A DNA stretch of 64,000 nucleotides from Candidatus Sericytochromatia bacterium (GTDB lineage: Bacteria; Cyanobacteriota; Sericytochromatia; S15B-MN24; VGJW01): assembly GCA_035285865.1 (NCBI GenBank), contig JAYKHS010000028.1, forward strand, positions 32,001 to 96,000, written 5' to 3'. Made by a program: the position numbers and the translations under genes. The notes beneath the pieces were generated by a model. It saw nothing but the letters and a program-made list of their open reading frames with translations. It did not search any database and was not told the origin of the DNA. Below are positions 1-64,000 of the stretch, one piece after another (the stretch's first letter is position 1; each line of letters starts with the position of its first letter).

Positions 1-48
1 CCTGAATTGACGGCCAAGTGCAGTCGGTTGGCCGTTCGCTGAGGACCC

Positions 49-1326
49 TCAGAGCGCCTTCGTGAAGAACTCCACGACGCGTTTTCTGTAACCTTCCGGG
101 TCAGTGCCGTCGGAGTTCGCGTGCCCTGCTCCGGGGACGAGCCAGAGACTCTTGGGCTCCTGTGCGGCTGCGTAGTTCACGCGGCTGTTCTCGGCGATGA
201 TGAACGGGTCCTCCTCGCCATGCACGATCTGGATGGGCCTCGGTGCGATGCGGGCCACCCACTTGTCGGGATCGGCTTCCGTGACGTCGGCGCCGACCTT
301 CCGGTTGACCGATTCCAGCACGGCAGCGACCACGAGCCGGACGAAGGGCGCTTGGAACCTGGAGGCGGCGCTCAGAATGGCCATCCGTACCGAGGCGAAG
401 CCGCAGTCGTCCCAGACGGCCTTGAAGTCCGGATCGGCGGCAGCCGCCCGAATCGAGGAGGCTCCACCGAGCGACAGGCCCAGAAGACCGAGCGAATCCA
501 GTCCGAGTTCCCGGGCCCATGCCTTTGCGGCGGCGATGTCGCGAGGCTCGTGCAGGCCGTAGGTCACGTGCTCGCCGGTCGAGGCACCATGCCGGCGCAG
601 GTCGATGGCAATCAGGTCGAAGCCGGCCTCATGGAGCGCCGGGACGACCACGGACCCCATCCAGATGGCCTTGCTCGCCCCATGGCCGTGCACGAGGATG
701 ACGGCCTTGCCGGTCCGGTTGCGTGCGGGGATGTGCCATGCGGCAATCCTGACGCCATCTTCGGCGGTCAAGGTACGCGCGGTGTACGTCAGCCCCAGAT
801 CACCCGGCGTGCGACGGTCTTCGTGGCGCTTGGGGTGAATCATGAACTCGGATCCGTGGTGCCCGACCAGACGCAGGTAGCGTCCCATCAGCCAGCCGCC
901 TATGGTCCGGCCCTCTCGGGCATCGGCCACGGGCTCCGCTGCGCCCGGGGTTTCTGCAGAAGCGGCCCGGAAGGAACCGGCCTGCGTGGCGCGAATATGG
1001 TCGGCCAACCGGTTCATCTCCGCCCGGGCGGAGAGAGCCGATGCGTGGATGCCTGCATGCTCGATCGTCATCGGGCGAAGCAGTTCAGCGCGCGTCAAGC
1101 TGCCGTTGCCGTCCTTGTCCAAGGTGCGGAAGACCTGGCCGGGTAGAGGCAGCGTGCGGGCATCCAGGCTGCCGTGCTCGCGAACGAGACGCTCGAGGAC
1201 GGCCTCCGCGAACGGACGGTCCTGATCCGGGGCTGGCGCGGTTCGGACCGGTGTCGCCTGTCCGCAGCCAACACCCGCCGCAGCGATGGCTGCGACGAGA
1301 AGAAGGCGGAGGGCGTGGTGCAACAT
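49..1326 (-). CDS. Lipoprotein: EF-hand-like motif plus C-terminal alpha/beta hydrolase
   Basis: Signal with lipobox GVGC; DKDGNGSLTRAE EF-hand loop; HG oxyanion motif, GLSLG nucleophile elbow, HGEED, GAGH. Confidence 0.85.
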   Translation of the reverse strand: MLHHALRLLLVAAIAAAGVGCGQATPVRTAPAPDQDRPFAEAVLERLVREHGSLDARTLPLPGQVFRTLDKDGNGSLTRAELLRPMTIEHAGIHASALSARAEMNRLADHIRATQAGSFRAASAETPGAAEPVADAREGRTIGGWLMGRYLRLVGHHGSEFMIHPKRHEDRRTPGDLGLTYTARTLTAEDGVRIAAWHIPARNRTGKAVILVHGHGASKAIWMGSVVVPALHEAGFDLIAIDLRRHGASTGEHVTYGLHEPRDIAAAKAWARELGLDSLGLLGLSLGGASSIRAAAADPDFKAVWDDCGFASVRMAILSAASRFQAPFVRLVVAAVLESVNRKVGADVTEADPDKWVARIAPRPIQIVHGEEDPFIIAENSRVNYAAAQEPKSLWLVPGAGHANSDGTDPEGYRKRVVEFFTKAL

Positions 1327-1505
1327 GGGACTCCTTCATGTTGTCCTAACCTTGTCTTAACAACTTGCGTCCTTTCGGCGTTTGCGCGAGAAATATTTTC
1401 GGTGCGCCCGACCGATGGTGCCGGCGATTGACGCCGGAGGCCATGGCGGAGTACCCCTTGGGTGCCGGCTCGGCCGGCCTTGAACTTGACGGAGGCTTGT
1501 CCGGA

Positions 1506-2120
1506 ATGGCCCTACCCCCATCGCAAGCGGCACTTGATGCGGCCCATGCCAGAGTTTCGCGACGTCGTTTCCAGCCCGGACCCTTGTCACGGGAGGTGCT
1601 GTCCACCCTGCTTGAGGCCGTTGCCCAGGCTCCGTCGGCCTACAATGTGCAACCGTGGCGGTTCACGGTGGTCGAGGAACCCGAACTGAAGGGCCGCCTT
1701 GCAGAGGCTGCCTACGGCCAGCCTCAGGTTCACTCCGCGCCGGCGGTGATCGTGCTCCATACGGACATGCAAGACGTCATGGCGAACCTCGAGGAGGTCG
1801 CGAACCCGGCTTTCGGCGATGCGGGCCGTGAGGGTTTCGTCGAGCGCGTTCGGGCGGCTTACGGGGTGCTCTCTTCCGACGACCTCGAGACTCTGGGCGC
1901 GAGCCAAGGGGGGATTGCGCTCGGTTACTTGCTGTTGCTTGCCGGGTCCATGGGCCTGGGGACTTCGCCGATGCTGGGTTTCGACCCCGCAAAGGTGCGT
2001 GCGCTTCTGGGCTTGCCCGGCCACGTCCGAATCCCCGCCCTGGTGGCCATCGGCATACCGGCGGAGGAGGGGAGTCCGCGCCATAGGCACCCCCTCGGGC
2101 GGATCGTGACCTGGCGCTAG
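1506..2120 (+). CDS. Nitroreductase family protein
   Basis: RVSRRRF, APSAYNVQPWRF and GLGTSPMLGFD motifs; start uncertain (ATG 1443 or 1506). Confidence 0.9.
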   Translation: MALPPSQAALDAAHARVSRRRFQPGPLSREVLSTLLEAVAQAPSAYNVQPWRFTVVEEPELKGRLAEAAYGQPQVHSAPAVIVLHTDMQDVMANLEEVANPAFGDAGREGFVERVRAAYGVLSSDDLETLGASQGGIALGYLLLLAGSMGLGTSPMLGFDPAKVRALLGLPGHVRIPALVAIGIPAEEGSPRHRHPLGRIVTWR

Positions 2121-2227
2121 GCGCCGAGAGCCGGAGATCGGCGCTGAAGGCGTCTTCGGATCTTGTTTGCAGTTGTTGAAATCTAGCGAGAAGTGCCATC
2201 TGTCGGGTCATGTAGGGATCAGGAGGC

Positions 2228-3475
2228 ATGATCCCGATGACGCTTCAGTCCGTTAGCAGCCAGGTGGTTCGTACGACGATGTCCTCGGTGGCGATGCCTG
2301 CCGATACCTTCGTCCAGGCTTTCGGCGTCGAGGACACGCCTGAGCAGCAGGCCTTGCCGGCATTCCGCGACGAAGCCTCGGTCGTGCCGACCGGACAGGG
2401 ATCGGGCCTCTCGCTCGATGCACCCGTGCCGGCTGCGCCTGCACCCAAGCCGGAGGCGGCTTCCGTCGTCACGGATCTTTTGAGCCGCCATCCAGAGTTG
2501 CCTCGCGAGGTCGCCGGCGTCAACGTGGGCGGCGTGCTCAACGACGTGCTCTCTGGCAAGGTCAGTCAGGAAGATGCACTCAAGAACATCTTTCCGCTCG
2601 AGCTCCGCCAGATCATCGAGCGGTTGCTCTTCGCCCTCCGGCAGAATCCGCCCGATCTGGCCGAGGCCGGGAAGGCAGTCAAGGCGCTGTGTGACTTTGC
2701 CGCCAAGCAAGAGGCAGTCGACGACTTCCTGAGCGGCAAGTCCAATTCGGTTCCGCCAGAGATGATGGCTGAGCTGGAGCAGACCTTCGGGGACTGGAAG
2801 GGCTTCGGTCGGAACGTGGATCCGACGAAGGGCACAGGCCCTCAGGGCGGGGCGCGCCTTCGTTCCGCCATCGAGGCCTACCAGAAAGGCGACATGGAGG
2901 CCGCTAAGGCTTCCTACGCTTCGGCCCAGCAGACGGCCTCTCCCGTCGCGCTGGATCTGGACGGTGACGGCAAGATCGGCACGACTGGCGTCTCGACGGC
3001 CAAGAACCGTATCGATGGCGAGGTTGGCAAGACCGTCTCCTTCGACATCGACGGGGACGGCGACAAGGACCAGATCGAGTGGATGGCCGGCCAGGATGGC
3101 CTGGTCGTCGACGATCGGGATGGCGGGGCCACTGCGGCCGCGGCTGGCAACGGCGAGATCGACGGCAAGCGACTCTTCGGGGATGAGGGCGGGAAGTACG
3201 GAAGCGGCTATGACAAGATGCGCAGCCACGATGTCGATGGCGACGGACGCCTTACGGGGAAGGAGCTCGAAGGGCTCAAGACCTGGGTCGATGCCGATGG
3301 AGATGCCAAGGTCGACCAGGGCGAGCTCAAGACCATGGCCGAGCTGGGCATCACCGAGCTGTCCGTCCAGAACCACGCCGAGACCAACGCCCGGGGCGAG
3401 ACGCTGGACCGTTCCAGCATGGTTCGCAACGGCGAGCGCCAGATGACCGAGGACGTCTGGTTCGCCAAGCAGTAG
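2228..3475 (+). CDS. Ca-binding protein with C-terminal FrpC self-processing-module-like domain
   Basis: AGGAGG RBS; PVALDLDGDG, FDIDGDG, LFGD, WVDADGD, ELKTMAELGI and DVWF motifs; no signal peptide. Confidence 0.75.
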   Translation: MIPMTLQSVSSQVVRTTMSSVAMPADTFVQAFGVEDTPEQQALPAFRDEASVVPTGQGSGLSLDAPVPAAPAPKPEAASVVTDLLSRHPELPREVAGVNVGGVLNDVLSGKVSQEDALKNIFPLELRQIIERLLFALRQNPPDLAEAGKAVKALCDFAAKQEAVDDFLSGKSNSVPPEMMAELEQTFGDWKGFGRNVDPTKGTGPQGGARLRSAIEAYQKGDMEAAKASYASAQQTASPVALDLDGDGKIGTTGVSTAKNRIDGEVGKTVSFDIDGDGDKDQIEWMAGQDGLVVDDRDGGATAAAAGNGEIDGKRLFGDEGGKYGSGYDKMRSHDVDGDGRLTGKELEGLKTWVDADGDAKVDQGELKTMAELGITELSVQNHAETNARGETLDRSSMVRNGERQMTEDVWFAKQ

Positions 3476-3489
3476 TGTCGTCTGAAGGT

Positions 3490-3519
3490 ACGGGGCGGGT
3501 CCGGCAGGGCCCGCCCCGT
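3490..3519. terminator. GC-rich hairpin between convergent genes
   Basis: ACGGGGCGGGTCC-GGCA-GGGCCCGCCCCGT; no U-tract. Confidence 0.6.
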
Positions 3520-3530
3520 CATGCTGGCCC

Positions 3531-4598
3531 TTAGTTTTCCAGCACCAGTGCCTGAGGCCCGTCGCCGACGCTGGTCCGGCTGATGATGCTCGCGCTGGCC
3601 AGATCCAGCACCGTGACCTTGTCCTCGCCGAAGTTGGGCACCCACGCGTGCTTGCCTTTGATCACGAGGCGCGAGGCCGAGGTGTCTCCGGGGTTCACCT
3701 TCCAGTCCTTTCGCGAATCGGTCAGGATCTGGCCCGAGGCCGGATCGAAGGCGATGAGCCCGTTGCCCCTGCCGTCACCATCCACCGAGGCCCCGAGCCC
3801 GGCCCAGCCCTTGCCGCTGCCGTCGACGGCAATGGAGGCGAAACGGGCACCCGCATCGAGCTTTGCCACGGCCTTGCCCTGTGCCGGGTCGACGATCAGG
3901 CCGCCGGTGACGGTGCCCAGTGCGAGACGCTTGCCGGGCAGCGTGGCGATGGCCCAGGGCGTGGCAGAGGCCTCGAGCGAGAGGGGAGTCACGAAGCTCT
4001 TCTGGTCGATGTCGTAGACCTGGATGCCGGACCAGGTCGTGGTGGCCCTGTAGGGTGGGGTCTCTTCGTAGGTGGTGTCGGCCGCCGCCATGTAGATGCG
4101 GTTGTCGATGCGCGCCATGGCGCCCTGGGTCTGATGTCCGTCGGGCAGATCGAGGGTCTTGAGCGTGGCTCCGTCGCTCAGGCGGACAAGAAAGGCTTTC
4201 TTGACCATCACGGAGCTGACGAGTATCTCGTCAGGGCCGGCGTCGAGCACTTCCATCGGATTGCTGCCCACCTCGAGGCTGATGCGTCGATCGATGGCGG
4301 ACGCTCCGAAGGGCCCCATGGCAATCTTGGCCTCCTTGGACTCCACGGTGAGCAAGGAGCTGCCGATGCGGACAAGCTGGTTCGGCCATTCACCGACCTC
4401 GAAGAGGCGCGTTACCTTGCCCGTCGCGGGCTCGACGCGCTCGACCGTCCGCCCGAGCCCGTGCAGGACGAGGAACGGGGTGTCTGCTTCAGGTGTTGGT
4501 GACGGATTGCCGGTGGTCGCGGAGGTCGTGGGCGCCTGGGCCTGGCAACCTGCAAGGCCCAGCGCAAGGGCAAACAAGGTGCGAAGGGAGTCGTGCAT
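3531..4598 (-). CDS. YncE/BtuG-like beta-propeller lipoprotein
   Basis: Lipobox LAGC; VGxxP blade repeats (VGEWPN, VGSNPM, VGDGPQ); directly downstream of btuB-like gene. Confidence 0.75.
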   Translation of the reverse strand: MHDSLRTLFALALGLAGCQAQAPTTSATTGNPSPTPEADTPFLVLHGLGRTVERVEPATGKVTRLFEVGEWPNQLVRIGSSLLTVESKEAKIAMGPFGASAIDRRISLEVGSNPMEVLDAGPDEILVSSVMVKKAFLVRLSDGATLKTLDLPDGHQTQGAMARIDNRIYMAAADTTYEETPPYRATTTWSGIQVYDIDQKSFVTPLSLEASATPWAIATLPGKRLALGTVTGGLIVDPAQGKAVAKLDAGARFASIAVDGSGKGWAGLGASVDGDGRGNGLIAFDPASGQILTDSRKDWKVNPGDTSASRLVIKGKHAWVPNFGEDKVTVLDLASASIISRTSVGDGPQALVLEN

Positions 4599-4628
4599 GA
4601 GGGAGCCTTTCTCGGGTGGTTTGGGGGG

Positions 4629-6431
4629 TTAGAGTTCCTGTGTCCAGGTCAGTCGCGCCGTTCGTCCCGGTGTGGGATAGCCCGGCTGGTAGGTGGGCCG
4701 GGTGTCGGCCAGATCTTCGGTCGTCAGCAGGAAGGTGCCGTGGCGTTCCGATCGCCACGACACCTGCAGGCCGAGGACGGTGATGGGGTCCAGGCGTCCC
4801 GTTTCGCTTGCCGTGGCGAAGCGGCGTCCCTGATGGTCGATTCGAACCGTGGCGGCAAGATTCTCGGCGGCCTGCCACGTCAGGCTGCCGCCCGCCACAT
4901 GATCCGGACGGAAGGGCAGTTCCCTGCCGGCTGTCGCTCCGGTGGTTCGGCCGTCGACGGTACGGCTCCACGTCTCGTGAAGCGCAAGGGTGCACTCCGG
5001 AACAGGCTGCCACGACACATTGGCTTCCAGACCCTGCCCCAGTGTTCTGCCGATGTTCTCAGGCCGCCATTGACCCCCGGGGCCTGGTTGCCAGGCGATG
5101 GTGTCTGCACCATCCCTCCGGAAGAGGGTGGCCTGTGCGGCAATCGCGCGGTTCGGTTTCCAGTCTAGACCGAGCTCGTCCTGCCAGTTGCGTTCGGGCC
5201 GCAACCCGGGGTTGCCGGCAGCCTCGCGACTGCTCGGCCAATACAGGTCGTTCAGTGTCGGTGCCCGGAAGGTCTGCCCGCTGCGCCATCGGAGCGTGGC
5301 ACCGGGGAGGGCCACCCAGGCGAGACCGATCCGGGGCGAGAGCCCGCCTTGGCTGGCCTCTGCCCCGAACTGCTCGAACCGTACCGAGGCCACGGTCGTC
5401 AGGCCACGAATCGGTTGCCAGATATCCTCCAGGAAGACCGCCTGCTGCCCGCGGTCGCCAAGGCGTTCTGCCTGATGCCACGTGAGGGTCGCTCCCGTAT
5501 CGAGGAGGTGTTCCCTCAGGGCTGCCTGATGACGGAATCGTGCCTCGGTGGACTGGAAGCTCGTCTGTTCCAACGTCGGGCCGAAGACACGATCGGGATC
5601 GGCCAACGAGGTGCTCGCGCCCTGTCGCGAGACCTGCCATTCCTGTCCGAGTCCGCGTTCGTCCCGGGTGTCCCAAGTCAGGGCTCCGAGCCAACGGGCG
5701 TCGCTCTGCCCGGCCCGTGGCGTCGGTTGGTTGATGTCTCCAGGCAGGCCCTTGTCGAAGCCGCCGCCGACCCATTGGAAGAGCAGGCGTCCGCCTTCCA
5801 GCCGTCGTTCGAGGTCGAGCGTGCCCTGCAGTTGCTCGGTTCCGGCATTCTGGCGATTGCCGGCGGGACGTCCGTCCCGGTTGAACGGGTAGGCGTTCAC
5901 GGCCTGAAGATGCCGCAACGACAGCGAGAACCTGCCGTTGGCATCGGCGTCGGCAAGGGTTGCCCCGATGGACCGTTCCCCCAGACTACCGATCCCGAGG
6001 CTGCTCCGACGCACCGGCCGCCGGGCTGAGGTCAGAATGATCACGCCGCCCGAAGCGTCGGCTCCGTAGGGTCCGGATCCTCCTCCGGAACGGATCTCGA
6101 CCGCATCCAGGCCCTCCAGCGGCAAGCTGCCGAGGTCTGCCTGACCCAGGCGGGGATCATTCAGTCGGACCCCGTCCCGGACGACGAGCACGCCCTCTGC
6201 ACCGACTCCGCGCCACGATGCGGTGGCCAAGGCACCTGGCTCGCCATAACTCCGTATGGCAAGGCCTGCTTGTCGCGCCAGCAATTCACCGAGCGTCCGC
6301 GCTCCGGAACGGATCAGGTCGTCGGCTGAAAGGCGCGTGACTGCCTGCGTCTGATCTTCGGGACGCGGCCGATGAGCTGCCACCGTGACTTCGCCAAGGT
6401 CGGGCAGCTCTGGCGGGACAGCCAGCAGCAT
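4629..6431 (-). CDS. btuB: TonB-dependent receptor, probable cobalamin transporter
   Basis: TonB-box-like EVTVAA; plug motifs RG..VLVVRDGV and EIRSG..YGADASGGVI; FRAPTLNDLY, GNPGLRPE; preceded by cobalamin riboswitch. Confidence 0.85.
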   Translation of the reverse strand: MLLAVPPELPDLGEVTVAAHRPRPEDQTQAVTRLSADDLIRSGARTLGELLARQAGLAIRSYGEPGALATASWRGVGAEGVLVVRDGVRLNDPRLGQADLGSLPLEGLDAVEIRSGGGSGPYGADASGGVIILTSARRPVRRSSLGIGSLGERSIGATLADADANGRFSLSLRHLQAVNAYPFNRDGRPAGNRQNAGTEQLQGTLDLERRLEGGRLLFQWVGGGFDKGLPGDINQPTPRAGQSDARWLGALTWDTRDERGLGQEWQVSRQGASTSLADPDRVFGPTLEQTSFQSTEARFRHQAALREHLLDTGATLTWHQAERLGDRGQQAVFLEDIWQPIRGLTTVASVRFEQFGAEASQGGLSPRIGLAWVALPGATLRWRSGQTFRAPTLNDLYWPSSREAAGNPGLRPERNWQDELGLDWKPNRAIAAQATLFRRDGADTIAWQPGPGGQWRPENIGRTLGQGLEANVSWQPVPECTLALHETWSRTVDGRTTGATAGRELPFRPDHVAGGSLTWQAAENLAATVRIDHQGRRFATASETGRLDPITVLGLQVSWRSERHGTFLLTTEDLADTRPTYQPGYPTPGRTARLTWTQEL

Positions 6432-6445
6432 GGGAGTGCGCGGAT

Positions 6446-6563
6446 TCCTTGCCTCGAGGAGAGACCGAGCAGGGGGACAGGTCCTGATGCCGGTCGGGCT
6501 CGGGGAGGCTTCCCCATACCGTTGCGGGACAGCGCCGGGTTCTCACCGGACTTCACGCATCAG
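6446..6563 (-). ncRNA. Cobalamin riboswitch (short class II-like)
   Basis: Minus strand CTGATGC...CCGGTGAGAACCCGG CGCTGTCCCGCAACGGT...GAGCCCGA...GCATCAG, then TCCT-CGAGGCA-AGGA hairpin over the RBS; upstream of btuB. Confidence 0.9.
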
Positions 6564-6569
6564 AGAGCT

Positions 6570-6770
6570 TCAGTCTAGCACGAGGGGAGAGCCTTTGCCT
6601 CCTCGGCCCGGAGTGCCGTAGTTCCTGCGGCCGTCCAGACTTGCCTCATCGGGCAACTCGCGCGGCGTTTCCTCGAATGCGGGCTCTCCTCCGCCGGCGT
6701 CCTCCCGCCGGAGGCTGCCTGTGACCGATGTCAGCCAGCCTGTACCCAGAGCACTTCTGATGGCATCCAG
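6570..6770 (-). CDS. Small protein (~66 aa), paralogue of 6850..7146, probable CTG start
   Basis: Hand translation LDAIRSALGTGWL...TPRELP...YGTPGR...SPLVLD*; GGTGA SD-like element 7 nt before CTG; same upstream motif as its paralogue. Confidence 0.55.
   Translation of the reverse strand: MDAIRSALGTGWLTSVTGSLRREDAGGGEPAFEETPRELPDEASLDGRRNYGTPGRGGKGSPLVLD
6572..6580 (-). promoter_or_regulatory. Extended -10 promoter for the riboswitch-btuB transcript
   Basis: TGcTAGACT about 8 nt upstream of the riboswitch. Confidence 0.55.
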
Positions 6771-6849
6771 CTTGCCGTCACCGTACCGTCGTGACGTTGA
6801 AACACGCTGAATTCACCAAGATTTCGGGCAGAAGACGCCCGTTGCGCCA

Positions 6850-7146
6850 CTACCCGCGACGAGCCCTGCCAGGAGAGGCGCCGAAGGTCTGCAGGCTTGT
6901 CTTGGTGATTTCGTTGTCTTGGGTGGTGGTTGGCAACTCGGGTGCCTTGTCGCTCGGGTCGAGGCGTACCGTGCGGTGCGCAGGATTCGCCTGACCACCC
7001 AGCAGGCGATTCCTGTCCTGCGAGTCGGCCTTCCCGTCATCCGGATGCGACGCCGGCGACTTCGGCACATCACCGACAGGCACGGGTGAGTCACCCTTGG
7101 CCCTCAACCAGCCCGTACCGCCCGATCCTCTGATGGCGTCAACCAT
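6850..7146 (-). CDS. Small hypothetical protein (98 aa)
   Basis: AGGAG RBS then ATG; MVDAIRGSGGTGWL...KAPELP...FGASPGR. Confidence 0.65.
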   Translation of the reverse strand: MVDAIRGSGGTGWLRAKGDSPVPVGDVPKSPASHPDDGKADSQDRNRLLGGQANPAHRTVRLDPSDKAPELPTTTQDNEITKTSLQTFGASPGRARRG

Positions 7147-7196
7147 GTTCAACTCCTGCTCGAGACGTGACGCGCCAGATCATACTCACCAAGGTT

Positions 7197-8027
7197 TCAG
7201 AACTGCAGGTCCTTGTAGATCCCGCCCTGAGCATCCAGCCAGCGTTCCCGCACGACGTTGCCCACCTCGTCGTAATGGAACTCCTGGCTCGCGGCGAGGC
7301 GGTCCTTGGCCCCGCGCAGTTCCACCCGCGCGAGCAGACCCTGCTTGTTCCAGGAGTACTTCTGCCTGCTGGTCCTCTCCTTGCCGCCGCCCAGATGCCA
7401 GGCCCGTTCGGTGACGCGACCTTCCTTGTCGTAGGTGAAACGCAGTTCACCGACCATGCGGCCATCCGGGCCGCGCTCGGCCTGCACCACGATCTCGCCG
7501 GCCTTGTCGTAGGCGTACTCCAGGATCTTGACCACTTGCCCGTCGGCGTCCGTCCAGGTTTCCGAGGTGTTCTGGCCCTTCTCGTCATAGGTCGAGGTGA
7601 TCGCGTAGAAGAGTGCCCCGTTCTGGTCGTACTCGGCGCGCCAGACCAGCAGGCCCGAAACGTCGTCGTAGCGATATCGGTGATGATTGTCGATACGCCC
7701 ATACCGGTCGATCCAGATGCCATCCCGCAGACGATGCTCATGCTCGTCGTATCGGTAGACCCGTTGGCTGGGCTTGGTGAAGGTCCTCTCGAACTTCTCG
7801 AAGAACACCACCCGTCCCATCACGTCCAGGTGATGGGTCTGATGCTCGTGGGGCACCTTGCCTTCCGGATATTCGTCGATGCCGACGACCTTGCCGAAGC
7901 GGTCGATGCGTCCGGTCCTGTAGTGGCGGGTCCGGACGACCTGGGCCTTTGCGGTGGCGATCAGGGTTTCGGCAGGCTCGATGACGATCGAGGATTGGGC
8001 GGGCGCAGGCATGGCGGTCTCCGGCAA
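7197..8027 (-). CDS. YD/RHS-repeat-like protein
   Basis: Repeated Y/F-x-YD-xx-G units (YRYDE, EYDQNG, TYDEKG, AYDKAG, TYDKEG, HYDEVG). Confidence 0.8.
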   Translation of the reverse strand: MPETAMPAPAQSSIVIEPAETLIATAKAQVVRTRHYRTGRIDRFGKVVGIDEYPEGKVPHEHQTHHLDVMGRVVFFEKFERTFTKPSQRVYRYDEHEHRLRDGIWIDRYGRIDNHHRYRYDDVSGLLVWRAEYDQNGALFYAITSTYDEKGQNTSETWTDADGQVVKILEYAYDKAGEIVVQAERGPDGRMVGELRFTYDKEGRVTERAWHLGGGKERTSRQKYSWNKQGLLARVELRGAKDRLAASQEFHYDEVGNVVRERWLDAQGGIYKDLQF

Positions 8028-8047
8028 GGCTGGGGGAAGGGGCGCGA

Positions 8048-9898
8048 TCAGTAGTACTGGCGTTCAGGGCGATCGTGGGTGCCGATCTTGCGGTCGCTGA
8101 CCCACGCCACGCCGAATTTCTGGACGTACAGGTGCATGAACTCCCGGTAGCGCAGGTAGAACCAGAGTCCGCGCCCGTATGCCTCCTCGCAGGAGGTCGT
8201 GCATCGGGTCATCATCTCGGACAGCTCATCGTCCTTCATGCCTTCGTCGGTCCGGATGGTGTAATGCGCATTGGCCGACAGCTCCTCGAAGCTCTCGTGG
8301 ACCTCGAGGATGCCTTGCTTCTCCGCCTCGCGGTAGAGGGCGGAGTGACGGCCCAGGGTAAAGACCGACCGACCATAGGAGTGAATGATGTCGGTGTTGG
8401 AGCAGATCATGTCGATGGTGGACTGGGCTTCCTCGCGGGTCTCCGTCGGGAAGCCGAAGAAGATGTAGGCGAAGTTCCAGATGCCGGCATCCGCCGAGCC
8501 CTTCAGTATGGGCAGGCGCCGCTCGAAGGCCACGCCTTTCTTGATCAGCTCGTGGATCCGCGGGGAGCCGGTCTCGACTCCCCAGAGCACCAGCCGCAGG
8601 CCGGATCGGTACAGCAGCTCCATCAGTTCGGCCGTGAATCCGTTCTCGAGACGACCGTTCGAAAACCAGGTGATGTCCAGTTTCTCGGCGATGAAGCGCT
8701 CGGCCATGGCGCGCATCATGGCTGGTCGAATGGCCTCGTCGATCAGCTGGAAGTGCCTGATCCCGTAGTTGTCCTTGAGGTGTCGGATTTCCTGAACCAA
8801 GCGATCCAGCGACTTCTCGTCCTCCGTGACGCCCCAGAAGCTGTCGCAGAACGAGCACAGGCCCCAGTAACAGCCCTTCCCGGCCTGGATGGTCAGCACC
8901 AACTCGGGACTCAGGTACTTGTCGAGCGGCAGGCCTTCCAGGTCCTGAATGCCGATGGCGTCCATCTTCGGGACGGGGCGAACGGGGGAAACACGCACGG
9001 TCTCCGCATCATGGGCCTTGTGCAGGAGATTGGGTACCTCGTCGAGGTCTCGTCCCTCGTGGACGGCCCGGGCCAGCAGCAGCATGGTGTGCTCGCCCTC
9101 GCCGATGGCGACGCTGTCGGCAAATTTCTCGAAGAAGCGCGGCCGTTTCGCGAGCGTGTCCTTCACGCGCTCGAAGAAGTTGCCGCCGATGGTGATGTGG
9201 ACATCCGGTCCGGCAGCCTCGCGCAACTTGCGGGCCAGCGTCAGGCCCGGCAGCACCTGCGAGAAGGCATTGATCGAGATGCCGATGATTTCCGGCCTCT
9301 CGGCCAGCATCGACGGGATGACTTCGTCATAGAAGGCCGCAAACATGTTGTTCGCGGCGTCTTCGGTGTGGACGACCATGTTCTCGACCGTCATCAGGCA
9401 GTCGGGCTGTTCGAAGTAGTTGAGCGCGAGACGCGCCGGATGGTACGGCATCGACACGGCCTGACACGCCAGGTCGAGCGTTTCCAGAGCATCGATCAGC
9501 AGGTCCGGGTTGTAGAACCGCCGGGGATCGCGCAGAGTCTCCACGGCATCGGCAATCTGGCGCGGCAGCGCTTCCAGCAGGTCGCCCTTCGCCGCCATGA
9601 AAACCTCGATGGCCTTGGCACGCTGGAGGTCGATGAGGACCTGCCGGTCGGTCTCGCCGAGCAGTTCCTTGAGGCGCGCCTCGACGCCCAGATATTCCTG
9701 CATCAGATGCAGGCGATTGCGGACCTCGGTCAGGTACTCCGGTTGGAAGATCCGATCGAACCATTCGATGTTGAGATCGCGGAGGACTACTTCTACCCCG
9801 TTGCGACGGAGATGCCCCGCGATGCCCCGAAGGGCGAAGTGGGGATTCTGCGCCGACCACTGGGGCGGAAAGGCGAGCAGGACCCTGGGTGACGACAC
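8048..9898 (-). CDS. B12-binding radical SAM protein (class B methyltransferase-like)
   Basis: IGIS..., ITIGG and GEGE cobalamin-binding region; CYWGLCSFC (CxxxCxxC); GVETGS; FFGFPTET. Confidence 0.92.
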   Translation of the reverse strand: MSSPRVLLAFPPQWSAQNPHFALRGIAGHLRRNGVEVVLRDLNIEWFDRIFQPEYLTEVRNRLHLMQEYLGVEARLKELLGETDRQVLIDLQRAKAIEVFMAAKGDLLEALPRQIADAVETLRDPRRFYNPDLLIDALETLDLACQAVSMPYHPARLALNYFEQPDCLMTVENMVVHTEDAANNMFAAFYDEVIPSMLAERPEIIGISINAFSQVLPGLTLARKLREAAGPDVHITIGGNFFERVKDTLAKRPRFFEKFADSVAIGEGEHTMLLLARAVHEGRDLDEVPNLLHKAHDAETVRVSPVRPVPKMDAIGIQDLEGLPLDKYLSPELVLTIQAGKGCYWGLCSFCDSFWGVTEDEKSLDRLVQEIRHLKDNYGIRHFQLIDEAIRPAMMRAMAERFIAEKLDITWFSNGRLENGFTAELMELLYRSGLRLVLWGVETGSPRIHELIKKGVAFERRLPILKGSADAGIWNFAYIFFGFPTETREEAQSTIDMICSNTDIIHSYGRSVFTLGRHSALYREAEKQGILEVHESFEELSANAHYTIRTDEGMKDDELSEMMTRCTTSCEEAYGRGLWFYLRYREFMHLYVQKFGVAWVSDRKIGTHDRPERQYY

Positions 9899-9909
9899 GG
9901 TCGATGTTC

Positions 9910-11079
9910 CTAGGCTGCCTTGGGGCTTTCCTTGCGCAGGTATGCGGCCAGCTCCCCGACGATGGGCACGATGCCCTCCTGACGGATCTGACGGATGCGC
10001 GCGACGGCTTCGTCGTGCTGCTTGATCTGTTCTGCGACGGCTTCACACGTGCCGCCGACCTTGAGATCCAGCAGGAACTTCTGCAGCTTCTTCTCCTCGG
10101 CGAGCAACTCCTGAAACTTCTTGACCTTCTCCATCACGTCTTCCGGGGCGAGGTCGCCGCTGTAGGCGGAGGTGTCGACGTCCGCCGCGGAAACCGTGGG
10201 CATCGGCGTCGGCGCGTTGGGCAGGCCTTTGCTCGACAGACCGGCCGGATCCACCGAGATGACCGGCGTGACTACTTTCTTGCCCTTGACGGCACCGGCC
10301 TGACGCATGGCGGCAGCTTCCTCGGCTTCGGCCTTCGCTTTCTCCATCGCCTTGGTGATGACGTCCATCGCAAGCTTCCAGGAGTTCATGTCCGGCTTGA
10401 AGTCGGGATCGATGCCGGCCTTGAGGAGGGCCTCCTTGAACTGGAGATCCTCGAAGCCGAGGGCGCCGTTGCCCTCCGTGTCGACGGCGATGGCGTTGCC
10501 GGTTGCGCGATTGACCAGTGCGATGCGGCCATCCACGCGGGTGATGTCGGCATCGATGCCGTATTCGCTCTTGAGCAGCTCCTTGAGCTTTTCGGGCTTC
10601 AGGCTTCCGCCGTTGTCACGAATCAGGGTGTAGACCGCAAGGGCCTCGCTTTCGAGCATCGAATACTTCTTGGCTGCGCCCATGCCGGCACCCGCGACTT
10701 CAATCGTGCGCGGGCGGGGCGAGACCTGCTCGGGTTCCGCATAGCTGACGGACTGCGCGGGGGCCGGGCCCGAGATGACCTTGGGTTCGCTGTCGGAGGG
10801 GCGGATGGTCGACGGCGGACTGTTCAACTGCACGACGTTGTCGGAGTAGGTTCCGGATCGTGCAGGCGCCGGCCCCGGTACCGTGGCGGACGGTCCCTCG
10901 ACCGGCTTCGGGGCCGAGGGAGCCGAGCCCATGTCGACGGCCACGTCGTCGCTCGGGAAGGTCGGGGTCTGCCGCTTCTGGTTCTCGTCCATCTGGACTT
11001 CGTCGAACGACGGAACCGAGGTCATGCCGGCGTTCGGCAAGGGGCCGGTCGCCGGACGGTTGATTTTCATGTCGGACAT
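9910..11079 (-). CDS. Hypothetical protein, Pro/Ser-rich N-terminus and coiled-coil C-terminus
   Basis: GGAGGAGG RBS before MSDMKINRP; strong coding bias; no signal peptide. Confidence 0.75.
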   Translation of the reverse strand: MSDMKINRPATGPLPNAGMTSVPSFDEVQMDENQKRQTPTFPSDDVAVDMGSAPSAPKPVEGPSATVPGPAPARSGTYSDNVVQLNSPPSTIRPSDSEPKVISGPAPAQSVSYAEPEQVSPRPRTIEVAGAGMGAAKKYSMLESEALAVYTLIRDNGGSLKPEKLKELLKSEYGIDADITRVDGRIALVNRATGNAIAVDTEGNGALGFEDLQFKEALLKAGIDPDFKPDMNSWKLAMDVITKAMEKAKAEAEEAAAMRQAGAVKGKKVVTPVISVDPAGLSSKGLPNAPTPMPTVSAADVDTSAYSGDLAPEDVMEKVKKFQELLAEEKKLQKFLLDLKVGGTCEAVAEQIKQHDEAVARIRQIRQEGIVPIVGELAAYLRKESPKAA

Positions 11080-11222
11080 GAAAGGGAATCCTCCTCCGAA
11101 GGGGACACGTGCGTGCCTGTTCATGATTTCGCGGACTAACGTGCGCCACGCGATACGTTTCACATACCCTTCACGCCCCTCTTTCCACCCTGTCCGGTAC
11201 GGCTGGCGCGGTAGAATGGGAC

Positions 11223-12248
11223 ATGAAGCTCGCGACCCTCGAACAGCGTGATCCGGCGACAGGACGCTTGCGTCCGGATGGGCGACTCGTGGTGGTTTCA
11301 CCGGATCACCGGTGGGGCCTCGAGGTTCCGGGCGTGCCCGACATGCTCGCGGCGATGGAGCGCTGGGACGAGAGCCGTCCTGCGTTCGCGGCGGCTGCCG
11401 CTCGTTTGGCCGCCGGAGAGGTGGCAGGTGCGGTCGATCTCGAAGCCGAGACGTTCATGGCACCCTTGCCTCGGACCTGGTCCTGGCTCGACGGCAGTGC
11501 CTTCATCCAGCACGTCATCCTCGTGCGCAAGGCGAGGGGAGCCGAACCCCCCGAGGATCTCCGCACCGTGCCGCTGATGTACCAGGGGGTCAGCGACAAT
11601 CTGCTCGGACCTGCGGCGGACCTGCCCCTGCGTGATCCCACGGACGGCATGGACTTCGAGGCCGAGGTCGCGGTGGTCCTGGGCCCGGTGGCGATGGGGG
11701 CGACGCCGGCCGAGGCCGCCAAGGCCATCCGGTTGATCATGTTGATGAACGACGTCAGCCTGCGCAATCTGATCCCGCGCGAATTGGCCGCCGGCTTCGG
11801 CTTCTTCCACGGCAAGCCGGCCTCCTCGTTTGCCCCGTTCGCCGTCACGCCCGACGAGGCCGGGGAGGCTTGGCGCGACGGGCGTCTGCACCTGCCGATG
11901 CGGTCGTGGCTGAACGGCAAGCCTTACGGCCATCCCGACGCGGGAGAGATGTTCTTCTCCTTTCCCGAACTCATCGCCCACGCTGCGGCGACGCGCGATC
12001 TCTCGGCGGGTACCATCCTCGGCAGCGGGACGGTATCCAATGCCGACCCGGCCGTCGGTTCCAGTTGTCTTGCCGAGCAGCGGATGCTCGAGAAGATCGG
12101 GACGGGCACCATGGTCACGCCCTTCATGCAGGACGGCGATCGCATCGAGTTGGACCTGCTCCTGCCGGATGGCCGCTCGCTCTGCGGCCGCATCGACCAG
12201 AAGGTGGTGCCTGCGGCCCGCCGTGTCGTGGCCGGGAGCGCGGGGTGA
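11223..12248 (+). CDS. Fumarylacetoacetate hydrolase family protein
   Basis: MKLATL, WLDGSAF, MYQG, DFEAE, NDVSLR, KP, ILGSGTVS motifs; TAGAAT 5 nt upstream. Confidence 0.92.
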   Translation: MKLATLEQRDPATGRLRPDGRLVVVSPDHRWGLEVPGVPDMLAAMERWDESRPAFAAAAARLAAGEVAGAVDLEAETFMAPLPRTWSWLDGSAFIQHVILVRKARGAEPPEDLRTVPLMYQGVSDNLLGPAADLPLRDPTDGMDFEAEVAVVLGPVAMGATPAEAAKAIRLIMLMNDVSLRNLIPRELAAGFGFFHGKPASSFAPFAVTPDEAGEAWRDGRLHLPMRSWLNGKPYGHPDAGEMFFSFPELIAHAAATRDLSAGTILGSGTVSNADPAVGSSCLAEQRMLEKIGTGTMVTPFMQDGDRIELDLLLPDGRSLCGRIDQKVVPAARRVVAGSAG

Positions 12249-13210
12249 GCCCCACGGGTCCTGAAGGCCTGCGCATCCTCGCGTCGGGACTCTTCGATCA
12301 CGCCGGCACCTTTCCGCCGGCGGCGCTTCCTTTCGACGAGGCTCTGGCCAAGGCTGCGGTCTTTCCGGAACGATTGGTCCGGCCGTGGCTGGTGGCAGCC
12401 GATCTCGTCGTGACGATGGCGCAGTTGGCCGAGCTCGACGCGGACCGCCTGCGCGCGGCTGGTTTCCGGGAGGGCCGCATGCTTCGCTGGGTCGTGCTGG
12501 GACCCGTGCTCAAGCCCGATGGGCCGGCCGCCGTGCATGCCGACCTGCTGGCGTGGCTGGCGGCACCATCGAATCCGTTGTTTCCACAGGTTGTGGCCAG
12601 TTACGAGGTCAGGGTCACCTGCCGACCCGGGGCCATCGGTTGGTTGCCCGAAGCCCTCGCGCCCATGGTGTCCGTGCTTGCGGACCGGGGCATTCGTCTC
12701 GTCGTCGAGCCGGACTGGGCTCCCGATGACTGGTTGGTCGGTGGATCCCAGCTGGCCGAATGCCTCGCCCGGATGCCTGAGCCTCGCCCCCTGCTCAAGG
12801 TCCGCGGATCCGGACCCACCGCCATCGACCTGCCCGCGCTCGCCCATGTGATCGCGCTCGTGGCCCGGCATGGCTTGGGCCTCAAGGCTACTGCGGGCCT
12901 CCATCATCCCGTGCGGGAGGAGCGGTGGGGGAACGATCTGGGCTTTCTCTCGCTGGCGGCGGCTTTGCGCTTCAGGCAGGCCCTCGGGAAGGAGGGCTTC
13001 CCGGATGCGGCTCTTCTGGCGTGTCTGGCCCAGGACGCTGTCCCCGGGGAGGATGCGTTCGGTTTCAGCCTGGACCAGGGCCTCGCGTGGAGGACCTGGA
13101 GCGTGGACAGCCTTGCCTTGGCCCGGATCGTTGGCCTGCAGCCGTTCTCGATCGGCAGCTGCAGCCTGGACGAGCCGGATGCGGATCTGGTCCGCGGTTT
13201 CGGTCGTTAG
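12245..13210 (+). CDS. Conserved hypothetical protein coupled to FAH
   Basis: GTGA overlap; GLFDHAGTFPPA, LKATAGLHHP and IGSCSLDEP motifs. Confidence 0.75.
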   Translation: MSPTGPEGLRILASGLFDHAGTFPPAALPFDEALAKAAVFPERLVRPWLVAADLVVTMAQLAELDADRLRAAGFREGRMLRWVVLGPVLKPDGPAAVHADLLAWLAAPSNPLFPQVVASYEVRVTCRPGAIGWLPEALAPMVSVLADRGIRLVVEPDWAPDDWLVGGSQLAECLARMPEPRPLLKVRGSGPTAIDLPALAHVIALVARHGLGLKATAGLHHPVREERWGNDLGFLSLAAALRFRQALGKEGFPDAALLACLAQDAVPGEDAFGFSLDQGLAWRTWSVDSLALARIVGLQPFSIGSCSLDEPDADLVRGFGR

Positions 13211-13216
13211 GGCGCT

Positions 13217-13870
13217 TCAGCGCACGCCGGCCATGGCGTCCGACATCCGGACCAGGCGATGTTCGGTGCCTTCGATGCCCAGCAAGGTCCGCTTGACCAG
13301 GTTCAGGGCGCGCAGTTCGGCTGGCGAAGGACGGCCAAAGGGGCTGCTGTAGAGATCCTCGTGCAGGGCCTTCATCTCGAGGGCGAGCAGACCATGGCGT
13401 TCGAGCGCCCGCTCGGTCACGGTCTGGGCGACGCCCATGGCCTTGCGTCCGTCCGGCATCGGGATGCCTGCCTCGGCGTGCCGGATGGCCTCGAGCACAC
13501 CTTGCATGTCGGTACGGATGTCCGCCAGAAGACCGATGCCGGTGAGCATGCGCGTCATCCGCATGTCCTCGTCCGCCTCTTCGCCGGGATCGGGGTAGGT
13601 CGCCGGCAGTATTTCCGCCAGGGCGGCCTTGAGCGTTCGGGTGTCTCGCTCTGCATCCGCGATGACCTGCAGCACCTGGCTCCTCAGCGCCGCGAGGCCC
13701 GGGTCTCGACGGCCAATCGAGAGGCTGTCGGGGCGAAGCGTGCTGCTGGTGCGTGCACGAGGGGTGCCGTCCGTGGTGCGCTCCGAGGTGGTCGGGGCCG
13801 TGGTCGGGGAACCGATGAAAAAGGAAAGCAAGGTCTTACTCCGAACAGTGTCATTGGCCTGGACGGCCAT
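13217..13870 (-). CDS. Hypothetical protein, Thr/Ser-rich N-terminus and helical body
   Basis: ORF fills the gap between convergent neighbours; plausible composition. Confidence 0.6.
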   Translation of the reverse strand: MAVQANDTVRSKTLLSFFIGSPTTAPTTSERTTDGTPRARTSSTLRPDSLSIGRRDPGLAALRSQVLQVIADAERDTRTLKAALAEILPATYPDPGEEADEDMRMTRMLTGIGLLADIRTDMQGVLEAIRHAEAGIPMPDGRKAMGVAQTVTERALERHGLLALEMKALHEDLYSSPFGRPSPAELRALNLVKRTLLGIEGTEHRLVRMSDAMAGVR

Positions 13871-13961
13871 ACCGGAGTGTCGCGCGCCTCGCACCGCTTC
13901 GTGCGGCATCCTTGGCCAAGGCAGGGTTAAGCGACGCCCAAGGAATGTTGAACGGGCTGCG

Positions 13962-15518
13962 TCAGGAGCTGCAGGACAGAGTGGCGCAACCGGGCGTGTC
14001 GTCGGCCCATCGCGGGGGCTTCGCCATCAGGTCTGCGATGTCGCCGCGCTCCGTCCACGGGTCTCGCATGGCTTCGGCAAGACGTGCCAGGGGCCGCGTG
14101 TCTCCACCTTCCGCCGCACGGATGACCTCGAGCAGGAGATGGTTCCGCGGCAGCAGGATCGGGTTGCTTCGGTCCATGACGGCCCGACGTTCCGCCGTTG
14201 GCCACGCATCCTCCCGGACGCGGGCCTGCCATCGCGCGACCCAGGTGGCAAGCGCTTCCCGAGCCTTGTCCTCGGCCTCTGACGGCAGGGCGTCGTCCAT
14301 GGACTCCGCCCGGAATGCCTCGTGAGGGTCCACGCGCCCGAGGAGCCGATGGAATAGGGTCCGGTCGGCCCGGGATGTCTCCAGCATGGTCCACATGGCC
14401 TCGATCAGCGCATCGTCCTCGGCCCCGCGGTGCACGGCCAGGCCTAGTTTGGCGGCCATCCCGGCACGGTCCAGATCGGCATAACTGCGCTGGTACGCTT
14501 CGAGGCCCGCCTCGAGTTCCTTCAGGTCTAGACCGAGCGGCAGCAGGGCTTCGGCCAGGCGGGCGAGGTTCCATCCCGCGATGAGAGGCTGTCGAGCATA
14601 GCAGTAACGCCTGCCGGCGAAGTCCGTCGTGTTGGGCGTGAAGGCCGGATCGTAGGCGGACAGCCAGCCGAAGGGTCCGTAGTCGATGGTCAGCCCCAGG
14701 ATGCTCATGTTGTCGGTGTTCATCACGCCATGGACAAACCCCAGATGCATCCACCGCACGACCATGGCTGCCGTACGGCGACAGACCTCGTGGAACAGCG
14801 CCGTCCAGCCTTCACGTCCGGGCGCGCCCAGGCCCGGGTAGAGCCGATTCAGGACATGGTTGACAAGGGCTTCGAGTTGTTCGGTTTCCTGATGAGCGGC
14901 AAGGATCTGGAAGTGGCCGAAGCGAACGAACGAGGGTGCCACGCGGGTCACGACGGCACCGGGCTCGTGCCGGGGATGGCCATCGTAGAACATGTCCCGG
15001 ATGACGGGCTCTCCCGTGGCGACGAGGGCGAGGGAGCGCGTGGTGGGGACGCCCAGAGCGGCCATGGCTTCGCTGCAGAGGTGTTCCCGAATCGAGGAGC
15101 GCAGCACGGCGCGCCCGTCGGCATGGCGCGAGTAGGGCGTGCGACCGGCTCCCTTGAGCTGCAGGTCCTGCATGGTGCCAGCCACGTCCCGGAGTGCGCC
15201 GATGACCGTTGCCCTGCCGTCCCCCAGTTGTCCGGCCCACGTGCCGAATTGATGGCCGCCGTAGCGTGCGGCCCAGGGCATGGGGGCACCCGGGTCGAGC
15301 CGACCACCCAGTTGGGCGATGGTTTCAGCGTCCGGTTCCGCCAGGCCCAGGCTGTCGGCGAGCGGGCCGGACCAGTCGAGCAGCACGGGTGCCGGTGGAG
15401 GTTCAGGAGGCGCAGGCGACCAGATCACGTCTCGGACCTGGCGCGGCTCCGGCAGGACGTGGTCTTCTCCGGGCAGATCCGTGGCAAAAGGTGAGGGTTG
15501 GAGCGGCAGGTACGGCAC
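13962..15518 (-). CDS. selO: SelO/YdiU protein adenylyltransferase
   Basis: YGGHQFG, QLGDGR, QLKGAGRTPYSRHADGRAVLRSS, HGVMNTDN, IDYGP; C-terminal CSS. Confidence 0.95.
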   Translation of the reverse strand: MPYLPLQPSPFATDLPGEDHVLPEPRQVRDVIWSPAPPEPPPAPVLLDWSGPLADSLGLAEPDAETIAQLGGRLDPGAPMPWAARYGGHQFGTWAGQLGDGRATVIGALRDVAGTMQDLQLKGAGRTPYSRHADGRAVLRSSIREHLCSEAMAALGVPTTRSLALVATGEPVIRDMFYDGHPRHEPGAVVTRVAPSFVRFGHFQILAAHQETEQLEALVNHVLNRLYPGLGAPGREGWTALFHEVCRRTAAMVVRWMHLGFVHGVMNTDNMSILGLTIDYGPFGWLSAYDPAFTPNTTDFAGRRYCYARQPLIAGWNLARLAEALLPLGLDLKELEAGLEAYQRSYADLDRAGMAAKLGLAVHRGAEDDALIEAMWTMLETSRADRTLFHRLLGRVDPHEAFRAESMDDALPSEAEDKAREALATWVARWQARVREDAWPTAERRAVMDRSNPILLPRNHLLLEVIRAAEGGDTRPLARLAEAMRDPWTERGDIADLMAKPPRWADDTPGCATLSCSS

Positions 15519-15527
15519 GACGGGATC

Positions 15528-16937
15528 CTAGCGCTTCCAGAGGTTTCGCCACCACGGCTCCGGCGTCGCGGTGGTCCCGAGGCCGGCGTCGCGCCTCAGC
15601 TTGGCGGTCGACCATCCTGTCAGGTTGGCGGCCGTGCGAATCTCCTCTTCCTGACGTCGCCGCAGGGAGTCCTTGTAGGTCTTGCCCTCGGGGCATGCGG
15701 CGGGCCCTGTGAAGGGGTGCTGGAGGACGAAGCGGACCTGGAAGTTCTCGCGATCCCGGGTCTCCTGGAAGATCAGGTCTTCGGGAAAGGTTTCGGCCGA
15801 ATAGCGGACGTGCAGGCGGGTTACCACCGCATCCACGGGACCGCCGCCCGGCACGGGCACGCGCCGACGGCCCGGGATCAAGCCGGGGCGTGTGTTCTCG
15901 GCACTCTCGTCGTCCAGCCACCATACGCCCAGCTGGCGAAGCTGGTCGGCGGAGAGCGGGTCCGCGGCGCAGGGATCGCACCACCCCATGTCCCAGAAGT
16001 GCTCGGTGAAGACTGCGCGCTGGTCTTCACGCTTCCACGCCGTCTCGAACATGGCCTTGTAGAACGCCTTGAAGTCCTTCTTCAGATGGACGGGAATCGT
16101 CTTGCCGGTCGGCAACTTCACCGTTCGATAGTTGGTGGTCTCGACGCGACCCTTTCGGGTGATCGCGTAGACCAGCATGTCCTGGGGGCCCTTGGCGTTG
16201 GCCATGCCCAGCCGGATGGGCAACATGAACTTCGGGCTCTCGAAGGCGAACTGCAGGGGCCGGAGGTGCTGCAGGCCGGTCTTGGCCTGTTCGCCCAGGT
16301 TGACCTTGGCGACGAAGAACTTGTGTCCGGTGCGGATGTAGGGTGCCAGCGCCCTTCGCGCCTTTGGGGGGATTCGGTAGCCGTTCTGGCGCAGCCAGGT
16401 CTCGAGGCCCGTGGACTCCCGGGCCGACAGGATCAGGATGTCGTATTCGCCGACGGTATATTGCGCCTCGATGACGACGCCAAGCTCGGCTGACTTGCGC
16501 GCGCTGCCAGCCATCGGGGCCGCTCCTGGGGCCGAGGACATGCGTTCATCCAGCATCCCCCTGCGGCGGATGTCATTGCAGGGATCGTCGTCGAAGTACT
16601 CGACGAGGCGCGGGGCCGTGAAGGCGTCCAGATGATCGAACACGGCGCGTTCGGCTACGTTGATCTGTTCGCGTTGCAGCACGGCGGGTACCGGCACGAC
16701 CATGGCGAACTCCTTGAGCGGTCCCTTGTAGTCGCTGGCCATGCCGATCACGGTGCGGTTGCCTTCCCGGACCATCACCACCCGCGAGGTCTCGTTGTAG
16801 AGGGAGGCATCCGCCTTGGCCACATAGAACCCGCAGAAAGCGCGGGCCTCAGGCGGTGCGGCAAGGCTGGCCGCGACCAGGAGGGCTGCGAGCAGGGCGG
16901 GGCGACGGCGCTCAGGCCGGGGCGACGACGGGGGCAT
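15528..16937 (-). CDS. DUF2330-like exported protein
   Basis: Signal ARA-FCGFYVA; FAMVVPVP, APRLVEY, CDPC, TRLH motifs. Confidence 0.8.
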   Translation of the reverse strand: MPPSSPRPERRRPALLAALLVAASLAAPPEARAFCGFYVAKADASLYNETSRVVMVREGNRTVIGMASDYKGPLKEFAMVVPVPAVLQREQINVAERAVFDHLDAFTAPRLVEYFDDDPCNDIRRRGMLDERMSSAPGAAPMAGSARKSAELGVVIEAQYTVGEYDILILSARESTGLETWLRQNGYRIPPKARRALAPYIRTGHKFFVAKVNLGEQAKTGLQHLRPLQFAFESPKFMLPIRLGMANAKGPQDMLVYAITRKGRVETTNYRTVKLPTGKTIPVHLKKDFKAFYKAMFETAWKREDQRAVFTEHFWDMGWCDPCAADPLSADQLRQLGVWWLDDESAENTRPGLIPGRRRVPVPGGGPVDAVVTRLHVRYSAETFPEDLIFQETRDRENFQVRFVLQHPFTGPAACPEGKTYKDSLRRRQEEEIRTAANLTGWSTAKLRRDAGLGTTATPEPWWRNLWKR

Positions 16938-17739
16938 CGGGATGGCCTCGCAGGGATGAGGGCGGCACGGGCCACTGATGGCGCGTTGCCCGGAGCAGAC
17001 GATCGAGGACGGGGACGAGCGGTGTACACAGGACGAGCGCCACGACAGGGCCGTGCGGACGGTAAAGGCCGTACTGCCAGAAGAATGCGACCAGCGCCAC
17101 GATGGCGGCGTGCATGAATCTGGCCCATCGGTGATCAGGCGTGGTGCGCGGGTCGGAAATCATGAAAAACGCGAACAGGATGAGCGAGCCGGTGGTGAAT
17201 TGATGGCCGAGCACGCCCCAGTTCTGCCCCAGCCAGCCGATCCGCCCGGCGCAGAGGGCAGACCAGCAAGCGAGGAAGCCGAGCGCGCTGTCCATGCGTC
17301 CGGCGCGCAGCGTGACACCCGTGCCCAACATCAGGATCCAGCCGGCCAGGATCCACGCGTGCCCCCACTGGCCGGGTGAGGTCCACGCACCCGGGAGCAG
17401 TGCCATGGCGACGACGACACCCAAGTTGGCCGGATTGAAGAGAGCCTTGTCCTGCCAACGCAGCGTGAACTTGGCCACGATGCCCAGCGTGGCACAGAGC
17501 GGATGAACCCAGAGGTTGTCCGCCCGGACAAGCAGGCTGAGGCCGAGGCCGGTAATGGCTGCGCTGGCCATATTCCTGCCCTTGCCCAGAAGGCCCTGCC
17601 AGGCAAGGGCCGTAGCGAGGCACAGGAGCACTTGCACCGGCTGCAGGGAAAAGTCTCGGACCAGCACGCCGAAGAGCAGCAGGGATCCAAGGAAAGTCAG
17701 TTGCAGGATCCTGGGGTCTTCGTGATGCAGCATCACCAC
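16912..17739 (-). CDS. RnfD/NqrB-like membrane protein (stand-alone)
   Basis: DPR, SAAITGL, FNPAN, FFMISDPRTTP; multiple TM helices. Confidence 0.8.
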   Translation of the reverse strand: MVMLHHEDPRILQLTFLGSLLLFGVLVRDFSLQPVQVLLCLATALAWQGLLGKGRNMASAAITGLGLSLLVRADNLWVHPLCATLGIVAKFTLRWQDKALFNPANLGVVVAMALLPGAWTSPGQWGHAWILAGWILMLGTGVTLRAGRMDSALGFLACWSALCAGRIGWLGQNWGVLGHQFTTGSLILFAFFMISDPRTTPDHRWARFMHAAIVALVAFFWQYGLYRPHGPVVALVLCTPLVPVLDRLLRATRHQWPVPPSSLRGHPDAPVVAPA

Positions 17740-17770
17740 GCGGCGCAGCCCTCCGACGACGAGGGCAAGT

Positions 17771-18619
17771 CTAGATGCCGCAGTTCGAACAATCCTCGAT
17801 GGCCGGGACCACGGGATCCAGCGTCACGCCGACCTGGGTCCTGTCCGTGGAGACCCCTTCGTCCAGCACGAGGTTGAGCGCGATCGGGGAAGCACCCGAC
17901 CCGGAACTCACGATGGCGTCCGTGTAGCCGAGGACCTTGCGCTTGGTTGCATCGGGATGCGCATCCCAGGCCACCGCGAACGCCAGATAGCGGTGGGCAC
18001 CAGTGCCGTCATCCGCCGCGAGGTTTCCGAAGCGCAAGTTCGAGGGAGCACCTCCGCTCTGGAGCAGCGACTCGCCATCCAGAAAGTCACGGATCATGTA
18101 GCGCCGGGGTTCGATGCGGTACTTGTTGGAGTTGCCCAGATCCAGATAGGCGTTGCCGGCGAGGCTGTCACTGGGATGGCGGGTCGAGCCGTAGCTGCTC
18201 GGTGTACCCAGGATGGCGGGCAGGGCGGCTGCGTGAGGGCCGCTGAACCAGTCGTAGGTTCCGGACTGCAACTGCGAAGCAGTGGAGCCGTTCTGGTAGC
18301 TGCCGACCACGTACCAGCCGAGGCGTGCCACTTCGTTTGCCGAAGTGCCGAAGTCGAAGACGCCGGCCATGACCTTGCCGATGCCCAGATCGCTGGCCAG
18401 TCCCTGCGCCTTGCGCACGGTCGGCACGCCCAAGGCGAGGTCGACGGAGAAGGTGCCGGCAGATGCGGCCCTGACTTCATCACGCGCCGCCCGTGTTTCC
18501 GTAACCCCTGGACGGTCGCCAGGCACTCTCTGCTGCAGGGGTAACGCGGCACACCCCGCAGTCGCCGCGATGAGGCCGACGAGGCTCAGTGCACGCCCGG
18601 AGACATGGGGTCGGTTCAT
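17771..18619 (-). CDS. Hypothetical lipoprotein
   Basis: Lipobox TAGC; C-terminal CSNC. Confidence 0.65.
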   Translation of the reverse strand: MNRPHVSGRALSLVGLIAATAGCAALPLQQRVPGDRPGVTETRAARDEVRAASAGTFSVDLALGVPTVRKAQGLASDLGIGKVMAGVFDFGTSANEVARLGWYVVGSYQNGSTASQLQSGTYDWFSGPHAAALPAILGTPSSYGSTRHPSDSLAGNAYLDLGNSNKYRIEPRRYMIRDFLDGESLLQSGGAPSNLRFGNLAADDGTGAHRYLAFAVAWDAHPDATKRKVLGYTDAIVSSGSGASPIALNLVLDEGVSTDRTQVGVTLDPVVPAIEDCSNCGI

Positions 18620-18649
18620 ATCGTCGACATGCCCGGCAGCCTGAGGTTT

Positions 18650-19597
18650 CTACCGAAGCTCGGAGAAGTCGTCCATGGCCCACGCCGACAACACGCGCCC
18701 CGTCGGCCACAAGCCGATGATGTGTCGCGAACGTCCCGATGGCGTGTACTTGTGGGCGAGGAAGCCATCCTCGGTCTGCCAGCTGCCGAGGATGGCATTG
18801 GGACCTCCCAGAACCCGATCAATCTCCGGCAGAGCGTCAAGTTTCCTTGTCTCAGGCTCGTAGGCGTGGAGGCCACGGGCCGACTCGAGGAGCAGCCGTC
18901 GTCCTGAAGGCGACATGCTGCAAGAGCGAATCGGGCCGAGGTCTCCCGTCCGCATGGTCCGGATCCGGCCGTCCTCGATGTCGACGAGGGCCACCTCGCC
19001 GCGTCGGTTGCGCACGAGTATTGTCCTGATCTCCGCGTCTCCCCAGGCTTCGGCGAGGCCTCCGCCCGGTGCCGCCCAGGCGGCTACGGTTGGCAGACGT
19101 GTCGTCCGGCCGCGCAGGGGCCAAGGACCGTGGTCGGGCCTGGGCACGCGGTGCCAGAGGCACAGCTGGTCCGGACCGTGGAAGGCGAGGCGCTTGCCGT
19201 CCGTCGAGACGGAGACACCCGAGAGGTTTCGCCCCGGCTCGCCCTCGATCAGGATGTTCCGGGCCGCAAGCATGTCCCATGCCAGAATCCGTCCGTCCCG
19301 GTCGTGGAAGATGAAGTTCTCCGGCGGGGGGCCGAGGACCGGATTGCCGATACCGCTGCCTGTGCCGCTGATGCGCAGGCATTCGGCCCGCCGAGGAAGC
19401 AGCAGGTACAGATTGGAGGCCGTGTCTGCCACGAAGGGCACCGTGGTGTCGAAAATTCCCGTCGGGCTGGGCTGGCTAGCCTCGGACACCGGGTCGTGAG
19501 CGTCGGCAGGGAGGGGCATGGTTCCATCCCCGGGGCCTGCCGCGCACGCAACCATCGCAAGTAGCCCCACGTGGCGCAGGGTGCAGGGACGCAGCAT
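18650..19597 (-). CDS. Hypothetical lipoprotein, TolB/WD40-like propeller
   Basis: Lipobox MVAC; VSTDGKRLAF and MSPSGRRLL blade-like motifs. Confidence 0.55.
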   Translation of the reverse strand: MLRPCTLRHVGLLAMVACAAGPGDGTMPLPADAHDPVSEASQPSPTGIFDTTVPFVADTASNLYLLLPRRAECLRISGTGSGIGNPVLGPPPENFIFHDRDGRILAWDMLAARNILIEGEPGRNLSGVSVSTDGKRLAFHGPDQLCLWHRVPRPDHGPWPLRGRTTRLPTVAAWAAPGGGLAEAWGDAEIRTILVRNRRGEVALVDIEDGRIRTMRTGDLGPIRSCSMSPSGRRLLLESARGLHAYEPETRKLDALPEIDRVLGGPNAILGSWQTEDGFLAHKYTPSGRSRHIIGLWPTGRVLSAWAMDDFSELR

Positions 19598-19726
19598 CGG
19601 GTCCCATGATCCGGGTGAGAACCTCCCCCTGTCCCTGCTCCATCTGACGACCTTTGCCGTCTGATCCGGTAGGGCCCTGCCCTGCCGGGGTACAATCGGG
19701 CGCTTTCGTGCGCGTCAGGAGGCTGC

Positions 19727-20698
19727 ATGATGTCCGCAATCGCCCCTTCCATCCCGGTGGTGCGCCTGGAGGATTACCGCGGTTCGGATCCGGTGCGGCG
19801 TGCCCGGTTCGTGCAGGCCCTCGGGGCAGGCCTCGAGCACTACGGCTTCGTCACGCTGGATGGTCACGGCGTGGACCACGCGCTCATTCGCAAAGCCTAT
19901 GGCCTGTTCGCCGAGTTCTTCGCGTTGCCCGAGGAGCTCAAGCTCACCTATGCCGGGGTCGAGGGCGGCCAGCGCGGTTACACCCCTTACGGCCGTGAAC
20001 ACGCCAAGGACAATCCTGTCGGCGATCTCAAGGAGTTCTGGCACGTGGGCCGGGACTTGCCCGAGCAGCATCCTTACCACGGCCACTACCCGGCGAACGT
20101 CTGGCCGAGGGAAGTGCCCGAGTTGGCCGAGACCATGCGCATGCTCTATGGCCAGCTGGATGCCTGCGTCTCCTCGCTGCTCGAGGCCCTCGCCGACTAT
20201 TTCGGCCTGGCGCGCCGTGCGTTTGCCGACATGGTCGTGGACGGCAATTCAATCATGCGGGCCATCCACTATCCCCCCGTGGTCGGGACCATTCCGCCCG
20301 GGGCCGTGCGCGCAGCCGCCCACGAGGACATCAACATCATCACGTTGCTCTGCGAGGCCACGTCATCGGGGCTCGAGCTCCTGACACGGGACGGCGATTG
20401 GCTGCCCATCTCGGCACTCGAGGGCCAGATCGTCGTCGACTCGGGCGACATGCTTCAGCGCGTCACCAACGGCCGGATTCCCGCCACCACCCACCGTGTC
20501 GTCAATCCTGACGACGGGCACCAAGGAGCGCGCTACTCGATGCCGTTCTTCGTGCATCCGTACAGCGCTTGCGATCTGTCCGTCCTCGATGCCTTCGTCA
20601 CCCCGGAGCAACCCGCGAAGTGGGCCCCGATCACGGCCGATGCCTACCTGAAGGAACGGTTGCGGCAGATCGGCCTGATGCGGGGCCCCGTGATGTAG
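19727..20698 (+). CDS. Isopenicillin N synthase-like 2OG-Fe(II) oxygenase
   Basis: YGF, RGY, DLKE, HYPP, HED, HRV and RYS motifs; TACAAT promoter upstream. Confidence 0.92.
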   Translation: MMSAIAPSIPVVRLEDYRGSDPVRRARFVQALGAGLEHYGFVTLDGHGVDHALIRKAYGLFAEFFALPEELKLTYAGVEGGQRGYTPYGREHAKDNPVGDLKEFWHVGRDLPEQHPYHGHYPANVWPREVPELAETMRMLYGQLDACVSSLLEALADYFGLARRAFADMVVDGNSIMRAIHYPPVVGTIPPGAVRAAAHEDINIITLLCEATSSGLELLTRDGDWLPISALEGQIVVDSGDMLQRVTNGRIPATTHRVVNPDDGHQGARYSMPFFVHPYSACDLSVLDAFVTPEQPAKWAPITADAYLKERLRQIGLMRGPVM

Positions 20699-20708
20699 CC
20701 TTCGGAAA

Positions 20709-21089
20709 TCAGTCGACAGGCGTTCCGGCCGCGGCCCACGCTTTCAGCATCGCGATCTGGTCCGGGGTGATGGAGCCCGGCTTGCGGGGCGGCATGCGGC
20801 CGCTCTCGATGGCGGCGACCAGCCGGTCGATGTTGCCGGAGATGGCCTCCGTCCGGGGCGTGCCATCCTTCTCGAACATCGGCAACGGCGCGAAGAGGCG
20901 GCCGGCGTTGTGACAGGAGGCGCAGTTGTTCTTCAGCAGAGGCACCACGTCCTTCTGGAAGGAGGGAGCCTGCTGGCGGGCGCGCAGAACCGTGGTCGGT
21001 GCCTGGCGCAGTCCGGGTTGGGCGCCGCAGCCGGCAATCAGGACGGGCAGGACGAGCAGGGCACGGGTGGCGTGAGTCATAAAGGACAT
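20709..21089 (-). CDS. Monoheme cytochrome c lipoprotein
   Basis: Lipobox IAGC; CASCH; distal MPP. Confidence 0.85.
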   Translation of the reverse strand: MSFMTHATRALLVLPVLIAGCGAQPGLRQAPTTVLRARQQAPSFQKDVVPLLKNNCASCHNAGRLFAPLPMFEKDGTPRTEAISGNIDRLVAAIESGRMPPRKPGSITPDQIAMLKAWAAAGTPVD

Positions 21090-21158
21090 CAGTGTTCTCC
21101 GGAAAGGTCTCAGCGAGGACAGGAGAACAGTAACAAGGCCTTGGGGTGTTAATGAATA

Positions 21159-21190
21159 TTTTGTTTATGGATTGTTTCGATTTTGTTTTT
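21159..21190. promoter_or_regulatory. Three TTGTTT direct repeats at 11-bp period
   Basis: TTGTTT at 21161, 21172 and 21183 in an AT-rich intergenic patch upstream of the cytochrome c gene. Confidence 0.55.
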
Positions 21191-22270
21191 TCAGGGCTGT
21201 CCGAGGCCGATCTCGGCCACCAGTTGTCCTCCGCTCAGGTCGAGGCGCGACAGCGGCCACGCCGGGTCGGAGAGCGAGGCAATCGGCAGACGGATGCCAT
21301 CCTTGGTGACGTCCGCTTCGATGTCCTGAGCACGCAGCTGGTTGCGGATCGCGTCCCACAAGGCGCGGATGGGGATGTCGGGCTTGAGGATCAGGTGACG
21401 GCCGGTGGTGCGTGCGGTCAGCCCCAACTGCAGCCGTGCGTTGCCGGCGCCGGGCACAAGCGGGCCCAGAATCGCCCCCAGGCCAGGCAGCACGGTGCCT
21501 TCCAGGCGCCACTGGCCCTGGCCCGGCTGCAGGCGTTCGATGGTGATGGCACCGCTCAGGCGGCGCGCGAGCATCTCGCCCACGAGGGCCGGGTCCAGCC
21601 GCACCTGAGCCTTACGGTCGCCACTGACGGCCGGAAGGGCCCCGGGGGTGGCCAGCACGAGTCGGTCCGGACCTTCCGCCCGGATCTCGGGATCGCCTTC
21701 GAACGTGACGCCGGGAAGGATGGCCGTCAGCGGCATTTCGAAGGCTTTCTCGGCTGGATTCCAAGCCACCGGACGACCTCGGGCAGCGGCATCGCGTGCG
21801 GCCTTGGCCATGATTCGGTTGTCGAACCAACCCGGTCCGGGATGCCGGAACTCGCTCACGACGAGGCGAACCATCTGGCCGCGGACGGCCGGTCGTCCGT
21901 CGATGCGGAAGGGAACCCGGACCAGACCGCCGAACATTCGGTAACGACCGGCCAGGACGAAACTCTTGCCGTCCGGAGCAAAGGTCATCGACGTTTCCTC
22001 GAGGCCTCTCTGGGCCCGCAGCATCTGGTTGACGGCGCGTTCCACGAGGACCCGCGACAACTCGATGCCACCTCCGATCCTCAAGTTGCCCGGTCCGGCC
22101 GTCCGGACCCGGAGGTCGGCATCCCGAACCGTTGCCCGCCAGTCCGGACTCAGGACCGGCAGCGTCAAGGTCGGTGCGTTGCCCTTGCGAGGGCGCGCAC
22201 GACCCGAGGGCCCGCGTGGTGGCGGGGCCGCAAGAAATCGGGACAGATCACGGACAAGGGGTCGGGGCAT
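21191..22270 (-). CDS. Hypothetical protein (possibly DUF2993/LmeA-like)
   Basis: Long ORF with beta-rich segments; family guess weak. Confidence 0.55.
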   Translation of the reverse strand: MPRPLVRDLSRFLAAPPPRGPSGRARPRKGNAPTLTLPVLSPDWRATVRDADLRVRTAGPGNLRIGGGIELSRVLVERAVNQMLRAQRGLEETSMTFAPDGKSFVLAGRYRMFGGLVRVPFRIDGRPAVRGQMVRLVVSEFRHPGPGWFDNRIMAKAARDAAARGRPVAWNPAEKAFEMPLTAILPGVTFEGDPEIRAEGPDRLVLATPGALPAVSGDRKAQVRLDPALVGEMLARRLSGAITIERLQPGQGQWRLEGTVLPGLGAILGPLVPGAGNARLQLGLTARTTGRHLILKPDIPIRALWDAIRNQLRAQDIEADVTKDGIRLPIASLSDPAWPLSRLDLSGGQLVAEIGLGQP

Positions 22271-22368
22271 GGCTTCAGGACTTGTCGGGTCCTGACCACC
22301 CGTGCTGGTGTGTACCCGGTTTGTCTTCCGGCGTATTTTTGATGAAAAAAGCCTTAAGGCTCCCGAGC

Positions 22369-22917
22369 CTACCGCTCCTTGAGCCGACTGAGGAATTGCT
22401 TGCGGAACTTGGCGACCTTGGGCGCGATGACGGCCACGCAATAGGGCTGCGCCGGGTTCCTCGCCGCGTAATCCTGGTGGTAGGTCTCTGCCGGGTGAAA
22501 GACCGTCAGGGGCTTGACCTCGGTCACGAGCGGGTCCGGCCAGATGCGGGCGGCGCGTATGCTGGCCATGACCTCGCGCGCCGTGCGCTCCTGGGAGGCG
22601 TCATGCGTCAGGATGATCGACCGGTACTGGGTGCCGGAGTCGGCCCCTTGTCTATTCAGCGTGGTCGGGTCATGGACGGTGAAGAACACCTCGAGCAGAT
22701 CCCGGTAGGTAATTCGGGCCGGGTCGAAGTCGATGCGGACGACCTCGGCGTGGCCCGTGCGGCCTGAGCACACGTCTTTGTAGGTCGGATCGGGCGTGTG
22801 GCCACCGGCATATCCGGACACCACGGTCCGGACTCCCTTGAGCTCGCGAAAGACAGCGTCAAGGCACCAGAAACAGCCGCCGCCGAGCGTGGCCGAGGCC
22901 AGCAGAATACCCGTCAT
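22369..22917 (-). CDS. msrA: Peptide methionine sulfoxide reductase A
   Basis: GGGCFWC, SGYAGG, GHAE, HDPTTLNRQG, QYRS, AETYHQDY. Confidence 0.97.
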   Translation of the reverse strand: MTGILLASATLGGGCFWCLDAVFRELKGVRTVVSGYAGGHTPDPTYKDVCSGRTGHAEVVRIDFDPARITYRDLLEVFFTVHDPTTLNRQGADSGTQYRSIILTHDASQERTAREVMASIRAARIWPDPLVTEVKPLTVFHPAETYHQDYAARNPAQPYCVAVIAPKVAKFRKQFLSRLKER

Positions 22918-23011
22918 GTCGTTTCTTTCCTCGGGCAGCTCGTTTCCGGGGGGCGGGCGACCCGGGCCCACGAGCAGGCTTGTGTCAATAGCGTATCATG
23001 GGAGCTGTCCC

Positions 23012-23092
23012 GGGGGTGTGGCGGAATGGCAGACGCATCCGACTCAAAATCGGACGCCGCAAGGCATGTGGGTTCGACTCCCACCACCCCCA
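23012..23092 (+). tRNA. tRNA-Leu(CAA)
   Basis: GGGGGTG/CACCCCC acceptor; TCCGA-CTCAAAA-TCGGA anticodon arm; long variable arm; GGTTCGACTCC; no encoded CCA. Confidence 0.97.
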
Positions 23093-23124
23093 CCTCTTCT
23101 CCCGTCCGCTGGACGCCCCCCGGT

Positions 23125-23934
23125 CTGCGCTTCGCGCGCCTTGCCAGCCGCCTCCTGGGGCGGCGTTTCCCGGGGTTGGTGGCGCAGGTGGCTCGTCGCG
23201 GCTTCCTGATGCCTCGGCGCTTGCCTGCACGGGAATGGGAGCTGGCCGGAATCGGCTGTGGTCAGCCCTTCGAGTTTCTGCCCGGCCTGGCCGGCCTGCG
23301 TTGGCCGGCCGCGGGGCCCCGCATCCTGTGCATTCATGGCTGGGAAGGGCGGTCGAGCCACTTTGTCGCCATCGCGGAGCGTCTGGCCGAATGCGGCTTC
23401 GACGTGATGTCGCTGGATGGCCCCGGCCACGGCCGCTCGGCTGGCAAGTTGGCCCATCCCGTGGCGTTTGCCGAAGCCTTGCTTGCGGTCGATGCGGTCC
23501 ATGGGCCTTTTCACGCCGCAATCGGGCATTCGATGGGGGTCTCTGCCCTGCTCTACGCGCGGATGCTCGGCTTGCGGATCGATCGCATGGTCTGCCTGGC
23601 CGGTCCTCTGCGCGCAGCCGAGGTCCTTGAGCGATTCATGGACATGATGGAACTGGTCACGCCGGCACGGGAGCGGTTCGTGGCGATGGTGGAGAAGCTC
23701 GTGCGCCAGCCCGCGTCTTTGCTCGAGCTCGACCTGCTGGCGCCTCATCTGGGCGTTCCCGGGCTGATCGTGCACGGGACGGCCGACCCCGATGTTCCCT
23801 GGACCGACTCCGAGCAGTTGGCTGCTGCCTGGCCCGATTCGGACCTGATGTTGCTCGAGGGCTTCGGCCATCGCCGCATTTTGCGCGAGGAGGCCGTGCT
23901 GGATCGCATCGAGGCGTTCCTGCAACTGGCGTGA
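23125..23934 (+). CDS. Alpha/beta hydrolase
   Basis: HGWEG, DGPGHG, GHSMG, HG..D, GFGHRRIL; start uncertain (CTG 23125, TTG 23176, ATG 23209). Confidence 0.85.
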   Translation: MRFARLASRLLGRRFPGLVAQVARRGFLMPRRLPAREWELAGIGCGQPFEFLPGLAGLRWPAAGPRILCIHGWEGRSSHFVAIAERLAECGFDVMSLDGPGHGRSAGKLAHPVAFAEALLAVDAVHGPFHAAIGHSMGVSALLYARMLGLRIDRMVCLAGPLRAAEVLERFMDMMELVTPARERFVAMVEKLVRQPASLLELDLLAPHLGVPGLIVHGTADPDVPWTDSEQLAAAWPDSDLMLLEGFGHRRILREEAVLDRIEAFLQLA

Positions 23935-23946
23935 GGGAGGGTGCTG

Positions 23947-24981
23947 ATGCGCAAGGCCGAGGGCAGTCGATTCTGGCGTCTCTTCACCATCGTGCAGTTG
24001 CTGCTCGTGAAGCCTCGCTGGTTCCGGGACCTGTTGGCGGACCTCGAAGGTGAAGGGTACCCGGTGGCCGAGAGCACGCTGGGAGAGGACCTTGCCGAGT
24101 TGGCCAGGATGGGCTGGCTGACCCCTCCGGGGCGTGGGTCCGGCAAACCGTACGCGTTGTGTCTGGAGCACGTGCCGCTGTTCCTGCCGGCCCAGGATTC
24201 GTTGTTCCTGCGACAAGCCGTCGAGCTCGCCGGACCCCCGGCTGCGATCCTGAGCGAACGCCTCAAGGCGGTTCTCAAGCGCGTGCCGACGCCTGTTCGA
24301 AAGCGGAACAAGGCCCTGGTCTGGCGCCCGCATGACCCTCGACCGGACAAGTCCCGTCCGGATATCCTGCTCAGTTTGCTGGGCCCGATGGGCGAGGGGC
24401 ATCAGTTCCGGTTCCGATACGCCTCCCCGACCCGACGCGAGGATCCGGTCTGGTACAGGGCTACGGCGGCCCGGTTCGTCAACGTTGATGGGGCGCTCTG
24501 TATCGTGGCGTGCGTTCCTGACCTGCCGACGCGGGATGCCGAGGGATGCGTGCCCGTCGAGCGCCGGGGCTCCCCCATCCAGCGCGAGTTCCGCCTCGAT
24601 CGCATCCAGGAAGTGCGGGAGATCGGGGGGAGGCCGGCTCCTTCCATGCGCATGGAAGACCTCGAGCCGTGTCGCTTCCTGTATCTCGTTTCCGAAAGCT
24701 TCCTGAGAATCTGGGCACCGCCACAGAATCATCGGCTGCTGGATCCTGCCGACGTCGGCGGGCTGGTCTGTCCGGCCGGGTGGAAGGTCTACCTCGGCGA
24801 ATCCGTTTCAGCTTTTCGTGCCGCCCGATGGCTGGTGGAGAAGGGCGACGGGGTCTTCGTTCCCGACCTGCCCGCACCTTACGAACCGGCAGGCCAGACC
24901 GGCGAAGTGCGGCAGGTGCTTGCGGAGCATGCGCGCAAGATTGCGGCTCTTTATGCCGGCAGCGATCCGCTGCCGTCGTAG
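23947..24981 (+). CDS. WYL-domain transcriptional regulator
   Basis: N-terminal wHTH-like region (STLGEDLAEL); FRY and REFRLDRI WYL motifs; WCX-like C-terminus; GGAGG RBS. Confidence 0.75.
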   Translation: MRKAEGSRFWRLFTIVQLLLVKPRWFRDLLADLEGEGYPVAESTLGEDLAELARMGWLTPPGRGSGKPYALCLEHVPLFLPAQDSLFLRQAVELAGPPAAILSERLKAVLKRVPTPVRKRNKALVWRPHDPRPDKSRPDILLSLLGPMGEGHQFRFRYASPTRREDPVWYRATAARFVNVDGALCIVACVPDLPTRDAEGCVPVERRGSPIQREFRLDRIQEVREIGGRPAPSMRMEDLEPCRFLYLVSESFLRIWAPPQNHRLLDPADVGGLVCPAGWKVYLGESVSAFRAARWLVEKGDGVFVPDLPAPYEPAGQTGEVRQVLAEHARKIAALYAGSDPLPS

Positions 24982-25057
24982 AACCCTGAAAACGCGGAGT
25001 CATGTGCGCTGCCGGGCACGCATGCTGGGGCTGTGACCCTTGGTGTCCGGAGGCAAC

Positions 25058-27010
25058 ATGTCCGACTCAACCCCGCGCCGTTCGCGCCCGGCTGCCGCCG
25101 AATCACCGGATGCGTGGCTGGATCTGCTGACCCGCCTCGTCCATCTCGACCTGCGCTGCCTTGGTATCCGGCGCGAGCTTCGACGACAGGCAGAGGCGCT
25201 CCAGATGGGAGACCTGCGGGCACCTGCACGAGCTGCGGGGCCGCTGCGAGATGAGCTGTCGGCGCTCGAGGCCGATGCCGTTCATCTGCGCCAGCTTCTG
25301 CCCGAGCAGCCTCGGCTCGAGCGTCTGCTCGAATACCTGGGGCTGGGGGACGATGGCCGTCACCTGCTCCACCTCATGTTGGTGTGGGATCGCATCGAGG
25401 CTCGCTCCATGGTCCTGTCCCAACTCGGGCCGCTGCGGCGTGCCGGCCGCGCGGCACATCTTCGGTCCGACCATCTCGTCGTCTGGCTGGATCGGGGTGG
25501 TCCGCCGACTGGACGCCACGCCACCCTGCTGCACGCAGACCATCCGATCTGGGCCTCGGGCGTAGTCGAGCAGAATCGCTCGGGCGTGCATATGTCCGAC
25601 ATCGTCAGGACGTGGTTGCTCGGGGCGGATTGTCCGGGCTTGACTGTGATGCGCCGCATCGGCCGTCCGGGTTCCGGGTTGCCGGGCCGTCTCGTCGTCG
25701 GTTTGCGGGAGTTGCTCTCGGGGGCCGGACCGCTCGTGCCCGTGGTCCATCTGCAGGGCTTCGCCGCAGAGCGCGCCGAACAGTTGCTGCGTTCTGCCTG
25801 GCGTGGCGTCACGGTCGTCCGGCTCGACTGGACCGTGCGTCCTGATTTCACCGCAGCTGGCCTTGCCGCGCCCGTGCGCGAGGCATGGGTCCACGCGGCG
25901 CCCTTGGTCGTGCTGCTGCCGGCATGTCCGCGCACCGGGTCCGATCGGCAGACCATCCAGGACGTCATCCGATTCCAGATCGAGGCCCGAAGGCTCGCGG
26001 TTCCCCTGGTCCTCGTGACGCCTCCGGGTGGCATCTCGTTCCTGCCCCTGCTGCCACACGCCGCGACGCTTCTGCCCGAGTCCGGGGGTTCGCGGTCCGG
26101 CCTCCGCGACCACGCTGCGCGTCCCGTCCCGGATGCACGCCGGCAGGCGTATCCGTTCGAGGAGGGTCCTGCGGTGGCCACCCGGACTGGGCGCAAGCGT
26201 CGTCCTGCGCGCCCCGTGGCTGCAGAGGGCCCGACGCTCGCGTCTCTCGTCCTCGCACCGGATCTGCGCGAACAGGTGGAAGAGTTGTGCTTTGCCGCCA
26301 GGGCCGGGGCCGAAAGGCTGTCGGCCGTGCGCCTCGGACCTGCCCCGTGGGGCAAGGCCGTGGTGGCGCTGTTCGCCGGCCCCCCGGGGACGGGCAAGAC
26401 GCTGCTGGCGACCGCGCTTGCCCAGCACTTGGGGCGACCGCTTGTGACCCGGACGCTGGGGCAACTGCTGGACAAGTTCGTCGGTGAGTCCGAGAAGCAG
26501 GTCGAGGCTCTGTTCTCGGAGGCACGCGAGCAAAATGCCGTGCTCTTCCTCGACGAAGTCGATGCCATGCTGGCTGCCCGTGGGGGGCACGCGCTACAGC
26601 GTCACGATGACCGCCTGGTCAACCACCTCCTCGTTCTCCTCGAGGCGCATGAAGGCCTCGTGCTCATGGCCACGAACCGTGCGGACATCCTCGATGAGGC
26701 CGTGCGCAGGCGCGTGATGTTCACGCTGACGTTCCGAGACCCCGGACCCGTGGAGGTCGAGGCGCTTTGGCGCCTTCATCTCGCACACCCGGACCTGCCG
26801 CTGGCCCCGGACCTGGACTTGACCGGCCTCGCCAGACGCTATCCCTTGCGGGGCGGCTATATCCTGCAAGCCTGCCGCAAGGCGGCCATACGTGGAGCGA
26901 TGCGCGGCGAGACCATCGATCAGGCCATGCTCGAACATCTGGCTGCCGAGGCCTTTCAGCAGGCGGGAACGGGACGCGGCCGGCCGATGGGGTTCGGCCG
27001 GGGCGCCTGA
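25058..27010 (+). CDS. AAA+ ATPase with long N-terminal region
   Basis: GPPGTGKT, KFVGESEK, LFLDEVD, ATNR..LDEAVRRR; C-terminal MGF. Confidence 0.88.
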   Translation: MSDSTPRRSRPAAAESPDAWLDLLTRLVHLDLRCLGIRRELRRQAEALQMGDLRAPARAAGPLRDELSALEADAVHLRQLLPEQPRLERLLEYLGLGDDGRHLLHLMLVWDRIEARSMVLSQLGPLRRAGRAAHLRSDHLVVWLDRGGPPTGRHATLLHADHPIWASGVVEQNRSGVHMSDIVRTWLLGADCPGLTVMRRIGRPGSGLPGRLVVGLRELLSGAGPLVPVVHLQGFAAERAEQLLRSAWRGVTVVRLDWTVRPDFTAAGLAAPVREAWVHAAPLVVLLPACPRTGSDRQTIQDVIRFQIEARRLAVPLVLVTPPGGISFLPLLPHAATLLPESGGSRSGLRDHAARPVPDARRQAYPFEEGPAVATRTGRKRRPARPVAAEGPTLASLVLAPDLREQVEELCFAARAGAERLSAVRLGPAPWGKAVVALFAGPPGTGKTLLATALAQHLGRPLVTRTLGQLLDKFVGESEKQVEALFSEAREQNAVLFLDEVDAMLAARGGHALQRHDDRLVNHLLVLLEAHEGLVLMATNRADILDEAVRRRVMFTLTFRDPGPVEVEALWRLHLAHPDLPLAPDLDLTGLARRYPLRGGYILQACRKAAIRGAMRGETIDQAMLEHLAAEAFQQAGTGRGRPMGFGRGA

Positions 27011-27012
27011 GC

Positions 27013-27900
<888 letters not shown>

Positions 27901-28048
27901 GGCTTTGCTCCGCAAGGCTCGGACCCGAATGGGCCCCCATGACCTCAGATTCGGCCGGGATGCGGTTTTCTTGAGTCTAAAGGCTGCTACAATCCGCCTC
28001 GGGTGACCGCCATCACGCTTGCCGTCACGCCGCGAGGGGGTGAGGGCC

Positions 28049-29317
28049 ATCGGCGAGGAGAAGACCGAGCCCGCGACAGACCACAAGCGCCAGGAAGCGC
28101 GTCAGCGTGGTCAGGTCCTCAAGAGCCAGGACGTCATCATCGCCGTGCTGCTTTTTGCCGTGGCCTACAGCCTCGGGGCGCTGGGCGGTTTCTGGTACAA
28201 GACCCTTTACGGCTACGTCCTCGAGACCATCGAGTCTGTTCCTTCCCATGCCGCACTCGACTTCAACCTTGCGATGCGGCTCGTAGGCAAGGGCCTGCTG
28301 GTCGTCTTCATGTGCTCGGCTCCGATTGCCGCCATCGCATTCCTGATGACGTGGCTGGCGAACCTGCTGCAGGTCGGCGTGCTGTTCACCACCAAGCCCC
28401 TGTCCTTCGAAGAGGGCATCAAGAAGCTCAACCCGATCGCCGGCTTCAAGAAGATCTTCTCGATGAAGCAGGTCATCGAGGTTATCAAGGCCTTCGTCAA
28501 GATCATCGTGATCGGCTGGGTGATCTATGGCGTCATCCGCGATGCACTCGGCGTCATCCTGAGGTCGACGGAGATGCATCCCGCAGGGGCTCTGGGCTTT
28601 GCCGGAACCCTGATCGAGGCCATCGGCAAGAAGGTGGCTCTCGCCATGGTGCTGATTGCCGTCCTCGACTACTTCCTGCAGCGCTGGCAGTACGAGAAGT
28701 CGCTGCGCATGAGCCACAAGGAGATCAAGGAGGAATACAAGAAGCTCGAGGGGGATCCCCTGGTGAAGGCCCGTCAGCGCCAGAAGCAGATGGAGATGGC
28801 CATGAGCGCGATGCGGGGCAATGTCGAGATGGCCGATGTCGTGGTCACGAACCCCACGCACCTTGCCGTTGCCTTGGCCTACAAGCCCACGCAAGGCATC
28901 CGGACGCCCAGGGTCGTCGCCAAGGGCCAGGACAGGGCGGCACTTGAGATCCGGCGCATCGCGCAGGAGAACTTCATCCTCGTGGTCGAGGACATCGACG
29001 TGGCCCGGACGCTCTATGGTCAAGTCAAGGTCGACCAGGACATCCCTCCCGAACTCTTCCAGGCGGTGGCAAAGATCATCGCGCTGCTCTTCAAGGGGCG
29101 GCGACGTCCTGGCCCCGTGCGGCCGGGTGCCGCTGCCCCGCCACCGGCACCGACCGCCATCGACTTTCTGGGTTCGGGGCCTCGGCTTGACGAGGCCGAA
29201 GTGGCGGCCATGGCCGACGCAGCGCAACGCGAACTTGAGCGCATGGCCCGGGAGCAGGAGAGCCTGCGTCTGCCCCCCCCGGACGATGGACCGACATCGC
29301 CCGGCGTTCCGGTGTGA
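28049..29317 (+). CDS. flhB: Flagellar/T3SS export switch protein FlhB
   Basis: EEKTEPAT..K..EAR..GQV.KS, NP..G.K.IFS, EGDP, NPTH autocleavage site; start ATC 28049 or GTG 28040. Confidence 0.92.
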   Translation: MGEEKTEPATDHKRQEARQRGQVLKSQDVIIAVLLFAVAYSLGALGGFWYKTLYGYVLETIESVPSHAALDFNLAMRLVGKGLLVVFMCSAPIAAIAFLMTWLANLLQVGVLFTTKPLSFEEGIKKLNPIAGFKKIFSMKQVIEVIKAFVKIIVIGWVIYGVIRDALGVILRSTEMHPAGALGFAGTLIEAIGKKVALAMVLIAVLDYFLQRWQYEKSLRMSHKEIKEEYKKLEGDPLVKARQRQKQMEMAMSAMRGNVEMADVVVTNPTHLAVALAYKPTQGIRTPRVVAKGQDRAALEIRRIAQENFILVVEDIDVARTLYGQVKVDQDIPPELFQAVAKIIALLFKGRRRPGPVRPGAAAPPPAPTAIDFLGSGPRLDEAEVAAMADAAQRELERMAREQESLRLPPPDDGPTSPGVPV

Positions 29318-29392
29318 GCAGGTGAGGCGAGGGGTAGGGAACCCCTAGTCCTTCCGGTTCGTCATCGGGTGGAAGGGTGGAGGTTTCCGAAG

Positions 29393-30517
29393 ATGCACCT
29401 CTTGCGCAGGTCCCTGTTGTCCGCTCTGTTTGCCGCAGGCCTCGGGGTTTCCAATGCCGGCCCCGCCTGGGCCGGGCAGCTCGCGGACGCACGTCGCCAC
29501 ATCGAGCGCGAGGACTACAGACGGGCCATCGACGTCCTTGCCGAGTACACTCAGAAGTTTCCCAATGAGCCCCGGGGCTGGGCGCTGCTCGCCGACTGCT
29601 ACCAAGGCATCTTTCCCCCGCGGGTCTCGGATGCCGAGGATGCCTTGAACCGGAAGGCCGCCGCCGAGAACAAGCGCAGCGCCATCTATCAGAGCTTCCA
29701 GAAGCTGGAGGCATCCGCGCTGTATCAGAAGATGATCAAGGACGATCCGGAAGATCCGGTGGCGAACCTGCTGCTGGCGATTGCCCTCGTGGTGAATGAC
29801 CGCGATGGCAATCGAGCCAAGGTTCAATTGGAGCGTTTCCTTGAGTTGGGGGGGGCGTCGGCCGATCTCGCGGACGCCGCGCTGGGCGCCCAAGGTCTGG
29901 TTTACACCGCGACCAAGCAGTGGGATGAGGCGCGCCTTGCTTATGAGCGCCTGAAGCAGCGCACGGGCAGCACCTTTGCCATGGTCAAGCTGCGTGAGGT
30001 GAGCCGGCTCGAGGCCGAAGATCGGGACGCCCGGTATGCGGCTGCAAACGACCCCGCGCGGGTGGCGGAGCGGCGCTACCTCCAGCTGATCGAGGGTGCC
30101 AAGGGCCTGATTGCCGAGGGCAACAGCTCGGGGGCGGTAGACCTGCTGGAAGAGGCTGTCAAGCTGCGTCCGGAGGGCAAGGAGGCACCTCCGCTTCTGG
30201 ACGAGGCTCGCATCCAGGGTGCCAAGGAGATGTTTGCCAAGGGCAAGCAGCTGACGGACGACAGCAAGTACGCCCAGGCATACGGATGTTTCGAACGGGC
30301 CATCCAGCTCGATCCGACCAACGAGGATGCCGTGCTCGGCTTGAAGCACGTTCAGAAGAGCCTGTCGGAGCTCGAGGGTCCCAAGGTGGTTCGGCGGATC
30401 ATCAGTGCGACGGAAAGCGTCGAGGCCTCCGCTTCCGTTCCGCCCTCTCCCTCCGTGGTGGTGACGCCACCGGCCAAGCCGCCCGCGAAGGGGCCGGCCA
30501 AGCCGGCGGGCAAGTAG
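29393..30517 (+). CDS. Exported tetratricopeptide repeat protein
   Basis: Signal AWA; TPR-like helices (FERAIQLDPTNEDA). Confidence 0.8.
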   Translation: MHLLRRSLLSALFAAGLGVSNAGPAWAGQLADARRHIEREDYRRAIDVLAEYTQKFPNEPRGWALLADCYQGIFPPRVSDAEDALNRKAAAENKRSAIYQSFQKLEASALYQKMIKDDPEDPVANLLLAIALVVNDRDGNRAKVQLERFLELGGASADLADAALGAQGLVYTATKQWDEARLAYERLKQRTGSTFAMVKLREVSRLEAEDRDARYAAANDPARVAERRYLQLIEGAKGLIAEGNSSGAVDLLEEAVKLRPEGKEAPPLLDEARIQGAKEMFAKGKQLTDDSKYAQAYGCFERAIQLDPTNEDAVLGLKHVQKSLSELEGPKVVRRIISATESVEASASVPPSPSVVVTPPAKPPAKGPAKPAGK

Positions 30518-30524
30518 ACAGGAC

Positions 30525-30559
30525 CGTTGGCCCGGTGGCCTTCCGTCACCGGGCCAACG
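30525..30559. terminator. Hairpin between convergent genes
   Basis: CGTTGGCCCGGTG-9nt-CACCGGGCCAACG perfect 13-bp stem. Confidence 0.7.
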
Positions 30560-30570
30560 ACCTCCTGCGT

Positions 30571-33249
30571 TCAGCGTTGGGCTGCTGCGGTGCCTTCGGC
30601 TTCAATGACGGCATGTGCCGCCGCCAGCCGGGCGATGGGTACCCGGTAGGGCGAGCAGCTCACGTAGTCGAGGCCCAGGCCGTGGGCAAAGGCGATCGAG
30701 GCGGGATCGCCCCCGTGTTCGCCGCAGATGCCCGTCTTGAGGTTCGCGCGCGTGGCCTTGCCGCCCTGCATCGCGAACCGCATCAACTGGCCCACGCCTT
30801 CCGTGTCCAGGACCTGGAAGGGGTTCGCGGGCAGCAGCTTGTGCTCCAGGTAATGGAACAGGAAGCTGCGCTCGGCGTCATCACGCGAGTAGCCCCAGGT
30901 CATCTGTGTCAGGTCGTTCGTGCCGAAGCTGAAGAACTCGGCATCCTCGGCCAGTGTGCCGGCGACGAGCGCTGCGCGCGGCACCTCAATCATCGTGCCG
31001 AACAGCACGGGCACCGTCATGCCACGGCGCGCCTGGACCTCGGCCGCCACCTGCTCGAGCTGGGCCTTGGCAGCTTTGAGCTCGGCAGGGTGGCCGACGA
31101 GCGGCACCATGATCTCGGGCGCGCAGCGCAGACCTTCGGTCAGGACATCACAGGCCGCATCGAGGATGGCCCGCACCTGCATCGTGTTGATGTCGGGGCG
31201 CGTGATGCCGAGTCGGCATCCCCTGAGGCCCATCATCGGGTTGACCTCGTGCATGGACTCGATCTGGCGAAGCATCCGCTGCTTTTCGGTGATCTCGTGG
31301 GCCGGGGCGCCGACGGCACGCAGGGCCGAGAGTTCCTCGTGCAACTTCGTCGCGTTGGGCAGGAACTCATGCAGCGGGGGGTCGAGCAGGCGGATGGTGA
31401 CAGGGTAGCCCTGCATCGCCCGGAAGATGCCCACGAAGTCCTGGCGCTGGAAGCCTTCCAGCGTGGCGAGGGCTGCCTGGCGCTCCTTCTCGGTGGCGCC
31501 CAGGATCATCTGCTGGACCACGGGCAGCCTGTCCGGGGCGAAGAACATGTGCTCCGACCGGCACAGGCCGATGCCCTCTGCACCGAATGCCCGCGCGCGC
31601 TCGGCGTCGTCCGGCGTATCGGCGTTCGCCCGAACCCCGAGGCGACGGGTCTCGTCAGCCCAGCGCATGATCTGCTGGAACTCGGTGCTGGGCTCCGGGG
31701 GAAGGGTCGGAACCAGGCCCCTGAGGACCTCTCCCGTCTCGCCGTTGATGGAGACGGCATCCCCCTTGTGCAGCACGGTGCCGTCCGGACACGTCAGGGT
31801 TCCTGCCTGCACGTCCACTTGCAGGGCTTCGCAGCCGACGACGCAGGGCTTGCCCATTCCCCGGGCGACGACGGCAGCATGGCTGGTGTTGCCACCGCGG
31901 CTCGTCAGCACGCCCTTGGCGGAGATCATGCCGTGGATGTCGTCCGGACAGGTCTCGGGCCTGACGAGGATGACCCCCTTGCCTTTCTCGGCCCACGCCA
32001 CGGCCTCGTCCGGATCGAAGACGATCACGCCGCCGACCGTGCCAGGCGAGGCGGCAAGACCAGTGGCCAGAACTTCCGGGCTGAAGGAAGGATCGAGGCG
32101 CGGCAGCAGCATCTGGATGACGTGACCGGCATTCAGGCGCCGCACGGCCTCGCGGGGCGTGATCAGGCCCTCACGGTACATGTCATGGGCGATGCGGGCT
32201 GCGGCAGCACCCGTTCGCTTGCCGTTGCGGGTCTGCAGCATGTAGAGGCGACCACGCTCGATGGTGAACTCGAGGTCCTGCATGTCCCGATAGTGGGTTT
32301 CCAGCATGCGGGCGACCTGGCGAAGTTGCGCCGCGGCCTCGGGAATCGTCGCGTCCAGTTCGTCGATGGGGCGGGGGGTCCGGATGCCGGCGACGACGTC
32401 CTCGCCTTGCGCGTTGGTCAGGAACTCGCCGTAGAGGCGTGCCTCGCCGGTATTGGGGTTGCGGGTGAAGCAGACCCCCGTGGCAGAATCCTCGCCCATG
32501 TTGCCGAAGACCATGGCCTGCACGTTCACCGCCGTCCCGAGGTCGTTGGGGATGCCTTCATGGCGGCGATACGTGACAGCCCGATCGCTGTTCCAGCTCC
32601 GGAAGACGGCCTCGATGGCCATCTTGAGCTGCTGCCAGGGGTCCTCGGGGAACGGGATTCCCAGCTCTCGCTCCACCAGGGCGAGGTAGGCTTCGGCCAC
32701 GTCCTTGAGCGTCGCGGCATCGAGATCCGTGTCCAGCTTCGCGCCGACCTTGTGCTTGTACTGCTCCAGCAGGTACTCGAAGTTCCCGAGGCGCAGGCCG
32801 AGAACGACATTGCTGAACATCCCGATGAAGCGGCGGTACGCATCCCACGCGAATCGGGCATTACCGGTCTGCTCGGTGACACCGGCGACGGTCGCACGGT
32901 TCAGTCCGAGGTTGAGGATCGTGTCCATCATCCCGGGCATCGAGAACTTGGCACCGCTCCGGACGCTGACCAGAAGGGGGTTGGCCGGATCCCCGAAGCG
33001 CTTGGTCGTGGTCTTCTCGACCTCGACCATCGCCTGGCGGATTTCGTCCTCGAGACCGTCGAGCTTGCGGTCGCCGCTTGCCAGGTAATCGAGGCAGACG
33101 GCCGTCGTGATGGTGAAGCCGGGCGGCACGGGCAGGCCTTGCGCAGCCATCTCGGCGAGGCCGGCGCCCTTGCCTCCCAGCAGGTCTCGGGACAGGCCCC
33201 TGCCGTCGCGGAAAAGCACGACACGGCGAGTGTCGGTCACTGTGGACAT
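30571..33249 (-). CDS. ppdK: Pyruvate, phosphate dikinase
   Basis: LLGGKGA, VSVRSGA..SMPGMMDT, GGNTSHAAVVAR (phospho-His), FSFGTNDLTQ, GICGEHGG. Confidence 0.97.
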   Translation of the reverse strand: MSTVTDTRRVVLFRDGRGLSRDLLGGKGAGLAEMAAQGLPVPPGFTITTAVCLDYLASGDRKLDGLEDEIRQAMVEVEKTTTKRFGDPANPLLVSVRSGAKFSMPGMMDTILNLGLNRATVAGVTEQTGNARFAWDAYRRFIGMFSNVVLGLRLGNFEYLLEQYKHKVGAKLDTDLDAATLKDVAEAYLALVERELGIPFPEDPWQQLKMAIEAVFRSWNSDRAVTYRRHEGIPNDLGTAVNVQAMVFGNMGEDSATGVCFTRNPNTGEARLYGEFLTNAQGEDVVAGIRTPRPIDELDATIPEAAAQLRQVARMLETHYRDMQDLEFTIERGRLYMLQTRNGKRTGAAAARIAHDMYREGLITPREAVRRLNAGHVIQMLLPRLDPSFSPEVLATGLAASPGTVGGVIVFDPDEAVAWAEKGKGVILVRPETCPDDIHGMISAKGVLTSRGGNTSHAAVVARGMGKPCVVGCEALQVDVQAGTLTCPDGTVLHKGDAVSINGETGEVLRGLVPTLPPEPSTEFQQIMRWADETRRLGVRANADTPDDAERARAFGAEGIGLCRSEHMFFAPDRLPVVQQMILGATEKERQAALATLEGFQRQDFVGIFRAMQGYPVTIRLLDPPLHEFLPNATKLHEELSALRAVGAPAHEITEKQRMLRQIESMHEVNPMMGLRGCRLGITRPDINTMQVRAILDAACDVLTEGLRCAPEIMVPLVGHPAELKAAKAQLEQVAAEVQARRGMTVPVLFGTMIEVPRAALVAGTLAEDAEFFSFGTNDLTQMTWGYSRDDAERSFLFHYLEHKLLPANPFQVLDTEGVGQLMRFAMQGGKATRANLKTGICGEHGGDPASIAFAHGLGLDYVSCSPYRVPIARLAAAHAVIEAEGTAAAQR

Positions 33250-33333
33250 CGTTGTCTCCTCAGGTTGTCGGCCGCGCATCATCGAGCGGTCGGGTCGGTG
33301 GGTTATTGGGCAGCAATGAGGCTGCCGGTGGTT

Positions 33334-34158
33334 CTAGACGTAGGTTTCCTTGCGTTGGGTCAGTTCGAGGATTTCCGCGGCCGTTTCTTCGATGGCCTTG
33401 TGCGTCACGTCCACCACGGGACAACGCAGCTTGCGGAAGATGGTTTCGGCATAGTCGAGCTCGTCCGAGATGTGTTGGGCGCTGGCATAGGAGGCCGAAC
33501 CCGTCAGGCCCAGGTTCTGCAGGCGCTGGGTGCGGATGTCTTGCAGCGTCGCGGGGTTCAGCGTCAGCCCGATGACGCGGCCCGCAGGCAGGGCGAAAAG
33601 TTCCTTGGGAGGTTGCACGCCCAGCACGAGTGGCACGTTGCTGGTCTTCAGGCCCCGGACCTGAGCGAGGTACATGCTGGTCGGCGTCTTGGACGTGCGG
33701 CTCACGCCGACGAGCACCAGATCGGCGAGGGCCAGGCCCTTGGGGTCCTTGCCGTCGTCGTACCGGATGGCGAACTCGATGGCTTCCATGCGGTTGAAGT
33801 AGGCTTCGTCCTTCTGGTGGAGCAGCCCGGCCTCGAAGTGGGGCTCGGCACCCAGGATGAGGCCCAGGACATTGATCAGAGCACCCAGGATATCCACGGT
33901 CGGGATGCCCTTGCGCTTGGCCTCGGCCTGCAGGGTTTCTCTCAAGCGCACGTCGACGATGGTGTAGGCCAGCACGCAGCGTGTCTGGGTGGCCAGCGTG
34001 ACCATGCCGGTGATCTGCTCGATCGTTCGGGCGCGAGGCAGGCGCACCAGCTTGATGGGGTGGCCCTTGAACTGCAGGGCAGCCGCGCGCGCCACGAGCT
34101 CGGCCGTCTCTCCCGAGGCGTCCGAGACCGTGTAGACGGTCAACGTTGCCCCATCCAC
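33334..34158 (-). CDS. PPDK regulatory kinase/pyrophosphorylase (DUF299)
   Basis: SDASGETA, YFNRMEAIEF..YDDG, GVSRTSKTP, IEETA; adjacent to ppdK. Confidence 0.95.
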   Translation of the reverse strand: MDGATLTVYTVSDASGETAELVARAAALQFKGHPIKLVRLPRARTIEQITGMVTLATQTRCVLAYTIVDVRLRETLQAEAKRKGIPTVDILGALINVLGLILGAEPHFEAGLLHQKDEAYFNRMEAIEFAIRYDDGKDPKGLALADLVLVGVSRTSKTPTSMYLAQVRGLKTSNVPLVLGVQPPKELFALPAGRVIGLTLNPATLQDIRTQRLQNLGLTGSASYASAQHISDELDYAETIFRKLRCPVVDVTHKAIEETAAEILELTQRKETYV

Positions 34159-34283
34159 AGCTGTTCCTCCGGGCCGCAAGGCCCAGTGGCATGCTATCGC
34201 CCGCGCCCCGGGTGCGTAAAGCATGGCGGGCATTGTGAGAAGAGGGACTGCGGGGTATGGAAGTTCAGGATGGTAACTTCCCC

Positions 34284-34760
34284 ATGACCGAACGCCACGT
34301 CCTTAGCCGCCTCATCATCACGGAGGAGCTTGGTGCCCTCATGACGCAGCAAGTCACCGAGCTTGCTGCGGAGGAGTCGATCGTGGGCTGCGCTGTTCTG
34401 GACGCCAGCGGCCTTACCTTGGCGCATGCCGGCGAGGGTCGGATGGGAGACCCCGGCGTGGCGGCGCTGGTTGCCGCGTCCTTCCGAACCCTTGCGGAGC
34501 TTGCGAAGATGACGGGTGAGAATGCCCCCCAGACTTTCGTGTTGCCCGGAGTCGACACGAGGACCCTGTGTTTCCGGCTCGAGTCGGGTGACTTCCTGAT
34601 CGTTCAGGCCACGGCAGCGACACCTGTCGAGGAGCTTGAGGCCACCCTGCTTCCGGTGGAGCACGATCTCGGGGCCGCGCTGACGACGGCGCGTCTGGGG
34701 CCCGCTCCGGAACCGCTGCCTGACGCCTCGGCCCTCGACAACCTCTTCGGCGATCTCTAG
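34284..34760 (+). CDS. mglB: MglB-like roadblock/LC7 protein
   Basis: LIITEE, LDASG.LA, AALVAASF, C-terminal LDNLF; precedes mglA-like gene. Confidence 0.75.
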   Translation: MTERHVLSRLIITEELGALMTQQVTELAAEESIVGCAVLDASGLTLAHAGEGRMGDPGVAALVAASFRTLAELAKMTGENAPQTFVLPGVDTRTLCFRLESGDFLIVQATAATPVEELEATLLPVEHDLGAALTTARLGPAPEPLPDASALDNLFGDL

Positions 34761-34769
34761 GCGATTCCG

Positions 34770-35351
34770 GTGGCCGTCCTCCACTACGGCAGGCGAGAGA
34801 TCCGCTCCCGGGTGGCCTATTTCGGTCCCGTGGGCTCGGGCAAGGCCTCGAATCTCTTGGCGTTGCAGGACCTCTGGCCCGTTGAGCGCCGGGGAGCCGT
34901 CGTCGAGGCGACCCCGGAAAGCGAACGCGCCGTGCGTTGTTTGCGCCTGCCCATGCTGGGTGACCCGGTCGGCGACTGGTCGGTGCGGTTCGAGGCCTTC
35001 ACGGTGCCCGGGCAGGCCCAGTTTCCGAGCACGCGGGCGAATCTGCTGGCCGGCGCCGACGGAGTCGTTTTCGTGGCCGACGCCGCCCCTGCCAGAAGAG
35101 AAGCGAACGTCGCCGCCTGGCACGAGTTGTTGGTCCACGTCGTGGCACAGGGCATCGATCCCGAGCGGATGCCCATCGTCATCCAGATCAACCACGCCGA
35201 TGTCCGCGACGCCTTGGGCGTGGGGGAGATTGCGTCGCAACTCGGGGTCGAAGTCCGCCCTTCCTTCATGGCCATCGCCCGGGACGGCAGAGGTGTGCTC
35301 GAGGCCTGGATGGCAGTCGAGGGCCTGATCCGCATGGACTGGCGTTCATGA
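34770..35351 (+). CDS. mglA: MglA-like small GTPase (degenerate motifs)
   Basis: REI..YFGP.GSGKASNL, TVPGQ, GADGVVFVAD, NHAD. Confidence 0.8.
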   Translation: MAVLHYGRREIRSRVAYFGPVGSGKASNLLALQDLWPVERRGAVVEATPESERAVRCLRLPMLGDPVGDWSVRFEAFTVPGQAQFPSTRANLLAGADGVVFVADAAPARREANVAAWHELLVHVVAQGIDPERMPIVIQINHADVRDALGVGEIASQLGVEVRPSFMAIARDGRGVLEAWMAVEGLIRMDWRS

Positions 35352-37288
35352 AGGCCGCCTCCTCTGGCATCGGCAGCGCCCGGCCAGGCAATCTGTGGCG
35401 CGAGGCCGACGGACTGTACGACTTCATGAGCCGTGCGGTTCTCCTGCTGGTCGCCGAGCTCGATGATGCCGACGTGGCCTTCATGGTGCGGGAGGACCCT
35501 TCGCTGCCGTGGCGGGTGTCTGCGTCCCGTCCCGAATGGGAGGCCCAGTTGACGATGGCCTCGATGAGCGGTTTGCTGGCCGGCGTTCCGGCGCAGGGCT
35601 TCGAGGGATGGCAGGTTCGCGATCTGGAAGTCGAGAAGCCCGTGGCTGCCCGGCTGCTGACACGGGGCCCGGCACCGGCACAGGAATCCTGCGATGGCCT
35701 GGCGGCCGGCATCTCCCTCGTCATCGCACGGGACCGTCTGGCTCGGGCGGATGCCGGCATCGGCGAGATCGGGCGGGTGGTCCAGGCCTTGCGCCAGTTG
35801 GCTTCCAACATCCACCAGGCCGAGGATCTTTCGCTGCTGGCCGAGGTCGTCTGTGCCTCGGTGGCTCGTGCCACGGGCGCAGAGGTGGTGGCGCTCTACC
35901 AGCTCGAGGGCGATGCCTTCCGATTGACCGAGGAAATCGGCGTGCATCGCCCGGGCGTTTCCGGCATGGCGGCTGCACTGGCTGCATCGCTTGCGCCGCG
36001 GCAGCCCATTCCCCGGGATGAGGCGGGCTTTCTCTCCCAGGCGCTTTGGGAGGGGCGTCCGGTGGCCATTCCCAATATGGCGGCTGCTGACGGCGCGCGT
36101 GTCGGGCTTGGCCATTTGGGGCTGATGTCCGCGATGGCGGCCCCGCTGCTGACGCCTCTGGACGACTTGGGCGTCCTGCTCGTGGGCAGCCGTGCACCGC
36201 GCCTCTTCAGTCCGACCGAATTGTCCGAGTTGTCCGAGCTGGCCCAGGCGGCGTCGGGAGCCTTGCTGACGTGGCGGCTCCACGCGCGTGCCCAGGAGGA
36301 GTCGCGCAAGGCCAGCGAGCTCATCGCCCGGTTGCATGACCTGACGCGCGCGACCCGTGAGGTCGGCAAGACGCTTGAGGCCAAGCACGCCTGCGAGGCC
36401 TGCGTGCGCCTGCTCCCGCAGTTCATGCGCCCTGCGGAGTGGGTTGATTGCTACCTCATCGAGGGCGACGCATGGCGGCTGGTGGCTGGCTCCAGTCCGC
36501 AGGACGCCAGCCCTCCCGAGTCCTGGCTCTACTACCTTGATCGTTCGGGCTATCCGCCGTCCTTGCGGCTCGAGTCCGATGCGCTGGCGGGCACCGGATT
36601 CGAGGATGCCGGACAGGTCCTGCTGTTTCCGATGCGCATGCAGCAGACCCTGCTTGGCCTGGTCGTCGTGGCGACGGAGCGCGACCTTGCCATGACCGGT
36701 CGGGACATGGCCGAGACGCTGGTGGCCCATGCGGCGTCGGCAGTCTTCAATGCCGAGCAGTGGCGACGGGCGCATGAGCGATCTATCACGGACCCGCTCA
36801 CGGGGGTCCACAACCGTCGGCACTTTGTCGACGTCTTCGAGCAGGAACTGGCCAAGGCCGCCCGTTATCACCGGGAGTTCAGCGTGATTCTGCTCGACAT
36901 CGATCACTTCAAGATGATCAACGATCGCCTGGGTCATCTGGCCGGGGACCAGATCCTGCGCGAGGTTGCGGCCCTGTTGCGCGACAACGTGCGCAAGGTC
37001 GATCTGGTCGCGCGCTACGGTGGGGAAGAATTCGCGTTGCTGTTGCCGGAGACCGGGGATGATGGTGCTCGTGCACTGGCCGAAAAGTTGCGGCATCGTT
37101 TCGAGGCACATCCCTTCAGCGACCAGGATCTGATGCCCGGGCGACAGGTCACGGCCAGTTTCGGGCATGCCTCCTTTGGGCTGGACGGCACGACTGCCGA
37201 GCAGCTGCTGCAGGCCGCGGACGAGGCTTTGTATGCCGCCAAGCGGGATGGCAGGAACCGGGTAGGTTCGCCGTCGAGGAGAGCGTGA
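35348..37288 (+). CDS. GAF-containing diguanylate cyclase
   Basis: TDPLTG, DIDHFKMIND..GHLAGD, RxxD I-site (RKVD), RYGGEEF, ADEALY.AK..GRN. Confidence 0.93.
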   Translation: MKAASSGIGSARPGNLWREADGLYDFMSRAVLLLVAELDDADVAFMVREDPSLPWRVSASRPEWEAQLTMASMSGLLAGVPAQGFEGWQVRDLEVEKPVAARLLTRGPAPAQESCDGLAAGISLVIARDRLARADAGIGEIGRVVQALRQLASNIHQAEDLSLLAEVVCASVARATGAEVVALYQLEGDAFRLTEEIGVHRPGVSGMAAALAASLAPRQPIPRDEAGFLSQALWEGRPVAIPNMAAADGARVGLGHLGLMSAMAAPLLTPLDDLGVLLVGSRAPRLFSPTELSELSELAQAASGALLTWRLHARAQEESRKASELIARLHDLTRATREVGKTLEAKHACEACVRLLPQFMRPAEWVDCYLIEGDAWRLVAGSSPQDASPPESWLYYLDRSGYPPSLRLESDALAGTGFEDAGQVLLFPMRMQQTLLGLVVVATERDLAMTGRDMAETLVAHAASAVFNAEQWRRAHERSITDPLTGVHNRRHFVDVFEQELAKAARYHREFSVILLDIDHFKMINDRLGHLAGDQILREVAALLRDNVRKVDLVARYGGEEFALLLPETGDDGARALAEKLRHRFEAHPFSDQDLMPGRQVTASFGHASFGLDGTTAEQLLQAADEALYAAKRDGRNRVGSPSRRA

Positions 37289-38061
37289 GCGTGGGCGATC
37301 AGTGGAAGAGCTCGGGACCCTTGCCGCCCGGTCAGACCGGCAAGCTTCGCGGCACGGGGACGCAGCGCCTCGCTTCTGGCGATGCCGTACAGGTCTCCGC
37401 CGGCGTCACCGCAGGAGGGGTGCCTTGGGATCGGGCTGCCATCGAGCGAGCCGGAGAGCTGGCTGTCCTCGTGGCGATGGGACGGCGCCTTCTGGCGGAT
37501 TACGCCCGCCCGCTCGAGGCACTCAGGCTGGTGCTGCAATTGTTGCGTCCGGATGCGGATGCCGGCGGGCTCCTCGCCCACTACGGCGAGGCCGAGCGGG
37601 GCTATCTGGAGGGCCTCGTCCGGCATGTGTCGCCCAAGGCTGACCTTCGTCGCCGCATGGAGATGGCCGGCTTGCAGATGGAAGGTGCCCGGCAGGGCAT
37701 CGAGGACTTCGCCCGTCGCCTCGACGAGGCCTTGGTCTATCTCGGGGACGAGGGCATGTCCGCTTTTCGGGACCTGCGCACGGAGAGCCTGCGGGGTGTC
37801 CTGCATCCCGTCACGGTCCTGCATGCTGCCTTCGAGGCCGACTCCTACCTGCGCGAGCTGTTCCCGCCTCCGCGCATCAAGCTGCCGACGGGCACCGGTC
37901 CGCTTGTCGCCCCCGCCACCGCCACTGCCGTTCCTGTCCAAGAGTCGGTGCAGCCCCAGCGATCCGTGACCGGTGGCTTGGGCCAGGCCCTAGGCGACGG
38001 CCTGGGGCGTTTCGTTCGCAGTGCGACCCAGAGCCTTCGGCCGCCCAATCACCCCGGCTGA
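37285..38061 (+). CDS. Hypothetical protein with repeated TxxL motifs
   Basis: GTGA overlap with the DGC gene; helical core with disordered ends. Confidence 0.65.
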   Translation: MSVGDQWKSSGPLPPGQTGKLRGTGTQRLASGDAVQVSAGVTAGGVPWDRAAIERAGELAVLVAMGRRLLADYARPLEALRLVLQLLRPDADAGGLLAHYGEAERGYLEGLVRHVSPKADLRRRMEMAGLQMEGARQGIEDFARRLDEALVYLGDEGMSAFRDLRTESLRGVLHPVTVLHAAFEADSYLRELFPPPRIKLPTGTGPLVAPATATAVPVQESVQPQRSVTGGLGQALGDGLGRFVRSATQSLRPPNHPG

Positions 38062-38076
38062 ATCTGACCTGCTCTT

Positions 38077-38859
38077 TCAGGGACGGAGGAGGCGCATCGT
38101 CAGGATGCTGCCCTCATAGAGGAGCAACAGCATCCCGGCCATCATGACCTGGGACAGCACGTCGGGCGATGGGGAGATCACGGCCCCGAGAATGAAGGCC
38201 CCGAGAATGGCCGGCCGCCGGAATGCAGTCAGTTGGCGCCATGTCACGAATCCGGCAAGGCCAAGCGCAACCAGGACGACTGGCAGTTCGAAAACCACGC
38301 CCGTGGCGAAGAGGAACAGCGCACAGAAATCCAAGACGGAGGCGACCGTCAGCATCGGCATGATGCTGGTCGGGGTGAAGGCGACCAGAAATTGGAAACC
38401 GATGGGCAGCAGGGCGAAGTAGGAGAAGGAGAGTCCGGCGGCGAAGAGGACCACGGCCCCGATGACGAGCGGCACGGCCAGACGCCGCTCTGCCGGCTTG
38501 AGGCCGGGTCTGATGAAGGCCATGACCTGCCAGAGGATGACCGGCAGCGCGACCGTAAGGCCTCCCAGGCCCGACATGTGCAGGGTCGCGAGGAAGTATT
38601 CGGCCGGACGGGTGGTCACCAGTTTGCCAAGGCCGCCAAGGGGACCCTCGACCGGGGCCAGCACCAGCGGGATCAGTTGATCGTGCAGGCCGAAACAGCC
38701 TAGGAAGCCGACCACGAGGGCCGCGATCGAGACGAGCAGCCGATGGCGCAGCTCTTCCAGATGCTCGACAGGACTCATCTCGCCCTGTTTGCGCCGCGGT
38801 TCGCTGGCCGCCGGGGTGGTCACGGCGGGTGAAGGAGTCAGGGGCGCCTGAGGTTCCAT
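38077..38859 (-). CDS. tatC: Twin-arginine translocase subunit TatC
   Basis: HLEELR.RL, F.RPGL...E, FELP, SP.PD. Confidence 0.93.
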   Translation of the reverse strand: MEPQAPLTPSPAVTTPAASEPRRKQGEMSPVEHLEELRHRLLVSIAALVVGFLGCFGLHDQLIPLVLAPVEGPLGGLGKLVTTRPAEYFLATLHMSGLGGLTVALPVILWQVMAFIRPGLKPAERRLAVPLVIGAVVLFAAGLSFSYFALLPIGFQFLVAFTPTSIMPMLTVASVLDFCALFLFATGVVFELPVVLVALGLAGFVTWRQLTAFRRPAILGAFILGAVISPSPDVLSQVMMAGMLLLLYEGSILTMRLLRP

Positions 38860-39467
38860 GACTGTCGCGATCCGTGCTTGGGGGGGCGCATGTGGCTCAT
38901 GATGCGCCGCATGCGGCCGGGACCGGAAGAGGGTTCCGCGAGAAAGCGCACGGCAAATGTCTGATGGCCGACCTTGCGCAGGACGCGGATACGCTCTTCG
39001 AGCGCGCCGTCTCTCAACTCGAGCGTCACCGAGACGTCCTTGCCGACCGGCAGCGAGACGGGGCTGTGGAGCAGCATGCCGCCGCTGCTGACGTTCAGGG
39101 TGTGGCCTCTCGCCACGGCGCGCTCGAGCCTGAGGATGGCCGGGACCATCGCATCGAGACGCAGGGCGCCACGCTGGTCCCGGGAGGCCAGAGGGGCCGT
39201 TCCGGGCCTGGCTTTCCCGAGACCGAACTCGGGCAGAGCGGTTCGTATCTCCAGACGCTGACGCGCATGGATGAGCGGGACCTCGACAATGCCGGTCTGG
39301 CCATTGGGCCAGGTGATGACCACGTGGTCGGGCATCTCGACCGGTACGGGGAGTGCAAGCGTCACCTGACCCGCCATCACGGAACGGACCTGACCCTTGA
39401 GCAACAGCGGGCCCCACTGGACGTGGACCGGTTGTCCCGCTTCGAGGGGAACTCCGTCCGGGGTCAC
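38838..39467 (-). CDS. PilZ-domain protein
   Basis: RGALR (RxxxR) and NVSSGG motifs. Confidence 0.8.
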   Translation of the reverse strand: MTPDGVPLEAGQPVHVQWGPLLLKGQVRSVMAGQVTLALPVPVEMPDHVVITWPNGQTGIVEVPLIHARQRLEIRTALPEFGLGKARPGTAPLASRDQRGALRLDAMVPAILRLERAVARGHTLNVSSGGMLLHSPVSLPVGKDVSVTLELRDGALEERIRVLRKVGHQTFAVRFLAEPSSGPGRMRRIMSHMRPPKHGSRQSWNLRRP

Positions 39468-40030
39468 GGCTGGGGATGCTGGCTGGGCTCGATGAGCCCG
39501 TAGTTGCCGTCGCGCCTGTGGTAGATGACGGCAAACTGGCCTGTCAGCCGATTGTGGAAAGTCAGGAAGTCCTTGCCCGAGAGGTCGAGCTGATAGGCGG
39601 CATCTTCGGGGGCGAGGTCCAGCACGACGGCGTCGCGGATCCGAACGATCTGCGGAGCTTCGTCCACTTGCGTGGGTTCGATGGCGGCTTCCTCGGCCAC
39701 GACGGCAACCGTCTTGGTCCGGGCGTGGCGCCTGTCCTCGAGGCGCTGCTTGTGGCGCTTGAGCTGTCGGGCAATCTTGTCCGAAACCAGATCGATCGAC
39801 GCATACATGTCCGTCGAGGCTTCCTCGCCCCGAATCAGGGTGCCGTTGGCATGCAGCGTCACTTCCACGATCTGGTTCTCGGAAACGGACGGGTTGCGGA
39901 TGACCGTCAACTCCACATGGGCTTGGCGGATGTCCTCCATGAAATGGGTCACGCGGCCCAGTTTTTCGCGGGCGTAATCCTTCAGGGCGTCCGTGATGAC
40001 GATGTTCTTGCCCTTGATCACCAGTTCCAT
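39464..40030 (-). CDS. hpf: Ribosome hibernation promoting factor (long HPF)
   Basis: IKGKNI.ITDALKDY, DMYASID, C-terminal YHRRDGNYGLIEP. Confidence 0.93.
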   Translation of the reverse strand: MELVIKGKNIVITDALKDYAREKLGRVTHFMEDIRQAHVELTVIRNPSVSENQIVEVTLHANGTLIRGEEASTDMYASIDLVSDKIARQLKRHKQRLEDRRHARTKTVAVVAEEAAIEPTQVDEAPQIVRIRDAVVLDLAPEDAAYQLDLSGKDFLTFHNRLTGQFAVIYHRRDGNYGLIEPSQHPQP

Positions 40031-40132
40031 CGGCAGGGTCCTCGCGGCGTGGGTGGGAGTCGGAAGAGGGGCGTGGCCCAGGCTAACCGTCGGGACCGGC
40101 CGACACAAGGCCCGGACCCCCGGCACGCCGTC

Positions 40133-40399
40133 TCAGCGGGGTTCGATCAAAAACTTGATGGCTGTGCGCTCCTCGCCTTCGATGGTGATGTCGATGAAGC
40201 CGGGGATGCACACCAGATCCATGCCCGCCGGGGCCACGTAACCTCGGGCGATGGCGATGGCCTTTACCGCTTGGTTGATGGCTCCGGCACCGATGGCCTG
40301 CATCTCGGCGCGCCCCTTTTCACGCAGGGCACCGGCCAATGCGCCGGCGACGGAGGAAGGGTTCGACTTCGCCGAGACCTTGAAGACGTTGGCGTCCAC
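40133..40399 (-). CDS. spoVS: SpoVS family protein
   Basis: KVSAKSNP.SVAGA, QAIGAGAINQAVKAIAIARG, EERTAI. Confidence 0.93.
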   Translation of the reverse strand: MDANVFKVSAKSNPSSVAGALAGALREKGRAEMQAIGAGAINQAVKAIAIARGYVAPAGMDLVCIPGFIDITIEGEERTAIKFLIEPR

Positions 40400-40425
40400 C
40401 GTGGGGTCCTGTTCGTGCGGTGTGT

Positions 40426-41217
40426 TCAGCGATGTTGGATGCGTTCGATCCGGAGCGTCCTGCCGGACGACGGATCCATCTGGAGCCAGGCGGCACAGAA
40501 GACGGTCGGCCCGTCGGCCACCTCGAACCTGACGGGAAGTTGTTCGCGCATCCGCCGTAGCGACTGCTCGGGTTTCATGCCCACCACGGAGTCCCATGGA
40601 CCGGTCATGCCGACATCTCCCATGTACCCGGTTCCCGAGGGAAAGATACGCTCGTCCGCCGTCTGGACATGCGTGTGGCTGCCGGTCACCGCAGCGACAC
40701 GTCCATCCATGTGGCGGGCCAGTGCCTGCTTCTCGGCCGTCGCCTCGGCGTGGACATCCACGAGGATCAGGTCCGCCTCGGCTTCATCGAGGGCGGCAAT
40801 TTCGGCATCCGCCGCGCGGAACGGACAGTCGGACAGGCCCATGAACGCACGGCCCTGCAGCTGGAAAAGACCGATGCCGTGGCCTCGCACCATGTGGATG
40901 AGTCGGGATTTGCCGGGCGTGCCGGGCGGATAGTTGGCCGGTCGGACGATGTCGTCGCAGTGGTCGATGAACTCGAAGATTTCCTTCTTGTCCCACGCAT
41001 GGTTGCCGAGGGTAATCAGGTCGACACCGGCATCCTTCAGTGCGTGGTAGCTGCGCATTGACAGGCCGAAGCCCCGATCCGCGTTTTCACCGTTTGCGAT
41101 GACCAGATCCACGGGCCGTTCGCCGCGGACTCGGCGGATGCCCTCCGCGGCCGCCGCAATCCCGGGGCTGCCCACGACATCCCCGAGCACGAGGATGCCG
41201 AGGGTCTCAGCGGGCAT
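40426..41217 (-). CDS. ymdB: YmdB-like metallophosphoesterase
   Basis: GDVVG, NGEN, GNH, HAEATAEK, GSHTHV. Confidence 0.93.
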   Translation of the reverse strand: MPAETLGILVLGDVVGSPGIAAAAEGIRRVRGERPVDLVIANGENADRGFGLSMRSYHALKDAGVDLITLGNHAWDKKEIFEFIDHCDDIVRPANYPPGTPGKSRLIHMVRGHGIGLFQLQGRAFMGLSDCPFRAADAEIAALDEAEADLILVDVHAEATAEKQALARHMDGRVAAVTGSHTHVQTADERIFPSGTGYMGDVGMTGPWDSVVGMKPEQSLRRMREQLPVRFEVADGPTVFCAAWLQMDPSSGRTLRIERIQHR

Positions 41218-42754
41218 GCTCGGTGCTCCGCGTTTCCCGGATCACGATGACCTTGATCTGGCCGGGGTACTGGAGCTCGTCCTCGATGCGTCGTGCGATG
41301 TCACGAGCCAGCCGGGCGGCCATCAGATCGTCGACATGCTCGGGAGCCACCACGACACGGATCTCGCGTCCCGCCTGGACTGCGAAGACCTTCTCCACGC
41401 CCTCGAAGGATCTGGCGATGGTCTCGAGGCCTTCCATCCGCTTTATGTAAATATCTACGTTCTCTCGACGGGCACCCGGTCGTGCAGCTGAGACGGCGTC
41501 GGCGACCTGGACGAGGACGGCTTCGGCGGACTGGGGTTCCACGTCGTGATGGTGGGCGCGGATGGCGTGTACGACGGCATCCGACTCGCCATGCCGGGCG
41601 GCAAGGTCGGCACCGATGACCGCGTGGGCCCCTTCCTGCTCGTGCGAGACGGCTTTGCCCAGATCGTGAAAGAGTGCGGCGCGCTTGGTCGTCTCGACAT
41701 CGGCTCCGACCTCCGCCGCCAGTGCTGCTGCCACGTGGGCCACCTCCCGGGCGTGGGCCAGGACGTTCTGGCCATAGCTCGTGCGGTACCGGAGGCGGCC
41801 AAGGGTGCGGACGATCTCGGGGTGAACGCCCACGATGCCCAGGTCAATCAGGGCTTTTTCCCCTTCGGTCCGCAGGCCGTCCTCGACTTCCTCGCGGGCC
41901 TTGGCCACCTGCTCCTCGATGCGGCTGGGATGGAAGCGGCCGTCGGCAATCATGCGCTCGAGGGCGACACGGGCAATCTCGCGCCGGACCGGGTCGAAGG
42001 ATGACAGCACGATGGCTTCGGGCGTGTCGTCGATGATGAGGTCGATGCCCGTGGCGTTCTCGATGGCACGGATGTTGCGGCCCTCGCGACCGATGATTCT
42101 GCCCTTGGTTTCTTCCGAGGGAAGGGGGACGACCGAGACCGTTCGTTCTATGCAGTGGTCGACCGCCGTGCGCTGGATGGCCGTGGTGACGATGTCCCGG
42201 GCCTTCAGGGCGACCTGATCGCGCAATTCCTGCTCGGCACGGGCCAGGCGCTCGCTGCGTTCGCGCTGCAGACTCTCCTCGAGCCGGGCAAGCAACTGCT
42301 GGCGGGCGACGTCACGGGACAGGCCGGCGACTTCGGCAAGCTTCTCTTCATGCTCCCGGCGCACCGTGTCCAGACTGGCAGCCCGGTCGTCGAGGTCTCG
42401 CTGGTTGCGCTCGAGCTTCGCCTTCTCTTCACGGAGGGCCTGCCAGTCGCGATTGAGTATCTCGCGATCGGCCTGAGTGGCCCTCTCGGCCTCGTTCCGG
42501 GCCTCAAGCCGTGCTTGGGCTCGGGCGGCTTCGATGGCTGCCTCCTGTGTCTGGGCGAAGGCCTCGTGATCCCGCCGGGCAATCAGTTGCCTACTTTCGG
42601 CATCGCGTTCGGCGAGCGCCAGCCGGGTGCGGGCCTCGGAAACGCGCATCTGGCCCCACAGGATGGCCAGCGCGGCCCCGATCGAGGAAGCCACGGACAC
42701 GATGATGGGCAGGGACGTGGACACGGATGCGGGACCTTCGAGGCTGGAGCGCAA
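41207..42754 (-). CDS. rny: Ribonuclease Y
   Basis: N-terminal TM, coiled coil, KH (KGRIIGREGRNIR), HD domain, SAARPGAR. Confidence 0.95.
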   Translation of the reverse strand: MRSSLEGPASVSTSLPIIVSVASSIGAALAILWGQMRVSEARTRLALAERDAESRQLIARRDHEAFAQTQEAAIEAARAQARLEARNEAERATQADREILNRDWQALREEKAKLERNQRDLDDRAASLDTVRREHEEKLAEVAGLSRDVARQQLLARLEESLQRERSERLARAEQELRDQVALKARDIVTTAIQRTAVDHCIERTVSVVPLPSEETKGRIIGREGRNIRAIENATGIDLIIDDTPEAIVLSSFDPVRREIARVALERMIADGRFHPSRIEEQVAKAREEVEDGLRTEGEKALIDLGIVGVHPEIVRTLGRLRYRTSYGQNVLAHAREVAHVAAALAAEVGADVETTKRAALFHDLGKAVSHEQEGAHAVIGADLAARHGESDAVVHAIRAHHHDVEPQSAEAVLVQVADAVSAARPGARRENVDIYIKRMEGLETIARSFEGVEKVFAVQAGREIRVVVAPEHVDDLMAARLARDIARRIEDELQYPGQIKVIVIRETRSTEHAR

Positions 42755-42842
42755 CGCGGGCTTGCCGACTGGTCATGATAGCACGCACTCCCTGTCCGAT
42801 CCGGCCGTGCGGTCCGATCGGGCAGCGGGGCACGATGGCCCC

Positions 42843-43058
42843 ATGATCGAGGCCGAGGTGCACCGGAACGACGAACTGCTGATGCGCCGGACCTTTGCCG
42901 ACGGGGCGCTCTCGCTCGAGGCCGTGCTGCGTCGGCTCGAGTTCTACGTTGTCGGCGAGCAGCTCAATGCCAGCGGCGAGTGCCTGCTCAGGGTCCGGTT
43001 CGGCGACGGGGGAGCGCCGGATCGACCGCAAGGAAGTGATCCCACCCCCGGCTCGTGA
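42843..43058 (+). CDS. Small hypothetical protein
   Basis: MIEAEVHRNDELL... plausible composition; overlaps thiL 3' end. Confidence 0.45.
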   Translation: MIEAEVHRNDELLMRRTFADGALSLEAVLRRLEFYVVGEQLNASGECLLRVRFGDGGAPDRPQGSDPTPGS

Positions 43059-44001
43059 GTCGCCTGCGGCTGCCCTCGGTCACCAGCCACGCTCCCTGTC
43101 CCGCCGTGACGGAGCCCAGCTCGCGCCAGCCCGGGGGCAGCGCGGCTTCAGGGGGGACGCAGGCGACAAGCCCGTAATCCTCGCCGCCGGCAAGCTGCCA
43201 CTGCCGAACGTCGGCTTCCGCGGCAACGGCCAATGCTTCCAGTGTGTCGTCTCCGGCCAGCTGTGCGTCCCGGATCTCGATGGCGACTCCTGAGGCCTCG
43301 GCGAGGGTTGCGGCAGAGGTGGCGAGGCCGTCCGAGTCGTCCATCAGGGCGAGACGCTCCATTTCGTACCAGGCGTCTGGCCAGGATGCCGGCTCAGGCC
43401 TGCGCTGGGCCTGCTCGGCACGGATGCGCACGGGCTCGGGGATGGCGGCCTCGGGATGCCGGAGGCACCACAGCCCCGCCGCGGCCCAGCCGAAGGGTCC
43501 GGACGCCACCAGTCGATCGCCGGGCCGCGCCGATCCACGGAGTACAGGGCGTAGCGTGGCACCCACGACCGTGACCGAGAGGCTGATGGGGCCTCGGCTG
43601 CCCGTGGTGTCACCTCCGACGACCGGCACGCCGAAGTGTCGGCATGCGTCGGCGAGTCCTGAGGCGAAGGCTTCCAGCCAGCTGGTCTCGAGATCGCCGG
43701 GAAGGGCCAGTCCAAGCACGCTCCAGAGTGGGTGCCCCCCCATGGCCCGGATATCCGAGACGTTCACGGCCAGTGCTTTCCAGGCGAGGTCTTCCGGGCT
43801 GAATGTGGCCCGCGTGAAGTGGATGTCTTCCACGAGCAAGTCGACCGTGGTCAGCAGGGACGTGTCTGAGGGTATGCGCGTCACGGCCGCGTCATCTCCG
43901 ATGCCGATCCAGGAAGCGGGCAGGCCGGTCCCGTCGAGATGTCGGGAAAGCACGTCGAGAATGCCGGCCTCCTTGATGGCGGCAAGGGTGGTTTTCTTCA
44001 T
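42988..44001 (-). CDS. thiL: Thiamine-monophosphate kinase
   Basis: GIGDDAA, VEDIHF, NVSDIRAMG, GGDT, DSDGL, GGEDY, GWDHF. Confidence 0.93.
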   Translation of the reverse strand: MKKTTLAAIKEAGILDVLSRHLDGTGLPASWIGIGDDAAVTRIPSDTSLLTTVDLLVEDIHFTRATFSPEDLAWKALAVNVSDIRAMGGHPLWSVLGLALPGDLETSWLEAFASGLADACRHFGVPVVGGDTTGSRGPISLSVTVVGATLRPVLRGSARPGDRLVASGPFGWAAAGLWCLRHPEAAIPEPVRIRAEQAQRRPEPASWPDAWYEMERLALMDDSDGLATSAATLAEASGVAIEIRDAQLAGDDTLEALAVAAEADVRQWQLAGGEDYGLVACVPPEAALPPGWRELGSVTAGQGAWLVTEGSRRRLTSRGWDHFLAVDPALPRRRTGP

Positions 44002-44132
44002 CTCTTCTTGACTCGGCTTTGGGCAAGTCTTGGGGTGATTCTCCAGATAATGAAGGCAGGACCCCAGACGTGACGATCTCCTCCGAAGCCTACCCCACTC
44101 CCGGCCAGTGCCGCACGGGGGAGACGGACCGC

Positions 44133-45182
44133 GTGCGTCGTGCATGTGGGGGCCCCTTGCTCGCCGCGATCGTGGCGCTGGCCACCACGGCTTGCGGTGT
44201 CACCGGAACCGGCATCCGCGATCTGGACCGTCCTGCCGCGGCCGCCCCCGATTTGCTGCCTGCGTTCGGTGGACAGGCCCAGCTCCTTCAGGGGGCTCCG
44301 GGTGGCGAGGCCTCCTGGCTTCGTCTCCAGGACGGCGCGCATCTGGTTGTCGTGGCCTCCGATCGACCCGGCGATCGGCATCTCTTCTTCGCGACCAGTG
44401 CCGACGGCCGCAACTGGTCGGCTTTCGTGCCGTTCACGACGGGCGCGCTGACGGACGTCGAGCCGGTGCTCTTCGCCTCTGCCCGCGGTGTCGAGTGCGT
44501 GTTTGCCTCCAATCGATGGCTTGCGCAGTACGCCCTCTACCGCACGACTTTCCGCGACGGGCGCTGGTCTGAGCCGGTTCGCCTCGAACTGGGGGCTGGT
44601 CCGCACCGTGCGCCGGCCGTCGTTCGCTCCGGGGACCGTTGGCTGCTTGCCTGGCAGGGACCCGATGGCGTGCGGGTGGCGTCCTCCGCGGACGGTCAGG
44701 CTTTCGGTCAGGGACGACTGGTTTTGGCGCAGCATGGTGATCCGACGGTGGCCGCGGTCGGTCAGCGGGTCGTCCTCGTGGCGCACCAGCGCAAGGCGCT
44801 GACGGCAAGCGTGCTCGACGGCGAGACATGGTCCGTGCCGGCACGGGTGCCCCTCGCGGCTCCGGCCTGGTCCCCGGCATTGGCCTCCGTGGCGACCGGA
44901 AGCGTGGCGCTGGCTTATGCGACCGCCCCCTCGGATCAGGCACCGGCTGCCCTGGGCCTTGCCCGCTGGGCAGATGCGCGCTGGACCGACATGGGCCGTG
45001 CGCTGTCCACGTCTGCCGAACTGGCCGCACCGGCATGGTGTGCCGGTCCCCAAGCACCCTTGTCGCTTCTGCTGGGTATGGACCTTTCAGGTCTCCAGCA
45101 GGGTCTCGCCCGTGTCACGTGGTCCTCCTTCCCGGAGGACGCCTCTGCCTCGTCGCCCGCCGGAGGTCCCGTCAACCCATGA
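44133..45182 (+). CDS. Lipoprotein with sialidase/Asp-box-like propeller
   Basis: Lipobox TTAC; SADGRNW and SADGQAF Asp-box-like repeats. Confidence 0.65.
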   Translation: MRRACGGPLLAAIVALATTACGVTGTGIRDLDRPAAAAPDLLPAFGGQAQLLQGAPGGEASWLRLQDGAHLVVVASDRPGDRHLFFATSADGRNWSAFVPFTTGALTDVEPVLFASARGVECVFASNRWLAQYALYRTTFRDGRWSEPVRLELGAGPHRAPAVVRSGDRWLLAWQGPDGVRVASSADGQAFGQGRLVLAQHGDPTVAAVGQRVVLVAHQRKALTASVLDGETWSVPARVPLAAPAWSPALASVATGSVALAYATAPSDQAPAALGLARWADARWTDMGRALSTSAELAAPAWCAGPQAPLSLLLGMDLSGLQQGLARVTWSSFPEDASASSPAGGPVNP

Positions 45183-46501
45183 GTGCATCCATGACTGCCG
45201 ATCGCCGCCTGCTGGGCGAAGTGCTCGTCTCCGGCCAGTTCATCACGGCCGAGGACCTCAATCGGGCCTTGTCCGAGCAGCGGGCCACCAACGAGCGCTT
45301 GGGCGAGGTGCTGGTCCGTCTCGGCATCCTGTCCGAAATGGAGTTGCATGCGGTCCTCGCCTATCAGGGCGTAGGTGACATGACGCCAGCGGAGCAGGGC
45401 GCCGCGGTCCGCTACAAGTTGGGTGAGCTCCTGCTCAAGGCGCGTCGCGTCAGCAAGCCCCAGCTGGAGCTTGCGCTCGCCGAGCAGGAGCGTACCAACG
45501 AACGCCTCGGCGAGGTGCTGCTGCGACTCGGTCTGATCTCCGGCTCCGAACTCGAAGCCGTGTTGACGTGGCAGGATGATCATTCCCGTCAGGGGGCCAA
45601 GGCCGTTCGCTTCGTGCTGGGCGAGGTGCTGGTCGCCTCGAAGGTCATCACCCGCGATCAGCTCGAGCAGGCCTTGGCCGAGCAGCAGCTCTCGCGTCGC
45701 CAGATCGGGGAAATCCTCGTCGAGGCGGGTTTCGTCAAGCAGAACCAGATCCTCGAGGCCCTGCGCATTCAGGGCAAGCTGGTCGCAGCCTCGGTCATCG
45801 GCATCATCGGGGCCGCGGCACTGACGGGCTGCGGGACCGGAGCGAGCCTGACGGGCATGAGCGTGTCGGGACTGGCTGTCGATGCCAAGGGTAACCCCGT
45901 GGACAATGTCCGCGGGTCGCGCATTCCCTACAGCACGATGGTCCGGGATGTCCGGACCGTCGCCGGCATGCAGGCCACCCAGGACTTCGCCGATGGGTCC
46001 CGGACCGTCAAGGACGTGCCCTGGTTCCACCAGGCGGCCGTGACGCGGGACGGTTCGCCGGACAACACCTGCGCTCAGGCCGCGATGTCCAGCGTGCTTC
46101 ACTATTGGCAGGGCGACGCAGCACCCGCCTATCAGCAGGTGGTCAACGAATCGAACTACTTCAATCTCGCGACCAACCAAGGCACCATCACCGAGTACCT
46201 CAAGAAGAAGGGCCTCTCGGTCAAGGCTTACAAGAACGGGACGGTCAACTACCTGAAGAGTGCGGTGGACTCCGGAAAACCCGTCATCTGCATGTTGCAG
46301 TTCGAGGTGCCGCACTACATCGTCGTGGTGGGCTACAACGAAGCTCAGGGCACCATCATCTACCACGATTCGATCGACGGTCCCAATCAGACCCTGTCGG
46401 AGCGCAAGTTCCTCAAGCACTGGCACCAGACGTCCATGAAGGACATGCCGCTGCTGGGCGGAGGCAACTACGTGGGGCTTGCCATCGAAGCCTCCCGCTG
46501 A
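45179..46501 (+). CDS. 3x MshEN + internal lipobox + C39-like cysteine peptidase
   Basis: Six LGE.L...LxxxLxxQ motifs in three pairs with 5-aa linkers; hydrophobic stretch ending LTGC; Q..C (NTCAQA), H (HYIVVVGY), D (YHDS). Confidence 0.85.
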   Translation: MSASMTADRRLLGEVLVSGQFITAEDLNRALSEQRATNERLGEVLVRLGILSEMELHAVLAYQGVGDMTPAEQGAAVRYKLGELLLKARRVSKPQLELALAEQERTNERLGEVLLRLGLISGSELEAVLTWQDDHSRQGAKAVRFVLGEVLVASKVITRDQLEQALAEQQLSRRQIGEILVEAGFVKQNQILEALRIQGKLVAASVIGIIGAAALTGCGTGASLTGMSVSGLAVDAKGNPVDNVRGSRIPYSTMVRDVRTVAGMQATQDFADGSRTVKDVPWFHQAAVTRDGSPDNTCAQAAMSSVLHYWQGDAAPAYQQVVNESNYFNLATNQGTITEYLKKKGLSVKAYKNGTVNYLKSAVDSGKPVICMLQFEVPHYIVVVGYNEAQGTIIYHDSIDGPNQTLSERKFLKHWHQTSMKDMPLLGGGNYVGLAIEASR

Positions 46502-46568
46502 CGGGATTCGGCGGCCTCTCCGCCCCCTTGACGGCAGGCCTGTCCAAGGGGGAACATGCCAATCCCCG

Positions 46569-46642
46569 GGGCGATTAGCTCAGTTGGTCAGAGCGCACGG
46601 TTCACATCCGTGAGGTCCACGGTTCAAGTCCGTGATCGCCCA
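46569..46642 (+). tRNA. tRNA-Val(CAC)
   Basis: GGGCGAT/ATCGCCC acceptor; CACGG-TTCACAT-CCGTG anticodon arm; GGTTCAAGTCC; no encoded CCA. Confidence 0.97.
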
Positions 46643-46647
46643 CCTCC

Positions 46648-46678
46648 AAGGTCGTCGGTGACTATCCGACGACCTTTT
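46648..46678 (+). terminator. Intrinsic terminator after tRNA-Val
   Basis: AAGGTCGTCGG-7nt-CCGACGACCTT followed by TT. Confidence 0.8.
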
Positions 46679-46736
46679 GCTTCGGCAGGTCTCCGGTTTT
46701 TGGTCGAAGCTTCAGCGCATCTTTGTTTCTGCTTAA

Positions 46737-46763
46737 GAAACCGCCCTCTCCGGCTGCCGACAA
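46737..46763 (+). promoter_or_regulatory. Sigma28-like promoter
   Basis: GAAA-N15-GCCGACAA versus consensus TAAA-N15-GCCGATAA. Confidence 0.45.
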
Positions 46764-46770
46764 CTCTTGC

Positions 46771-47550
46771 ATGAATCCCTCCTTCCTTCGCCGTGTCCGC
46801 CGACTCCCGGCTGCGCTCGGGGCGGTCGTCGCCTTGATGGGCCTTGTCGGTTGCGGACGCCCTGCGACGACTTCCGCGGTGCCCCGCGGTCCGGTCGCGC
46901 CCATGCTGCAGCCGTCGCCCCAGCAGCCCGTGCCCGGCCAGGACGGGGCCCGGATGGCGACCGAGATCCGCGGTCGGGTCGGCATGGCCTATCAGGGTGC
47001 CACGTCCATCCAAGCCAGCCTGAAGTCTTACATCCACAACGTTCAGACGGGCAAGACGGCCCGCTACGTGCTTGACAGCTGGTTCCAGAAGCCCGGTCGT
47101 TCCGCCTACAAGGTCCGTGAGTCGACCGAGGCCAGCACTATTGGCACCAAGATGATCGTCGACGGCAACGGACAGGTGCAGGTGCGCACCAAGTTCGCCG
47201 GCTTCTGGGTCAACACCACCCTGCCAGAAACCGACGAGCGGACAAGGACCGCGCGCGGAGACGGGATGTCGGATACCGCCTTGCCGCGCATGATGCAGGT
47301 TTTGCTCGATCCGCAGGCCCAGGTACAGTTCCTTGGTCAGGCTCAGGTGGCCGGCCGTCAGGTCTCGATTCTGGAACTCCGCAGCGCGATGATGCTGCCG
47401 CGCGTCACACACGAGCGCTATGCCATCGACATGGCGACAGGCATGCCCTACAGCCGCGAGTGCTACGAGGCCGGCAAGCTGACCTATCAGCTGACCATCG
47501 AACAGGTCCGCCTCAACCAGCCCGATCCGGCCGCCTTCCTGCTGCAATGA
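46771..47550 (+). CDS. Lipoprotein, LolA-like fold
   Basis: Lipobox LVGC; WFQKPG, IDMATGMP, C-terminal P.AAF. Confidence 0.65.
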   Translation: MNPSFLRRVRRLPAALGAVVALMGLVGCGRPATTSAVPRGPVAPMLQPSPQQPVPGQDGARMATEIRGRVGMAYQGATSIQASLKSYIHNVQTGKTARYVLDSWFQKPGRSAYKVRESTEASTIGTKMIVDGNGQVQVRTKFAGFWVNTTLPETDERTRTARGDGMSDTALPRMMQVLLDPQAQVQFLGQAQVAGRQVSILELRSAMMLPRVTHERYAIDMATGMPYSRECYEAGKLTYQLTIEQVRLNQPDPAAFLLQ

Positions 47551-48296
47551 ACACGACGCCCGATCCGGGCGACCTTCCGTGGTCGGATAAGGACGATGCC
47601 TGGCTGGAGGCCTTGGGCATCTCGCACCTGCCCGATGTTTGCGGGGCACTCGGCCGTTACCGCATCTTGCTCGAGGAGGCAAATGCGCGCCTGAATCTGA
47701 CTCGGGTAGAGGGTCCGGAGGATTTCCTGCGCAAGCATGCACTTGATGCCCTGGCCTTTCTCGCCGCGGTGCCGGCCGAATGGCGGGACCGCCCTTGCTC
47801 CGTGCTTGATGTCGGGACGGGGGGGGGGCTTCCGGGCATTCCGCTGTTGCTTGCCTGCCCCTCGTGGCAGGGTGTTCTGCTGGATGCCACGCGCAAGAAG
47901 GTCGAGGCCGTCCAATCCTTTCTGGACCCACTTGGCCTTTCGGACAGGGCTCGGGCCTTGTGGGGTCGGGCCGAGGATCCTGCCTGCCTGCCGGGCATGT
48001 CGTTCGGATTGGTCGTGGCGCGTGCGGTCAAGGATCTTGCGCTGCTTGCCACCTGGTGTGCTCCGTATGTGGCGCCGGGAGGACGCCTGGTCGTCTCCAA
48101 GGGGCCTCGGGGTCCCGAGGAGCTTGCGGGTGCTCGGACTGCGCTGTCCAGGGTCGGTCTGCGCCTCGTCGAGAGCCGGGAAGTCGCGCTGCCCGGGGGT
48201 GCCGGAAGCCGCTGGCTGATGGCGTTCGAGCGGCCGCTCGCGCCGTCTTCCCGACGTCATGGCGTCGATAGGAAAACGCAAGACGAGGGTATGTAG
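47547..48296 (+). CDS. rsmG: 16S rRNA G527 methyltransferase
   Basis: N.RLNLT, H.LDAL, DVGTGGGLPGIP, RAE, ARA, KG. Confidence 0.93.
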   Translation: MNTTPDPGDLPWSDKDDAWLEALGISHLPDVCGALGRYRILLEEANARLNLTRVEGPEDFLRKHALDALAFLAAVPAEWRDRPCSVLDVGTGGGLPGIPLLLACPSWQGVLLDATRKKVEAVQSFLDPLGLSDRARALWGRAEDPACLPGMSFGLVVARAVKDLALLATWCAPYVAPGGRLVVSKGPRGPEELAGARTALSRVGLRLVESREVALPGGAGSRWLMAFERPLAPSSRRHGVDRKTQDEGM

Positions 48297-48341
48297 GATG
48301 ATGGCGGGAGCCTCGAGAGAGGCACCCGGACGAGGTCATCC

Positions 48342-48749
48342 ATGAAGAACTTCGCCGTGGTTCAAGACCACTTCCGGAAACTCCGCTGCGCGCATTGCAG
48401 CGAGTCTTTCCAGCCGGAGGGCGTTCACCTTCTCCGAGAAGAGCGTGACTACTGGGTCGTGAAGGTCCATTGCAACGCTTGCGACCAGCCTGCTGGCGTG
48501 GCCATCGTGGGCGTGGAATACGATAATCGCGAACCCGAGATGCCCCTCGCGGCGCGGCGACCGGCGGGGCTTCCCTTGCGCCCCTTGGCGCGTGCCAAGG
48601 CAGTCTTTACCGATGCGCGCGAGGAAGAGCGCTTTTCCCGGATGGAGCCGATCACCGAGGATGAGGTCCTCGATGTCCATCGCTTCCTTAACGAACTCGG
48701 GTCCGACTGGTCGAGCCAGTTGCGGCGTGCAGGGCGCGGACGGTCCTGA
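48342..48749 (+). CDS. Zn-ribbon hypothetical protein
   Basis: CAHC...CNAC; C-terminal PITEDEVLDVHRFL; GAGG RBS. Confidence 0.75.
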   Translation: MKNFAVVQDHFRKLRCAHCSESFQPEGVHLLREERDYWVVKVHCNACDQPAGVAIVGVEYDNREPEMPLAARRPAGLPLRPLARAKAVFTDAREEERFSRMEPITEDEVLDVHRFLNELGSDWSSQLRRAGRGRS

Positions 48750-48798
48750 GTTCGGGTATCGGCTGGTCGTGGGGCGCCCCCGGGAAGCCGGTGCGCCC

Positions 48799-49731
48799 TT
48801 AGTGCATGCTCCACGTGCGTGAGGCTGCCACGCGGCCGATATTCTGCCTGAGTCGCTGGCCAATGCCAGGCTCCGCTGCGACCAGGCGAGCATAGTCCTC
48901 CAGGAGAAAGACCAGGGCCTTGCTGGCGGCGACAGCCGTGACCGTGGCACTGCGCACGGGTTTGCTCTGGATCAGGGCTGTCTCACCGACGATCTGATCC
49001 GGACCCAGACGCGCGAGCGCGAACGGACGACCATTCTGAATCACGGAGACCTCGAGTTGGCCTTCGAGGATCAACAGGAAGCTCGTGGCCGGATCTCCGG
49101 TCTGGAAGAGCTCCATGCCTTCGGCAAGAGGGACCACGCGTGCCACGGACTCGAGGGCGAGGCGTTGTTCATCCGTCAGACCCGAGAAGACCGGATGCCG
49201 CCGGATGCGTTCGAGTCGCGCCGCGCGCTCCTCCGAGATGCCCGTGGGTTTGGGCATCGCGAACTTGCCAGTCTTCGGGGCCTGAGCGTTGGCTGGTTCG
49301 GGCTCAGGCTTCTTCTTGGACTGGCTCGCCCACTCCCGCGTGGCCACGACCCGCCCGAGGTTGCTCCGAAGCGTCCTGCCCAGCTTGGGGTCCTGCTCGC
49401 TCAGCGCCTGATAGCCTGCGTACATGAAGCGATAGAGCTTGGCATCGGAAACGGCCACGACATCGGCTCGTCGTTCGGTGTCGTGCTGGATCAGGGGCAT
49501 CTCGCCCACAAGCTGTCCCGGAGCGATGGTGGCGACCGCCATGTCCTGAACCCGCACCTCGAGACGGCCTTCCACCAGCATGAAGAAGGCGTCTGCCTCG
49601 TCTCCCGTTCGGATGACGGCCTGACCCGCCTTTGCCGTGACCCGTTCCGCAATGGCAAAAAGCGCATCCAACTCAGCGGCCGAGAGGCCCATGAACGCAG
49701 GCAGCATCTGCAATCGGGCATGGTTCAACAT
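48799..49731 (-). CDS. Tandem cyclic-nucleotide-binding domain protein
   Basis: Two CNB repeats with GE...R.A.V cassettes and matching LRxNxGRVxAxRxW ends. Confidence 0.88.
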   Translation of the reverse strand: MLNHARLQMLPAFMGLSAAELDALFAIAERVTAKAGQAVIRTGDEADAFFMLVEGRLEVRVQDMAVATIAPGQLVGEMPLIQHDTERRADVVAVSDAKLYRFMYAGYQALSEQDPKLGRTLRSNLGRVVATREWASQSKKKPEPEPANAQAPKTGKFAMPKPTGISEERAARLERIRRHPVFSGLTDEQRLALESVARVVPLAEGMELFQTGDPATSFLLILEGQLEVSVIQNGRPFALARLGPDQIVGETALIQSKPVRSATVTAVAASKALVFLLEDYARLVAAEPGIGQRLRQNIGRVAASRTWSMH

Positions 49732-49818
49732 CCTGCGGCTTCCTCTGCCATGCACCTACCCGTCCGGAGAGCAGGTAAACGGGGGTGGCGACGGCCACAG
49801 ACGGACCCACGGTCGTCG

Positions 49819-51825
49819 GTGCATCGTCAAACCGTGCTGCAACGTCGACGTGTCGCCCGAGGACGGCACTTGCCCGTGGTCGCGGCCCTGCTCTGGGTCG
49901 CGGACCTCCCCGTTGCGCGCGCGGCACCCGGGCCTGTGGCTGGTCCCGTGGCGCCTGCCGTGCACGAACGCCTCGGGGAGCTGCGTCTGGTGGGGCTGGC
50001 CGGGGTTGTCCGCAGCAGGTTCAAGTTGTCGAATCCGGATCGCGAGGTCCTGGACCTGTTCGGTGTGCAGCCTCCTCCGGCCTACTGCGCCTCGCGCGTC
50101 TGGGAGGATGCTCGTGGCCGGGTGCTTTTGCGCAGCGGTTGGGATGCTGCGCTGCGCCGCTGGCGCTTCGTCCGTTCTGCCGGAGACGGCGCGGGTGCCG
50201 ACGTCGAGGATGCCGGCGGCACGTTGGTCTTCCGTGGGCCGGGGCTGCACGCCGCCCTGAAGGGTGCATTCGCCCCCGTGATGATGCGTCCGAATGGACG
50301 TACCGGTGCGACGGCCTCGGTCGGCGTTGCACCCGGCACGGCGACCGCCGGGACGCCGCGTCCGACGGGCCCTGCGGTCCCGACTGCGCCACCCGTTCGT
50401 CTGGTCACGCGGCCTTTCGACCCACCCGAGCCATTGGCAACATGGGGGCCGTTGCTGCCTCTGTGGCAACCCGCGCCCCGTGCATCCGTCCGACCGATCC
50501 CATCCGTGCGTCCTGCGAATCCGACACCTGCTCCCAGGCACTCAATGCTTCCGCCGGCGACGGCGGCCGTTGCTGTCGTCCTGCCACCGCTTCCGCTACC
50601 CCCGTTGCATGGCGTTCATCCTCGTCAGACCGTGCGGACTGGCCCGGAGTTGTTGGGCCCCTTCCTGCCGGCCATGTATCTCGGACCTCCGGTGCCCCGG
50701 GCCGTTGGGCAGCCAGCGGTCGGGGCTGCCGACGGTGGGCCGCATGGGCGTGCCCTTGCTGCAAACGGATCTTCTCGACCGGCGTGGGAAGTCGTCCGTC
50801 ACGGTACCGATGACGAGGGTGAACCGGATGTGCTGGCGCAGGCACCTTGGCCGCGGTCGCCGCAGCGCATCGAGCGACTGTCGCTCCGGAAGCAGCGCCA
50901 GGACACGGTCTTCGAGGTCGTGGCAGCCGGGGCGCTGACGGTCTGGATGGAGGCCCAGCCCCGTGACGCGCGCTGGATCCTGCGCTTCCCCAGGGCCGAA
51001 GTCCCGGCGGCCCCGCCACGTCCGCGCGGGGCGACGCGCCGACTTGCGCTCGGGCGCGACACGCGATCGTGGATACTCACGCTGGAACTGGATCCCGGCC
51101 AGTATGACGTCGAGGAGACGCGCATCAATGATGGTCGCGGCCTGCAATTGCGTTTCCATCGCCGCAGAACCGTGCCGGGGGATCGACCGGTGGTCGTGCT
51201 CGATCCGGGTCACGGCGGGGCGGACCCTGGTGCACGGGGCCCGATGGGGGTCACGGAGAGTCAGGTCACGCTCGACGTGTCCCGACGCCTGCGTCCCCTC
51301 CTGGAACATGCCGGCTTCCACGTGGTGCCCACCCGGACGATCGATGCCGCCGTTCGCCTCGGCGATCGCGCAGCACTTGCCGAAAGCCTGGACGCCACTG
51401 CCCTGATCAGCATCCATTGCAATTCCAGCCCGTTGCGCGAGGCCCGGGGCATCGAGACGTGGTTCCGCCACGAGGCCGGGTCGGGGCTCGCGCGCAAGGT
51501 GCACGAAGCGCTGGTCAAGGCCACGGGGCGTCCAGATCGAGGTGTCCGCCAGGGGCGTCTGATGGTGCTCAAGACGCCCGGCCTGCCGGGTGTCCTGGTG
51601 GAGATAGGGTTCCTGTCCCATCCCGACGAGGGCAACAGGCTCCTCGACGAGGAGCATCAGGCCCAGATGGCCGAGGGACTGGCACGCGGCCTTCGGCTGC
51701 TGGTCGAATCTGGCGAAGGAGCTGGAACCGTGGGGCGGCGGCGTCTACAGGACCAGCGAACTGGTGAGCCAAAGGTAGGAGCCCTTGGCATTCCCGAAAA
51801 GGCCCCCCACCGTCCCCGTGGCTAG
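49819..51825 (+). CDS. N-acetylmuramoyl-L-alanine amidase (Amidase_3) with Pro-rich linker
   Basis: LDPGHGG.DPGA, E, SIH.NS, VLVEIGF; start uncertain. Confidence 0.85.
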   Translation: MHRQTVLQRRRVARGRHLPVVAALLWVADLPVARAAPGPVAGPVAPAVHERLGELRLVGLAGVVRSRFKLSNPDREVLDLFGVQPPPAYCASRVWEDARGRVLLRSGWDAALRRWRFVRSAGDGAGADVEDAGGTLVFRGPGLHAALKGAFAPVMMRPNGRTGATASVGVAPGTATAGTPRPTGPAVPTAPPVRLVTRPFDPPEPLATWGPLLPLWQPAPRASVRPIPSVRPANPTPAPRHSMLPPATAAVAVVLPPLPLPPLHGVHPRQTVRTGPELLGPFLPAMYLGPPVPRAVGQPAVGAADGGPHGRALAANGSSRPAWEVVRHGTDDEGEPDVLAQAPWPRSPQRIERLSLRKQRQDTVFEVVAAGALTVWMEAQPRDARWILRFPRAEVPAAPPRPRGATRRLALGRDTRSWILTLELDPGQYDVEETRINDGRGLQLRFHRRRTVPGDRPVVVLDPGHGGADPGARGPMGVTESQVTLDVSRRLRPLLEHAGFHVVPTRTIDAAVRLGDRAALAESLDATALISIHCNSSPLREARGIETWFRHEAGSGLARKVHEALVKATGRPDRGVRQGRLMVLKTPGLPGVLVEIGFLSHPDEGNRLLDEEHQAQMAEGLARGLRLLVESGEGAGTVGRRRLQDQRTGEPKVGALGIPEKAPHRPRG

Positions 51826-53157
51826 ATCCAGCCTGAAGAAGCGCAGATCCAATCCGAGGCCCACGCCACCCATCGGATAGGCACCGCCGAGGCGGACACC
51901 GGTGCGCAGGGCCAGCCAGCGTCCCAGCGGCCGGCCTTCGAGGCCCATGGATACCTGAGGGTTGCGTGAGACCCCGAAGCCCTCGCCAAGTCCCTGGGAA
52001 AGATCCATGGCGAAGCTGTAGGGAGACCGGGCATCTCCGAGAATGTCCGACAGCCTGCCGCGCAGGCCGAGGTCGCCTTCCCAGGCGAGGCCACCGCGCA
52101 GCAGCAGTGGCACGGTGACCGTTCGCCGAGCTTCACCGTCTCGTGAGCCGATTCCGTACTGCGTGACGTCCGAAAAGTCCGGGGCCTTGGGCGTGCCGCC
52201 CGAGAGGTCCAGCCCCAGGGTGGTCGGCGGCAGGACCAGGTCGACGGTCTTGTCCGTCCAAGGGCCTGCCTGCAAGGTGCTGCCGATGTTCGCTGCCATG
52301 ACGCTCCACGTGACGTTGTCATTCCAGCGATTGGCGAAGCCGATGTCGAACAGCAGGCTTTCCTGCGGCCGGGGTGGCGCGATGGCCGTCGGTGCGGAGA
52401 GCACGCCTTCGTAGCGGAGGTGACCATTGGCTGACAGACGTCCCTCCTCGTCGACCGTAAGGGCAGAACCCGAGGCCTCCGTGACGGAAGCAAATGCCAT
52501 CGCCGGGATATAGCGCGCCGTGATCCCCAGGGACGAGGCCTTGCCCAAGCCCAGGGGCAGGGGAATGGCGTGCGAGACGGCGACATTCGCGACGCCGTAG
52601 GCTGCTGCCCCCTGCAAGCCGGCGAGCGGAATCGAGGAGGCGTTGGCGTTGCCACGCAGGAGGAGGTCGACGAGCCCTCGGGGAATGCCGATGTTGCGGA
52701 TGCTGGTGTCGAGGGTGGCCGAGATGCCGGTGCGGAGGAACGGACTGGCAACGGCGACGCGCACCCCGCCATCCCCGATCAGGCCCACGCCTTCTTCGGG
52801 GAGACCGGCAGCGAACGTGGCCCATTCCGCCTCTGTGAACGTGCGGCGCTTGCCATCAGCATCCGGCAGCAGGGTGCGCAGCGTGTCGAAGGAGGCAAAG
52901 GTGTTGCCTAATCCGGCGCCGACGCTGGAACTGAACAGCAGGAAATTGCCCGGCGCGCGCCGAGGCATGGCCAGCAGGGCAGGGTTCCACAGGCCTTGAT
53001 CGGCTTCGTCCGCGATGGCGGATTGGGCGCCACCCATGCCCATCGCCCTTGCCGTGCTGCTGCCTGAGGCTGAGGCCGGGTTCGCCAGGCCGGCAAGGCT
53101 CAGCAGGGCGAGGCCAAGGCCGGCCACGACGGGCTTGCGGTTGCGCAAGGGCATCAT
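51745..53157 (-). CDS. FadL/TraF-like outer-membrane beta-barrel protein
   Basis: Signal ASA; ARAMGMGGA and WNPALL; amphipathic C-terminal strands. Confidence 0.7.
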   Translation of the reverse strand: MMPLRNRKPVVAGLGLALLSLAGLANPASASGSSTARAMGMGGAQSAIADEADQGLWNPALLAMPRRAPGNFLLFSSSVGAGLGNTFASFDTLRTLLPDADGKRRTFTEAEWATFAAGLPEEGVGLIGDGGVRVAVASPFLRTGISATLDTSIRNIGIPRGLVDLLLRGNANASSIPLAGLQGAAAYGVANVAVSHAIPLPLGLGKASSLGITARYIPAMAFASVTEASGSALTVDEEGRLSANGHLRYEGVLSAPTAIAPPRPQESLLFDIGFANRWNDNVTWSVMAANIGSTLQAGPWTDKTVDLVLPPTTLGLDLSGGTPKAPDFSDVTQYGIGSRDGEARRTVTVPLLLRGGLAWEGDLGLRGRLSDILGDARSPYSFAMDLSQGLGEGFGVSRNPQVSMGLEGRPLGRWLALRTGVRLGGAYPMGGVGLGLDLRFFRLDLATGTVGGLFGNAKGSYLWLTSSLVL

Positions 53158-55589
53158 CGGGCACCTCCCGAGGCCTTGAGCAGCTCGGGTGACAGGAGGA
53201 CGCCGAGGTAGGCCTTGAGGCGGAGGCGCAACTCTGCCGAGTTCCGGATCTCGAGTGCTTGGCCGTTGCTTCCCGACGAAACCGCACGGATGCTCAGGTT
53301 ACGGATGTCCGGCAGCGCGGCCACCTCGTCCGGTCCGAGATCCAACAGCGACACCGCCGTACTGCCGTCCGCGCTACCTAGGCGCAGCGTCCGCGAAAAC
53401 GCCGCGCTGCCGTCCTGTTTCAGAAAGTCCAACAGGATGTCGATGGGCAGGCCCCAGCCGTTGTCGATGCGGAACTCGAGCGACACGCGGCGTAGATGCT
53501 TGCGCAACTGGTCCAGCGTCGTGGCGTCCAAGCTGGCGGACAGGTCGAGCGGGCTGGTCGAGGCCGGCGGCCCGGGCCGCTGTCTGCCGGGGCCGAACTC
53601 GTTGTAGCGCAGGGCCAGTGGCATGGCCAGCTTCAGGGAACCGCCCATCCGGTCGGCACGGGTCAGGCGCACGGAGGCCCCCTCCCCCACGAGGAGGCGG
53701 GAGTTGATGCGCAGTTCATCGATGCCCAGCGCGATCAAGTCCAGCAGGTCGGTGTTCCGTTCGTTCAGTTCCAGGACCGTGGATTGCGTGGCCGCAGGCG
53801 CACCGGCAGCGAATGCCCCGTCGAAGGCGTCGGGTCCGGTCGTCTCGAAGCGGACGGAGGCTGTCGCCGGGCAGCCGTTGCTGCCGGGAAAGAGGTCCGC
53901 ACAAGTCTGGGCCGAGGCCGAAGCCGAGATGCTCGCTTCGAGGCGTGGGTCGAACCGTCCGACGATGCCACTGGCATTGTCGAGGCGGACTTGCATCGTG
54001 AAACGCCCCGGCAGGATGCCGTAATCAAGGAAGTCCGAGGGCAGAGCGATGGGTGCTTGCGCCGGTACGGCCTCGGTTCTGTCGATCTTCGCCTGCAAGG
54101 TCGTGATGCCGATAGGCGAAAGCGAGACCGTGCCCGACGCTTCCTGGCTGGTGACGAGGGTTGCGGGCACCCGGACGCCGCCGCGAAGGTGACTGCGGTC
54201 TGCCGTCGTGGCCAGAAGGTTCACCTGGGCCGCGATGGCGATGCCCTTGATGGGCGTGCCTTGGTCATCCGTCAGGGCCCGGGGACGCATCTTCGTGCCG
54301 GCGAGGTCCAGCGTCCACGTGACGGTCTGTCGTGCGTTGATGCCGAGGCGCAGGCCGCCGCCCGGCAGCGTGCTCGAGGGAGGGGCAGTGCCCGCATCGA
54401 CCGTGGCTCGGGCCGACGTGAGGTTTTCGAGACCCTCGAATGTCAGGTCCAGGTCCAGATCGGCATCGAGGCCGTTGGCCATCGTCAGCCGCAGCGAGCC
54501 CGAGGCGAGGTCGACTTCCTCCAGGTCCAGGATGCCCTGGTCCTGCGGCAGCTGAGCAGCGATGTCGACGGCCTTGCGGATGGCCTGCTTCAAGGCGTCG
54601 GGAGTCGGGAATCGCGGTGAACCGGCGTCATTGCGGCCCATCGCGGGCAGGTTCACGTCCACCTCGTCGGGCAAGATGGTCACGGCCGTCGTGCCCACGG
54701 CAAACGAACCGTTGTCGAGGTCGATGTCTCCGATGCGTGTGCCCACCGGCACCGTGCCGCTGATCCGGACGGCCATAGAAAGGGGGGGCAGGAGCTCACC
54801 GGTCAACGGCATGGTGACGTTCGCCGCGCTCTTGGCTCCGATGGCACGCACTACGCGTTGCAACTCCGTGCCGGCCCTGTCCGTCAGCACCATGGTCAAG
54901 TTCGCGTTCGTGACTGTGTCGTTGGTGATGGGGATGACCAGCTCGGAACCTGCTTTGAGGCGCATCGCCACGACTTCCGGGGGCATCTCGACCGGAATGC
55001 GGGTGGTGGGGCTGGGCCCGAAGGCCAGTTCGGGCACAGTCACATTGGTGAGGAGAGGGTTTGCCAAGGCCGTCGCGAGCGGGATGTTCACGGGGCCGGC
55101 GATGGGATCCACGACGGGAATGTTCACGTTGCCGAGGCCCGTGTCTGCGAGAAGGATTGGAGCTGGGGCAGGCACGGTCGTGCTCAGGTCCGGCAGATTG
55201 ATGGGCGCGGACGGGATGTCGAAGCTGAGCGGGATGGGGATGTCCTTGTCGAGGAACGTGCCGAGTTCGACGGGTCCGAAGGTGGCCACCTCGGAAGCGT
55301 AGGTCGGAACGTCGTTGGAGTCCGTCGACCAGGAGCTGGCAGCCGGACCCTTGGCAAGTGACTTCTGGAAGACCAGGTCCCCGAAAGTGGCCTTCGTGTC
55401 GCCGAGTTGCACCGTCAGGGCCACGGGGAAGTCCGGCAGTGCCGACAGGAAGTCAGGGGAGGACTTGCCCTCGCTGTCGGTGGTCTTCGGGATGCGATCC
55501 GCCAGGTACAGCACGTCCTGAATGCCGCAGCCGGCGAGCACCATCGCGAGTGCGGAGGCAGCGGTCAGGAGGGACGGGCTCTGGCGCAA
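53154..55589 (-). CDS. Large beta-rich lipoprotein
   Basis: GGAGG RBS then TTG; lipobox LAGC; stop overlaps start of the barrel gene. Confidence 0.75.
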   Translation of the reverse strand: MRQSPSLLTAASALAMVLAGCGIQDVLYLADRIPKTTDSEGKSSPDFLSALPDFPVALTVQLGDTKATFGDLVFQKSLAKGPAASSWSTDSNDVPTYASEVATFGPVELGTFLDKDIPIPLSFDIPSAPINLPDLSTTVPAPAPILLADTGLGNVNIPVVDPIAGPVNIPLATALANPLLTNVTVPELAFGPSPTTRIPVEMPPEVVAMRLKAGSELVIPITNDTVTNANLTMVLTDRAGTELQRVVRAIGAKSAANVTMPLTGELLPPLSMAVRISGTVPVGTRIGDIDLDNGSFAVGTTAVTILPDEVDVNLPAMGRNDAGSPRFPTPDALKQAIRKAVDIAAQLPQDQGILDLEEVDLASGSLRLTMANGLDADLDLDLTFEGLENLTSARATVDAGTAPPSSTLPGGGLRLGINARQTVTWTLDLAGTKMRPRALTDDQGTPIKGIAIAAQVNLLATTADRSHLRGGVRVPATLVTSQEASGTVSLSPIGITTLQAKIDRTEAVPAQAPIALPSDFLDYGILPGRFTMQVRLDNASGIVGRFDPRLEASISASASAQTCADLFPGSNGCPATASVRFETTGPDAFDGAFAAGAPAATQSTVLELNERNTDLLDLIALGIDELRINSRLLVGEGASVRLTRADRMGGSLKLAMPLALRYNEFGPGRQRPGPPASTSPLDLSASLDATTLDQLRKHLRRVSLEFRIDNGWGLPIDILLDFLKQDGSAAFSRTLRLGSADGSTAVSLLDLGPDEVAALPDIRNLSIRAVSSGSNGQALEIRNSAELRLRLKAYLGVLLSPELLKASGGAR

Positions 55590-55624
55590 GCAGGGATCCT
55601 CCATCGTGCTACCATCGGTGCACC

Positions 55625-56596
55625 ATGATAGATCACGGGGACGGACCGTTCCTTCCTGCCGATTGGGAGGCGGGCTGGCAGGTCTGGCTGCGTGCCGCAT
55701 TGTGGCAGCGGGCCGTTGCGGAACAGGGCGCAGGGGATGCCGCCCGTCGGGCTGTCCTCCAGCGGCAGGTCCCCGATGTCGCGCCCCTCGTCTCGGCGGA
55801 CTGGGTCGGCGCTTTTGCGGGCACGGGCTCCGCGCCTCCCTGGCCGGGCGGCTTGCCCGAGAAGCTTGCCGGGATGCTTGAGGAGCTCGAGGCTGCCCTG
55901 CTGCGGATCGGTTTCTGCGAGGTGCCCTCGGCCTACATGGCCTGGTTGGACCCGGGCTGGGGCGCGTGGCCGCCGGCGGCGCTTGCGCCGCGCCCTGTGG
56001 AGCGCGACGAGACCGGCTTCGTGCCGTTGCCCGTCGGTGAGGTCGCGCTGCCCCTTGCCTGGCCTGCGGCCATCGCGTCGGTGGGCCAGCCCGTGGGAGG
56101 TTGTCCGCCCAGGGACTGGTCTGCATTGCTCCTGCTGGCGCGGTCACTGCGCCGCGCCCGGGCCGGGATGCCGGCCGTCCTGGACCTCGGGGAAGAGTTC
56201 CCCCGTGGCGCTGTCGTTGCCGGAGTGGCCGAGCGGTTGCATGAAGGTCTGCTGGCCTCGGCCCTGCCCGTCTCCGCGTTGGCCGACGTCAGGGCCGGAA
56301 TCGGAGCCCTGGGTGACGGAGCGGTGCTTCGCGGAGGTGCGCTTTATGCGGTCCTCGACGGCTTGCGTGAGGAGCCCGTGATGCCCTGGGAGCTCCAAGC
56401 GGGTGCTTGGCTGGCCTTTCGCACCATGAGGGCTGGATGGTCGGCCCAGGCCCTTGCGCATGCCGGAAGCCCGGCCGAGGCCACCGAACGCCTGGGAGCG
56501 ATGGTCGGGGCCTTCATGGAGCTCGTGCGCAAGTCCCTGGAGACGGCTGCGCTGCATCGCCTGTTGCGGGATGCCGTGCCCGGGAGGCCCGCATGA
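55625..56596 (+). CDS. Hypothetical protein
   Basis: ATGA-coupled to dcd; Ala/Trp-rich helical sequence. Confidence 0.6.
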   Translation: MIDHGDGPFLPADWEAGWQVWLRAALWQRAVAEQGAGDAARRAVLQRQVPDVAPLVSADWVGAFAGTGSAPPWPGGLPEKLAGMLEELEAALLRIGFCEVPSAYMAWLDPGWGAWPPAALAPRPVERDETGFVPLPVGEVALPLAWPAAIASVGQPVGGCPPRDWSALLLLARSLRRARAGMPAVLDLGEEFPRGAVVAGVAERLHEGLLASALPVSALADVRAGIGALGDGAVLRGGALYAVLDGLREEPVMPWELQAGAWLAFRTMRAGWSAQALAHAGSPAEATERLGAMVGAFMELVRKSLETAALHRLLRDAVPGRPA

Positions 56597-57213
56597 TTCT
56601 GAACGAGCGGGACCTGCTCGAGCGCCTGACGACGTCGGATGAGCATCGGCGCGTGGTGGTCACGCCCATCATCGAGCCGCGCGAGCAATTCGGTCCTACA
56701 TCTCTGGACATCCGCCTCGGCACCGACTTCAAGGTGGTCGACGTAGCCAATCTGACCCATCTGGACCCGGCCCGGACCATGGCCGACGAGCCCGTGCCCA
56801 TGCGGGCCTACGAGGTGCGTCCGGGCAAGGCGTTCATCCTGCATCCGGGCGAGTTCGCGCTGGGGGCGAGTCTCGAGTTCGTGCGCATCCCCGAGGATAT
56901 TTCCGTCCGGGTCGAGGGGCGCTCGAGCTGGGGGCGGCTCGGCCTGCTCATTCACGCCACGGCGGGCTTCGTGGACCCCGGATTTTCGGGCAGCATCACC
57001 TTCGAACTCAACAACATCAGCCGAGTGCCCATCGCCCTGTACCCCGGCGTCCGCATTGCCCAGCTCTGCTTCTTCGAAGGACGTCCCACAGGCCTTCCAT
57101 ACGATCGCAAGACTTACACCAAGTACTCGGGCAAGACCGGCGCCTATGGCTCGAATGTCCATCGGGATCCGGAATATGCCCGGTTTCGTGATGCGGGGCC
57201 GGCCACGCCGTGA
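56593..57213 (+). CDS. dcd: dCTP deaminase
   Basis: SLDIRLG, LHPGEF, GRSSWGRLG, TAGFVDPGF.G.ITFE, IAQL, KY. Confidence 0.93.
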   Translation: MILNERDLLERLTTSDEHRRVVVTPIIEPREQFGPTSLDIRLGTDFKVVDVANLTHLDPARTMADEPVPMRAYEVRPGKAFILHPGEFALGASLEFVRIPEDISVRVEGRSSWGRLGLLIHATAGFVDPGFSGSITFELNNISRVPIALYPGVRIAQLCFFEGRPTGLPYDRKTYTKYSGKTGAYGSNVHRDPEYARFRDAGPATP

Positions 57214-60053
57214 GGCCGCCTGTCCCCTGGCTGGTGCTTGCGGGGCTGCTGAGCGCGTTGGTGGCACCCGTCGCCCGGGCAGCCAATCGTCCGGTTGTCG
57301 GACTGCCGAACGGGGGGATTTCGCGCGTGAGGCATGAGGCCACCGAGGGAATTTCAGTCGCGCGCCTGCCCAGTGGCCTGACGCTCGTCCACAAGCGGAT
57401 GCCCTCCCGGGACCTTGTCGCCGTGAGTGCGTGGGTGCATGTGGGCAGTCGTCATGAGGATCCGGTCCAGGCCGGAATCAGCCATGACCTCGAACATCTG
57501 CTCTCTCGAGGCACGAAGAAGCGGCGCGAGCTCGAGGACCGTCTCGAGATCTTTTCGATGGGCGGTCTCCACGGCGCAGATACCTTCTATGACCGCACCA
57601 CCTACCACGCCGTGGTGCCGCAGGCCGGATTCCCGGCGGCCCTCGATGCGCTGGCGGACAGCCTGAGCAACCCCCTCTTTCCTGAAGAGGGGATCGCCAA
57701 GGAGCGCAAGGTGGTCGGCGAGGAAATCGCGCGTATGGTCGACCGTCCCGAGACCGCATCCTGGCGAGCTTCCTGGGCACTTGCCTTTGGTCGTCATCCT
57801 TATGGTAGGCCCGTCATCGGCGAGCTGGCGAACCTGGAAGGGCTGGACCGGGAGGATTTCGTGTCCCATCACCGGCGCTGGTACCGACCCGCCAACATGG
57901 TGGTGGTCGTGGCCGGACCCTTGCCCTTTGCCGAGGTCGTGGCCGAGCTGGCCCGTCAGTTTCCCCCCGAAGAGGCTGCTCAGCCTGCCCTGCCGGCTGA
58001 GGCCACTCCTTCCTGGTCCTTCCGTGGCTTTCAGAGCCTTCGGCAGGTCCAGGATGTTCCCGAGCCATCTCTCGACGCGGTCGTGGTCGTGCCGGGGGTG
58101 CGCCATCCGGATCGCTGGGCGCTCGAGTTGCTGGCTGCCCTGATGGGTGGGGATGGCGGTGCGACGCTATGGCAGGAGCTCGTGGTGGGAGATGGCAAGC
58201 CCGCGACGTCGGCATGGTCGGGCTTGCAGTTGCTGGAGCAGCACGGGGTCCTCTGGTGCTCCGTTCGGCCGCGCGCGTCGGCCGAGGCCCCCCGCGCCGA
58301 GGCTGCCTTGTGGACGGCCATGGCCCGATATCGCGATACCCTGCCGGACCCGAAGGTCCTTGCGGGCTGGAAGGAGTCGCTCCGGCGAGCGCGGAGCATG
58401 GAGCGGGAGACGCCCTTGGGCCTCGCGCGCTGGCTGGGGGAGGCAGCTGTGCTCGGCAGCCTCGATTCGGGCCTCGAGGATGTACGCCGGTTGGATGCCG
58501 TGACCCCCGAGGACATCCGCCGCGTAGCCCGCAGATACTTGCGTCGGGACAACCTGACGCTCGTGCTGACGATGCCGGCTGCCCGTGCCGGCGATGCCGG
58601 CGAGGATCCGGCGGCGACTGCAGCCGCGGCCCGGCAGCTGGCCTTGCTCGAGCCGTCCGATGATGCTGAGGGGGCTGCGACGATCTGGGCCGAGACGGCA
58701 CCGTGGACGGCTGCCAGGGAGCGGAAAGCCGAGACGACGTCCGCGTCTGTTCTCGCTGCGCCGGAAGTCCGGCGGCATGTCCTCGCCAATGGTCTGGTCG
58801 TTCTGCATGAGCGACGTCCGGGCGTCGAGATGGCTGGGTTTTCTCTGCAGATCCGGGGGGGAGCGGCGGATGACGCACCCGAGGAAGCAGGTGCCTCGGC
58901 CCTGCTGGGCGAGGTCTTGCAAGAGGGGACTGTCCGTCTGGATCAGGCAGCATTGGCCGCTGCCTGGCGACGTCTCGGCAATGCGTGGAGCATCGGGGCG
59001 GACCGCGAGTCATTGGCCGTCGGCGCATCCGTACTTGGCGAGGATCTGCCCGAGGCACTGGGTCTGGCGCTCGAGGTGGTGACGACGCCGCGACTTGAGC
59101 CGGCTGGCCTCGCCCGGGCCAAGGATCGTCTGCGCGACCGTATGGATCGCGAGCGGGAAGACCCGGCAATCCGTGCGGGAAGGGCCCTGATCGAGGTCGT
59201 CTGGGGGGACGGACCCTACGGCCTGCCCGTGTCCGGAACGCCCGAGGCCCTCGCCGCTGCCACCCCGGAGCGTTTGCGGGCGTTGCTTGCGCAGCGCGCC
59301 ATCCCCACGGGGTGCGTGCTCTCTATCGTGGATGGGCGTTCGTGGGCAGAGTTGGCGCCCTTGTTGGCAAAGCACGCCGCGTGGACTCCCGCTCGGGATG
59401 GCGTCTCCGCGGCCGATGCAGCCCCCGTCCCGCCCCGGGTGCCCGTGGCACCGCTGGCGCCGGCATTGGTCAAGCGCCGTACGTTGCATGTGCCCCTCGA
59501 TCGGCAGCAGGTCCATGTGGCCGTCGGTTTTCCCTTGCCTGCAGCCGGGCATCCCGATGCGCTCGCGCTACGGGTGCTGGTCGGTGGCCTCGCGTTCGAC
59601 GGGTTCGTGGATCTGGTCTATCGGAAGCCTCTGGCCTACAGCACCGGAGGGGGCGCCACCCTGCTCGGGCGGGCGGGACTGGCCCAGTTGACGTTGGCGA
59701 CCCGTGCAGACGGAGTGGACGAGGCTGTTCGGGAGTTGGTGACACGCTGGCAGCGCGCGGCGCGCGAGGGGCTGTCTCCGGAATCCTTCCGCAGGGCCAG
59801 GGTCCGCCTTGAAGGTGGCCTCGCGCTCAGGGACCAGCAGGCCGGCCAGGCAGCCGCCGCCCGGGCCACCTGGTATCGGCAGGGCCTCGGGGAAGACGAG
59901 CTTGCGGCGACGCGTGCAGAGTTGGCTCGGGTCGACGAGGCGACGGTGCGTCGTGTCGCCAGGACCTGGCTCGTTCCCGGTCGGATGGTCGTGGCCGTTG
60001 CCGGACCCGTTGCCCCTCGGGGCAGCAAGGGTCCGAAAGCCGCGCACCCCTAG
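57210..60053 (+). CDS. M16 (pitrilysin) family peptidase, two-module
   Basis: Signal peptide; HDLEH; HPYGRPVIG; second LANGL module lacking HxxEH. Confidence 0.9.
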   Translation: MRPPVPWLVLAGLLSALVAPVARAANRPVVGLPNGGISRVRHEATEGISVARLPSGLTLVHKRMPSRDLVAVSAWVHVGSRHEDPVQAGISHDLEHLLSRGTKKRRELEDRLEIFSMGGLHGADTFYDRTTYHAVVPQAGFPAALDALADSLSNPLFPEEGIAKERKVVGEEIARMVDRPETASWRASWALAFGRHPYGRPVIGELANLEGLDREDFVSHHRRWYRPANMVVVVAGPLPFAEVVAELARQFPPEEAAQPALPAEATPSWSFRGFQSLRQVQDVPEPSLDAVVVVPGVRHPDRWALELLAALMGGDGGATLWQELVVGDGKPATSAWSGLQLLEQHGVLWCSVRPRASAEAPRAEAALWTAMARYRDTLPDPKVLAGWKESLRRARSMERETPLGLARWLGEAAVLGSLDSGLEDVRRLDAVTPEDIRRVARRYLRRDNLTLVLTMPAARAGDAGEDPAATAAAARQLALLEPSDDAEGAATIWAETAPWTAARERKAETTSASVLAAPEVRRHVLANGLVVLHERRPGVEMAGFSLQIRGGAADDAPEEAGASALLGEVLQEGTVRLDQAALAAAWRRLGNAWSIGADRESLAVGASVLGEDLPEALGLALEVVTTPRLEPAGLARAKDRLRDRMDREREDPAIRAGRALIEVVWGDGPYGLPVSGTPEALAAATPERLRALLAQRAIPTGCVLSIVDGRSWAELAPLLAKHAAWTPARDGVSAADAAPVPPRVPVAPLAPALVKRRTLHVPLDRQQVHVAVGFPLPAAGHPDALALRVLVGGLAFDGFVDLVYRKPLAYSTGGGATLLGRAGLAQLTLATRADGVDEAVRELVTRWQRAAREGLSPESFRRARVRLEGGLALRDQQAGQAAAARATWYRQGLGEDELAATRAELARVDEATVRRVARTWLVPGRMVVAVAGPVAPRGSKGPKAAHP

Positions 60054-61078
60054 TCCAGGGCAACCGCTGCCACGGGTGGGCCGGGCAGGGTGTCGACCCA
60101 GCGTGCGGCGAGCAGGGTCGAACCGCTCCAAGTCAGGGCGAAGACCTGGTTCGGTCCTTCGTGGGCGACATGTAGGCCTCGGGCATCTGCCACGAGGCTG
60201 CGTGCCCCGTTCGCGCCGCTGGCATAGGATTGGCTTCGGCCATCGGTTTCGATGAGCACGATTCGGCCGGCGTCCGGAAAGCTGACGGCAGCCTTCCCGT
60301 CCGGTGCCACGGCGAGGTCCGCGGGTTGTCCCCCGCCCGTGACGGTGCCGATGCTGACGAGGGTGGCGCTGTCGCCACGAGCCGAGGCCAGTCGGACCAG
60401 TGCCGCCCGACCGGTGTCGAGCAGCACGATGCCCCCGTTGCTGTCCGGTACGGCCCGCACGGGGCGGATGCTCCCCGTCACGGGCACCGGTGCCGCTTGC
60501 AGGGCTCCGTCCCGAACGATTTCGAGCCGTCCGTCCTCCGCAACGATCCATGATTCGTCTTGTGCCTGACGGGGACAGGCAAGCACGACAGGGCGCGCAC
60601 CCGAGGGCGACAGGGCCACCCTCTGGATCCGTCCGCTGCGGAGATCGACCAAGGCCACGGCGCGCTCGTCGGGCAGCAGGACGTGGGCGGTAAGGCCGGA
60701 GGTGCCGATGGCGACGTCCGAGGGGCTGCCCCCGACCCCCACGGTGCGGGTCACCCGAAGCGTGCCGGCGTCCACGATGGCGACCGAACGAGCTTCGGGC
60801 TGGATGGCCACGACCTGGCGCATCACGGGGCTCCACGCCATGCGGGTGGCACCTGCCTCGAGCCAGACCTGGCCCAGCGTGCTGCGCAGGCCCTCTCGGT
60901 CCAGTTCGAAGATGCGGCGCTGCGCGGGGACCGAGACCCAGAGTCGTGCGGGCTGGGCCAGAAGATAGATAGGATTGCGGCATCCTGCCGTCAGCAGGAT
61001 GAGCACGGCCAGCACGGACAGCGTGACGTGGCGCACGGCCCGAGTGGTCGGCGAGGGACGGGAGACGAGATGGGACAA
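60050..61078 (-). CDS. YncE-like beta-propeller lipoprotein
   Basis: Lipobox TAGC; VGGSPSDVA and PADLAVAPDG blades; start uncertain. Confidence 0.7.
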   Translation of the reverse strand: MSHLVSRPSPTTRAVRHVTLSVLAVLILLTAGCRNPIYLLAQPARLWVSVPAQRRIFELDREGLRSTLGQVWLEAGATRMAWSPVMRQVVAIQPEARSVAIVDAGTLRVTRTVGVGGSPSDVAIGTSGLTAHVLLPDERAVALVDLRSGRIQRVALSPSGARPVVLACPRQAQDESWIVAEDGRLEIVRDGALQAAPVPVTGSIRPVRAVPDSNGGIVLLDTGRAALVRLASARGDSATLVSIGTVTGGGQPADLAVAPDGKAAVSFPDAGRIVLIETDGRSQSYASGANGARSLVADARGLHVAHEGPNQVFALTWSGSTLLAARWVDTLPGPPVAAVALD

Positions 61079-61168
61079 GGCTTTTCCTGCTTGACGGCCA
61101 GTGGGGTTATTTGTTAAATCCATGTTTAGGGTCCATCGAGACCCTTTCACATACAGTCGAGGTAACCC

Positions 61169-61543
61169 ATGATTCGCTCCATCTCCGTGGCCATCGCCAC
61201 GTTGTCGTTCGTTCTTGCCGGTTGCGGCAGCACCATGCCGGCCCAGGCCCCGGTTTCCAACAACACCAAGGTCACGGCCAACACGATGTTCCAGCCCCAG
61301 ATCGGCACCGGTGAGATCCTGGTCAAGTTCGCTCCCCGGGTGTCCGTGGCTGCCGTCCAGCAGTTCCAGGTCACCCATCGTCTGCGCAGCCGTCGCGTCA
61401 TCGAGGGCATCGGCGTCCACGTCTTCGAGATCGTGGATGGTTCCGGCATGATGGCCAAGCTCGACGAGATTCGTCGTTCTTCGCTGGTCTCCTACGCCGA
61501 GCCCAACCAGCAGGTCCGGGTTCAGCCGATCCTCGGCCAATAA
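61169..61543 (+). CDS. Lipoprotein made of a stand-alone subtilase prodomain-like module
   Basis: Lipobox LAGC; GEILVKF...VSYAEPN prodomain pattern; no catalytic domain. Confidence 0.75.
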   Translation: MIRSISVAIATLSFVLAGCGSTMPAQAPVSNNTKVTANTMFQPQIGTGEILVKFAPRVSVAAVQQFQVTHRLRSRRVIEGIGVHVFEIVDGSGMMAKLDEIRRSSLVSYAEPNQQVRVQPILGQ

Positions 61544-61604
61544 CGCCGAAGCCGCCGTTTCGAGGGGTTCGACCGCAAGGCCGGACCCCTCTCTTCTCGG
61601 GGCC

Positions 61605-61949
61605 TCAGGCGATGCGGTCGACGCCGGCGAGGTGCTGTCGGCGGGAGAGGTCCGCGACCATGCCCTGGACTCGGGCGTGGGTCAGGGCCGCGACGACGGG
61701 TCCTTCGCTGGCGGGCACGTGCTCGAGCGTGGCCAAGGCGATGCTGCGCAGGTGCTCCATCGTGTGGGGGTCGCGGCCCAGCCGCTGGAGGATGGCCTGA
61801 AAGATGCGCTCGGCGCGAACCTGAACTTTCTGGGGTGTTTCCAGGGGACCGGGGCCTTCCGCGACCTGCGCGGCGCGTGGAGCAACGGAGTTCCGCGGCT
61901 TGTCTGCCCACGGACGCACCCCGTCACCGGACATCGTCACGGAAGTCAT
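61605..61949 (-). CDS. Small hypothetical protein
   Basis: ORF fills the gap; helical C-terminus. Confidence 0.5.
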   Translation of the reverse strand: MTSVTMSGDGVRPWADKPRNSVAPRAAQVAEGPGPLETPQKVQVRAERIFQAILQRLGRDPHTMEHLRSIALATLEHVPASEGPVVAALTHARVQGMVADLSRRQHLAGVDRIA

Positions 61950-62045
61950 GCGCACGACCTGTCACTCCCTGATTCAGGGACCCGGGCCATCCTGGCTCGG
62001 ATCGCAACGGTCGATCCGGGGTCCCGGGAAAATTATCGGCCGGGC

Positions 62046-62552
62046 TCAGAAGTTCTTGAGCGTCAGCACCCTTACCGGATGGTTGCCGCGCTTGCCCGTG
62101 CCACCGATAAGGTACTGGCCTTCAGTCGAGGTGTTGCTGTAGGCAATGGCGCCGTAACTTGCGGTCGACACCGGGTCGAGCCGATTGCCCAGTTCGTTCG
62201 CGTAGACGTGGTCATTGGGGGTGTCGTCGCAAGCCAAGGACGTGTTGACCGCCTGCTGCGTTCCCCAAGGGGTGGGCGGGTAGGTGTCGTTCGGCAGGTA
62301 GTCTTCGCTGCCCCCGATGAAAGCGTGTCCGTCGACCGAGGTCCGGAGCGTGGCCGGGTAGTGGTTGTTGATGTCCGAGCCCCAGACCTCAATGGCCTGT
62401 TGCACGATCCGGAGGTTGTTCTGGACATTCGCGTTCCGCGACTTGTCCTGGGCCCCTGCGTAGTTGGGGATGGCTACTGCTGCAAGGATTCCGATGATGA
62501 CCACGACGACCAGCAGTTCGATCATCGTGAAGCCCCGAGGGGGGGCGTGCAT
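62046..62552 (-). CDS. Type IV pilin-like protein
   Basis: RG|FTMIELLVVVVIIGILAAVAIP class III signal. Confidence 0.9.
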   Translation of the reverse strand: MHAPPRGFTMIELLVVVVIIGILAAVAIPNYAGAQDKSRNANVQNNLRIVQQAIEVWGSDINNHYPATLRTSVDGHAFIGGSEDYLPNDTYPPTPWGTQQAVNTSLACDDTPNDHVYANELGNRLDPVSTASYGAIAYSNTSTEGQYLIGGTGKRGNHPVRVLTLKNF

Positions 62553-62618
62553 GAATCTGCGAGACACGGGGTTGTTGTTCCCCGTGCCTCGCGACACTAA
62601 CCTGCAACCCCGGGCAGA

Positions 62619-63737
62619 TCAGGAGCCGGCAGCCACTCCGCCGTAGGGAACTTCCACGATCTGGGCCTTGGGGCCTTCCACGCCTTTGAAGCCATCGTCG
62701 GCCACTACCGGGGCGGGCGGCGCTGGTGCCGGTCCCGGTTCCGGCGCGGGGACGGGAGAGGGTACGGGAGCGGGTGCCGGAGCCGGCTTCTTCTCCTCTT
62801 CCTCTTCTTTCTTCGTCGTCACGATGACTGGAGCGGGGAAGACGGGAGCGGGAGCCGGCGACTGCGGGGCCGGCTGGTTGACGACGGGACCGGGTTCGGC
62901 CTGCGTGGGCTTCTTGCGGACTGTATTCCAGAGATCCCCGAAGGCCTTGGCCAGTTCGGCGAGCGCGGTAAGGCCGTTTGCCACGTCCTGAATACCGGTT
63001 CCCTTCCCACCATTGCCTTGAGCCTTTCCATTGCCCTGCGCCTGGCCAGAGCCCTGGGTCTCGCCGCTGTTCTGCGCGGGAGCCGAACCGCCGGATGCCG
63101 GTGCCGGGCTCGACGGGGCCGCCGGCTGGTTCTGTTGCTGGGCTGGCGGCTTGCCGCCGGCCACGACCTTGGGCATGAAGATCTCGACCTTGGCCGAACG
63201 ATCCGTCTGATCGTTGTTGTCAAGCGGCTTGCCGGGGTTGCTGGGCGTACCGGCCCCCTTGCTCTTGATGGCGCTCGCAGGAACATCGATGCCCTGCTTG
63301 GCGAGGAATGCCTTCACGTGCGCCGCCGTCTCGGTGGCGCGACGGGCAGACAGACCCTGGTTGTCGTAGCTGCTCTTGGTCCCTGCGTTGGAGGCGTAGC
63401 CCGTGACGTCGATGCGGAATCCGGGGTCGGCCAGCAGGGTCTTCTGTTGTTCGGGCGACATCATCTTGAAGTCCGCCGAGAACTGGTTGAGCATCTTGTC
63501 CAGATCCTGCGTGCCGCCCCGCGGATCGGACTTGCCGGTCTGGAAGAGAGCTTGGCCGCTGTAGGCCGGACGACTACCCGACACCGCGCTGGAAGAGATC
63601 GACGAGACGTCGCCTACGGCCTGGCTCCGGGGCGCGTTTGCAGGCGCACCCTGCGACGCCGGCGGGGCCGAGACCGTCGTGCGCCCCGTCTGGGACGACA
63701 GCGGCTGGGTGGACTTGCCCGTGACGTTGTTCAACAT
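62619..63737 (-). CDS. OmpA-C-like domain protein with disordered termini
   Basis: LFQTGKS, IDVTGYAS, NQGLSARRA, DRSAKV; AAGGAG RBS; no signal peptide. Confidence 0.75.
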   Translation of the reverse strand: MLNNVTGKSTQPLSSQTGRTTVSAPPASQGAPANAPRSQAVGDVSSISSSAVSGSRPAYSGQALFQTGKSDPRGGTQDLDKMLNQFSADFKMMSPEQQKTLLADPGFRIDVTGYASNAGTKSSYDNQGLSARRATETAAHVKAFLAKQGIDVPASAIKSKGAGTPSNPGKPLDNNDQTDRSAKVEIFMPKVVAGGKPPAQQQNQPAAPSSPAPASGGSAPAQNSGETQGSGQAQGNGKAQGNGGKGTGIQDVANGLTALAELAKAFGDLWNTVRKKPTQAEPGPVVNQPAPQSPAPAPVFPAPVIVTTKKEEEEEKKPAPAPAPVPSPVPAPEPGPAPAPPAPVVADDGFKGVEGPKAQIVEVPYGGVAAGS

Positions 63738-63810
63738 GGCCCGCGACTCCTTCCGTACCTGACGGTTTATGCCTGTCTCGCCGGAGAGGACTGCGGAAGT
63801 TACAGGGATT

Positions 63811-64000
63811 TCACGAAGATTTGACGCTCGGTCCGCGTGGCATGCCGGTGAGCAGGAGCCAGCCCAGCAGCAGCATGATGCCCTGGCTACCGAGCGCAAG
63901 CCTGAAGCGGTCTTCACCAAGTCCTTGTCCCAGCGTGACGGTCACGCCCCATACCAAGGGGCCGACGACGGCCGCAGCGCGGCCCACGAGGGCCCAGATG
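63811..64000 (-). CDS. MFS transporter, C-terminal fragment
   Basis: IWALVGRAAAVVGPLVWG...LLLGWLLL...*; truncated by the window edge. Confidence 0.65.
   Translation of the reverse strand, partial: IWALVGRAAAVVGPLVWGVTVTLGQGLGEDRFRLALGSQGIMLLLGWLLLTGMPRGPSVKSS

Follow-up and report, generated by a model that had tools for sequence, protein, structure and literature searches.

How does a receptor domain of the kind normally found on cytoplasmic ATPases come to stand in front of a lipoprotein signal, and what could it do there? The question is raised by one gene of the window, the 64,000-nucleotide stretch of DNA that was analysed as a whole. The gene and its surroundings contain the following features.

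44133..45182, + strand: upstream lipoprotein with an ordinary N-terminal signal; presumed GTG start; Cys codon at 44193
45162-45166 (GGAGG) and 45191 (second ATG), + strand: start region of the 45179..46501 gene
45179..46501, + strand: whole gene, an open reading frame for a 440-aa precursor
45209..45367, + strand: MshEN_N repeat 1, residues 11-63
45416..45574, + strand: MshEN_N repeat 2, residues 80-132
45614..45772, + strand: MshEN_N repeat 3, residues 146-198
45773..45829, + strand: internal signal-peptide-like segment with Lys200, a hydrophobic stretch (201-214) and a c-region
45821..45832, + strand: lipobox L-T-G-C; Cys218 codon 45830-45832; predicted lipidation site, with a predicted signal peptidase II cut before Cys218
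46013..46372, + strand: C39-like papain-fold catalytic core with Gln285 (46031), Cys298 (46070), His379 (46313) and Asp397 (46367)

The best explanation of the first 217 residues is that they form a c-di-GMP-controlled export leader, and we give this reading a probability of roughly 0.5. Three cytoplasmic MshEN_N modules would be joined without linker to an internal Sec-type signal, the last helix of repeat 3 continuing into the signal. Following established export rules, the precursor would insert N-in through Sec, Lgt would lipidate Cys218 and LspA would cut before it. Cleavage would release the C39-like peptidase, 223 residues long, as a lipoprotein at the external face of the membrane. The occupancy of repeat 3 by c-di-GMP would then decide on engagement of the translocon, on cleavage or on degradation of the precursor. 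Judging from the sequence, export and cleavage of the cargo are probable, while gating by the ligand overall stands at about an even chance.

The three MshEN pairs with their five-residue linkers (RATNE, ERTNE and QLSRR) are present as the earlier note had described them, with half-motifs starting at residues 11, 40, 80, 109, 146 and 175. The codon positions it had given for Cys218, Cys298, His379 and Asp397, listed above, are exact. Profile searches and structure prediction recovered the three MshEN_N repeats and the C39-like domain. The predicted model of the 440-aa protein (74 sequences; mean pLDDT 81.9, pTM 0.60) consists of three repeats of four helices each, one helix spanning residues 188-214 and a papain-like domain. 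When the protein was shuffled 10,000 times, a string made of K/R, a hydrophobic stretch and a lipobox appeared in 5 cases.

NCBIfam NF053729 matched three stretches of the protein with 155.8 bits, as compared to a cut-off of 38. By sequence, the closest solved relatives of the repeats are PilF and MshE chains, and the model of a homologue aligned to 5HTL with a Z score of 6.5 and an rmsd of 1.6 over 58 residues. All six half-motifs keep L/I-G, the two later Leu/Ile positions and the final Gln, with Ile in place of Leu in the last half. The L-G pair, the leucine cluster and the final Gln are near-invariant across 74 homologues, and Gln198, the final Gln of repeat 3, is found in 137 of 137 aligned leaders. 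Six halves in three pairs had been claimed and are indeed there; they are not perfect motifs, however, as only two of the six fit Wang's relaxed consensus, which includes R/K/P/N at the first Arg and G/A/S at the second Gly position. The first half of each pair is devoid of the second Gly, and repeat 3 carries Val and Gln at the Arg positions. The Pfam matches DUF4388, DUF2949 and FumaraseC_C lie over the repeats and were regarded as side matches. An Atlas search with the leader returned one match at 0.75 and was uninformative.

The deviation of four half-motifs from the consensus would suit repeats that are no longer nucleotide sensors and serve as a protein-binding or localisation tag, docking the precursor on a partner or on a secretion site. 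Non-binding domains of this type do exist: the MshEN-like domain of XpsE does not bind c-di-GMP (PMC5013675, part consulted), nor does PilF GSPII-A, in spite of its near-consensus sequence (PMC12002112, part consulted). On the other hand, the Gly, the leucine cluster and the Gln, reported to count most in binding, persist in every one of the six halves as well as across phyla. Moreover, Lys or Leu replacing the first Arg raised the affinity of PilF GSPII-B according to the relevant section of PMC11731258, so that Lys or Leu at this position is compatible with tight binding. We therefore consider a tag distinctly unlikely. From their sequence, the three MshEN_N modules are predicted to bind c-di-GMP in the cytoplasm.

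Ten open reading frames of the source genome match the repeat profile. Other proteins with several MshEN copies are encoded there at C3:26659-27453, C22:85358-85750 and C14:38630-40465, two of them apparently stand-alone.

The C-terminal part was matched by Pfam Peptidase_C39_2 (PF13529) over residues 279-398, with 44.1 bits against a cut-off of 24. Gln198, Cys218, Gln285, Cys298, His379 and Asp397 are invariant in 74 aligned proteins. The best match by both profile and fold is 3ERV (Foldseek E 1.6e-4); the other fold neighbours include leader peptidases, a phytochelatin-synthase-like enzyme and a pseudomurein endoisopeptidase. The domain thus shares the papain fold and the Gln/Cys/His/Asp set of the C39-like peptidases (PF13529; B. 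anthracis 3ERV; ComA/PCAT; Nostoc Alr0975). In contrast to the PCAT/ComA C39 leader peptidases, it is not fused to an ABC transporter and belongs to a predicted lipoprotein; Pfam matches and the model gave no transporter domain within the 440 aa. The link between Cys218 and the catalytic core is variable and modelled with lower confidence. As far as the sequence can tell, the most likely place of action of the peptidase is the envelope, together with the propeller lipoprotein encoded upstream.

The segment between repeats and peptidase carries what a canonical lipoprotein signal carries, namely a basic residue, a hydrophobic core and a lipobox with an invariant Cys. Its position departs from that of a canonical signal, in which the Cys lies within about 35 residues of the N-terminus; here it is residue 218. 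The protein may function in the manner of a lipoprotein, though it is not of the canonical type. All 75 family proteins have a lipobox behind the last repeat; counted from the final Gln, its Cys stands at +20 in 74 of them and at +19 in one. In genome loci, it was at +20 in all 26 that could be parsed (27 loci, one unparsed). Cys218, whose loss in homologues would have told against the earlier note, is invariant in 74 of 74 aligned homologues. While the number of repeats ranges from about 2 to 4 among loci, the length of the junction is constant.

In 89 leaders, residues 199-210 show the same level of conservation as the repeats (mean entropy 1.93 for the first half of the signal as compared to 1.81-2.17 for the repeats), Leu201 being present in 93%. 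Small residues at 204, 208 and 211 share one helix face. Between families, identity reached 0.445 for the internal signal and 0.444 for the catalytic domain, as compared to 0.16 (ungapped) or 0.25 (gapped) for the ordinary signal of the neighbouring gene and 0.31 for its mature part; this comparison covers 131 pairs from 20 genomes, and its control is one gene that is less conserved overall. It omits G013, G023 and G026 for suspected paralogy, which the adjacency data do not support for G013 and G023, and in G016 the script took an earlier Cys. Four-fold sites are less conserved in the signal (0.44) than in repeat 3 (0.55-0.65), showing that conservation acts at the protein level; a constraint on the DNA at the junction was ruled out on this ground. 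Finally, a single predicted helix crosses the junction in both models, with a pLDDT of 75 here and of 90 in a pilin-type model. Taken together, the fixed junction and the continuous predicted helix point indirectly to mechanical coupling between sensor and signal.

These features bear on a reading in which export and cleavage are constitutive and the leader is a co-product made 1:1 with the cargo, held in the membrane or freed by an M50 protease, and acting as a c-di-GMP sink or signal. Cleavage would indeed leave behind a fragment of 217 aa that comprises the three MshEN repeats and a hydrophobic tail. The source genome encodes M50 proteases, and stand-alone multi-MshEN proteins occur both in it and in the part of Wang's table consulted (PMC5013675). 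However, a sink should tolerate a flexible linker, whereas the junction has a fixed length and the first half of the signal matches the repeats in conservation. Because of this fixed length between sensor and signal, we rank the sink below gating. It also leaves the repeated fusion to biofilm-type cargo, described below, unexplained, and we hold it to be unlikely.

An internal start could in principle yield an ordinary secreted protein and make the full-length fusion incidental. Two residues past the final Gln, 31 of the 36 Geobacterales loci have a Met; in the class studied here, 6 of 26 loci have one at +3. Yet the present locus has no in-frame ATG, GTG or TTG from -30 to +7 codons around Gln198. 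An in-frame start is likewise absent in 9 of 26 parsed loci, and no start position is common to the loci. A Shine-Dalgarno word near the junction is missing in 24 of 25 loci. Shine-Dalgarno pairing of -5 kcal/mol or below was found for none of the 31 Geobacterales +2 Met codons, as compared to 33 of 36 N-terminal starts and 58 of 293 other internal ATGs. For the N-terminal starts the best candidate was chosen, which biases the comparison in their favour. Initiation independent of a Shine-Dalgarno sequence is possible at the Geobacterales +2 Met. For this locus, a separate lipoprotein made from an internal start, which the earlier note had named as a refutation, was rejected, there being no in-frame start.

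Word-index searches with cargo only, of limited reach, gave no leaderless form. With C39 alone, the 3 matches among 93 candidates were all shorter members of the fused family; with the pilin cargo, 73 matches were obtained, of which the 9 short ones inspected proved to be truncated fusions or to start within the signal. An internal start is extremely unlikely as a general explanation. No sigma-70 promoter-like site was found within 43700-46900, and a search of a plasmid collection gave no match. One metatranscriptome, with 7% of words, yielded 5 short contigs, one of them spanning 45660-45966 with 43 differences; these contigs are not evidence of expression.

We then considered how widely the gene occurs. 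The protein search returned at least 200 matches; among the 120 listed, 74 share the whole architecture, several of them named Ca. Sericytochromatia. At E<=1e-30, the leader was matched in 24 of 26 relatives from the same order, once in each, and in 2 of 14 genomes from other orders of the class. In a 301-genome sample of the phylum, at 1e-10, it was matched in all 47 genomes of the class and in 1 of 254 others, a count that includes other MshEN proteins. Inspection of 20 of these loci showed repeats, lipobox and C39 in 19; the remaining one, from outside the class, is without signal. In 20 of the 26 order relatives, the upstream lipoprotein gene is a direct neighbour on the same contig, and in 2 more it stands beside a contig-end fragment of the gene. 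Two others have it on another contig or are without a full leader match, and two have no match. Overall, the gene occurs almost throughout its order, in most cases behind the propeller lipoprotein gene.

The ATGA overlap by which the earlier note had coupled the two genes is present in the sequence (stop codon 45180-45182). The propeller fold it had assigned to the upstream product rests on weak matches, BNR_2 at E 2.4e-4, below the cut-off, and Atlas features at 0.87-0.90, suggestive of a BNR/sialidase-like propeller. The source genome encodes Lgt, LspA and M50 proteases, and gave 7 GGDEF matches. There are two Lgt-family genes (C4, C19) in its 2.8 Mb, one of which might serve unusual substrates.

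The same leader is reused on unrelated exported cargo. Homologues with a constant leader and a variable cargo had been suggested as something to look for, and the spread found goes far beyond that suggestion. The other 46 among the 120 matches listed keep three repeats and the hydrophobic segment while the cargo has changed. A genome scan, from which 80 of at least 285 loci were kept, placed the leader in L001-L032 and L034, that is in Sericytochromatia, Geobacteraceae, Smithella and other Syntrophales-type deltaproteobacteria, Nitrospirota and one alphaproteobacterial bin. Two Burkholderiales loci, L037 and L045, have a two-repeat form, and L067 has a longer variant; the rest of the 80 are other MshEN proteins without the hydrophobic segment. 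Among 1.84 billion representatives of 50% clusters, 349 matched at 1e-10. The 150 of these that were listed include 107 with an uncharged hydrophobic segment directly behind the last repeat (93 without and 14 with a lipobox), 31 without the segment and 12 that end at the last repeat. As the homologue sets were retrieved by queries containing the signal, these figures show existence and spread, not unbiased frequency. In the order of the cultured Geobacter sp. OR-1 (L021), which itself has three leader copies, the leader was matched in 42 of 151 genomes, the maximum being 4 copies, and all 36 distinct loci inspected have the segment.

The 95 cargoes long enough to be clustered, of which 4, from the longer variant, were added by hand, comprise 53 of one Ig-like family, 9 C39, 9 fn3/Big_7, 5 Sel1, 4 TSP3-type and 3 triheme cytochromes, the rest being pairs or single. 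Further cargoes are Big_5+GH5, a beta-helix, CAP and a full SCPU pilin (P0310). The lineages carrying them are Geobacterales, Nitrospirota, Syntrophales and Burkholderiales, with lipobox or AxA sites. We take the named cargo families to be of kinds found outside the cytoplasm. Three CXXCH motifs are present in the cargoes of L032, P0213 and P0241; haem c is attached only after export. PapD/usher genes were found at 8 of 16 loci with Ig-like (pilin-like) cargo as compared to 0 of 19 others, and the fold of this cargo weakly resembles pilins and filament subunits (best Z 7.6, rmsd 4.4, 122 aligned). In a scan of 83 selected ORFs, the GH5 and beta-helix forms sat among glycosyltransferase genes. 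Within the 78 leaders without lipobox, A-x-A occurs at +19 to +30 in 48, as compared to 22, 10 and 7 in three later windows. On a tree of repeats 2-3 built by a quick method (69 rows, 137 columns), cargo labels cluster, with 19 cargo changes against a shuffled mean of 33.4 and a least possible number of 12. Since 37 of its 66 branches are open, no order of cargo swaps is claimed.

The peptidase is therefore one cargo among many and not the core of the system. The diversity of cargoes also weighs on a further alternative, in which the hydrophobic helix is an uncleaved anchor and the chain a one-piece inside-out receptor, LapD and LapG in one, whose outer domain is switched by helix packing. The best 19-residue hydropathy of this protein, 1.99, and the small residues on one helix face speak for such an anchor, and LapD/LapG offers a precedent (PMC3032545, part consulted). 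But the lipobox is invariant in this family and AxA is enriched in the others, one allosteric switch is unlikely to suit so many unrelated cargo folds, and the link from Cys218 to the core is variable and of lower model confidence. In addition, pilins must be released in order to polymerise. All in all, the anchor is very unlikely.

Coming back to the export leader, its wider form is a portable signal peptide having a second-messenger receptor as n-region, so that c-di-GMP would switch Sec export or signal-peptidase cleavage of any fused cargo. We put this form forward tentatively, a little short of an even chance. The cargoes so controlled would be pili, adhesin-like proteins, polysaccharide enzymes, cytochromes and an envelope peptidase, in several phyla. 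As many of them are pilins, Ig arrays or polysaccharide enzymes, high c-di-GMP would more likely permit export than block it. The overall interpretation of the earlier note is partly supported, having passed the checks on Cys218, on internal starts and on variable cargo.

c-di-GMP is known to act on transcription, riboswitches, enzymes, secretion ATPases and, via LapD, one periplasmic protease. If true, a sensor within an export signal would add a further layer of control, exerted on each precursor by itself. Among known MshEN_N receptors (V. cholerae MshE, 5HTL; T. thermophilus PilF GSPII-A/B/C), the part of PMC5013675 consulted describes the same paired 24-residue motifs with 5-residue linkers, and PilF has three MshEN copies, as has this protein. 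Unlike MshE and PilF, the latter has no MshEN_C subdomain and no ATPase, and its output would be a signal peptide. The part of Wang's Supplementary Table 4 examined (PMC5013675) shows no (MshEN_N)3-signal-cargo architecture. It does contain an MshEN_N-Peptidase_M23 protein from the same phylum (Acaryochloris NlpD, AM1_1153), in which MshEN_N sits on an envelope-type peptidase. That protein differs by having one repeat and M23 instead of C39, and is given there without comment on topology.

Ligand-controlled access to a signal peptidase site is described, in the parts consulted, for the anti-sigma factors RsiV and RsiP (PMC4183432, PMC6066255, PMC8844934). In their case the ligand lies outside and a cytoplasmic sigma factor is the output, whereas here the predicted ligand is inside, the exported part would be the output and signal peptidase II is implicated. 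In LapD/LapG, cytoplasmic c-di-GMP controls a periplasmic cysteine protease, as proposed here, by reversible sequestration between two proteins (PMC3032545, same part); the present case would involve one precursor chain, an MshEN sensor, a C39-like protease and predicted cleavage. No GGDEF-EAL receptor or LapG-type family was among the Pfam/NCBIfam matches of the protein. RsiV and LapD/LapG would thus be functional analogues, not the same system.

The open literature, to which the search was confined, gave no paper on an MshEN-signal-peptide leader, and the part of PMC12943098 consulted holds no description of it. Nor did this search yield a report of Lgt or LspA activity behind a folded domain of 200 residues. 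The parts are known, and a second-messenger receptor as n-region of a swappable export signal is without description in the literature searched. If the reading is right, signal peptidases and Lgt accept signals behind such a folded domain, and the leader is a ready-made switch for ligand-controlled secretion. The analysis also flags exported proteins that N-terminal signal predictors likely miss. The leader can be fused to a reporter and a cultured strain has three copies of it, which makes the idea directly testable.

Some minor observations concern other leader loci. Long proteins with Hpt domains, 5-8 MshEN matches, a signal-like segment and a TSP3/dockerin-type tail were found at L067:3760-6957 and in P0273, P0274, P0278 and P0302; in these L067-type proteins, a variant of the leader lies behind chemotaxis-like domains. 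At L033:2718-3738, in an Actinomycetota bin, the leader match runs over two frames, which may reflect a frameshift or misbinning. A gene of about 1,900 aa immediately precedes a lipobox-type leader with unnamed cargo in L019, L026 and L027; in L027, the one scanned, this gene contains an OmpA domain. Within the window, tRNA-Val(CAC) lies directly 3′ of the gene (46569-46644). It is followed at 46723-47550 by a lipoprotein-like ORF that is without a Pfam family and gave matches in 31 of 41 genomes, at most 7 in each. A protein consisting of two cNMP-binding domains only is encoded at 48802-49755 on the minus strand, and the best GGDEF match of the genome is a protein encoded at 35348-37288, about 8 kb upstream.
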